64,000 nucleotides of DNA from Macrostomum lignano. Its lineage: Eukaryota. The notes beneath the pieces are model-generated. The model had not been told where the DNA came from and ran no database searches. It saw nothing but the letters and a program-made list of their open reading frames with translations. The DNA lies in the NCBI GenBank assembly GCA_002269645.1, contig NIVC01003067.1, forward strand, positions 9,929 to 73,928, given 5' to 3'. The position numbers were made by a program, and so were the translations under genes. Position 1 is the stretch's first letter; every line of letters starts with the position of its first letter. Shown one piece after another: positions 1-64,000 of the stretch.

Positions 1-237
1 AAAAAAGAAGCCACAAACAAGCAAATGAGGAAGAAACTGCAGAGGGGAACATTTGACTGGCTACACACTTTCCCTTTGCGATTCGCTTTTGTCCTCGGCT
101 ACATCCGCCGGCAAGTCCAACACTGGCCATGTCTACACCCCAGACTTCTGTGAAGACATTTGGGGATAGAGCGACAAAGGATTGAGCAACAGAGCAATCA
201 TACAGATGGTATGGCCAAAACGGATACTAAAAACTAA

Positions 238-308
238 ATGCAGACAGGCAGACAGGCAAACAGACAGACAGCAGACAGACAGACACTAAGACAGACAGAC
301 AGACAGAC

Positions 309-342
<34 letters not shown>

Positions 343-392
343 CAGACAGACACTAAGACACAGACAGACAGACAGCAGACAGACACTAAGAC

Positions 393-463
<71 letters not shown>

Positions 464-503
464 TAGACAGACAGACAGACAGACAGACAGCAGACAGACA
501 CTA

Positions 504-538
<35 letters not shown>

Positions 539-540
539 AA
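238..540. repeat. (CAGA)n microsatellite with CACTAA interruptions
   Basis: Direct reading of tandem CAGA units; recurrent variant cagacactaaga. Confidence 0.95.
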
Positions 541-1199
541 GGCACTGTCTGTTTATCTCGGTGTCCATAGACAGCCGCTAAGGGAGACACTAATACAGAC
601 ACAAAGGCAGACGGGCATGAAAATAATGAACAGAATAATAAAGTAGTATAACTTCTATTAGCTAAGCGAGCTACAGTAGATATATTCTGACCAGAATTTG
701 CACACCAAAACCCAGTAGCATCAGGGCAGAGCTACACCAGCCAGTGCCGCAGTACACAGTGGACTAAAACAGAGCAAGTATAGACTAGTTTCCCTTATAA
801 GTCTGGTGTTTTTCTCAGCCGCAGAGATGATTGAAAGGCGGATCTCGGGATGAAACTGGATAAATTTATTCGAAACTAAAAAGCCGCCCAAACCCCCTTT
901 GGCTTGCGAGACTTCTTAGAATTTCAATCAGGACCGGTGAACGACTGGAAATGAAAAGTTCGGCTTGCGCTAGTCGTTATTTACACGTAGAAACGGAAGA
1001 ACTCAATAAATACTGACTCGGGTAAAAAGTATAGTGTCAATTCTGCTGCTGTACTTGATTAACTTTGCAAAGTAGACGCGTAGACTAATTTATATATGTG
1101 GTATTATACATATATGGTAATCCTACACAGTACACAGTAATATACACATTACTATTAGAGGATGAAGAGGGCGTAGAGAAAGAGAGTGATACAACGGTA

Positions 1200-2350
1200 T
1201 GAAGAGAGAGGGTGTGAAGAAAATAGGAAGAGAGGATGTGGAGGGTACAGGGAGTGTGTGAAGAGGGTAGAAAGAGAGTGTAGAGGTAGATAGGGTGTGA
1301 AGGGATAGGGGAAGAGGGTGTGAAGGGGGTATGGAAAGAGGGTGTGAAAGGGTAGGTAAAGAGGGTGTGAAGGGGTAGGGAGAGAGGGTGTGAAGGAGTA
1401 GACGGAGAGAGTTGAGAAAGGAGTAGAGAGAGGGTGTGAAGGGAGTGTGAATGGGTTAGGGAGGGTGCGAAGGGGTAGGGAGAGAGGGTGTGAAGGGTTA
1501 GGGAGAGAGGGTGTGAAGGGGTGGGGTAGGGAGGGAGGGTGTTAAGGGTAGGGAGGAAGGGTGTTAAGGGTAGGGAGGAAGGGTGTTAAGGGTAGGGAGG
1601 AAGGGTGTTAAGGGTAGGGAGGGAGGGTGTGAAGGGGTAGGGAGGAAGGGTGTTAAGGGGTAGGGAGGAAGGGTGTTAAGGGGTAGGGAGGAAGGGTGTT
1701 AAGGGGTACGGAGGAAGGGTGTGAAGGGGTAGGGAGGAAGGATGTGAAGGGGTAGGGAGGAAGGGTGTGAAGGGGTAGGGAGGAAGGGTGTTAAGGGGTA
1801 GGGAGGAAGGGTGTGAAAGGGTAGGGAGGAAGGGTGTGAAGGGGTAGGGAGGAAGGGTGTGAAGGGGTAGGGAGGAAGGGTGTGAAGGGGTAGGGAGGAA
1901 GGGTGTTAAGGGGTAGGGAGGAAGGGTGTTAAGGGGTAGGGAGGAAGGGTGTGAAGGGGTAGGGAGGAAGGGTGTGAAGGGGTAGGGAGGAAGGGTGTGA
2001 AGGGGTAGGGAGGAAGGGTTTGAAGGGGTAGGGAGGAAGGGTGTGAAGGGGTAGGGAGGAAGGGTGTGAAGGGGTAGGGAGGAAGGGTGTGAAGGGGTAG
2101 GGAGGAAGGGTGTGAAGGGGTAGGAAAAGAGGGTGTGAAGAGGTAGGGAAAGAGGGTGTGAAGCGGTAGGGAAAGAGGGTGTGAAGGGGTAGTCAGGGAG
2201 GGTGTGAAAGGGTAGGGAAAGAGAGTGTGAAGGGGTAGTCAGGGAGGGTGTGAAGGGGTAGGCAGGGAGGGTGTGAAGGGGTAGGAAAAGAGGGTGTGAA
2301 TGGGATAGGAAAAGAGGGTGTGAATGGGATAGTGAGTGTGTGAAGGGTTA
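1200..2350 (+). repeat. G-rich 23-bp minisatellite (gggtgtgaaggggtagggaggaa)
   Basis: The unit recurs with 23-bp period (e.g. gaagggg at 1861 and 1884); the core at about 1550-2120 is homogeneous and the flanks are degenerate. Confidence 0.9.
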
Positions 2351-2879
2351 GGGTAGAGAGTAGTGCATTAAATTAAATAGACTTTCCGCGTTAATTTTCT
2401 ACATTATCGATTAGATTACTAGACTGTCTATACCCAGTATATGCACTTTCAAAAGTCCAGTTAAAAGACCAACGAAGACTAGCCTCGCCCTATCTGATAA
2501 TATTCGTAAGAGAGAAAAAGAATTAATTGGTCTGCAATGTGCCGAAGAATTCGTTTGGCGGCAACTCGCACGCACTCAGACTGCAACAATTAGTAGTATG
2601 GAAGACTATTATATAGCAGTATGACATTTGTACAAAGATGGACATGAAAAACCCTCTCTGATTAACAAATTGACCTACTTAATGCTTTTGGCGGTTAGCA
2701 ATTGTTTTTAAACTAGACAAAGACATGGCATGACTAAATTCATATAAAATTCAAGGAAAACAAGGAAAAATATGGACAAAAATGATCGGCCAGAGCGATA
2801 CAGAAAGCTGAAAGACAGATTAGAGAAAAAAATTAGTAAAATATATAAAAAGAGCTAGACGCTGGAAAAAGAGTGGGAG

Positions 2880-3737
2880 AGCAACAAGAGACATGGCTCG
2901 CAAGATACACACCAGGAGACAGAACGAGAGACACGGTGAGACACAAAAAGAGACACGCAGGAAATACAAGAGACACACAGAAAAGACACAAGTAGACACA
3001 CAGAAGACACAATAAGAAACACAAGAGACACAGAGGAGACACAAGAAGAGACACAAGAGACACAGAGGAGACACAAGAAGAGACACAAGAGACACAAGAA
3101 GAGACACAAGAGACACGCAGGAGACAGAAGAGACACACGGGAGACAGAAGACACATGGGAGACAGAAGAGACACACGGGAGACAGAAGATACATGGGAGA
3201 CAGAAGAGACACACGGGAGACAGAAGACACATGGGAGACAGAAGAGACACACGGGAGACAGAAGACACATGGGAGACAGAAGAGACACACGGGAGACAGA
3301 AGAGACACACGGGAGACAGAAGACACATGGGAGACAGAAGAGACACACGGGAGACAGAAGAGACACACGGGAGACAGAAGACACATGGGAGACAGAAGAG
3401 ACACACGGGAGACAGAAGAGACACACGGGAGACAGAAAAGACACACGGGAGACAGAAGACACATGGGAGACAGAAGAGACACACGGGAGACAGAAGACAC
3501 ATGGGAGACAGAAGAGACACACGGGAGACAGAAGAGACACACGGGAGACAGAAGAGACACACGGGAGACAGAAGAGACACACGGGAGACAGAAGACACAT
3601 GGGAGACAGAAGAGACACACGGGAGACAGAAGAGACACACGGGAGACAGAAGAGACACACGGGAGACAGAAGAGACACACGGGAGACAGAAGAGACACAC
3701 GGGAGACAGAAGAGACACACGGGAGACAGAAGAGACA
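2880..3737 (+). repeat. 18/20-bp minisatellite (gggagacagaagagacacac / gggagacagaagacacat)
   Basis: Tandem units visible directly; they explain the six overlapping repetitive ORFs. The array abuts a minus-strand donor site. Confidence 0.92.
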
Positions 3738-3742
3738 CTCAC

Positions 3743-4125
3743 ACAGCCTGGTCTTCACCAGCCGAGTCATGGCCGTGCCACATCGATGCCATCGACGCCC
3801 CAGACTCCGCGTATCGCCAGCGACGCCTTTCTCGTTGTCGTTATCATCGTCAACGCAGCAGCAGCAGCAGCATCGCCAACAACTGGCAATCACACAGGCT
3901 GCTTCTAGTAGACAGCAAGACAGCAATAACAATATTCTGAAGCCAACTGTAGCAGCAGACACAATTGCGGCAATTTTGCATCGGGAAACAATTAGCGACT
4001 CTCCTAGACTCGATGGGGTTGTTGCATTGCTCCCGGCAGCAGCCAGATAGGAGTGGGAGTGGTACAAGCTGACATGCCGTTGCGGCGACGCTAACAGCGA
4101 TAGAAGCGACGAAAGTCCAGCTAGC
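3743..4125 (-). CDS. Internal coding exon of a probable multi-pass membrane protein (weakly MS4A/CD20-like)
   Basis: Minus-strand acceptor ttttctttgatCTAACcgcAG (AG at plus 4126-4127) and donor GTGAGT (plus 3737-3742) bound a 383-bp open frame: LAGLSSLLSLLASP...IAAIVSAATVGFRILLLLSCCLLEAACVIASCWRCCCCCC. It has hydrophobic segments followed by a Cys cluster. Neighbouring exons were not identified. Confidence 0.45.
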
Positions 4126-5065
4126 CTGCGGTTAGATCAAAGAAAAAGCACCAGTATGAGTAACCATAGACTCGAATTGCGAAACCTAATTTAATTTTCT
4201 AACTAATAAGAATAAGAAATAACATTGTCGATTGAACAGAAGTGTCAAATTAAAACAGTCAATTTACATAGTGAACTTCGTTCATATAAACAAAGTTAAA
4301 GTATCGCCTTTGGCAACACCGTGCCACCGCCAGCGCTGACAGCAGTTCTGCTTGAGCGTTACCAAACGATAAAACCATAGACACAACATTATTGCCCATT
4401 AATCAAGCCTACCCCTCGACATTTGGCAATCTGGCTTGATCTATGCGACAATTAGTGCCACTTAGTGTCAGTCAGTCAGGTCAGCGAAACCCCAAACTGT
4501 AACGATTAATATTCACAGAGGGAAGCCTGAAAAACACACACAAAAACACAGATTTGCCAGTGCCTAAATTGTGTTGACGCTAATACTTCAAACCTATTAT
4601 TCTATTAGCACTACAATAACCACCATATGCCAAACAGATGCTGACGGACAGGACATTAATAGCTATGCACTTTACGGGGAGGGCAGTCAGCCATATGCAC
4701 TCTTATTCTATGCGACAAATCTCATACCCTGACAGTTGACCAGCAAGCCAGGTGGCATGTTAAAAAAAACGCTCATTCCATTCATCAAGGTAAACAATGC
4801 CACTAACAAGATGGATGGATGGATGGGTTTATCCGACTGACTGCAGCAATTAGGAAGGTCGCTAACACACTGGCACAGAGAAAAATCAGGCCCAAAATGG
4901 GATGCTCGGTTGAAGGAAAATCGAAGTCTCTATCAGGAAATTTTGCCTAAAAGCAAAAAAGCTAAGATATAAAAACAGCTCTTTAACTGTCCGTCAGTAT
5001 AGCCTAAACTGTCTACAGGTGTTTAGCACCCGGAAACATGACTTAGCATCATAGTCAGCACTCCA

Positions 5066-5240
5066 ATCATTCATCTTAGTACTTTAAACACTTACCTTGG
5101 CACTCTTAATCATTCAATTTGGCACTCCAATCATTCAACTTGGCACTCCAATCATTCAACTTAGCACTTCAATCATTCAAATTGACACTCCAATCATTCA
5201 ACTTGGCACTCCAATCATTCCACTTAGCACTCTTCAATCA
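5066..5240 (+). repeat. 21-bp minisatellite (tggcactccaatcattcaact)
   Basis: About 7 degenerate tandem copies. Confidence 0.85.
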
Positions 5241-6184
5241 TTTACCTAAGCACTCTAACAAGCAACTTAGCACTCCTATAAGCCTAATTAGCAGTCAATA
5301 AGTCAAGTCAGCAAAATCTCGATATTCTAAAAAGCATGATTGTCAAAGAAAATGTAAAGACAGTTTAAAAAACCTATCTAGGGCTGAGTTTCTCCGATAA
5401 AAATTATAATTAGTGCATAAAAAATTCTTCAAGACTTTCTTATCGAGTGCACTCAACACAGTGAGTGGCAGCAGCAGAGGCCTGCACCCTCATCGAGCTC
5501 ATCACGATGCGTGCGTGATTCAGGGCCACAGGGAAAAGGCAGGAGAATCTGTCCTCCACAATTTCGCCTCGCTCCCTCCCAGCTCTTTCCCCTAGCTTGA
5601 AGATTAGGCTCGGCAAAGCTCGGCTTAGCGCAGAATGCACACACACTCGAGAGTACTTGCTAGCGCCTAGTAGGCAGGCGGGCAGGCAGGCATAGCGGGT
5701 TAAGCTAAGAACAAACTAGCCATAATAACTACTACATCCAGCTTATGCCACTGTATGTAGAGATCAATAAAAATAACTAATCGAGAATATTTATTACTAG
5801 CAGAATAAGATAGGATTGCCCTCTATCCAGCCTCTAGCTAGCATAGGGTTTCAGCGCAATAACCGCCATATAAGGAGATCTAGCTAGCCTACTACGAATA
5901 AATCCAAGCTTTCACTTTGACATCGAATTCAAAGTCTACAGAGATTCGTTGGCAAATTCTGCGTATTCTACCAAGATAAGCTAGATTGAAATTGGATTAA
6001 CTATACTTTAAATTTGTGCTGAATCTTAATTATTCTATTGATTTCTGCTGCATTTGTATAATTAATTGAGTTTTAATAGTAATTAAGCACTGCTGCACTC
6101 ATAGTGATGGCGTGGTATTGATGAATGCATAAACAGACAGACAGACTATTGTCTGTGTGGCTTTTGAAGAGAAAGGATAGAGAA

Positions 6185-6805
6185 TGCAGAGGGGGAGGAC
6201 TGATAGGGAGAAAGAGGAGAGCAGCAGGAGAGGTAGAGAGAGACGAGAGAGAATACAAAAGAAAGAGGGGAGGAGAGGGGGAGAGGTGAGAGGAGAGGGG
6301 AGAAAGGAGAGAGGGAGTGAGGAGAGGGGGAGAGAGGAGGGGGAGAGGAGGGGTGAGAGAGGAGCGGAGGGAGGAGAGGGGGACAGAGGAGGGGAGACAG
6401 GAGGGGGGAGAGGAGGCGGGAAGGGGAGAGAGGAGGGAGAGAGGAGAGGAGTAGAGAGGAGAGGGGAGAGAAGAGGGGAAGAGGAGAGGAGGAGAGAGTT
6501 GAGGGGGAGAGGAGGGGAGAGAGGAGAGAGGAGAGGGAGAGAGGGGAGAGAGGTGAGGGGGGAGAAGAGGAGAGAGGAGAGGGGAGAGAGGAGGGGGAGA
6601 GAAGAGGAGAGAGGAGAAGGGGAGAGGAGGAGAGAGGAGAGGGAGAGAGGGGGAGAGAGGTGAGGGGGGAGAAGAGGAGAGAGGAGAGGGGAGAGAGGAG
6701 GGGGAGAGAAGAGGAGAGAGGAGAGGGGACAGAGGAGGGGGAGACGAGAGGGGAGAGAAGGGGAGAGGAGAAGGGGAGAGGAGAGGGGGAGAGGAGAGGG
6801 GAAAA
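6185..6805 (+). repeat. Purine-rich (GA/GGA) low-complexity tract
   Basis: Almost exclusively G and A for about 620 bp. Confidence 0.9.
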
Positions 6806-7436
6806 TTAAATATACGTTTAAACGTTGAATTTAAATAATATAAGAATCTTTGCTCCTAATGTTTCACATGGTGGTCGCCACCGGGACAGAGAGAGAGGTG
6901 TAGACAGAATGTGAGAGTGTGTGAGAATTGAAAGCACTGCTCGAGGCGAAGTCAGTGCTAGGCTAGCTAGCAATTCCTTGCGAGTATAAAACTGGGGGGG
7001 GAGAGGAAAGAAAGTAAAACACAAGGCCAGGACTAAGACTAGTGTAATAAGGTGGGTCTAATGCAGGAATTGAGTTCCATATGGATTATTTTTGAAGCAA
7101 CGAATTTACTATCTACTGAAAGCTATACTCAAGTCGTTTATTTCTATGGGGGACGAGTGTAAGGGTATAATAATGCCGCGTGTAAAGTACTAAAGTATGT
7201 CGATCTAGAGTTATTGCAATAAATCTGCAATGGCATCTTGACTCTGAAGAATATGACTTTACTTTTAGACTATACAAAATCACGATTGTGGCATCCTGAT
7301 TTTGGACCCGCGATGCCAAAATGTCATCAGGAATTTTCTGCTGTTCCCCCTCCAACCCTCGTTAGCTGGTGGAAATAAATGTCTTGTTTCCTGAAAAGTG
7401 TAGACTGCGGAGCTAAATTGGTGCTAATGTTTTTTT

Positions 7437-8045
7437 GCCACATGCCGCCCGCAAAGCCTCTCCATCCGGCCATCGGGACCTTTGAAACTTCACAATAGCA
7501 ATCCGGCCCGCTCAGGGTTTGCGTCTCTTCTCTCCTCTTTTCTCTACTTTCGTCTCATCTCATCTCTCCTTATCTCCTCCTCTCCTCTCTCATCCCTTCT
7601 CTCTCATTTCTCTCCTCTCTCATTTCTTCTCTCCTCTCTCATTTCTTCTCTCCTCTCTCATTTCTTCTCTCCTCTCTCATTTCTTCTCTCCTCTCTCATT
7701 TCTTCTCTCCTCTCTCATTTCTTCTCTCCTCTCTCATTTCTTCTCTCCTCTCTCATTTCTTCTCTCCTCTCTCATTTCTTCTCTCCTCTCTCATTTCTTC
7801 TCTCCTCTCTCATTTCTTCTCTCCTCTCTCATTTCTTCTCTCCTCTCTCATTTCTTCTCTCCTCTCTCATTTCTTCTCTCCTCACGCTCTCATTTCTTCT
7901 CTCTCCCCTCTTTTCTCTCCTCTCTCATCTCTTCTCTACTCTCTCCTCTCATCTCCTCTCTGCTCCGTTCCCTCTCTCTCTTCCTCGCTCATCTGGCCCG
8001 CCGCCATGAGCTGGATTATCCATCTGGCCCTGAGGCGCTAAGATA
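7437..8045 (-). mobile_element. Non-autonomous hAT-Charlie-like element carrying an internal purine tract (copy A)
   Basis: The reverse complement of 7460-7520 (gccggattgctattgtgaagtttcaaaggtcccga) matches 62230-62265, and the reverse complement of 7990-8040 (ctcagggccagatggataatccagctcatggc) matches 63477-63520 and 19930-19950. The interior is a 19-bp tctctcatttcttctctcc array. Confidence 0.65.
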
Positions 8046-9667
8046 TTACGAGCTCAAGGCATAGAAATGACAATACACTTCTTCGTCATCAATGATATCG
8101 ACAAAAAATCAAAGCCCAGAATACTGATACTCACTGCAACAGATGACAAGCCAGCAAGGCAATGGATGGCAAGGTCAAATCGTCCGAGCTGAAGCAGCAC
8201 AACCGATTGAATAGTACTAGACCTGGCATAGTACTAAACCTTGTCAAGTGGCGGGCGCGTTAGCTGGTGGCATTTCCGCCGTACAGGAAAGTCAGCCTCG
8301 CATTGGACCCCAGGCTGTAAAAATGATAATAAAATAATACTAAATGTTGGCCAGATTACCGAGTAAAATATTATTAATGAATTGATGAACAGGGAAATAA
8401 AGAATATTTTTAATTCCCTATTTTTTATTACAGACAAGCTGGCAAAGAGGCGAAACAACACAGAAAGATCTATGCGGTGGTACACGGTATATATAAGCAG
8501 ATATATCTTTGGCTATATTTGCCTAGCGACAAGGTGACGGACGCTCCTGCGCACAAGTAGTCCGCCCTGGAATAACCCCTCCCCTCCACCGCAAGTAGGG
8601 TGGGGTGGGATAGGGAGGAAGCCAAGCAAAGCGGATTGGCCTACGACAGGAAGGGAGACAGAGGAGGGCTGCTGTAGCTAGCCAGCCTGTATTGGGGATT
8701 TGCACTGCACTGCAATAGACGCGTATAGCGAGAGGCCAAGGGAGCCAAGAAGAGTCAGTTGCGTATGTCGTATTAAAAACCAACAATAAAGCAGCCAGCC
8801 AATGACGACGCAAGAGAGACGGAGAGAGAGAGAGCTTACAGAATTTCTCTACTGTAATCCTTTGCCCTGCGTCTCATACATTGTCCCTATTCCCTTACTA
8901 CAGAGGTGGGGGGGGGGGGCTAGGGGCTACGCTGCAACGCTGCAATACAAGTCGCCTACACAACAGCGTCAATTAGCAATCGCCATGCACTGGTTATAAC
9001 CTCTTTTGCCGGCGGGCTGGGCCAGGTCACAAAGGCCGAAAATCAAAAGAGGCGGCAAAACTAAAAGGATGAGACGAGTGGACAATAAATTACCCCCACC
9101 CTCCCTCTTTCTGCTGCTACCCGTGCCTTCTAATCACCAGAAGGTCTAAGTAGAGAGAAGCGACCTCGAGGTCACATACGCTAATACTTCCCGTCACCCT
9201 CCCAAATCCTCAGACTGTGCAAGCGCCAACGCATTGGTCAATAAACGAGTCCCTGAAGCATTTTAACTGAACTGAACCCACTTGTGAACATTCATTTACG
9301 TTTAAAAACATTAATTTATTTCACATGTACTTTGCCAGTTTTTTAAAGTTTTGATCGAACTGTCACGACTTCTCCATGGTGCAATAAGATTACCGGTAGT
9401 GAACTTGTATTGTAGCTTGTAAAATCCAAAGCATTTTATTAGGGAATCTACAGTCTGTTCCGGTAGTAAATCAGATTAGGCGAAGGAATCAAGCTATAGC
9501 TCGTAAATACAACCCGACCCGATTGTGCCAAGAAAAACAGCAATATGATTGTCTTTTTATAATCTGGGCACGCGGACTGCTTTTGTCAACTTAAAGATTT
9601 AGAAGTAGCACTATTGAAGCGCAAGAGAATAAAATACGAGCTATTTCGCAAGTGCTGACCAACCAAT

Positions 9668-10049
9668 TCTTCAGGGAGAACGGCTACTGCTAACCCACCA
9701 ATCCTTCAGGTAGAATGGCTACTGCTAACCCACCAATCCTTCAGGGAGAACGGCTACTGCTAACCCACCAATCCTTCAGGTAGAACGGCTACTGCTAACC
9801 CACCAATCCTTCAGGTAGAACGGCTACTGCTAACCCACCAATCCTTCAGGTAGAACGGCTACTGCTAACCCACCAATCCTTCAGGTAGAATGGCTACTGC
9901 TAACCCACCAATCCTTCAGGGAGAACGGCTACTGCTAACCCACCAATCCTTCAGGTAGAATGGCTACTGCTAACCCACCAATCCTTCAGGTAGAACGGCT
10001 ACTGCTAACCCACCAATCCTTCAGGTATAACGGCTACTGCTAACCCACA
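9668..10049 (+). repeat. 35-bp minisatellite (ttcaggtagaacggctactgctaacccaccaatcc), about 11 copies
   Basis: 35-bp period (tagaa at 9781 and 9816); copies are contiguous with no spacers. Confidence 0.95.
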
Positions 10050-11125
10050 GATTTCTCAGAGAGAATTTCAACAATGTAAACCTATCTCCAACTGAAATAT
10101 GAAACATAAGTACATCAAATTTCCATGCCATTTTCAGCTGAAGCACCAGCCAACCAGAGGTCAAGTGACGCTGCAGGCAGACACCCAGTCTGATGGAAAT
10201 GCATACATAATGCTACACGAGAAAGTGCATGAAATATGGAGAAGATTCCGAAAATTGGGCCTAGATATCCCCCAGACAGTAGTGATCAAATCAATACAAG
10301 AAGCAAGCTTAAAATCTCACCACCTCTTGAGCTATCTTGAATAATGTATTGCTCTCTTGGGCAATCCCTATAGGCTACTGTATGCCTAACATATTCCATT
10401 GCTTAGAAGGCTTAGCAGACGTGCAAATATAATATTCAATTCAATGATCTTCAGTATACAGAAAAGAGATGAATCGTGCGTAATACATCATATATAGGAT
10501 TAAGATTAAATGCAAAGTAGCTTAAAACTTCATTCTTAATTTGAACTGGGTAGATATATGGACTAATGCATGCTTCATTTGCTACTGCCAAACCCAAGCT
10601 GGATTAACAGAATATCATGGGATTATTCAAGTAAAAAAATCGGCATCTATCAAGCAGGCTATTAATATTATATAAGCACCAAACGAATGCTGAGTATGAC
10701 AGTCAGGAGATAGGTAATGAGATGGAAATTCTTGGGTCGATATGTATCGAAGTAGGAGTAATGCACTACCATTGGGATACCCGAGAATCAGCCAGGACTG
10801 CACCGCGTAGTGCACGAGAACTTAACTACTGTTAGTAGAATGACAGAGTTTTCTGCAAATAGGTTAAGATAAAAATTAAAATTTCAGCAAGAAATAAAGT
10901 TTAGCAAAATATATAAAAGTATACTTTATACTTTAAGTATACTTTTTACTTAAGTATACTTTTGTATGTAAGTATACTTGTAATTTCAATTTGAATGCAA
11001 ATCATTTGAGCTCTACCACTTGCCAGCCTATATCTTGGTGCATAATTGAGTTTGGTATAATAGCTGACTAGCAGCAGCACAATGCTTTATTAACTCTATA
11101 AGCACACCAAATGCTGCATACAGAT

Positions 11126-11164
11126 TGTCAACTTTTCCTATATCCTATATAGGAAAAGTTGACA
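11126..11164. other. Perfect 18-bp inverted repeat with a 3-nt loop
   Basis: tgtcaacttttcctatat-cct-atataggaaaagttgaca. Confidence 0.9.
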
Positions 11165-13312
11165 TTGTTTGCTAGAGTATAAATCCATAAAGAAGTGCTA
11201 TTTTATGTATGAAATCATATCTGTAGTATTTATTTCAAGTTCAGTAAATAAATTGATATATATTTAGAAAAAAATCAATAGACATATTAATACTATTTTT
11301 TGCAAAGTAGTTTAATTTCGTCTTAGAACTCTTCTAAAAGATTTGCATTATCGAAATAGTACAAAAATATATAGCATATATGAAAGATTGGCACCCTTTG
11401 ACTTAAGAAGTAAATATACAAAATTAAATAAAAAATTACTAGTATACCTACTAAAAACTACAAAGGCTTAAGTGCCAATACTAAATAATAATTACAACTA
11501 GACCAAGCTAAAATCTACTTGCTACCAAAATGACTAGCTTGCTATCAAAGCAACTGCCATTGTCAGCAAACTAATTATAATATATGCACACTAGGTCTTA
11601 TTATAATACTTTTCCAAAAACCTATATATGTATACTAGCCTAGTAACTAGGAGCTTTCAGAAAAAACTAGATATATTAAATACTTACAAATTTTAGATGA
11701 ACCAAGCCACATCAATACATTTTTTCAACAGACAGTAGAATCCAAATGAGCCTAGATTTTTTATTTGAGCTTAAATCAAGTAACTTAATAATAGGCTATC
11801 ATTAGACTATATAATTATTATAATATATTAAACATATTTTACTATAAAATTTATAAGGGCCTAAACAATGCAATAAGTAGAGGTATTTAATAATATAAAG
11901 GCTATAAATACTACATTTAAAATAATAATAATAACACTTGTATTAATTAGATGACAAGGCATTTAACCAAAATAATACAGTCACTGTATGCTTGCTATTT
12001 ACCCAAAATTACATTAATTTTGTTAACATTTCTGTCATAGGTATTATTAAGAAAATAACTTATAAACTAATAATATAAATGCCTTTGATAACTAGAATGA
12101 CCACTTATTGAATTTTTTGTGCTAAGAAAAATGTGTCAAAAAATTAACTTGTAATCATCAAAATGTCTATTTGCTATCAAAACATGTCACAATAATGACT
12201 TGTCATTAAAACCCCAATTGCAGTCTCTGGCTATTTTTACCTTGGTTGCCCAGCATTTCTTCGGGCACAATCCAATTGGCCTATTTCTTAATAGCCCAAT
12301 CACTAAGTGTCCTTGCCAGTGGCAATGAACATATCTAAAAATAACCCTACTTTCTTTCCAATTATTTTGGCCCTTGGCCCTGGTTCAGGGGGTGTACCTA
12401 GAGTGAATTAGAATTCTAGACTGCAGTATGGCTAGATTAGGACTTGAGCCTTTTGGTTGCACCTGCCCTGCAGAAAAGATGACCATTCACAAAAGTGTAC
12501 AATAGAGCCCAGTTGATGCTAGCCCTAAGGCTGAGCCTCTGAGGTTGTGTGATCCTCCACCATGTTATCTCCCCATGCTTTTATCCCTTGGTTTTATCTT
12601 GGCACTTGAGCCACCCAATTATTTGAAGTTTATTGATCTTGCCTCAGTGTTCTCATTTGCTCCCTTGGTCCATCTGCTGGCTCCTCTGGTTGTCTCCCTG
12701 CTTTTGTGTCTTGGCTCTCATCACTGACAGTAGATTAGAGTCCTGGGATAGATGTTTGTTCTGAATCAGGGAATACTAGCTGAGTCTAGGTTCCTCTTGA
12801 TCCTTGTGCCCCTTTCCTAACTCTTTGGCGTGGCCTTATTAGAGCTGGATAGCAAAAAAGCCTTGAGGCTTGCAGCCCTATAGGAGGATTGCATCCTGGC
12901 TTACCTGATAAGAGACTCGCCCATTGCAATAAGCTTCAAGACTTGCTCCAATTTAAAGCCTTTTCTGTAGAATTTGTGGTTTCCCACTCTCAGATTGCTT
13001 TCTAAAGACTCTAAGTTTTTTAGCACACACACTTGGGTTTGGTTGTTGGTGGTAGCTTGGGTGGACTCTGTCCTAGCACTGTCCGTGATTCCATTGTGGG
13101 TTGGTGGTGTCTTAGTCTATAGGCTTGGGTTAGTAGCATTCAATAGTTCTATTAGGCCTGGAGTCCTAGTCCCAATTATGGGGAACTCAGGCTTTGACTC
13201 CTAGTAGAATGGCCCCCCTATAGATCCAGCAGCAGAGCCCTGTTGCAAGGACTGATCCATGGGCAAAAATGCTTCCTATCCTTATTTAACAACAACAAAA
13301 CCCCAATCGTAG

Positions 13313-13997
13313 TAGAGCTGTCACGAGATCTCAACGAGACAAGATTTGAGACAAGATCTCGACATTTTTTCTCATCTTGAGAAATCTCGAATTTTGTCAA
13401 GAAATTTGAGACGAGATTCAAGAATTTTTCCGATACCTTTTTTCAAAAGCTTTTAAGTGATAAAATATAAAAAGGGGAGCAAATTTTCATATAAATACAA
13501 CTGTTTGTTGTAACACGCTTGATAGGGCAATTTTCAAATGGTAAAATCTAGCCAATGTCGAGCAGTTATTTAACGAACGTCGTTATATACGAGTTTGCAT
13601 TGCATATGTGCTCTTTTAGTTATCATTTCAGTTCTGCAGCAAGGTGTATCATAGCAGACTTGAAGATAATCTACACAGGTCTTTTGACAAATTAGTAATA
13701 GACATAGTAGGGCCAAGGGCCTATATGCTACAAGCATAAATTCTTATGAATAAATAGCAAAGAATTAAAACTAGAATTAAGAAAGTATTCTGGAAAATCT
13801 AAAAAATATTTTTTTAGAATTGTATCTTATCAAGAAATTTAAGACAAGATAAGGCAAGATAAAAGCAAGACAAGATGCAATTCTGAAATATATTTTTTAG
13901 ATTTACTTTGTCTTGTCTCGTCTCGAAATTCTCGACTTATAAGCCTTTCTCGTCTTGAATCTTGTCTCGAATAAAATCTCTAATTTTGACAGCTCTA
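13313..13997. mobile_element. hAT-type MITE, 685 bp
   Basis: Perfect 11-bp TIR tagagctgtca...tgacagctcta; perfect 8-bp TSD aatcgtag (13305-13312 and 13998-14005); subterminal gagac/gtctc motifs. Confidence 0.92.
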
Positions 13998-14751
13998 AAT
14001 CGTAGCCAACTCCACCTTATTATTAAAACTCATTCACCATGGCACTATTGCCAGCAAAAAAATCAAAAACAAAATTCATGCATAAGAAAACTATTATTTT
14101 TGTTTAATTTTTCTAACTGATATGCATTGTGTATAGTTAGTAAATAAAAACAATTGTTGTTTTACTTAGCACTTTCTAGAAAATTAGAATATATTTATAT
14201 TTATGTTTGTGTTCATTCCTATCAAATCTTATCATATAGCAGTAGTACCATTTTTCAATCCCTGTCGTACTGTTGTACAACAAGCCAAAATTTTAATTTA
14301 TATTCTATCATACATGGACATCCTTCTGCACTATGGATTAAATGGGTGTAAGACCAAGATGGCCACACACCAAGATGGCCACAGCTGGGGTGGGGGTCAC
14401 GGAAAATGACAGCTGGTTTACTATTGGATAGCTTCGGGTGGGGAGATGTGGGGTTGCAATGGGGGGGGTTTAGACAGGCAGTCAAAATTTTATTAGTTTA
14501 TTGCAGGGCTAAAGACAAAAATGGTTACGAGTCTTAATTTCCTACTTATAGTAGGCCCCTAAGAGGTGTAAACATATTTCGTATTAAACAAATCTCTTCT
14601 TCATATAAAATCTGGTGTAGCTTTTTCCAGTTTCTCTTATTGGTCGAGACTAATTTACTTGTTTAAAGGGATAAAAACTGGGTAAATTTCATGCCCTGTT
14701 CAAAATTCATCTGTCTCATTCACTGAAGCAGTCTAAGCACTTAGATACAAA

Positions 14752-16097
14752 ATGGCAGGCGCATATCCATGTGTAGTCTGTCTGCAGCCAGTTTGCGATG
14801 GACAAGAAGCAATTGAGTGTTCTCAATGCTTGAATTGGCAGCACCGTGCATGTGATAGTCGCGTCACAATCGATCAGTATTCTGCAATGAGAAATGTCGG
14901 TGAGTTTTTCTGGCTTTGCAATCAATGCAATAGACGGGCTCCTGCAGGTAACTTAGCAGTGTCTCAAGCTGCAGATGCTGCAGTGGTACATGTACAAGCC
15001 CCGAATTCTGGACCAGCGGCTGTTCCTCTGCCTGCTGAAAATCCAGAACCAGTGCATTTGATTCCAGCACAAGCAGAAAATTTTCTTTACCAGTATCCAG
15101 ATTTCAATGACCCTGATCCAGCTCTGGAAGAATCCATTCAAATTCCTCCAGCAGAGCTTGCACCGCCCCGCAGCCCACCTCCCCAGCCCTTTGAAATTCT
15201 TACAGGTGCAGGATGCAGTCACGGAAAAGACCTTCTAGTGCAGTATGCCCAACGAGACCTTGGCCATCTGATGGATGAAAAAACGCGGCGAAATGGCAAC
15301 ACATACTATCGCTGCACTAAGCGTTTATCACTGCACTGTCATGGCTCCGCAGTCCGCCGTGCTGATGGAACCATAGAAGCCCTTGCTCCGCACACGTGCG
15401 ATCCAGTTGATCGGCCAGCTCAGAAGAGAAAGGCAGCAAAGGAGGTAAAGGAGGGAGCAAAGCGCATGTTGTTTACCTCTGCTAGAATTATCGCGGAGGA
15501 GAAGGTAAGAGAATTTTCACCTGAAGTGCAGGAGGTGCTTAGTATTGAGTCATTGAGTCGCAATGCTAATTACAGTCGCAAAAAAGATCGCCCTATGGAA
15601 CCTGTTGACGTACATTTCCAAGTTGATCCTAGACATGTACCTGCCCAGTTTCATTTGCAGGATGTGACAGTTCCTGAGACAAACGGGCGACACTTCGTCT
15701 TCATGACGACAACTCAGCGAGAACTATTATCAACCCGACGAATCTTGAAGTGCGACGGAACTTTTAGCATTGTCAAGGCACCTTTCAAACAGCTTTACAG
15801 TGTACACGGCGCGATTCGCTTTGATGGGCAGGAAAGGCTGGTACCACTTGCCTTCTTTTTGATGTCCGGTAAGGCTCAAGCTGATTATCAAGCCTGCTTT
15901 CGTTGCCTTTGGGAGTCAACAGGTAATGCGCCAATCAAGTTCACCTGTGACTTTGAAGCTGCTGCTTGGCAAGCAATTCGGCTGGTATATCCAGGTGCGC
16001 AAGTTCGCGGCTGCTTCTTCCATTATTGTCAAGCTGTCTTCAGGCGTGTCCAAAATCTTGGCCTTCAGGTGCAGTATTCCACTGTTCCAGCAGTTCC
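14752..16097 (+). pseudogene. MULE transposase with N-terminal PHD finger and FLYWCH-like zinc finger, C-terminally truncated
   Basis: ATG in caaaATGG context; C4HC3 PHD (CVVC...CSQCLNWQHRAC...CNQC); YYRC...C...HTC; MULE core KCDGTF, LYSVHG, PLAFFLM, TCDFE, GCFFHYCQA. The downstream RTNNxxEGW-type region carrying the third catalytic residue is not found. Confidence 0.9.
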
Positions 16098-16998
16098 AGA
16101 TCATAACGAGTTAAAAAAGCCAAAAAATCCGCACTTACTTATTTGTACTGCACCCATTGCTATAATTTGCTTGAACTTTGTCATCTATCCATGCCACCCG
16201 TACCTTATTGCCATTTCAGATCATAACGAGTTAAAAAAGCCAAAAAATCCGCACTTACTTATTTGTACTGCACCCATTGCTATAATTTGCTTGAACTTTG
16301 TCATCTATCCATGCCACCCGTACCTTATTGCCATTTCAGATCATAACGAGTTAAAAAAGCCAAAAAATCCGCACTTACTTATTTGTACTGCACCCATTGC
16401 TATAATTTGCTTGAACTTTGTCATCTATCCATGCCACCCGTACCTTATTGCCATTTCAGATCATAACGAGTTAAAAAAGCCAAAAAATCCGCACTTACTT
16501 ATTTGTACTGCACCCATTGCTATAATTTGCTTGAACTTTGTCATCTATCCATGCCACCCGTACCTTATTGCCATTTCAGATCATAACGAGTTAAAAAAGC
16601 CAAAAAATCCGCACTTACTTATTTGTACTGCACCCATTGCTATAATTTGCTTGAACTTTGTCATCTATCCATGCCACCCGTACCTTATTGCCATTTCAGA
16701 TCATAACGAGTTAAAAAAGCCAAAAAAATCCGCACTTACTTATTTGTACTGCACCCATTGCTATAATTTGCTTGAACTTTGTCATCTATCCATGCCACCC
16801 GTACCTTATTGCCATTTCAGATCAAAACGAGTTAAAAAAGCCAAAAAAATCCGCACTTACTTATTTGTACTGCACCCATTGCTATAATTTGCTTGAACTT
16901 TGTCATCTATCCATGCCACCCGTACCTTATTGCCATTTCAGATCATAACGAGTTAAAAAAGCCAAAAAAATCCGCACTTACTTATTTGTACTGCACCC
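16097..16998 (+). repeat. 120-bp tandem repeat, about 7.5 near-identical copies
   Basis: Unit starts gatcataacgagttaaaaaagcc at 16099, 16219, 16339, 16459, 16579, 16699, 16820 and 16941. Confidence 0.97.
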
Positions 16999-18029
16999 AA
17001 TATAGCCCTGGAGCATATTTAAGAATCACCGTGCACATTTCTTGCCAGATATTACACTTTGTTTTACGCTCAAATTTGGGATGGGGGGGTTCATTTCGTC
17101 GCACTTACAGAGCAAACAGCCTTTACTTGGGCTAGTCACTGCATGTATGTGTGACTCAGTGCACTTCTGCCTCCGTAATTCATCATCATCCCATCATCCC
17201 CATCATTATGCATGATATTATATGAGCTACGTATACGAGCTATTAAAATGCAGATATGAGATACCTTTTGCACCCAAGTTCGCAGAACAGCTAGGCCTGA
17301 TGAAAGATTTCATAGAAAAACAATTTTTTCATTGCTACAAACTGTTGTCAATACCTTGGTATCTAGAAATAATATGAAATATCGTGAATGGGTGGCAACT
17401 GATACAGTGTTTTTATTTTTGATTTCCACTTCTATTGAGTTCACATATGAGCCGTATTATTTTGTTTAAATTGAATACAAAAGGTAGGCGGGGTTGCTTT
17501 CAATTCAAGCTTGAATGAGCAAAGACTTAATTTATGGTCACGGATCGTTACACTCAAGCCAACCCTAGAGCAACTTTTTTTCAATTGTGGCCTGTACTGA
17601 TACAATATGATTAGAAGTCATAAATAGTCTAAATAACTGACTGGCTTGCGTGGAGATAAAAATCTATCTATATAAAACAGCTCACCTCAAATCAGCCATA
17701 TCGTTATTTTTCGTTGCAATCTTTTTTCAGTTTTAACATTTTTAGCCAACTGCTATGGTTGGTAACCATGATAAAAATTTGGCTTGTAAATAAATAACTC
17801 AATATAGTGACTTTGCATGCAGCACTTAGCATGAAGCCTCAGATTTATTTATGTAAATATCATTTGTACTCTTTATGCACTGCGGCAAATTTGCACAGAT
17901 ATGAGATGCATGTATTTTTCAGCAAGTACTGATACCCAAGAGACGCAAGGCTTCAATCAAAGTCTGACAATTCTGAAATCTCGTCAAATTAAGCCAAACC
18001 TCTAAATACATGTACAGACACAAGTCTGA

Positions 18030-18560
18030 TACAAACAGAAGAGAGAAGAGATCAGATAGGAGAGATGAAAGAGGAGAAAGGAGAGATGAGAAAGCAGAGA
18101 CGAGAAATGAGACAGTAGAGCTAGAACAGAGGAGAGAGGAGAGGGAAGAGATTATAGAGACGAGTGGAGAGAGAAGAGAAATATGTGAGAGCAGACATGA
18201 GAGACAATGGAGAGAAGTGGAGTGAAGGAGAAAGGAGAATAAAGGGGGAGAATCGAGAGGACAGGAAGAGAGGGGAAGGGAGAGAAGAGAGATGAGAGGA
18301 AATAGAAGAATGGAGAAGGGAGAGAGTAGAAAGGAGAAGAGAGATGGGAGAGCAGGAGAGATGAGAGGGAGGAGAGAGTAGAGAGGGGAGGTGAAAGAGT
18401 AAAGGGGAGAAAGTTGAGAGAAGAGTTGGGAGAGTTGGGAAAAAAGAGGAGAGATGTTAAAGGAGAGTACAGATGAGAGATGAGAGAGAGGAGATAAGAC
18501 AGGAAATAAATAATAGGAGAGAGGGTCGAGATGATAGAGGAGAGAGAATTGAGAATTTCG
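18030..18560 (+). repeat. Purine-rich low-complexity tract
   Basis: GA-rich stretch inside the MULE. Confidence 0.85.
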
Positions 18561-18959
18561 CACTGACCTACGAGGTGCGAACAAACACGAGAAATCAAAC
18601 TGAAATGTGCTAATTTTAACAGTCCCAGACTTCCATTGTTCCTACAAAATTTTAAACAGCGGGGCAGGACCTCCTGCGGGGCAGACCCATGGAAATTTTT
18701 CCGGTTTCCAAGATAATAATTGACTTATAGGGAATAAACACATACCGTACGAGCTCAAATTTGAGCTCAAAGTTCGAGCTCAAATCCTAGATATTTAAAC
18801 ATCGCCACATGAGCACGGAGTCACAACATAGTTTGAATATGATGGAAAGCGCACGTAAATAAGCGAAAAGCGGTATCCAACGGGGCAACACGAGCAATCT
18901 TTCAATACGCTAATTGGGAGGGGATTAAGCAATCACGGGCTGACTACCATTCTGCCACT

Positions 18960-19260
18960 CAGCGGGGGTCGAACGGGAGAGTAACTCCTAATAAATAAAT
19001 TTTCTCAGTCCTATAATCTTTAATGACATGACACGGCCTTCACACATGGGGCTCCAAGGCCTCCACGCTCCTTCCAGTGATTTTTTTAGAATAGTCTTTG
19101 GCTCTTAGCAAAGACAGCGCACTGCCCCCATCCACCAGAAGGTGGGTGGGCACATTCTTGATAGGATACTCTACAACAATATCTCTCCCGCGTTGCCTTC
19201 TAGCTGGCCTCAGCTGGTACAAGTCGGGCACTTTTTCAAACATAGGCTTCTTTCCTATGT
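18960..19260 (-). pseudogene. Retropepsin-like aspartic protease fragment (LTR retrotransposon relic)
   Basis: Minus-strand translation IKNVPTHLLVDGGSALSLL matches the hydrophobic-D-[ST/G]-G-[SA] active-site pattern, followed by a stop. Confidence 0.55.
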
Positions 19261-19900
19261 TTGCTATCTATCTTTTCTATCTTTCCTTCTTTCCTAAGGG
19301 GAGAGAGTGGAGACCAGAGATAAATGAGAAGAGAGAGCAAAGATGAAAGAGAAGAAAGGTGAGGGAAGATCGACGAGAGAAGATGGGAGAGAGGAGATAG
19401 GAAAGAAGAGAAGAGAAGAGAGAGAGAGAGAAGAGAGAGAGAGGAAACAAAAGAGAAGATAGAGTTTCAAAGGATCCGAGGGACATAGAGAGAGACAGGA
19501 GGCCAGAGATTTTGCCGATACATGTTTTCAAAAGACAAGCTTTTGTTTGAATATGACTTCAGATTTTAGAACTAGATATAAGCTGAGCTGAGAGAGAAGA
19601 TGAAAGTAGAGGCTGAGAGTAGAGAGAGGCTGAGAGCAGAGAGGGGCTGAGAGCAGAGAGGGGCTCAGAGCAGAGAGGGGCTGAGAGTAGAGAGGGGCTG
19701 GGGATAGAGGTTGAGAGTGGATAGAGGCTGAGAGTAGAGAGAGGCTGAGAGTGGAGAGGCTGAGAATAGAGAGGTTGAGAGTAAATAGAGGCTGAGAGTA
19801 GAGAGGTTCAGAGTAGAGAGGCTAGTTCACGTTGTTCTCAATCCCATTCCACTATACATGTAGTTTTTATCTAATGTGACTAAGCCAGGTGCTTTTAGTG

Positions 19901-20720
19901 CAGGGGTTGGCAAACTTTTTACCTCGATTGAGAACCCAGCTCATGACTGCCCTTCTAGTCCGCTTCGTTGGCCCCCAAAGCGAAGCGAGGAGTCCTGATG
20001 ACAGAGCGGGCCAGAGGTGAGGAGAGAGGTAAGGAATAGAGAAGAGAAATACAAGCATAGGATAAACGAGAGGCGAAGGAATAAAGGAGAAGAGAGTTGA
20101 TGAGAGGAGAGATTATATACGAGCGGAGAGAGAGGAGAAGGGAGATTAATGGAGAGGAGAAAGGAGGGAAGGGAGAAGAAAATGAAGAGGAAAAGGGAGA
20201 TGAATGATGATAGCAAAGAGGTGAGAAGAGAGGAGAGGATAGACATGAGGAGAAAGGAGAGGAGAGAGGTGAGGGCAGAGATGAGAGAGGAGAGGGCAGA
20301 GATGAGAGAGAGAAAAGATGAGAGGAGAGGGCAGACATGAGAGAGAAAAGATGAGAGAAGAGGGCAGACATGAGAGAGAGAATAGATTAGAGAGAGGGCA
20401 AGAGATGAGAGGAGAGGGCAGAGATGAGAGGAGAGGGCAGAGATGAGAGAGAGAAAGATGATACAGGAGAGGGCAGAGATGAGAGAAAGAAAGATGATAC
20501 AGGAGAGGGCAGAGATGAGAGAGAAAAGAGAGAAGAGGGCAGACATGAGAGAGAATAGATAAGAGAGAAGAGGGCAAGAGATGAGAGAGGAGAGGGCAGA
20601 GATGAGAGAGAGAAAAGATTAGAGACGAGAGGGCAGAAATGACAGAGAAAAGAAAAGAGACGAGAGTGCAGAGATGAGAGAAAAGATGAGAGACAAGAGG
20701 CACTCCAATTTTTGCTTACT
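19901..20720 (+). mobile_element. hAT-Charlie-like MITE with internal purine tract (copy B)
   Basis: Begins caggggttggcaaactttttacctc, then gagaacccagctcatgactgc and gggccagaggtgagg, followed by about 700 bp of GA-rich sequence; the 3' end is degenerate. Confidence 0.6.
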
Positions 20721-21177
20721 TCTATCATAACTAATACCTTTACCCTCTACCTTTAACTTTTAACATATACAAACAACACGTCAGTTTTAGTATATTGAGA
20801 TACGTTTGAAACTATTATCCATGATACAAAAATCAAATGTCTTGTGCTAGTAGTGCTACTAGCTTTAGTAGGTAGTAATACCTGCTATAAAGGGAAGTGT
20901 TTTTTGTTTTACTTAGTCTAATTTCACTAACGAAATCTGTCTTCTCCGAGACTTAAAGCTACGTCATACCCCACCCCAATCACAGCCAATAGGAAATGAG
21001 GAAATATATAGACCTATTCCTATCCAAGCAGCCATTCAAAGCTGTGGCCATCTTGGTGTGTGGCCATCTTGGTCATGTGCCATTAAATGCTTGCTAAGCC
21101 AAAATGCATGCTAGATTCTGGCATGAATAATGTCTTTTGGAATATATAGAATTGGAGTAGATCTAGCTTATCTAATT

Positions 21178-21781
21178 GGTTCCAGGTCATTTTGTAAAAT
21201 ACCATTTCATCAAAAGCTTTTTTGTCAAACAGTAAATTGGTCATTTCGTCAAACAGTAGATAAAATAGAGCCCACTGTAATTAATTTTTAAATAATTTAA
21301 TTAGTTTTTTTAAATAAATAATTTAATGTCAAGATAAATCTATATCAAAAGGACATCACTACCTTTTGTTTAAGTGAAGGGTTTCTAAGAATGAAACATA
21401 AAAAAGGATAACCCTAATCTTAACTTTTAATTTTTCCCTTTACATCTTGATTCTTAGCTTTGTGAAATTATGCTCTTATTATATTATTTCATTCATATTA
21501 GTACCAAGAATGGTACAACTGCATGGTTTTTATATTTTATTATGCAATTATGAGTAATCTGACTAGCTAACTACTACGATTTGTGCCTTTTCTTAGAAAC
21601 ATTATTTTAAACAAGCAGTATACTTCTTTTTTAATGCTGACCTATTGAGTATACATGCGACTAATCTAGAGTAACTTCAATTTACATTTGAAACTAGGCA
21701 CACACTTTGACGAACTAACCAAGTGACTATTTGACAAAAAGGCTTTTGACAAAAAGGTTTTTGATGAAATGACCAATCACC
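21178..21781. mobile_element. Foldback/MULE-like MITE, about 604 bp
   Basis: Inverted modular termini (ggtcatttcgtcaaa vs tttgatgaaatgacc); GG...CC ends; flanks atctaatt and atctaatc (7/8 TSD match). Confidence 0.65.
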
Positions 21782-23406
21782 ATCTAATCCTAATTAACTA
21801 TAATATAGGCCTAGTCTTAATGACAATAATGATTTTAGATAATGGTAGAAAATGTGCAAAATATAGTAAGAAATTCTACAAAAAAATCAATATAAAAAAT
21901 ATAGAAGGTTATAGAAGTGAGGAAAAGTAATACAAAACTCTTATTATTCTATTACCCTGAAAAAATTCCATTAGGCCTGCTAACACTAATACTAGGCCTA
22001 CAGATCAATGGGCCATTTATTAATAATAATAGAATGCCCAACACTGTGCTGTGTGCATTCTAGATACATTATCTCCATTGAGGCAATAATAGGCCTATTG
22101 TCATAGGCTACTTATAAATTTTAATTGATACTTGTAGTAATGAAAACGATTATCCTAATTATATGCTTCCATGCTAGCATTGAGATAGGTGTAGTGTTCA
22201 GTCGTTTTTATAGGTGATATGTATGGTGACATTCTAAAAAAATCTTTATTTTAAAAATCAATAATATGAATATGAATATGAGCAATATGAAACTATTATG
22301 TGACAATGTCATTTCGTCCGCGTTTCAGCACTGTACACAAAAACTGGGCAGGTAAGGCAAGCTTGCAGGCATTGCATGTGCCACGTAAAAAAAAGATGTT
22401 GTTGTTGACCAGCCGTCGCGGCCGCGTGGGTAACAAATTCGAAAATTGGAATTTAGTTTAGAATCTTTCTACGAAATGAAGCGGCTTAACGATGTGTGTT
22501 TATTTCATTCTTGAAAATTATCTGCAAAGTGTTTTTTTGAACCCAAAAGTACTTAAAGTTTTTATATTTTTACGTAAAATTGAGCTAAAAATGAAACTAT
22601 TTTTATCTATGGAAAACAAACTAACATTTCAACTGGTGCAACATTGAATATTTTAAATTTCTGATGCCGGACTGGCGGACTCTGTCTGGGATTGAGACTA
22701 GTCTTTTACCTATGCTTGGCTTTTATATTCGTTTATAAGTTAAAAACGAAGCCCACAAGAAGTAAGCAACCTTTTTCTCTATTGATAAGGGGTCCATTTT
22801 TTCCTAGATTAATGATGTGCTTCTTTCTCTGTGCGACGGTACGAGTACAGCTTCAGCTTTATATTAATGCGTTTGCATCCACTCAAATACTTCTAATGTT
22901 TAAAAAGCTTTTATGAGTGTTATTCCTTTTCTGAATTTAAAGTAGGTTTCCTTGATTGAGGGCTAGGAATGATCCGTTCTCTGTATACTCGTATCGTATG
23001 TCATTTAAGGATGAGTGGATGACTTAACGGACCTGAAACTTCGTTTCTTAAAAAAACATTTTGATGGTTGAATTTTGCGCAAAAAATACGCAGCGGCAAC
23101 AGGAACTTACGTTAGTAAGTTTGCAATAACTGTTTATTTTCGGCGCTAAAATAGAAATAGTTTTATCTTGGAGGCAGATCGAATGTTCAAGCATAACACT
23201 CCTGTTTGATTGCTCCATTGATTTTGTAACGAATGATGCTTAAAAAGCGACGTTTCCTGTCCTTCTGCTTAGTCTTAGGTCGTCCTTGATACCATCAATG
23301 TTAATTTTTATTATAGCTTTTCAAAATTTTTCATTTCTTCAAAGGTTGAGCTGAGCTGTTAAGCTTGTTTTACAATTTTGTTAGAGCTGTTGAGTAGTAG
23401 TTTTAC

Positions 23407-23578
23407 CAGGAGATGATCCAGGGGGTGGTCAAGGGGGCCATGCCCCCTCAGCCGTCGCCAAAAAATTGGGCCATACTTTTTGGCTGGTAACTATCCAAGG
23501 CATTTTTTTTTATTTTGGGTAGTAATTGCGTGGTTTAGATTACCCCCACCCTTCAAAAATTTTCCGGATCCGCCCCTG
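23407..23578. mobile_element. hAT-type MITE, 172 bp
   Basis: Imperfect TIR caggagatgatcc / ggatccgcccctg; perfect 8-bp TSD agttttac (23399-23406 and 23579-23586). Confidence 0.85.
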
Positions 23579-24633
23579 AGTTTTACTTCACTTGCCCTGT
23601 TCTAATTTTTAATGATTTGATTTGAATTCATTTGATTAATCTTTATATTTGTAGGTCCCTATATTAAAACTAACAGTGAGTGTGAAACAGAAATGTTGAA
23701 TTTGATTTTTTGCTTAGTAGTTCATCTTGTAAAATATTTTGTTTAGCAAAATTCAATCTAGTACACCTATATGACATTCTTCAGCAAAAATATGCAAAGT
23801 GAGCGCAAGTCAAGTGAACACTTTGTCAACCATCAAACTTTGGAAGAGCCAAGCAAGCGCAGGTTTGTGTTGCTCACATCGAGTCAAATTCACAGCTCCC
23901 TCTTGGTTGCAAAATTATGCTGCTCACGGAAAAGCACTAGCTTGTTCATCTCGCATGGTGTGCTATATGTTAAATGTTTTCTTTTTGGTGATTGGGAAGT
24001 ATGCTAGTATTTACTGTCTCGATCAATGCTACTTTACTGAACGTCTTTTGCACTTCACTGCATGTATAGAGACGCTGCTCATGGACAATATTAGACCTAT
24101 AATATAGCACAATTACTATTATTGTCAAAGCTACACTTAGCTCAAATCAAAGGTTTGACCGAAAGGACGACTAAATTGAATGTAGAATGTGATTGGTCAG
24201 CATTTTGATGTTCACTAAAGAACCATAAAATTGTAGCAGTTTGAATTACGGGGATACTGCATGTTCAAATATCCAGTATTATCTGATTGAAGTAGTATAA
24301 CTGGGGATGTGAAACCATGTTTGCTTCTTTATTTTGTTTAGCTACTTTAAATTTCATCGCGCAAAAAAATATCGCTGTTAGATACGAGCTGGGCGTGTAT
24401 CCTACGCTGGTTGGATTTTTCCTTCCCATGCATGGCTTTGCTCGCATATAGGCTATTAATTAATCCAATTGACTCGGCAAATACACCTGAGACTCCCTAT
24501 CACCTGATTATTGAATTCAGGTCTTCCTGCCGGCATTTGGATGGATGCATAGAAGGAATATATCCAATTCTAATGTGACAATAGAGCTCAGATTCAGAAT
24601 AGCCAACCCAATTGCTAGGGGTGTTGCTATGGT

Positions 24634-24767
<134 letters not shown>

Positions 24768-25485
24768 CTCCCCAGCTGCTCTTATGTTTCAGCCATTTCA
24801 TCCCTTCTCCTCCCTCCGCTCTGTGAGCAAAACGGTTGTGCAGCAGGCTTGCTACATTCCAAGTCTTTCCCAATCGTTAGTTCTCGTCTCCGCACCGATT
24901 CCCCATCAACTGTTCCTTTCCATCGCCCATCCCAAAACCCCTTTGGGTAAACGCTTCTTTTATAAACTATAACGACATTGCGGAGCCGAGAGCGCTACTC
25001 CAAAACAATCGACAAGCGGAACTCGCATGCCTTTCATGCTTTGGTATTTTTTCGCTAGTCTACGAGGAAGACTAAGACAGAATGTAACGGTCCTCCGGCT
25101 CAATAGCTCGTAGTAACTATATAATATAGTTTCTATTAAGTATACTAAATGACATTCTACTATCAGGCACCTCAAGCTGTCGACCTCGGCGGTGAGAATT
25201 TTTACACACAATGCGCATAAAGGGTTTTAAACTTTGTACACTTCATATTAGTTCAAATTATGCTGCATACTTATTTATTTAGGGTGCACCGCAAGACTTT
25301 ATGGGCCATGTTCTTTTTATTAGCTACGAACAAATATAACGGCTGAGGCAACTGTTGTACTTTAATAGCACATTAGTATTGAATGCTTAGCCAAATATGG
25401 TGATAGCAGCCACAATTTGTACTTGAGTAGTTAAGAAACCCGAAGATCTCTTAAACTCAATTGCACTAAATTCAATCTCCCACAG

Positions 25486-31705
<6,220 letters not shown>

Positions 31706-32450
31706 GAATGTGGGAGCTACATCCTAAAATCCGAAACAGACATACATTATTTACATTTACAGTCATACGATATTTAGCTTTTTGCAATCCTTTGTGCAAT
31801 AGAAGCGATCTATTTTTGCGGCTCTATAAAAAAGCATATTGATTTTATGGTTATTTAGCTAAACAAAATATTTGAGGCAGCCAAAATTTTTCTGATTATT
31901 TTGCTGTCACAAATCTTTACAAATGTAAGTGTAAATATATTTGCTTTTATGCTATAATTCGTCCTTTTCGTCATAATATACGGGTATTTAATGTACTGAA
32001 TATATCTGATATTGATCACTAATTGCAATACGAGGACTGCACTGTAGTAACAATACTGTAGTTAACTATATGTAGTATATACATAATTTTACTGGCTGTT
32101 GTCCTTGGTGCAATATTATAAATTTGAAAGAAAGATTAAATATTTTGATTTTAAATGTTATCTTGATATCTATATTTTTACGACTATTTACGGAAGTTTA
32201 GTTGGTTTTTTAATAATGCTTTGTTATAATATTTTAGTCTCAGTAGGTGTACTTACTTATCAGTCTTTTCTTTTATTTATTCGTTTGTTTATTATATTTA
32301 GTCGGATGAACATATTTTAGCTGCATTCACGTACCTACCCAACTAGTTTTTATACATCTACTTTATATGTGCATCGTTACGAAGTTTAGTTTCTTGCATT
32401 AGCTAATCTGTTTGTTATAATAAATGTTGTACACCGGTACATTTACTATC

Positions 32451-32637
32451 TGTTGTGTATGAGTGTGCATATGCATGTGTGTGACACTGAAGCTTGGGCT
32501 ATACTCGTATGAATATTACTGTCTATGGTATAAATACACGTGACGGCCTAGAGAGACGGCCATGCCCTCTGAGCTTTAGTTTCATCAGACCGCGCGCTAT
32601 AGAAGATATAACCCTCTCGGCTTCGCGATATATAACA
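32451..32637 (+). repeat. 5' LTR
   Basis: tgttgtgtat...tataaca; contains a TATAAA motif. Confidence 0.97.
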
Positions 32638-32739
32638 TGGCGTCGCAAGCAGCCAGAGAAGAAGCCCACGAATAAGAAGTCAAGGCTAAGCAAGAGCAAG
32701 ATTGCAGAGCTGCAATTGTTCTGGGGCGTTCCTGTAGAA

Positions 32740-35700
32740 ATGCCTCCAAAGCCGAAAATTGACTTAAAAAGCGCTCCACACTTCGACCTCGAATCTCAGA
32801 AGGCCGTATTCCCACAATGGAAGCAGTTGTGGGAGGCTTTTGAGGAACTATCAGGCCTGAACGACATCGAGCAAGAGGCCGAGAAGAAGAAGTTCCAACT
32901 CTTCGCTTTGCGACACTGCCTGAGTCTGGAGACCCTACGAGTGGTGGACAGCTTACCTCAGCTACTAGGAAAGGATAAAGACGACGCCAAGGAGATCATC
33001 AAGGCCCTGGAAGCATTCATCACCGAGCAGAAGAACGAGATATTCGAGAGGAGGGAATTCTGGCTACGAAATCAAGCAGAAGGTGAGAGCTTCAATGATT
33101 GGTACGTGTCCATCAAAGAAATCTCGTCCAGGTGCAACTTCGAGCGATGCTGTGACGGGTGCGCCGAATACCAGCTCAGAGACAGAATTGTCATGGGACT
33201 TCGCGACCCCAGCACTGTAGAGAAGTTGCTAGAGGAAGGCAGTGAGCTAACGCTGGAGAGAGCAAAGACCATTTGTGAGTCGATGGAGAGTTCGAGGAAA
33301 AACTGCGCCATAATGAAGGGCGAGACACCGACCGTCTCCGCTGTGCGACACGCGTCAAGCTACCGGAAGGCCAAGCGGACTGGAGCAGCGGAGAATCGAC
33401 AGGCAGGAAGACCTGTTCAACAGAGCCGGGCGAAACATCCTGGTCAAGCCTGCAAGTTCTGCGGACGAGAGCACGAGGTCGGCAAAGAGAAATGTCCGGC
33501 CTGGGGGAAGTCGTGCACAAAGTGCGGCAAGCTCAACCATTTCGCTAAGCAGTGCAGAAGTGGACAGTCAGCCAAGCACGGCGAGAGAGTCCACTCAATT
33601 TTCGCCGCAACTGGCGCACAAGGGACCTCAGCATGCTGTGTGGAGGTAAAAATTCGCACCCCTGACGGAACAAAGACCATCGCCGCCTTACCGGACACAG
33701 GCGCTTTCATAGATGCCATCCCTGAGAGCTTGATGCCTATTGTAGGAGCAGATATGAACAACCTACATCCTTCAGACATCAAACCCAAGGCAGTCGACGG
33801 CCGGCTATTAAAAGCCAAGGGCTCGATTCAGCTGCAAGTATCCATGGGTGAAACTGAGCTGCAGCGTACGTTTCACGTCCTCAGCGAAATATCCATCATG
33901 ATTCTATCAAGAGAAGCGTGTCGTGATCTGGGTATCATTCCAAGAAACTTTCCAAAGCAAATCGTGGCAAGCATGAATCAGCACGATACCAACGCTGGCA
34001 CAGAGGAGGACCTAAAAAAAGAGTTTTCGGACGTGTTCACCGGAAAAGTTGGCAGAATGGCTGGTGAGATGTTCAGAATTAAACTATCAGCGGACGCAAA
34101 GCCGTTTGCCATTTCGACCCCGAGAAGAATTGCGGAACCGCTCAAGTTACAGCTCAAGAAGGAACTGGAGGATCTCGAGCGAGATGGGATCATAGCAAAG
34201 GTCACAGAGCCTACGGAATGGTGTGCGCCGATCACCGTGCAGCCAAAGAAAGGCCAGAGCAAGATAAGAATGTGCGTCGACCTACGGTGCTTAAACAAAT
34301 ACGTCATCCGAGAGCGCTACGTCAGCCAAACGCCATTTGAAGTTGTGTCAAGTGTACACAAGGGCGCCAGGTTCTTCACAACCGTTGATGCCACGAAAGG
34401 ATACCACCAAGTGCCACTGGATGACGCGTCACAAATACTGACAACTTTTATCACACCATTCGGACGGTACAAGTTCCTACGTGCCCCCTTTGGACTGTCG
34501 TCCATATCGGAGCATTACAATAGGCGTGTGGATGAAGTGCTAGAGGGACTGAAGAGCACCTATCATATTGTGGACGACGTACTGCTGGCTCACGACGACT
34601 TTGACGAGCATCGCCGTGCTGTTCGTGAGTTTCTGCAGCGATGCAGGGACCGCGGCATCAGCCTGAATCCAGAGAAGTTTGTGTTTGCTCAGCCCAGTGT
34701 GACATTTGCCGGATTCCAGTTGGACTCGAAAGGATACGCTATAGACCCTGCCATAGTGAAGGCGATTCGAGACTTCCCGAAGCCAGAAAATCTGACCGAC
34801 CTCAGAGCGTTCTTCGGACTAGTGAATCAGATTGGGTTCTGTAGTGACAAGATAGCTTCCCTCGGTGAGCCGTTGAGAGAGTTGTTGAAACCGAGGAATG
34901 AGTTCATGTGGAGCTGCGAACACGAAAAAGCATTTGACAGCATGCGGAAAGAACTAAGCAATGTTCCTACAATGGCCTACTATGACCACACGAGGCAGAC
35001 AGCACTGCACACGGATGCGTCTCGACTGAAGGGGCTTGGATTCGTGCTCAAGCAAAAGCAAGACAATGGCATTTGGAAAGTGGTTCAAGCAGGCTCGCGG
35101 TTCATTTCGGAGACAGAGAGGCGATACGCCATGATTGAACTGGAGCTGTTGGCAGTCGTATGGGCGGCAAAGAAATGTCGTCTGTTCCTCGAAGGACTGC
35201 AGAATTTTGAGATAATCATCGACCACAAGCCGTTGGAGCCGATTTTAAATAGATACACCTTGGATCAGATTGAGAATCCGAGGCTTCAGAGGTTGCGACA
35301 GAAACTGGATTGCTTCCAGTACACGGCTCGATGGGTGAAAGGCAGTGACCACAAGGCCGCCGATGCCTTGTCAAGAGCCCCGGTAGAGCCGGCAACCAAA
35401 GACGAAGAACTTGCGGAGGAGCACGAGAGCAACATCATCATGGCTATTGATGAGATTCAAGCTTCTGAAGCAGAGTTGACGCGAATTGCCAGAAGAGACC
35501 AGGAGTACCAGGAGCTGAAGCGATTGGTTCAGCAAGGATTCCCTAACGAGAAGGGAAACGTACCGGTCCATCTAAGACAATTTTGGAACATCCGCGACAA
35601 ACTAGCAGTCGAGCATGACTTGATCGTAGTAGGAAGGCGATTGCTCATTCCCAAGGAGATGCGAGCAGAAGTCCTGAATAGGATGCTCAAGATGCATCAG

Positions 35701-36773
35701 GGAGTCGTTAAGATGAAAGAGAGAGCCAGAATGACTTTCTATTGGCCGGGAATCGACAACGATATAGAAATGTCAGCCAGGAAGTGTATCCCGTGCCAAG
35801 AGACTTTGCCTAGTCAAGTAAAGGAGCCGATGGTTGTGAGAAAGGAACCGGAACGCGTCTTTCAAGAAGTCCATGCCGACTTGTTTCAATTCGCTGGGAA
35901 GATGTTCCTGGTGACTGTGGACGGAAAGTCTGGTTGGCCAACACTAGACTACTTCGGAACTGATGCCTCAACGTACAAGGTGATCAACGTGCTGCGAAGA
36001 CGTTTCTGTGAGAAGGGCGCGCCGGAGGTGTTATGGTCAGACAATGGACCGCAATTCACAGCCAAGCCATTTCTGGGATTCTTGCGTCGTTGGAATGTGG
36101 AGCAGAGGACATCATCCCCACGTACGCGCAGAGCAATGGGCGAGCGGAGGCAGCCGTCAAGGCAATGAAAAAGCTGGTGCGTGGAAATTGGAATCACGGA
36201 GCCAGAGAGCCGAACTGGGACGATCTCTGCCAGGGGATACTGATGTATTGCAACACTCCGCGATACGACGGCAGATCACCAGCACAGATGGTGTTCGGTC
36301 ACGAGGTTCGCGATACCCTGCCAATTCACCGGAGAGCGTTCGCCAAGGAATGGCAAGCAGCAGCAGATGAGGTGGACAACAGGGCAGCGGAGAAGAGGGA
36401 GAGGATGGAGGTGTACTACAATAGAGCAGCTCACCAACTCCCAGCCTTGCGAGTGCGAGACAGAGTTGCAGTGCAGGACGCCCAGACCAAGCGATGGGAC
36501 AAGTACGGCGTGGTGGTCGAGCTAATGAAAAACAACGACTTTCTAGTCAAGCTGACCAGCGGCCGGGTTCTTCGGAGAAACCGAAAGTTCCTACGGAGAA
36601 GGTTTCCAGCACATGCGGCGGAAGCTCGCTACCAGCCCAATACTGGCCCTGCGGACTCGCAAGGTACGAATGGAGCCAGAGGGCCGGAAGGACGATCAAG
36701 ACCGTGGCATACGAGAAACCGTCGGCCACCCAACAGGCTTCAGATTGACCCCCGCAAAAGTTCGTACGACTGA
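32740..36773 (+). CDS. Gag-Pol polyprotein (one frameshift at about 36120)
   Basis: MPPKPK start; zinc knuckles CKFCGREH...CPAWGKSCTKCGKLNHFAKQC; protease LPDTGA; RT (DATKGYHQ, PFGL, IVDD); RNase H (TDAS, ELELLAV, DHKPL); integrase HQG...CIPC, HADLF, SDNGPQF, then in another frame YAQSNGRAEAAVK to the stop. Confidence 0.93.
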
Positions 36774-36808
36774 CTGACAAGAAGTCACATTGTAACTGAA
36801 GGGGGAGG

Positions 36809-36995
36809 TGTTGTGTATGAGTGTGCATATGCATGTGTGTGACACTGAAGCTTGGGCTATACTCGTATGAATATTACTGTCTATGGTATAAATACACGTG
36901 ACGGCCTAGAGAGACGGCCATGCCCTCTGAGCTTTAGTTTCATCAGACCGCGCGCTATAGAAGATATAACCCTCTCGGCTTCGCGATATATAACA
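36809..36995 (+). repeat. 3' LTR
   Basis: Matches the 5' LTR by eye; preceded by the PPT. Confidence 0.97.
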
Positions 36996-37829
36996 CTATC
37001 ATTGAATTTTTTAAACAAAACACAAAACAGTGAGTTATTTTGTCTCATATGTATACCATTTATATACCATTTATTGTATTCTCTGGTGGTGCAGGCACAA
37101 AATTTGGCTATATATTAATCTGAAAAATATTAAATAAATATTATTTATGCGGGCGCATCTCTGGCTTTGCGGTAACTATATGGTCGGAATAATGAGCAAT
37201 TCTCGATTTTTTTCTGCTATTTTTTTACTGACGGAACACAAATATTTTATTATCAATATTATTATGCGATATTAACTTCATCTCCTGCTCAGACAGGTGT
37301 CACACTGTATTTTAAGTGTAGCATATTAGACACTCAAATTAGAGTAAATTTACTCAAAGTAGCAACTACAAATCGACAGAGATAGAGATAGTCATTCATC
37401 TGTTCACAAATCGAAGTGAATAATAATAATTATTATTGTATACTATTAGCGTCGATTAACAACTTTAGAATTGGAACAAAAAAGTGGTTGATAGAAAAAT
37501 TAAAGTAGAAGAAGCGTTTGGACTTTACTTTTTTTAGCCAGAGTTCGACAAATTCGGTTCGGTATTGAGAGGAATTGTTTCTGCAACTGCAACACTTCCG
37601 GAAGCTGACGCAGGTTAATAGCTCGAATAGTTAGCTGATATAAAATTCAGATAATTTTTTAAGGACAAAAAATACTCGTACATTTACATGCATTTATGAA
37701 CATATACATTAAGGCCGTAAGCGGATATTGTTGTTTGGTTGATTACGATTCTGAAATTGTCGTCTGACAGTTGTCCTCAGATGCACTCAAAAGATTACGG
37801 TCGACTTGTATTTTTCGACTCTGTGGGGA

Positions 37830-38310
37830 CTGTCTGCAGATTCTGTGGCAACTGTCTGTCTGTACAGATTCTGTGACAAATGTCTGTCTGTGCAGATTCT
37901 GTGGCAACTGTCTCTCTGTACAGATTCTGTGACAAATGTCTGTCTGTGCAGATTCTGTGGCAATTGTCTGTCTGTACAGATTCTGTGGCAACTGTCTGTC
38001 TGTACAGATTCTGTGGCAACTGTCTGTGTGTACAGATTCTGTGGCAACTGTCTGTCTGTGCAGATTCTGTGACAACTGTCTCTCTGTACAGATTCTGTGG
38101 CAACTGTCTGTCTGTACAGATTCTGTGACAAATGTCTGTCTGTACAGATTCTGTGGCAACTGTCTGTCTGTACAGATTCTGTGACAAATGTCTGTCTGTA
38201 CAGATTCTGTGACAAATGTCTGTCTGTAAAGATTCTGTGACAAATGTCTGTCTGTACAGATTCTGTGGAAACTGTCACATTCTGTGGCAACTGTCTGTCT
38301 ACAGATTCTG
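37830..38310. repeat. 28-bp minisatellite (acagattctgtggcaactgtctgtctgt)
   Basis: About 16 tandem copies. Confidence 0.93.
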
Positions 38311-38467
38311 TGGGGACTGACACCATTAAAAAACGTGTCCAGTATTTTTCGACCTGTTTCTTCTGTCCTGTAGATTTTCAGCGCAGATGGTGAGAAACAT
38401 AAAAATTTAAACGAAAGCCAAAAATGAAGAATGCAATTTGTGGAATTCGGTCGTTCTACTCCCATCA

Positions 38468-38908
38468 TTAGTCGCTGTCGCTGTTGCACAGGCCGGCTCC
38501 CACGGCATGCACCGGTGACAGGCCACACTTGCGAAAGGCGTCCTTGGCGCATGCTAGGCAGCTTCGTTGGGTCTGGCAGGACATCAAGGTGCCCGACAGG
38601 CAGCCCAGCTGCCGGCTGTCGCTTGTCGCAACCGACCGAAAAATTGCCGCAGAAACGGAGCTCAGAGCCGAACCGGCGGATTTGGAGCGGCAGACGGCGG
38701 CAGCGAACTCCGAGACCTGACGGAGGCTGCAGGTGCGGAGGCCACGACTGACGCATTCCAGACAGTCCCTGCCGCCGCTTTGCTGCAGCTTGCAGCCAGT
38801 TAAAACCGGCTTCAGGCAGCCCAGCTGACCAGGCAGATTCGACTGGCTGACGGATGCAGCCAGGGGGAGCCTGGATAGCAGCTGAAGCAGAGCCAGCACT
38901 GCGACCAT
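38468..38908 (-). CDS. Small secreted cysteine-rich protein with two homologous 6-Cys modules (146 aa); family unknown
   Basis: ATG at 38908 to TAA at 38468. Hydrophobic N-terminus MVAVLALLQLLSRLPLAAS; modules QLGC-x7-C-x9-CxxC-x7-C-x12-C and QLGC-x7-C-x5-CxxC-x7-C-x12-C; GC-rich like the other exons in the window. Confidence 0.75.
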   Translation of the reverse strand: MVAVLALLQLLSRLPLAASVSQSNLPGQLGCLKPVLTGCKLQQSGGRDCLECVSRGLRTCSLRQVSEFAAAVCRSKSAGSALSSVSAAIFRSVATSDSRQLGCLSGTLMSCQTQRSCLACAKDAFRKCGLSPVHAVGAGLCNSDSD

Positions 38909-38966
38909 CACTGTTGAAGTGCGGCGACACAGCTGGGATGAGACTGCTGCGGCCGATTGCAGCCGG

Positions 38967-39560
38967 GTGATTCACAAAGACAACTATCCGTAATTCTAGC
39001 AACCATCCGTGATTCACAAAGACAACTATCCGTAATTCTAGCAACCATCCGTGATTCACAAAGACAACTATCCGTAATTCTAGCAACCATCCGTGATTCA
39101 CAAAGACAACTATCCGTAATTCTAGCAACCATCCGTGATTCACAAAAATATCCAAAATTCACACAACCATCCGTGATTCACAAAGACAACTATCCGTAAT
39201 TCTAGCAACCATCCGTGATTCACACAAATATCCAAAATTCACACAACCATCCGTGATTCACACAACTATCCGAAATTCACACAATCATTCATGATTCACA
39301 CAATCATCCGTCATTCACACAACTATCCGAAATTTACACAATCATTCATGATTCACACAATAATTCGTGATTGACACAATTATCCGTGATTCACATCATT
39401 CGTGATTCACACAATCATTCGTGATTCACACAATAATTCGTGCTTCACACAACCATCCATAAAAAACCCAATCATCTATAATTCACACAATCATCCGTAA
39501 TTCACACAATCATCTATAATTCTCACAATCATCCGTAATTCACACAATCATCCGTGATTT
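38967..39560 (+). repeat. 42-bp minisatellite (ccgtgattcacaaagacaactatccgtaattctagcaaccat) grading into shorter variants
   Basis: 4-5 perfect copies, then degenerate gtgattcacacaatcat units. Confidence 0.88.
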
Positions 39561-40088
39561 ACACGATTAATAATCTGCATTTTCTGAAAATCCAAGTGCA
39601 GAATTAAACTCAAAAAGCTTACCCTTCATAGCGTTGCCAACAGTTTCACACATTTCTTGTATTGTTTAATTTGCTCTGCAGAAGTTTTCACTGTAACAAA
39701 ATTAAGAAAGTGAATAATAATCAATAGCTTAGTATCGATCGATGCCTTTCGATTAAGTCAAGAATTGAGTCTTTATCAAAGCACTCCCACATCAGATATT
39801 GTTACGAAAGTTGTAACAATGTTTCTGCAAATTTTACCATAAACTATGGCAAGAAACGAGGTTTCATTAAAAAAGGCTTATAGTTATATTATAGTTAGCA
39901 TAAGCGTGTTGAAACGGACCCACACACTGCAATTGTCTATGGCCGACTTCAATAAATAAAACTCGTTTGCATATAAGTATTTTGTTTGACCCAATTAGTT
40001 AGGCCATTTGACACACTCAGAACCTGACCAGCTGGATCCAAGAAAGAAAAAAAGAAGAAAAGAAAGACGGACGGAGAGGTAGTTAAGG

Positions 40089-40490
<402 letters not shown>

Positions 40491-40519
40491 ATGGTGGTTG
40501 ACTGGATGGTAGCCGGGAG

Positions 40520-41065
40520 AGAAATAAAATTAAAAAGCCCAAAATCCACCTGATTCGATGCAGAAAAGAGTGTCTTCGACACTTGACGGGATCGGCTCAG
40601 CCCGCCGTAGTCCAGAGCCGTTGCCGTCGCGCGTGCTTAATTTCATAGAGGCATCCAAAGCGCGTCTAGAGTCAGCAAACTACTGGTCCCTCCACAGGCT
40701 CCACGGCTTCTTTCACCGATTCACGATATAATACTGAATCATTCTGAAAAAAATCCTTTAGCGATGATACTTAGTACGTATTCTTAGTACGAGCTACGCA
40801 CTTCCAACACGAAGAATCACAGGACATAGTTTAGATCGCTCTTGCTCATGTATTGAAGATCTTTCAGAACCATCTTGTTCGTCACACTCCCATTTGCCCA
40901 ATGCTGCTTCTTCAGTTCATGCCGGGCACGGAAGGTGTTTACCATCCATTCGCATTTCTTCTTCGTCGTTACTGGAGTCACTGCGTCCATTGCATCAAAG
41001 ACATCCTGCTCAGTCATAGACGCCGCATTCGGTTCAGCAGAACAGATTTCATTGGCTAAATCCAA
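40520..41065 (-). pseudogene. Crypton-like tyrosine-recombinase relic (KIAA1958/ZMYM/DUF3504-related N-terminal part)
   Basis: TTKKKCEWMVNTF...KDLQYMSKSDLNYVL*FFVLEVR, and further on QYYIVNR*KKPWSLWRDQ*FADSRRALDASMKLSTRDGNGSGLRRAEPIPSSVEDTLF. These match Crypton-type motifs (NTxKxTxWAV, LNxxLxRFxxEVR, LDxxMK, KxAxPIxxxxExxLW). In-frame stops are present and the catalytic C-terminus is absent. Confidence 0.72.
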
Positions 41066-41435
41066 TTCTAGATTCTTGATTTAGAATTCCTTGGCTGACC
41101 ATCCGGCAGCTTAAAATTTTAAATCGACTACAGCTAAGCCTACAGCTGCTCTCAATTTAGTAGCTAATGCGTATATTGCAATAAAAAATTAAATTTAAGA
41201 CATGCTCAGCACACGTATAGTAGCGGATGCCAAATTCATCAAATTCATCGAATCGATGCTGAATTCATTTCTTAGTCCAAAATGTTAAATTTCAGTCCAG
41301 AAAAGGTTTTTCCGCGTTACCCTTACCCTTAGGCTGAGGGAGGCTGAGACAGTCTTCTGCTTTCCTACTTACAATAATTGCATATTGCAGTAGTTCAAAA
41401 GGTAAGTCCTATCTTATTTTAAATTGTTTTCGCCA

Positions 41436-41503
41436 AACTGACAACAATCCGTACTACTGGGACAGTCCAAAAAGCTGACAGACAGACAGACAGACAGACA
41501 CTA

Positions 41504-41540
<37 letters not shown>

Positions 41541-41543
41541 CTA

Positions 41544-41608
<65 letters not shown>

Positions 41609-41609
41609 C

Positions 41610-41672
<63 letters not shown>

Positions 41673-41823
41673 CTAAGACAGACAGACAGACACTAAGACA
41701 GACAGACACTAAGACAGACAGACAGACACTAAGACAGACAGACAGACACTAAGACAGACAGACACTAAGACAGACAGACAGACACTAAGACAGACAGACA
41801 GACACTAAGACAGACAGACACTA

Positions 41824-41916
<93 letters not shown>

Positions 41917-41947
41917 CTAAGACAGACAGACACTAAGACAGACACTA

Positions 41948-41996
<49 letters not shown>

Positions 41997-42060
41997 CTAA
42001 GACAGACAGACAGACAGACAGACAGACACTAAGACAGACAGACAGACAGACAGACAGAAA
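41436..42060. repeat. (CAGA)n microsatellite with CACTAA interruptions
   Basis: Same interruption variant as 238-540. Confidence 0.96.
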
Positions 42061-43094
42061 CAGGCAGACAGTACACCAGGCACTAAAGCAGACAGAAATT
42101 AAGACATACAGACACGACACGGATACTCAGAATGACACAGACTGCCGGAGATAGATTGAGGATGCGCATTGAAGCTGTTCGGAGATATAATAGAGAAGAA
42201 CACAGCGATGTGATTGAGAATTCAATAGAATGAAGAGTCGACTATAGGGCAGATAAAAAAGACTGCACGACCCACCCGGGGGGGGGGGGGCTGCATTGTG
42301 AGCGGCAACGGCTGGCTTTGATTGAGTGGGCCCGGTCGGCGCGGAGCAAGTCAACAGTAAAAGCCGAAGATCTGAGGATCCGAGAATTTTCTGAATGTGG
42401 AATATAAAGGATTGAACTTTGCCGGCCAACCTCTCGGTGAGCTAGTAAGTGTGAAGGCGGCAAGCGAAGGGCCCGGAAGTGACTCTATAGAGTTGCGTTG
42501 CTGAGTGGCCGGAGTTGTCAAGTAGTGCGGAAAACCGATTTAACAGTCGACGTTGCTCTGCAACTCTCAAATGACCTTCCATGTAACAAAACACGTGTGT
42601 AACGAGTCTCTGCCACTTAACTTCAAAATTTTGTAGGCAACTCAACTAATCGCTTCAAACTGGGACATTAGAAAAGAAAATAATCAAAGGCATTGGTTTG
42701 AAAGCCGCGTAGTTTGCCGTTGTGTAATACAATCTCGACAGTTACATCTACAATATTTAGAATTTATAAGACAACTCTCAAAACTACCCCCACAACAGTT
42801 AAACAAAATGAGTGTTTACGAACTAAAGCAATTACTTAACTACCAAATTACCTATCATTTCAAACAGTCTTTTAGGAGTTAAAGAATAATGCCCCATCAT
42901 ATTCCTTTGTGGGTACAAAAGTTTCCGGAAAATCATTCAAAAAATTATAAAATTTTACCATTGACATGATCATCATCTAAAAAATACTGAATGCCTCGTT
43001 TAGGCTAACTGAAACTCTACTCCGTACAGTTGGTTTATATTGACTATCTCTTGAGAGTGAACTGAATAGCTGGTAATTACATGTAGCAGCACCT

Positions 43095-43310
43095 CAAAGG
43101 GGCCGCTTAGCCAAGCCCCAAGCCCTCCGCAAGAGCCATAAAATCCCTCACCGGACACAAGCACCACTCCGCTTAGCCCATCCCCAAGCTCTCCGCCAGA
43201 GCCATAAAACCCATCCCCAAGCCCTCCGCCAGAGCCATAAAACCCATCCCCAAGCCCTCCGCCAGAGCCATAAAACTCCTCACCGACACCGACACCACCA
43301 GCTCTCACCG
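43095..43310 (-). repeat. Dispersed repeat, same family as CCDC154-like intron 29690-29990
   Basis: ccctccgccagagccataaaac units are the reverse complement of gttttatggctctggcggaggg. Confidence 0.8.
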
Positions 43311-44060
43311 GACTCTACGTTCGGTCTACGACTTTTTCGTAGCTCCCACTTGGCGCCGCGTTTACGTCGCGGAGGGGAAACACGCCCAATGGGGGTGTAC
43401 GAAGAGCGCCATGTAAAGTCAAGCAATTACACTTCTCCCCAAAAACGAAAAAGCTCAAAAATGCGGATTAAAAGGATAAGGATTAAGGAATAAAACATGA
43501 AAAGTAAAAATACACTTGGCTCAGTTCGCAGCAGCAATTACGCGTTAAACTCTGTAGCTGATAGGCTTGTCCTTGGCCGCTCTTGGGTGCGGCCTCTCCG
43601 CAATGCCGCGCTCTGGCGAGGCGGCGCCAGCGTCGGCTTCCGGTGGCGGGTCCTCGGCCACTGTCAGAGGCCGAATGTGCGTCAGTCGCCTTGCCGCAGG
43701 ATGTAGGAATCGCCTAGCTTGTCGGTGACGGTCCAGGGTTCGAGCTCGAAAGGCGTCTGCGTTTTCGTGCGTCTCGTCTACTTGCGGAGAACCGCCGAAC
43801 CCGGCTCGACGCTGGCCGCCTTGGCCCTCCTGGAGCGGTTGAAACCTGCTGCCATCTGCTTGGCCGCGTGACGCTTTGCAAGGTCGGCTCGGTCGTGCTG
43901 CACGGGCTGCGTTGGTTGAATTGACGGGAGGCCGTCGTTGAGAGCTCGGCCCATGAGTAGTTCAGCTGGTGCTACGCCGGATGCCGAGTGCGGAGTGACG
44001 CGATGAGCGAGCAGCCAGTCGTCTAGTGCAGTACGCCAGTTGCGTCCTTCCGCTTCAGCA
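43310..44060 (-). mobile_element. Ty3/Gypsy relic: integrase C-terminus, PPT and partial 3' LTR
   Basis: EGRNWRTALDDWLLAHRVTPHSASGVAPAELLMGR integrase tail; PPT ggggagaag (plus 43432-43440) followed by TGTAA (LTR start at plus 43431). Confidence 0.8.
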
Positions 44061-46636
44061 TTCCGGGCTTCTGCACTATCCGCAAGGACCGTAAAACCGC
44101 CCGCTGCGACCCGAACGTTAAAGGCGGCGGCCTGCTCTTCTTTATCCGGCAAGTCATTCCGTTCAATAAACCCGAGGATGGTCTGGCGGAACCACCGAAG
44201 GCTGCAGAATTTCGATCAGCACCTCGGCCAGACAAAAACTTGTCATCTCCAACATCTGCAGCACAAGCTCAGTGCCTGGTCGACTGGTGCAACTCCGTGG
44301 ACTACCGCATCCTGAACTCAGGGGAACACACTTAAGTTGACAGGCGCACCGGACGGGCTAGTGCTCCCGATCTCACCATCGCTAGTCAATCAGTGGCCGA
44401 CCTCTTTAAATGGCAACCGCTCACCGAGCTCGGCTCCGATCACCAACCCATCCTGGTGATTGTCCCGGAATCCCGTGAAACCCTGAGCACTGCGCCTCGC
44501 TTCAGCTGGTCTTGGAAGAAAGCGAACTGGACTGCTTACCAGACCCTGCTCTCCGAGGACGCCGACCGCCTCAATGGCGGCTCCATTAAGAAACAGATTG
44601 CCAGGCTCTGCTCGGGCATGCTTAAAGCAGCCAAATCTGCTATCCCGCTAAAAAAAGTCTCTGCCAAAAACAAGCCATACTGGGATGAAGAACTTACTGA
44701 ACTTCGCGACACTCGGAACCGGCTTTGGGAATCTGGCGCCCATCCTGGTGAGTGGCTCGAAAAAAGTCACGAACTGTCCAAACTCTGTACCGAAAAGAAA
44801 GCCGAATTCTGGAAGGAGTACATCAATAAAATGTCCGACTCTGCCGACCCAAAACAAGTCTGGAGGACTGTCAAGTGCCTCAGCAACGGCAAACAACAAG
44901 CTCCTCCCAACGAATCTCTCGTTGTTGATGGTCGAGAACTGCGCACGGACAAGGAAAAGGCTAACGCCTTTGGCCGCTATTGCGAAAACATCAGCACTCT
45001 GAAACACTCGGCGGTGGACCGCAAGGTCAAAGTGGCCACGTCCCGTCGCCTGGCCCACTACTCCACCGACGACAACCTTTAATGCCGTGACTTCACCCCT
45101 GGTGAGCTGAAACGGGCCATTGGCAAACTTGACCCAAGCAAAAAATGTGGGCCCGACGAAATCGAAGCTGCCTTCTTCATCCACCTGCCGGACTCTTGGA
45201 TGACGGCCTGGCTGGCCGTCTTCAACCGTTGCTGGCGTACCGGACACTTCCCTGGAGTCTGGAAAAAGGCCGTTATCGTCCCCCTGCTAAAGGACGGAAA
45301 GGACCCCAAAGACCGCGGTAGCTACAGGCCTGTCAGCCTCACCTCCATCTGCGGGAAGATCCTCGAACGGCTTATCCTCGATCGCCTCTTTCGCTGGCTC
45401 GAGCTCCACCACAACATCATTCAGCCCTGCCAAGCCGGTTTTCAACGTAGTCGCGGCTATGAAGAGCAAATCACCCGCCCCGTTCAGTCTATTCAAGATG
45501 AATGGGAGAAACACCCGCACTTGAAAACTGTGGCCGTCCTCATCGACTGCTCTCGCGCCTTCGACCGTGTTTGCGCGCTCGCCTTATTGGTCGCATGATG
45601 GACGAAGGTTCACCAGCTTTCTCGAAGGCAGGCAGATCGCTGTGCGGGTCGGCTCCTCGCTTGGGAAATGGCGCAGACGGAGGGCGCCGTCAGCTCGCCT
45701 GCCCTCTTCCTCATCGATGTTAATAAGTGGTCCGGTCACACCGTGCCTCTCGTTGACTACAGTGGCATTGCAGACGATCTCGCCCTCTGGAGCACGGGCC
45801 GGAACCTCCCGGAAATCCAGGCTCGCCTCCAATCCGCCCTGCAGCTCGTCGAGTAATGGGCCGCTCATCTGCGTATCGACATCAACCCTTCTAAAACTGA
45901 GGGATGCCTCTTCTCTCGTGACAGATCTGACCGTCAACGCAACCTCAGCCTCACCCTCCGGGGCCAACAGATTCCTTTCAAGCAGGAGATTAAGTTTCTC
46001 GGAATCTGGATTGACCAATGTCTGCAATTCGAAAAGCAAACTGACTCCGTCCGGGAAAGAATGCTTCGCAGAGCTGCCATTCTTCGTGCCCTAGCCCACC
46101 GTGAATGGGGCTGGGATCGCAAGCTGCTGCTGCGAGTCTACCGGGCTCTTGTCGAATCCATCGTGTGGCACGCCGCCGCGGCCTGGACGCCCTGGCTATC
46201 TGCGACCCCAGCCCAGCGTGAGGCCCTCCGGGTTGTCACTGGTTTCCCCCGCTCGACACCGGTAGAGGTCATCTACCTCTTGAAAGAGGTACCTCTTGAA
46301 TTTTCTCTTCTATTCTCCCCCCGCTTATTTATTATCAAGAGGAGGCCCTTTAGGACCTCCTAGTCTCGCAGGTCCGCGCCGGGCACTGTCCTGCATCGAT
46401 CTACTACCGCAACCGCACTGGCATTGAGGTCGGGGGCAACTGCCGTCTTTGCGCGGAAGAGGTCGATCGGTACCACCTTCTCAACTGCCCGGCCCTGGAC
46501 GTCCAACGCCGTACTCACGGCATTACCGAAATGTGTCAACTCGCTCGCGCAGACGTAGTGGCGCTTCTCCTTGGGGCCATCGGTTGGTGTCCCCTTTAGG
46601 AGAGGCTCACCGCATACAACAACAACAACAACAACA
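44058..46636 (+). mobile_element. 5'-truncated, decayed non-LTR retrotransposon (I/Jockey group): APE endonuclease, RT, C-terminal CCHC, (CAA)n tail
   Basis: EN motifs RKDR..GGGLLFFIR, NSGEHT, PDLT, LGSDHQPI; RT motifs GPDEI, WKKAVIVPLLK, SYRPVSLTS, QAGF, DCSRAFDRV, IADDLAL, KFLGIWID; CRLC-x7-H-x3-C zinc finger; tail at 46617-46636. Multiple stops, frameshifts and deletions. Confidence 0.92.
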
Positions 46637-48499
46637 CCACCAGCTACACTCAACTCAGGCATTATTTCTTCACAGGCTGATTTAATTTGGTTTATATTAT
46701 AAGCAGCGTTCGTTCTCTAAAGCTAATATTCTTAAAGCCTGTCAGCCCGCCCGTCTGTCTGTCCTGTAACGACTCCAGAATATAATAGCTCATTGTGTGC
46801 ATCCCTGTCACCAGTCAGCCGGATTGTTAGGAGTTAGGAGATTATTTTCTTTTTCTTCACCCGCTAAAAAGAAGGCCCATTCATACTCTTGAGCCGAAAT
46901 CGACTTTTCTATTCATATCAAGGCCGGTATTTTCAAAATATTCCGGCGACCTGAGAGTGCAAATCCCTTCAAGATGAAATGGTGACCAGTCGAGATGATC
47001 AGTCTGCCTGCTTATGTAGAGTCTAAAGTGGCCCAAGTTTTTATGCATTTTCCAATCCCGCGCTTTGTACAGTTTTTCATTGGCAGATTTCTTTTTTTCG
47101 GCGCTTTCTACTGCTTCACTGCATGCTGCATGCTCCTTCCCATTGTCATTTAAAACGAATTTTAAATGATTTTTGTAGCAGCTCTCACTCCGAAGCCTCG
47201 AGGAAAATCAGAACACTTTTTATTAAATCCTAGCCGACAGCCGGCTTGCAAAGTCAGGTAAAAATGGTTTTCTGCTCACGCATAACTGCTTTTTAGATTT
47301 TCTCTATTGAAGCTTTTGTCAAACTTGTTCATTGTTCTGCGTCATAGCCCAGTACGCTTGTTGTTTGTGGCAGCGACTATGGCTTCGGTTTGTTTGTTTA
47401 TTCTATATGCAACTCTGATGCAAATTTTTTCACGACTGAGGTCATGGGGTCTGCATGGTCTAGCTAGAGGCGCTGCCCTGACGCTCTTGTGCCAAACACC
47501 AGCGCCAAGTACTTAGAAGAGAGCAGTGGAGCTCTAATACGGTTTGACAGTGGAGATTCAGGTGAACAATTTGATGGCTTGATGAAGGACATTCTATTCT
47601 GCGTGAGCTCCACTTTACTAATTGGCCCATTAGTGTGGCCGTTATTATGCTACAGTATGTGGAATTACTTACTTTAGATGTACTTTACCATCGCTAGCGA
47701 CTGTTCGGTGCATCATAGAGGTTGCAAAATTTGTACCGTGTTTGTAAGCAGACGCAATAGTTTCACGAGCTCAATAGATAATTGGCAGTTACCTCCTAAA
47801 GCTGACACCTAATAGCATGCCTGGGCCTGTGATCTCTAAGAAAAGAATAGACAAAGACAATGGACAACTAAACACTTACGGCTAACATGTATAAAGCTGA
47901 CACAGTGTTACCTTGATTAGAGAGTGATCTAATTTTGTTCCTATCGCTAATGCATAGTTAATCCTTAGCTGACGATTAGGATCCTTGGGGGGAATTGCTA
48001 GGAGGGCGCTGCATTGTACTTAAAGCGGAGCTCTATCATGTTGGGATAAACTTCGATGTAATAATTAATACCATCAGTGTAAGCAGCTTTCAAGTCTCTG
48101 AGCTCCCTCTTGTCCTTTATTTATTCACTTCACGGATGCCTTCCTTCGTGTCAGGATTCGGATTCCTGCGCCGCGTTTTCCAGACGTACAGCTCAGACAG
48201 AGATATGGCTACTTAATTTTTTTATTATTTTAGATTAGAAAAAGTAAGCACATTTGAATATGAAATAGTAGCGCAAAGAAATAATAATAATGTTTAGTAA
48301 GTTAGCAACAAATTAAAAATATTCTGGCAAGCAACGCGAGTTGGTGCAAAGTACAAGACAATTATAAGTCCAAACAGGTGTATATCGTTACCACTTTCAG
48401 ATAACTGTTTTGTTAATAGGCTTTTGACCATAAATATTTCTCGCCGCCAGAGAATATGCAGAGGCGCAGAGAGTCCGTTGTGGTGTTGGGGGGTGAAGA

Positions 48500-49155
48500 T
48501 CTAACCATAGACATTCTAACCATAGACATTCTAACCATAGACATTCTAACCATAGAAATTCTAACCATAGACATTCTAACCATAGACATTCTAACCATAG
48601 ACATTCTAACCATAGAAATTCTAACCATAGACATTCTAACCATAGACATTCTAACCATAGACATTCTAACCATAGAAATTCTAACCATAGACATTCTAAC
48701 CATAGAAATTCTAACCATAGACATTCTAACCATAGACATTCTAACCATAGACATTCTAACCATAGACATTCTAACCATAGACATTCTAACCATAGACATT
48801 CTAACCATAGACATTCTAACCATAGAAATTCTAACCATAGAAATTCTAACCATAGACATTCTAACCATAGACATTCTAACCATAGACATTCTAACCATAG
48901 ACATTCTAACCATAGACATTCTAACCATAGACATTCTAACCATAGAAATTCTAACCATAGACATTCTAACCATAGACATTCTAACCATAGACATTCTAAC
49001 CATAGACATTCTAACCATAGAAATTCTAACCATAGAAATTCTAACCATAGAAATTCTAACCATAGACATTCTAACCATAGACATTCTAACCATAGACATT
49101 CTAACCATAGACATTCTAACCATAGACATTCTAACCATAGACATTCTAACCATGG
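48500..49155. repeat. 15-bp minisatellite (accatagacattcta), about 43 copies
   Basis: Homogeneous array with c/a variants; lies about 270 bp beyond the GPCR stop. Confidence 0.97.
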
Positions 49156-49422
49156 ACAAATTTTCCCTGAATTAAACAGCCCTACTAACAATATTTCTAT
49201 TTTAAAGATATTTTAAAATATTTTAAACTTCGTGATTTTTCTATATCTCTTTCTATATCTTCTATTTCTCTATCTGTCTATTGCTCAATTTCTATGGGAT
49301 TTATTCATAGTTTGCGCGTTTAGTTAGTTTTGCAGGTGGGTTTGGGCGTTACCCAGGTCGGCAGGGTCGGCAAGGGCGGCACACGCGAGAGGCAAACAAA
49401 GCAAGCAAACAGCACGCGATAG

Positions 49423-50673
49423 TCAAGTTGCCACATCAAACTGAACGGTGTGCAGCTTGGGACAGACGCACCGGTGATTATACTGATGCAGGTGGCCCTG
49501 CGGTATCGCCAGCAGCCGATTGTTCAGCATGTCGTACGAGGCCGAGCTGTCGCCGAAGAAGGCTGGCGGCGGCTGCGCCCGCTGAGGACTGCGCTGATTC
49601 CGGCGGGTCTGCGGCATCAGGTGGCGGTGCTGGACGGCCTGCCGATTGACGGCGCGGCTCGGAGCGTAGATGCTGGCCTCGTTGCTCAGGCCGCAGCAGC
49701 ATTTGCAGCATCGGACGCAGGACGTGCACAGACTGGCCACTACTGTCGATCTGGTGGCAAACATAAAGTACAATATAGGATTCAGAACACTGTGCAGCAG
49801 GACCAGCTTCTCCGACACAGTCGGGAACAGGGAGTTGCGCAGAAGTCGGCCGTCCGAGTACACGTGCAGCATCAGGGCGAGAAAGTAGGGCAGCCAGCAC
49901 AATAGGAAGGCGATTACGACACAGAGGCTCATAAATACGGCTTTGATTTTGGCTCGCGACAGCAGCCGACTGCCGCCCCAAGCATTCGATTGCTGCTGTT
50001 GCTGTTGCAGCAAGTGTACTTGATGCTGCGACGGCTGGCTCTGGCTGGAGCCCATCAACAGCTGAGGATGGTAGTCGCAATGGCAGCCCCGTTCGCTGCC
50101 ATCGTTGACGCTCGCACCTCCGCTGCCGCTGCTGCTGCCGCCCCTGCCACAGACGCGGTCGATGCAGATACCTCCGCCTCCGCCTTCGCCGCCGTTGTTG
50201 ACAGCAGGGCAGGAGCCATTCAAGCGGCGTTGAATCTGTGCCGGCATCTTGTTACTGCTCGCTTTCATGTTCCTCCTCAATGGCGCCATCATAATCATCT
50301 GCTGAGTCTGCAACCGGCTCGAGCTGTCCGACCCGACTGTCTCATCCGTGGACTGGACTGGCACTGCGCGAGTTCGCTGCCAGATAGCGTAGACAATCCT
50401 GCCGTAGCAGTAGACCATGGCCAGAGTAGGAAACACAACAACCACCAACAGGACATAGAGCAGGTAGATCTTCCTCTGCCAGGGCTCCGAATAGCCTTCG
50501 CTCTCGCACCGAGTCAGTGTGTAGTTGCCGGTCGCAGTAACTTGCACAACCGTGGTTTGCTTGAAAATGAACAGCTGCGGCGTCGCAAACACCAGGGCGC
50601 AGAGCCAGCAGGCCAGGATTCGGCGGGCCACGCGGGAATCGCGGTGGAACGCGCGGAGAGGCTTCACTAATAC
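49423..50673 (-). CDS. Class A neuropeptide GPCR, last coding exon (ICL2 to C-terminus)
   Basis: Acceptor ccctaattcAG, phase 0. VLVKPL; TM4 ILACWLCALVFATPQLFIF; ECL2 RCESEGYSEPWQRKIY; TM5 ...FPTLAMVYCYGRI; long low-complexity ICL3; TM6 AKIKAVFMSLCVVIAFLLCWLPYF; TM7 LHSVLNPILY; 1251 bp to the stop. Confidence 0.92.
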   Translation of the reverse strand, partial: VLVKPLRAFHRDSRVARRILACWLCALVFATPQLFIFKQTTVVQVTATGNYTLTRCESEGYSEPWQRKIYLLYVLLVVVVFPTLAMVYCYGRIVYAIWQRTRAVPVQSTDETVGSDSSSRLQTQQMIMMAPLRRNMKASSNKMPAQIQRRLNGSCPAVNNGGEGGGGGICIDRVCGRGGSSSGSGGASVNDGSERGCHCDYHPQLLMGSSQSQPSQHQVHLLQQQQQQSNAWGGSRLLSRAKIKAVFMSLCVVIAFLLCWLPYFLALMLHVYSDGRLLRNSLFPTVSEKLVLLHSVLNPILYFMFATRSTVVASLCTSCVRCCKCCCGLSNEASIYAPSRAVNRQAVQHRHLMPQTRRNQRSPQRAQPPPAFFGDSSASYDMLNNRLLAIPQGHLHQYNHRCVCPKLHTVQFDVAT

Positions 50674-50997
50674 CTGAATTAGGGTTGGAATTAGGGATGC
50701 GACCATGTTCAAATGCAAGGCTTCAGATCTATCTAACCGAATAACTTTTGTAGGGCGCAAGGTCTGACAGAATTCAAGCAGTCAGAGCTCGCAAATCACA
50801 AAGCTAATTGGAATGCCCGAGACAGCAACGAGCTAAGTTGGGTGAGCCAACAACATGGAATAGGGTCTGGGAGGTGTGTTGCGAGCATTGATCTTCCATG
50901 TGTCTGTCGCTTTGCCACATCGAACAACCGCGCCGATGAAGTCTGGGTTTCCCACAAAGCCACGAATTCTTTTCCATGCTGCCAACCCAGTTAATTT

Positions 50998-52395
50998 AGT
51001 GTGCTGCCACCACATATTCAGTGTGCTGCCACCACATATTCAGTGTGCTGCCACCACATATTCAGTGTGCTGCCACCACATATTCAGTGTGCTGCCACCA
51101 CATATTCAGTGTGCTGCCACCACATATTCAGTGTGCTGCCACCACATATTCAGTGTGCTGCCACCACATATTCAGTGTGCTGCCACCACATATTCAGTGT
51201 GCTGCCACCACATATTCAGTGTGCTGCCACCACATATTCAGTGTGCTGCCACCACATATTCAGTGTGCTGCCACCCCATATTCAGTGTGCTGCCACCACA
51301 TATTCAGTGTGCTGCCACCACATATTCAGTGTGCTGCCACCACATATTCAGTGTGCTGCCACCCCATACTCAGTGTGCTGCCACCCCATACTCAGTGTCT
51401 GCCACCTCATATTCAGTGTGCTGCCACCACATATTCAGTGTGCTGCCACCACATATTCAGTGTCTGCCACCTCATATTCAGTGTACTGCCACCACATATT
51501 CAGTGTGCTGCCACCCCATATTCAGTGTGCTGCCACCACATATTCAGTGTGCTGCCACCCCATATTCAGTGTGCTGCCACCCCATACTCAGTGTGCTGCC
51601 ACCACATATTCAGTGTGCTGCCACCCCATATTCAGTGTGCTGCCACCACATATTCAGTGTGCTGCCACCCCATACTCAGTGTGCTGCCACCACATATTCA
51701 GTGTCTGCCACTCCATACTCAGTGTGCTGCCACCACATATTCAGTGTGCTGCCACCACATATTCAGTGTGCTGCCACCACATATTCAGTGTGCTGCCACC
51801 ACATATTCAGTGTGCTGCCACCACATATTCAGTGTGCTGCCACCCCATATTCAGTGTGCTGCCACCACATATTCAGTGTGCTGCCACCACATATTCAGTG
51901 TGCTGCCACCACATATTCAGTGTGCTGCCACCCCATACTCAGTGTGCTGCCACCCCATACTCAGTGTCTGCCACCTCATATTCAGTGTGCTGCCACCAAA
52001 TATTCAGTGTGCTGCCACCACATATTCAGTGTCTGCCACCTCATATTCAGTGTACTGCCACCACATATTCAGTGTGCTGCCACCCCATATTCAGTGTGCT
52101 GCCACCACATATTCAGTGTGCTGCCACCCCATATTCAGTGTGCTGCCACCCCATACTCAGTGTGCTGCCACCACATATTCAGTGTGCTGCCACCCCATAT
52201 TCAGTGTGCTGCCACCACATATTCAGTGTGCTGCCACCCCATATTCAGTGTGCTGCCACCCCATACTCAGTGTGCTGCCACCCCATATTCAGTGTCTGCC
52301 ACTCCATACTCAGTGTGCTGCCACCACATATTCAGTGTGCTGCCACCCCATACTCAGTGTGCTGCCACCACATATTCAGTGTCTGCCACTCCATA
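50998..52395. repeat. 22-bp minisatellite (gtgtgctgccaccacatattca) in the GPCR intron, about 64 copies
   Basis: Direct tandem units; they explain three long repetitive ORFs. Confidence 0.97.
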
Positions 52396-53171
52396 TCCAT
52401 ATACTAACAATGAGTTGTTCAGTGTGCTGAAATCAAACTCTAGCTTATCTTAGAGTAACCAAACTGCTATAATGCAGTCAAATCCTTATAAAAATACCTG
52501 AAATTCGATAACTAAGAGTGCATCTGTGACACCTGACACATCATTATCAAAATTTCAGATGATAGGCTTCATGGGTCTTCCAAGGCATTTGGCCGAGTGG
52601 AAGCTTTTGTATGTATTTTTGGCTTCAATTCACCTTTATCACGCATTTTCTAGCCTTGGTTTCAAAATTCATGCGTGACTTGCCCTTATTTTTGTGCAAT
52701 AGCAGTGACTTGGCCTTGACAGGTTTAGAACAGGCACCTATTTGACCAGTTGTCAATGTGAAAAATAGCTGGTACAAGCGGTTGGGTCAGCGCTTTTAAC
52801 GCATAAAACGCTTGCCTCTGAGCACCCCCCGATGCGCACTTATACGAGCTATAAATAATTGAGCAACACATGACGACATGCAGACTGTCATACTCTGGAC
52901 CCTGGGATTAACTCCATTCATTCCCACCCGACATCGATCAAGGCTTTCCCATCCAGGATTTAAACTAATAATGCTTCGCTCCAATATTACTCAGAATAGT
53001 TCCCCTCAAGCCGTCAGGCGCGGCTCCTCTTCCGAACGTCCTCATAACTCTCCGCCTCCTGTCTAATCAGGCGGAAAACTTTTTACCCAAATGGTTGCGA
53101 TGGACTGCTAACTTCTACGGTGAAATATATGGCACCGCGATACTTTTCACAAAGATGCTCTGGAAAGTTGT

Positions 53172-53671
<500 letters not shown>

Positions 53672-53688
53672 CTGTTTCTCAAGCGCTT

Positions 53689-53843
53689 AGCACCAGCTCA
53701 CCTCGTATCTGTCAACAGTCATCACCAGCACCAGCTCACCTCGTATCTGTCATCAGTCATCGCCAGCACCAGCTCACCTCGTATCTGTCATCAGTCATCG
53801 CCAGCACCAGCTCACCTCGTATCTGTCAACAGTCATCGCCAGC
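53689..53843 (-). repeat. 38-bp tandem repeat spanning the GPCR exon end and splice donor (4 copies)
   Basis: ctcac (minus-strand GTGAG) at 53697, 53735, 53773 and 53811, each followed by ctcgtatctgtca. Confidence 0.95.
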
Positions 53844-54224
53844 AGCAGGAAGGCCGTGGAGGCCAGGCAGACGAACTGCACGTAGACAACCAGTTTGCAC
53901 ATGACGGGGCCGAGCTCCCACTGGCCGAAGGCGATGAAGAGCAGCTCTCCTGAGCACACAACTGCACCAACGCAGATGTCGCCGACAGCCAAGTTGATGA
54001 GGAAGAAGTTGATGCGCATAATTTTGCCAACAAGCCTCCAGGTCTGGCGAATGTAGACAATTAGGCGCAAATTACCAGCAATGGCCAGCACCATTGTGAG
54101 GCAGAGCACCACCAGGGAGGCCACGTCCTCAGCGGACATGATTCGAACTTCCCCGTGGCTTGTTGAAGTTGTCAAGTCGAAATAGTTTGTGTCATTGAGC
54201 TGCTCCGTGAGCGCGGAACTGGAC
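53816..54224 (-). CDS. Class A neuropeptide GPCR, exon encoding TM1-TM3 (vasopressin/GnRH/CCAP superfamily)
   Basis: TM1 ..VLAIAGN; TM2 INFFLINLAVGDICVG; WELGPVMCK; TM3 ..LLAMTVDRYE, then donor GTGAGC (phase 0), joining VLVKPL. The 5' boundary is uncertain: candidate acceptor at plus 54225-54226, or an ATG at 54139. Confidence 0.88.
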
Positions 54225-54869
54225 CTGGGGGTGTTGCATAAAGGCGTGTATGATGGTGGAGTGCGCAAAGCGAAAGTATTCCGGGTATTCCGGGAAATCG
54301 ATAAATGATGGAAAGGTTAAAAAAACGTTGCCCAGTGAACTTTGCATACTTGCCAGATAAAACTTGATGCAGAAAAGTCTTTTCTTAAAGAGCTGCTTTT
54401 ATTCTTCAAAATGAAAACAGTTGATTGACAAAGTCCTCCTTTCTTAACTCAACACAGCCTTCACGATGCCTTATGGAGTTTTACCTCGAAAAAATCATTG
54501 GACTTCTTTTATTGCACTTGACTTTGCTACTTTCTATAGCCCTTGCGAATCTTACGAGTACTTGCGACTATTCTCTATACATGTAGCTATACGCTTGTGA
54601 CATGACAGATTCAAAAGTACCACGTGGGGGATGACGATTGATTTTGTCTGGCCAAGTAACCGAATTAAGTCTGCTGGAGAAGAAGCTGCTCCACGGTCTG
54701 CGCAGCCACTGGCCATCCATGGGAAAGGCCGAGTGCTTGGCCAAACTTCAAATTGTCCACCGAATTTGCATTCTGCCAGTTTAACCCGGGGTTCCGCTGA
54801 AGCCCGGCGTCCCCTGAGACTTGAATTGATCAACCAATCATTCATGATACAGTTTCTCACGCACTTCAG

Positions 54870-55629
<760 letters not shown>

Positions 55630-56585
55630 ATGCATACAGGCCCGCGACCTGCACTTCTACTCTGAGAGAAAGCGCGCACGTCAGTAAATAGTACCCAATG
55701 CTAGCGTCTATTTATCATTTATCATTTGTGAGATAATTTTTGTACAAGGAGATAAACACTCTGAAGAATGGATGCTGAGCCATCTGACGAGATTTATCCT
55801 AGTGGCAGATGTAGCAGCATCTGCTGTTCTATTTCGATCATCAGTACGCCTGTAACTTTCAGCCCATTGCACTGAGTCGTGTGGCATCTTTGAATAACTT
55901 TCTATAAATTTCCAGCAGTTCAGAGGAGAAAAAATAGCTATATGAAAAGGAATAAAATAGAATTATAGACGTGACAAAGTCAGTTATTCACTGTATGAAT
56001 TGTCTGCTTGTCATAACAATTTTTTGTGTCAAATGTAAAACAGCACAGCTATTTTAGGAATAAACACACTTATAGTTACGGATTTTTTCCACTCAGACTT
56101 AACCGAAGACGTCATCACGTGTAAATAATAGTTATATGCAGCTGTCATTTCCCAAATCTTTCAGCACAAACTTTGCAGGAAGTTTGCAGCCATTGAATTT
56201 TGGCAAAACAGTCTTTTACGACGTTAATTAAAGCAGAAATATTTCAAGAAAATACTTCCGCTAAAGGCATGCAGAAATGAATTGCTTTTTATGGTTCTGA
56301 AGACCGAATAAGAATAAGCCAAGCTTGGCGAAAGCAAATGGCTAAAATTTCTCCGGTGACCTGGCAAGAAAACAAGGGTAGAGTACTTTTTTAGCCAGAC
56401 GAAAACTTTGTGGAGACTCAACTGGTTGAGTTGTTTTGCTTCAGGGCCTTCTGAATAGTAATGTTCTGTTTTATCTAGTAAATCGTGTAATACGAACGCA
56501 TGTGATGGGTTGAATCAGCTGTTTAAATTGTGATGTTTCAAGCGCGTTTCTACACATTTCTATCATAAGCATAATCATAAGCATA

Positions 56586-56850
56586 GGCGGCTGTAGCCTA
56601 GTGGTTGGAGCGTCGGGCTCACGACTTGAAGGTCGGGGGTTCTAACAATTTGTGTCCTTGAGCAAGACACTTAACTCTGCATTGCTTCAGTTCACCCAGC
56701 TGTAAAATGGGTGCCAGCATTAGCTGGGGTAATTGAGGCTGTGTGTGGCGACCCCCAGTCCTTGGACTGAACAGCCGTACGCAGCCTTCAGATGCGACAC
56801 GCAAATAGCTGCGGCTGAGCTGTCGGTTGCACATCTGCCCATTAGGGCAG
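56586..56850 (+). mobile_element. tRNA-derived SINE with CORE-like central domain
   Basis: Pol III A box TAGCCTAGTGG and degenerate B box GGTTCTAAC, followed by tgtgtccttgagcaagacacttaac...ttcagttcacccagctgtaaaatggg, which resembles the MIR/CORE consensus (tgtgaccttgggcaagtcacttaac...ctcagtttcctcatctgtaaaatggg, from recall). Confidence 0.72.
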
Positions 56851-57632
56851 GTGTTTTCAACTATTAGTATTGTTATAATTACCCATCATGTACTGATTTT
56901 TGACAATCTGCCCCTGATCAGCCCTTTGCGTGATGCACTATTGACCCCGATCACGGCCCATGTGTGATTGAAACACACGCGCTGAGAAAGCAAAACACAA
57001 TTTAAGCAACCTATGCTGCTTCTCTCCATTATATATTTTTAAAACTAAGACAGTAACTTACCAGTTGTCCATCGATTGTTATCGGGTATTAATATTATTT
57101 TTTTGTTTATAATGGCAGCGATTTTTATGTATTGCAATCTTATCTGTAGCAACGCAAGTCAATATTGATCTGCATTGTCCTATCTGCTAATATTAGCTTT
57201 GGCTGGTATCTCTGGGCGCTTAAAGTCTAACACTGGCTTCCCATGACGCATATCCCATGCTAGGATTGGCGAGGGATAAAAGGGGAGAAAGGGGAACTGG
57301 GGTAGGCTACGGCCTGAGGGCCAATGAATGACAGTTGACTTTCCTACGCTCCTATACAGAGCTTCTGGACCTGGTAGTGGAAATGCTGCAACAATCAGTC
57401 ATCTGGGATTTAATTTTTTGCCAAACCCATTCATTGTTTTGAGAAAGCTTTAAAATATTGGCCGTTAGAATAAAGCATTTTAAATTGAAGGCATAAATTC
57501 AATCAACAAATTAGCTACCTGTAGAAAAATGAACAATTGTAAGCCATGGGGCTGTCCTACCCCACTCACACTCGAGCGATTCACACTCACGAAGGCCAAC
57601 CTCCTAAGGCTCACAGAGTGTACATGCCTGAC

Positions 57633-58350
57633 CAGGGGCGTCGCCATGGATTTTATGGTGGGGGGGTGGGTGGACAAAGCCTAGAATTTTTCATGCACAT
57701 GTACATGACTAAAATTTCTACATGTACATTATTTTCAGAATTGGTGTCCTCAGCGCTCATTTTAGCGCCGCAGGCACTCATTTAACTCACAGTAAGATAA
57801 GTATTCTATATTATACATTTAGTATAGGTGGACTAGCGCACAACCCCCCTTGGGGGTGGGCCTGAATTCATTTATAAGGCAATAATTTTGGCGCCACAGG
57901 CACTCATTTTAGCGCTGCAGGTGGTACCAGTATGTTTTGTCACCCGGAACAACAACAACAACAACAACAACAGAGTACGCTGCCAGATCACAAAAGCAGC
58001 GTCAGATGGCGCGCTTCAAAGCTTGGGCGCGAACAAAAGCCGCACCGCCGGCAGAGTCCGGGGCGCCGGCGTCAGCCAGCAGACAGTCGACGTAGCGCCG
58101 AGTCCTCGCCTGTCCCCGCCGGTAGGGTGCCTGCAACGTAAGTAGCAGCACCTCCTGCACCGGCTCCGGGCAGTAGGCCTCGGCGCGGATGACGTGGCCT
58201 GCCAGCTGGAGTCGCCGACGGCGCAGCAGATCGCTAGGACGGGCCAGGCCGGAAGCAAAATGATTGACTTCCATAATGGGTCACAAGGAGGGGTGGGGGG
58301 ACCAAGCATTAGCCTGTCCCCCCTGCCCCCCCCCGGTGGTGACGCCCCTG
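57633..58350. mobile_element. hAT-type MITE with a nested LINE fragment
   Basis: TIR caggggcgtcgcca / tggtgacgcccctg; flanks tgcctgac and cgcctgac (7/8 TSD match). Confidence 0.78.
57950..58260 (-). mobile_element. RTE/RTE-X-like LINE 3' fragment with (TTG)n tail
   Basis: LLRRRRLQLAGHVIR...VLLLTL...RRGQARTRRYVDCLLAD matches the RTE C-terminal RRLxxxGH...RxxGRP pattern; stop, short UTR, and a microsatellite tail at 57950-57971. Confidence 0.78.
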
Positions 58351-60254
58351 CGCCTGACGATTAGAAAGTCAGGACCGCTGTACACCGCTGTTGCTCAAGG
58401 CGTTACGCCAGGATGCCAAGATGACTTTTGAGTGACGCCACTTGCGACACGCGACGCAGAATTTGGCTGGGTGAGGAGGGATTGGGAAGAGCGGATGGCG
58501 AAGACTGGATGGATTGAAGCTTCCGCCCGGTTTTCATTGTTTCTTTTTTCAAGCATTTTTAATATCGAAATGGTTGGCCAGTTGGTAGATGCTGGTTGAA
58601 AGACACTGCTCACTGGGGCAAAGGGTGGTGAAATTTCAATGTTGCTGAGAATATATACGCATGTTTACAGAAAAAAATTGCACCTTCGACTGCAAATCTA
58701 ATTAAAACGAAAATGAATACATAAACTATGTATACTTATGTAAACTATATAAACCAAATGTTATTAAAGCTCACTTAGAATACGCAGCAAAGTTCACAAG
58801 AACTTTATATAAATGGTTAATGATGGGAAAACTCAACGAGAAGAGAGCGTCACATACAGGGCCTATTTTTGACTAGCTATCTTGTTACAGTCGAGTTCCG
58901 AGGCAGTATACAGCATGCCGCCGCCTTTAATAATAGATTCCCTGTCAACAAGCTCCTACTCAGCAAGCGCGCCATGATTTTAGTAAAGCCCACGAGACAG
59001 TTGCCTTAGCCACTCTGTCTGCTCGATGCCCAATCAATTCAGGGATTAGTTTCTGGGACAAGCCTCAACCCCGCAAGGAATTGAGCTCATAGAGAATTCC
59101 TCTAAGCCAACACCCTGCTGTGGCAAGCGGACACTAAATTTGCTCTCAAATCCTATATACTAAAAATGAAAATCTTGCTTGCTTGCTTGTAATCGATTAC
59201 AGAAAAAATTTTCACTGAAGCTAACATTTGCTATGCTCCAGACAACTTCTCAGAACTTAATTACAATTGAGTCTAGACTTGTTGAATTAGAAATTTCCAA
59301 GAAATCGCTAAAGCAAAATCTCAAAAACAGAAGTTCGTCATGTCAAAGCGATGCTAAATTTAAAATAATCGGGATTCGACCGCATAAAAATGGCTAAAAT
59401 TGGCAAAGCTTGCAATGCTGTTATGCTGTTATGCGTACAAAAATCAAAAGTACACCCACGCTGCGAGGAATGACGCAGAACCTGACACTGTCTTTTTGTC
59501 TGAAAATGATTTTTCCTTGCTGCCAACCTCGTCTCGGATCTCCGGCAGGAAGCGTCTCCCTTCCTAGTAGCGGATTTAGCCCAGGACTTTATAAGCTATC
59601 TGTATCAATGATTCCGCATAGATTTCTGAGAGGTTATCAAATTCGATTTAGTCAACGTAACGCCTTTGGCGGCTACATCGTCACGTGATTAGCATGACAG
59701 CTTCAGGCGGAATTTCAACTCGAACACAGAGGGCATTTTTCTCCAAGCAGTGTTCTACAAATAAAAGTGCATTGAGAATAAATTACTGCGATATTAGATA
59801 TAGTTAAAATAGGGCCTATAGGGTCACCTGGGTATGAGAGAACACGGTTGGCCTAGCAACTATTCTGGCGGAACAGATTACAAGTAAATCATGTATTGAT
59901 TTTTGGGGTTATTCCTGACGACTCTCCCATAGCAGCCTTGGGGATTTACATTCACTCGCCGGACAAAATCAAGCACTCAGAAATGTGTTAGGTACGGGTA
60001 ACGATTTATTTAATCAGTGCAGAAAAATGCACACAGCTTTTAGGCTAAGAGGCATTCTTTTCTGTTGCTACAGAAAAGCCTTTGGGTAACAGCTGTGAAT
60101 CTAAGCCGGCGGATATTTCACACTTTCCAACTGCGAGCTCAGAGCGGTGGCGACTGCTTACCTGTACGATTTTGAAGACTCGTCACGGTTTCATGTATCC
60201 ATTCTCTCTCTCTCTCTCTGAACCCGATTCGATGGCGCTAGGCTTCCCTTCTCA

Positions 60255-60782
60255 AATAATCAGTCTCTCCGCTCCCCATCAATTCCTGAATCTGCTTCTC
60301 CGCTAGCCATCAATCCCTGAATCTGCCTCTCCGCTCCCCATCAACCCTTGAATCTGCCTCTCCGCTCCCATCAATCCTTGAACCTACCTCTCCGCTCCCA
60401 TCAATCCTTGAACCTACCTCTCCGCTCCCATCAATCCTTGAACCTACCTCTCCGCTCCCCATCAATCCTTGAATCTGCCTCTCCGCTCCTTATCAATCCT
60501 TGAATCTGCCTCTCCGCTCCCATCAATCCTTGCATCTGCCTCTCCGCTCCCATAAATCCTTGAATTTGCCTCTCCGCTCCCCATCAATCCTTGAATCTGC
60601 CTCTCCGCTCCCATCAATCCTTGAATCTGCCTCTCCACTCCCTTGAATCTGCCTCTCCGCTCCCTTGAATCTGCCTCTCCGCTCCCATCAATCCTTGAAT
60701 CTGCCTCTCCACTCCCTTGAATCTGCCTCTCCGCTCCCTTGAATCTGCCTCTCCGCTCCCTTGAACCTGCCTCTCCGCTCCC
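60255..60782. repeat. ~30-bp pyrimidine-rich minisatellite (tcaatccttgaatctgcctctccgctccca)
   Basis: Degenerate tandem copies. Confidence 0.88.
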
Positions 60783-61154
60783 CGTCAAACTTAAATCCAC
60801 CTATACTAAATCTCTAATCTACTGTAATCTACTGTCTTTTTGTGTGCAATGCTAATAAACTAAAGGAAAGCGAGAGGGTTTAAGAGAGAAAGTGGGCCTT
60901 CTAAGATGGCTCATTTTTATAGGAAAAGGGAAAAAATTTACTGCGAAGAAAAAAGTGTCAACTCTCGAATCCCTCTGACTGAAAGTAAATTAAAAACCCG
61001 CTATCTGACTCGCTGATTCCGGTTGATGTCATCTCATGCGGATAATAAATAAATTCTGAAGCTATGTAGAGAATTTTCTATACTAAACAGAACCAGTGAG
61101 TACTTTTAGATACATAAATACAAGGTGCTGCTTTTTGAGTGTTGCATTCGGATT

Positions 61155-61582
61155 GTACCCGAAAACCCGAAAACTCGAATACCTGAATAGCCAAATACCC
61201 GAATACCCGAATACCCGAACACCCGAATACCCGAATACCCGAATACCCGAACACCCGAATACCCGAATACCCGAATACCAGAATACCCGAATACCAGAAT
61301 ACCCGAATACCGAACACCTAAATACCGAATACCCGAATACCCGAATGCCCGAATACCAAATACCCGAATAGCCGAATACCCGAATACCCGAATACCAGAA
61401 TACCCGAATACCCGAACACCTAAATACCCGAATACCCGAATACCCGAATGCCCGAATACCCAAATACCCGAATAGCCGAATACCCGAATACCCGAATACC
61501 CAAATACCAGAATACCCGAATACCAGAATACCCGAACACCCGAATTCCCGAACACCTAAATACCCGAATAGCCGAATACCCT
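61155..61582. repeat. 8-bp minisatellite (cccgaata)
   Basis: About 50 degenerate copies. Confidence 0.92.
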
Positions 61583-62077
61583 TGAATTTTTAGACCCGAA
61601 ATTTTCTGAATCCTGATTTCGCCGAATTTTTCGAAACCCATATTCTCTATTTTCGAAATCTTGACTATAAATAGTAGGGCGTCGGTTACTTAACCTTTAC
61701 TAGGGCGGCTTCCCACAATCTCTAATCAATCAATATTCCCATCAGCTAGCTTGCAGTGGGACAGGTGCAAGCTCCCATATGAAATCCTTTATTTAATAAG
61801 ACTCTCCTTTCGCGCGAGATGCTCTTGACTTGACCAACGGAAGATAGAATAAACAGAAGAGAAACTTCAGCTTCTCCCTCTCTTTGATTTGATTTTTCCT
61901 GCATATTTGTATGCATTTGCCTCACGCAGGGACCATGGACAGCGAAACTAGAATTGTACAGCAACGCTCAAAATGTACAGTTTGCGTTTACTCAACGGGT
62001 GCGGAGAAGATCTGCTTTCTTTGCACAGCGTTGAATGGGGGTTTCGCCATAGACAAAATCTGTATAGAAAAATCTGC

Positions 62078-62290
62078 TCTGGTCGGCAACCTTTTTTACC
62101 TTAAGTGCCAGGTAGACAGAGGAATTAGGAGAGGGGAGGGGAGGCGAGAGAAGGGCGAGAAGGGGAGATAAAAGAGAAGTGATTACGAGCTATTAGAGAA
62201 GAGAGCTAAGAAGAGACTCAAGCCTTGACCGGCCGGATTGTTATTGTGAAGTTTCAAAGGACCCGAGGTGGAATACGAATCTCCCTAGGG
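62078..62290 (+). mobile_element. hAT-Charlie-like MITE with internal purine tract (copy C)
   Basis: ggtcggcaaccttttttacct start, a short GA tract, then gccggattgttattgtgaagtttcaaaggacccga shared with copy A. Confidence 0.65.
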
Positions 62291-63139
62291 TGAGATCTTG
62301 TGAATTTAGACCAAAAAAAAACTTTGGAAACCTACCTCCAGTGAAATTTGCACGAACTGCTATAGTGTAGCACCCTTCTGCCTCAGCTGTCCATGGCATG
62401 GATGTCCTTGGTAGGTTTTACTATTTTCGATCCTTGCCATCGTTCCCAATCCGGCTGAAGCTGGTGCGATGTTTCCCCCTAAGGCGCGAACTTTGAATGA
62501 TGAATTTCGATAAGAAAAACCATCCCCCAGTCTTCCCCAGCAGTTTTGGTTCCTTAAAGTGCAAATAATATTGAATGCCTCTTCCACACACTGGGCAATA
62601 GAGAGAGATGGGGTTACTTTAATTTGGTTCCCAGGATAGTGACGCAGTCAGGCCCAGTCGAGTCATGTGATTTGACCGGGCGGCCTCTGCCCAGCTGCTT
62701 TTGTTCCTTTGACAACTAAGCGCGGAGCAATGCCCGGTGTTACTAGCTCGCATTGTCCCGACCGACTGAGAGCGAATCCCTTTTTCTGTCTTTATATTGT
62801 TGCTTCAAAGGAAATACTATCTTCTGCTTTTTGCCTTTTTTATCTCCTTGACTAGCTGAATCAGAAGGTATGCAAGAATCGTGCAACTAACATCGTACCC
62901 TCGTTCTCAATGCAAAAGTAGTTTTTACCAAGTTGAAGCAGTGAACTTGATAACTCTGATCAAATTCTGAGACAGTCTATGAGAGAAGTTGCTGCTGGCA
63001 TCTTTGATCTTTGTGCTGATGTCTATGGCCGAGTTATCAACTTGTCTATGGGCCAATTCTTGTCTACTGCTGCCAAATGGAAATTCTCAGCTTGGTTGAC
63101 TTTGAAAAAGTGACTTCAGTTTAGTGAAAAAAAAGTGAA

Positions 63140-63420
63140 CACTTATGCTGAACAGCGTACATCATTGCAGGATCGAGAACGGCGAAAGACGACTGGTGAA
63201 AAAGACCTCGATATAAAGAGAACCAAGGGTGACATTGTACACAGATCTATCACTGAGGTTCGCGTTGCTTTGAAGCAACGGGGAGCAGCCGCGAGGACAA
63301 AATTTGCTGTGACTCAATTTGTTAAAGAGAAGTCCACCGTAACGTTAAGGGAGATGAAGGAGAAGCTGGAAGCCGAACTTCTAGGCAATCAGCCATCGCC
63401 TAGGCAATTTTCATCTTTTG
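63140..63420 (+). pseudogene. Possible Tc1/IS630-like transposase N-terminal HTH relic
   Basis: RTSLQDRER...LDIKRT...RGAAARTK...QFVKEKSTVTLREMKEKL resembles the paired-like/winged HTH region of Tc1/IS630 transposases; no DDE domain follows. Confidence 0.35.
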
Positions 63421-63452
63421 ATACCAGGGTATGTCTTGATTTTCTTATCGTT

Positions 63453-63869
63453 CAGGGATCGGCAAACTTTTTTACCTCAAGGGCCAGATAGAGAATCTAG
63501 TGGCATGACTGCAGGCCAGGGGAGGGGAGAGAGGAGAGAGTCAAAGGGAATAGAGAAAATAGGAGAAAGGAGAGGCGAAGGAATAATGGAGAGGAGAGGA
63601 TGAAGAGAGTATTGGAGAGGAGAAGAGGAGAGGAGAGGAGAGGAGAGGAGAGGAGAGGAGAGGAGAGGAGAGGAGAGGAGAGGAGAGGAGAGGAGAGGAG
63701 GAGAGAGGAGAGGAGAGGAGAGGAGAGGAGAGGAGAGGAGAGGAGAGGAGAGGAGAGGAGAGGAGAGGAGGAAGGAGAGGAGAGGAGAGGAGGGAGGAGA
63801 GGAGAGGAGAGGAGAGGAGAGGAGAGGAGAGGAGGGAGAGGAGGAGAGGAGAGGAGAGGAGAGGAGAGG

Positions 63870-63922
<53 letters not shown>

Positions 63923-63942
63923 AGGAGAGGAGAGAGAGAGAG
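63453..63942 (+). mobile_element. hAT-Charlie-like MITE with internal purine tract (copy D, 3' end missing)
   Basis: cagggatcggcaaacttttttacctcaagggccagat start, followed by a (GAGAG/GGAGA)n tract. Confidence 0.65.
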
Positions 63943-64000
63943 CTTGACTTGACCAACGGAAGATAGAATAAACAGAAGAGAAACTTCAGCTTCTCTCTCT
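63943..64000 (+). repeat. Direct repeat of 61824-61881 (57/58 identical), running off the window end
   Basis: cttgacttgaccaacggaagatagaataaacagaagagaaacttcagcttctc occurs at both sites, 2119 bp apart. Confidence 0.92.

Follow-up and report, generated by a model that had tools for sequence, protein, structure and literature searches.

An orphan two-exon gene of Macrostomum lignano encoding a predicted secreted protein with two homologous six-cysteine modules

The locus and its gene model

The window analyzed here, i.e. the whole 64-kb stretch of contig NIVC01003067.1, carries on its minus strand an open reading frame of 146 amino acids, with an ATG at 38908 and a TAA stop at 38470-38468. A first reading made from the letters of the DNA (referred to below as the sequence-only reading) had described it as a clean single-exon ORF. 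The frame itself is real, but in the GenBank model it is part of a gene with two exons. Its GenBank counterpart is the hypothetical protein BOX15_Mlig010537g1 of Macrostomum lignano, a 157-aa protein that matches the entire ORF at 100% identity and possesses 11 additional N-terminal residues. The gene spans 1186 bp (window 38468-39653), and joining exon 1 to exon 2 generated the 157-aa GenBank protein with an exact match. From 5' to 3' on the minus strand, the locus comprises:

39654-39691, minus strand: presumed short 5' UTR; the sequence in front of it, ...TTTTGTTACAG, is a candidate spliced-leader trans-splice acceptor
39653-39623, minus strand: coding exon 1, ATGTGTGAAACTGTTGGCAACGCTATGAAGG, encoding MCETVGNAMK plus the first base of Val11 and corresponding to the n-region of the signal peptide (GenBank model and direct reading)
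39622-38911, minus strand: intron 1, 712 nt, phase 1, GTAAGC...CTTCAACAG
38967-39564, within intron 1 of BOX15_Mlig010537g1: minisatellite arrays with units of 38/42 bp
38910-38468, minus strand: coding exon 2, containing the whole 146-aa ORF including its TAA stop (38470-38468)
37830-38276, no strand assigned: minisatellite of 28 bp x 16, about 190 bp 3' of the stop codon, outside the CDS and located in the 3' flanking DNA or perhaps in the 3' UTR

The boundaries of intron 1 are canonical (GT-AG), and the exon-1 ATG is found in a Kozak-like context with an A at position -3 and an in-frame TAA 15 nt upstream. The TTTTGTTACAG stretch in front of the putative 5' UTR may represent a spliced-leader trans-splice acceptor; in M. 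lignano, 38.8% of genes are trans-spliced (PMC5730564). On the other side of the gene, no AATAAA was read between the stop codon and the 28-bp array. The ORF had been described as lying between two minisatellites, and both arrays do exist, but the two-exon gene model makes the upstream one intronic. The frame had also been called unrecognised, which holds with respect to known families, none of which it matches, but not with respect to GenBank, where the gene is already deposited as a hypothetical protein. BOX15_Mlig010537g1 has been annotated before and never characterised. A full-text literature search did not find the gene ID Mlig010537, nor did it occur in the supplement texts of the M. 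lignano papers searched, which may be incomplete or use other IDs.

The surroundings of the gene are extremely rich in mini- and microsatellites, with 70 TRF rows for the window. About 1.7 kb past the 3' end of BOX15_Mlig010537g1 lies the pol region of a Ty3/gypsy-type LTR retrotransposon (32494-36773, plus strand), whose RVT_1, RNase H, Integrase_H2C2 and rve domains are encoded by a 1224-aa ORF followed by an overlapping ORF of 246 aa. This pol region is missing from the sister contig NIVC01001199.1 (98.8-99.8% identity elsewhere), in which window position 32637 joins 36809, and the element is a recent insertion that differs between duplicated or haplotypic copies. A rhodopsin-family GPCR is encoded on the same strand as BOX15_Mlig010537g1, about 10 kb away, by two exons (49423-50760 and 53795-54268, minus strand) matching positions 1-84 and 86-260 of the 7tm_1 profile; within its intron of about 3 kb there are a minisatellite of 22 bp x 64 (50994-52396) and an (ATAG)n array, and Gln, Gly and Ser abound in its long third intracellular loop. 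An ORF combining a PHD-like finger with a MULE transposase domain (14752-16999, plus strand), which belongs to a domesticated or decaying Mutator-like element, continues without a break into a tandem repeat (16097-16999; 120 bp x 7.5, 99% identity) and thereby encodes repeated 40-residue units. Fragmented reverse-transcriptase ORFs of the non-LTR (LINE-like) type (44393-46094, plus strand), in which only the first part of RVT_1 was matched, probably derive from a dead element. Finally, a region with GC-rich stretches (up to 60% GC; 26177-31500, plus strand) contains charged coiled-coil-like ORFs, e.g. 26375-26830 and 30849-31495, devoid of Pfam hits; these ORFs are broken by minisatellites and a (CTA)79 array (30972-31209), are 95-99% conserved in the sister contig, and probably correspond to a multi-exon gene.

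The coding nature of the frame was assessed from its annotation and its composition. GenBank models of the Mlig_3_7 assembly (GCA_002269645.1) were derived only from RNA-seq assemblies (StringTie/TACO and de novo), with transcript boundaries defined by TBONE and ORFs by TransDecoder (PMC5730564), so that a spliced BOX15_Mlig010537g1 transcript is implied. The same annotation leaves out transcripts overlapping repeat annotations (PMC5730564), and no TE domain was found in the protein; its identity as a transposon protein was rejected on both grounds. The GC content of the ORF is 63%, versus 39% in the 168 bp directly 3' of the stop codon. GC3 reaches 0.74 in the frame of the ORF, versus third-position values of 0.57-0.61 in the two shifted frames, and is 0.73 in the neighbouring GPCR exon; using a codon-usage log-likelihood trained on this exon, the frame of the ORF scored best of six. 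The length of the ORF is by itself weak evidence of coding, as a run of 147 codons with the local GC content would stay open with a probability of about 0.024. Window 28468-49653 matched NIVC01003067.1 of this assembly at 100% identity. The sister contig carries the same locus at 99.8% identity with zero differences anywhere in BOX15_Mlig010537g1, and the dN/dS comparison of the two assembly copies is therefore uninformative with regard to selection.

Predicted signal peptide, cysteine modules and linker

The 157-aa precursor is organized as follows, exon 1 contributing the n-region listed above:

38852-38910, minus strand: exon-2 part of the predicted signal peptide, (V)MVAVLALLQLLSRLPLAAS, with a 12-residue hydrophobic core, Ala at -3, Ser at -1 and a predicted cut at AAS↓VSQ
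38690-38827, minus strand: module 1, QLGCLKPVLTGCKLQQSGGRDCLECVSRGLRTCSLRQVSEFAAAVC, six Cys, QLGC-x7-C-x9-CxxC-x7-C-x12-C
38612-38689, minus strand: linker, RSKSAGSALSSVSAAIFRSVATSDSR, 26 residues, Ser/Ala-rich, net charge about +3
38486-38611, minus strand: module 2, QLGCLSGTLMSCQTQRSCLACAKDAFRKCGLSPVHAVGAGLC, six Cys, QLGC-x7-C-x5-CxxC-x7-C-x12-C
38471-38485, minus strand: acidic tail NSDSD, after module 2

By inspection, the N-terminus of the precursor (MCETVGNAMK-VMVAVLALLQLL-SRLPLAAS↓VSQ) reads as a textbook signal peptide, in agreement with the signal-peptide-like start noticed earlier on the shorter ORF: the charged n-region includes Lys10, residues 11-22 form the hydrophobic core and AAS↓V fits the -3/-1 rule. 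In a Kyte-Doolittle plot with a 9-residue window, hydropathy peaked at 3.28 over residues 11-19, which constitute the sole strongly hydrophobic segment of the protein. The predicted mature protein would comprise about 127 residues, with a computed mass of 13.0 kDa, a pI of 8.9 and a net charge of about +7, whereas module 2 alone is nearly neutral (+0.8). A sequence scan of this mature form detected neither an N-glycosylation sequon nor a C-terminal retention or anchor signal.

Direct reading reproduced the reported count of 12 Cys, distributed over two QLGC modules with the spacing C-x7-C-x(9/5)-CxxC-x7-C-x12-C. The full 157-aa product possesses a 13th Cys at residue 2, which lies inside the predicted signal peptide and leaves an even set of 12 in the mature part. 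Each module starts with QLGCL, and the alignment of the two shows 39% identity and needs a single gap of 4 residues. Their BLOSUM62 local score of 83 was higher than the maxima reached by 2000 full shuffles (56) and by 2000 shuffles in which the Cys positions were kept fixed (63). The similarity between the modules thus exceeds their shared Cys pattern, and the proposal that they are homologous was borne out. Synonymous divergence between module 1 and module 2 is saturated (dS about 1.25, for a dN of about 0.69), yet the six Cys (6/6), their spacing and QLGCL are kept, the mark of prolonged constraint on the protein. In a six-frame translation, the only other occurrences of the Cys pattern in the 64 kb came from translated microsatellites rich in Cys.

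The first five codons of the two modules (CAG CTG GGC TGC CTG, QLGCL; 38813-38827 and 38597-38611, minus strand) are identical at 15/15 nucleotides. All of these codons are presumably the preferred GC-ending ones in a GC3-rich genome, so that the identity may be due to chance; local gene conversion or a constraint at the nucleotide level could conceivably account for it as well.

The two modules are separated by a 26-residue spacer (38612-38689) that is indeed Ser/Ala-rich, as described before. The proposal that the protein is a proprotein releasing two peptides fared less well. The precursor contains zero KR, RR or KK and only a single RK (residues 137-138) and a single RxxR (residues 66-69), both of them inside the disulfide modules, and a sequence scan of the linker and of the stretch before module 1 found neither dibasic nor RxxR sites. 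With respect to the features of neuropeptide precursors, the sequence offers the N-terminal signal peptide but not the dibasic or furin-type sites flanking the units, and a Gly-basic amidation signal is absent from the precursor. The SR↓QLGC sequence before module 2 is a possible monobasic cleavage site. Monobasic convertase sites usually need a basic residue at P4, P6 or P8; relative to this cut the second Arg of the region (Arg102) is at P9. As for module 1, which had been credited with a pyroglutamate N-terminus, the predicted cut AAS↓VSQ leaves VSQSNLPG in front of QLGC and no basic residue precedes the Gln, so that such a start would need an unknown protease. A tether lacking a convertase site favours, as a working model, secretion of an intact two-domain protein rather than of a prohormone.

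The AF2 model of the whole precursor was poor (pLDDT 49) and all-helical; with low confidence, it placed three helices in module 1 (residues 44-49, 57-69 and 73-84). When a 51-residue construct of module 2 was modelled with module 1 as the sole aligned sequence, the mean pLDDT rose to 75 and three helices were predicted (H2-16, H22-32 and H39-46), the CxxC being located at the N-terminus of helix 2. For module 2 at least, this prediction agrees with the helical nature that had been attributed to the modules. Given the invariant Cys and the presumed passage through the secretory route, each module would be expected to form three disulfides.

Searches for relatives and comparison with known peptides

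Pfam hmmscan with the whole protein and with each module recovered 0 families at E<=10. CHH/ITP (Crust_neurohorm), insulin, saposin, macin, defensin, Kunitz, ShK and transposon proteins were thus all unmatched at this threshold; the sequence-only reading had already stated that the spacing does not fit several of these, namely the defensins, macins, saposins, CHH, Kunitz and ShK patterns. No PDB sequence was hit at E<=10, either by phmmer with the protein or by hmmsearch with a two-module profile. At the structural level, a Foldseek search of the PDB with the module model (pLDDT 75) found no match, the best E value being 3.6 and the fragments recovered being generic unrelated helical ones. A word-indexed search of 5.8 billion proteins returned BOX15_Mlig010537g1 itself only, and its module-alignment version returned none. 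Scanning the JGI metagenomes with the module patterns gave 69 pattern stretches, 0 of which were confirmed by tblastn. An exact-sequence look-up of the 146- and 147-aa versions of the ORF found no record, and an Rfam scan of the window found no match.

An exhaustive phmmer search of 1.84 billion representatives recovered BOX15_Mlig010537g1 itself and a single other protein, at an E value of 4e-6. The latter is a 398-aa protein annotated on a satellite in the chromosome assembly of another species (P0002; GCA_026914265.1, CP111026.1; L003 1-4342). It was rejected as a homologue: the ORF runs through a 53-bp x 82 satellite array, and the score of its match to module 2 is the sum of seven repeats of a weak 25-residue match in which only the CxxC is kept. 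The repeated CSTCRTSRSRKTGPLPVHAAPVG unit is responsible for the misleading E value, an example of a HMMER score inflated by repeats.

The protein cluster of BOX15_Mlig010537g1 is made of two GenBank contigs only. Together with the empty exact look-ups, this indicates that RNA-seq and genome data from other Macrostomum are evidently outside the collections searched. The sequence-only reading had held that its proposal would fall if no homologue preserved the Cys spacing. None was found, a result that formally goes against the proposal but carries little weight, as the collections evidently do not include other Macrostomum genomes or transcriptomes. Within these collections BOX15_Mlig010537g1 is an orphan, and congeneric orthologues may well exist.

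The modules were compared with two small helical peptides that had been cited as analogies. Er-1 is a ciliate protein with three disulfides and a single module per precursor. Er-1 of Euplotes raikovi (1ERC/2ERL) resembles the modules in that it is secreted, is about 40 residues long and carries six Cys; it has three helices, the number that AF2 predicts (pLDDT 75) for module 2. However, its Cys spacing (x6, x4, x3, x8, x7) differs from that of the modules (x7, x9/5, x2, x7, x12), and the single ciliate module contrasts with the tandem two-module protein of M. lignano. Using an Er-1 sequence verified against 1ERC, hhalign gave a probability of 0.15% and an E value of 0.4 over 3 aligned columns, and Er-1 was absent from the Foldseek PDB matches of the module model at E<=10. 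Aplysia attractin (1T50), from another lophotrochozoan/spiralian, is likewise a small secreted helical water-borne peptide with six Cys. Its spacing (x8, x6, x5, x6, x7) again differs from that of the modules; it is a single 58-residue peptide, in contrast to two modules in tandem, and no IEECKTS-like motif was found in the M. lignano protein. The hhalign probability with attractin, verified against 1T50, was 0.2%. Lacking sequence or profile similarity and differing in Cys spacing, Er-1 and attractin were both rejected as kin.

Classical neuropeptide and prohormone precursors share with BOX15_Mlig010537g1 the succession of a signal peptide and homologous units with a spacer between them. They differ from it in that their units are short linear peptides with dibasic flanks and Gly amidation, whereas the units found here are large disulfide domains with neither signal. 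A further likeness is that to the prostate-limited putative seminal fluid proteins Mlig-pro1-76 of the same species. BOX15_Mlig010537g1 is short, with a predicted signal peptide and no BLAST or Pfam homologue, and such a profile is frequent among them: 31/76 transcripts were without a BLAST hit and signal peptides were present in 38 of the 65 with an identified ORF (PMC5977470). The ID BOX15_Mlig010537g1 was not found in the supplement texts of this study (Weber et al. 2018; PMC5977470), and the resemblance, drawn by analogy, is one of type only. BOX15_Mlig010537g1 has the features by which lineage-restricted secreted cysteine-rich proteins are described, namely a predicted signal peptide, an even and regular set of Cys and no homologue found outside; it is a new cysteine framework within this familiar class.

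A probable secreted two-domain protein and its alternatives

The best explanation of these data is that BOX15_Mlig010537g1 is a genuine, transcribed, lineage-restricted two-exon gene of Macrostomum lignano, and we consider it probable, with some reserve, that its product is a real protein secreted as an intact two-domain molecule. Judging from its sequence, the 157-aa precursor would enter the ER via a classical N-terminal signal peptide, be cleaved at about Ser30 and be exported as an intact basic protein of about 127 aa and 13 kDa (computed pI about 8.9, charge about +7). The latter would consist of two modules, paralogous and some 45 residues long, each predicted to form a three-helix unit and expected to contain three disulfides, joined by the flexible 26-residue Ser/Ala-rich tether. 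In this view, the modules descend from an old tandem duplication inside the gene, spanning about 216 bp. Such a molecule might act as a bivalent extracellular binding component, or as a structural one, of a glandular or epithelial secretion. This role is suggested by type, orphan signal-peptide proteins of M. lignano being typical of gland secretions, e.g. seminal fluid, and we are far less confident about any one tissue than about the secretion of an intact two-domain protein.

A different fate of the same precursor would be that of a prohormone or pheromone precursor, in which convertase cuts at single Arg residues (CR↓SK, FR↓S and SR↓QLGC) would release a pair of helical peptides, each locked by disulfides and about 45 residues long, with pyroglutamate on module 2, acting as a pheromone, a hormone or a mating effector. 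The signal peptide, the two equal modules with a non-conserved spacer, and the Arg immediately before the QLGC of module 2 are all in line with this proposal, for which the three-helix six-Cys pheromones Er-1 (PDB 1ERC) and attractin (PDB 1T50) would be precedents; the rhodopsin-type GPCR gene about 10 kb away may be added, although its proximity is probably coincidental. However, the linker shows neither dibasic nor RxxR sites, Arg102 occupies P9 of SR↓Q instead of P4, P6 or P8, module 1 is preceded by PG and not by a basic residue, the amidation motif is absent, and neither Er-1 nor attractin shows sequence or profile similarity to the modules. We regard a prohormone as unlikely. A role as a host-defence or toxin-like effector appears more improbable still, i.e. 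that of a cationic disulfide-stabilised helical protein that would bind and perturb microbial or prey membranes in the manner of saposin-like or helical antimicrobial proteins. Effectors of innate immunity and of venoms are typically secreted, orphan and Cys-rich, and the protein fits this profile, with helices predicted in its modules, a net charge of about +7 and a pI of 8.9; against this proposal, no saposin, macin, defensin or other Pfam family was matched even at E<=10, and the charge of module 2 alone (+0.8) is close to neutral.

The question of whether the ORF is functional at all was considered in the same way. A chance or decaying frame, located in a GC-rich transcribed island between satellites and picked by TransDecoder, would be compatible with the repeat-packed region, with the long ORFs that overlap in other frames, with the zero homologues in the databases searched, and with the fact that 147 open codons are expected by chance at about 2.4% per start. 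It would not readily explain a signal peptide combined with 12 regular Cys and an internal repeat in which the Cys and QLGCL have outlasted saturated synonymous divergence, nor frame-specific GC3 and codon usage, nor a canonical spliced 5' exon that brings both the start codon and the charged n-region. Among the explanations considered, we hold this one to be the least probable. Returning to the secreted two-domain protein, a bolder proposal, in our opinion rather doubtful, is that the QLGC unit of about 45 residues is the founder of an undescribed family of disulfide-rich three-helix domains found only in macrostomids, and that the protein, intact or cut at SR↓Q, is a secreted signalling or mate-manipulating effector, e.g. 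a pheromone or a seminal-fluid factor.

Similar orphans are plentiful in invertebrate genomes, and BOX15_Mlig010537g1 is to be taken as a candidate and not as a discovery. If real and functional, it would extend the range of secreted mini-proteins by a Cys framework and a small helical disulfide fold, both of them new. M. lignano is routinely used for transgenesis, RNAi and in situ screens, which makes the role of the protein directly testable. Orphan secreted proteins of this kind are the raw material of the fast-evolving reproductive, adhesive and defence secretions of Macrostomum.
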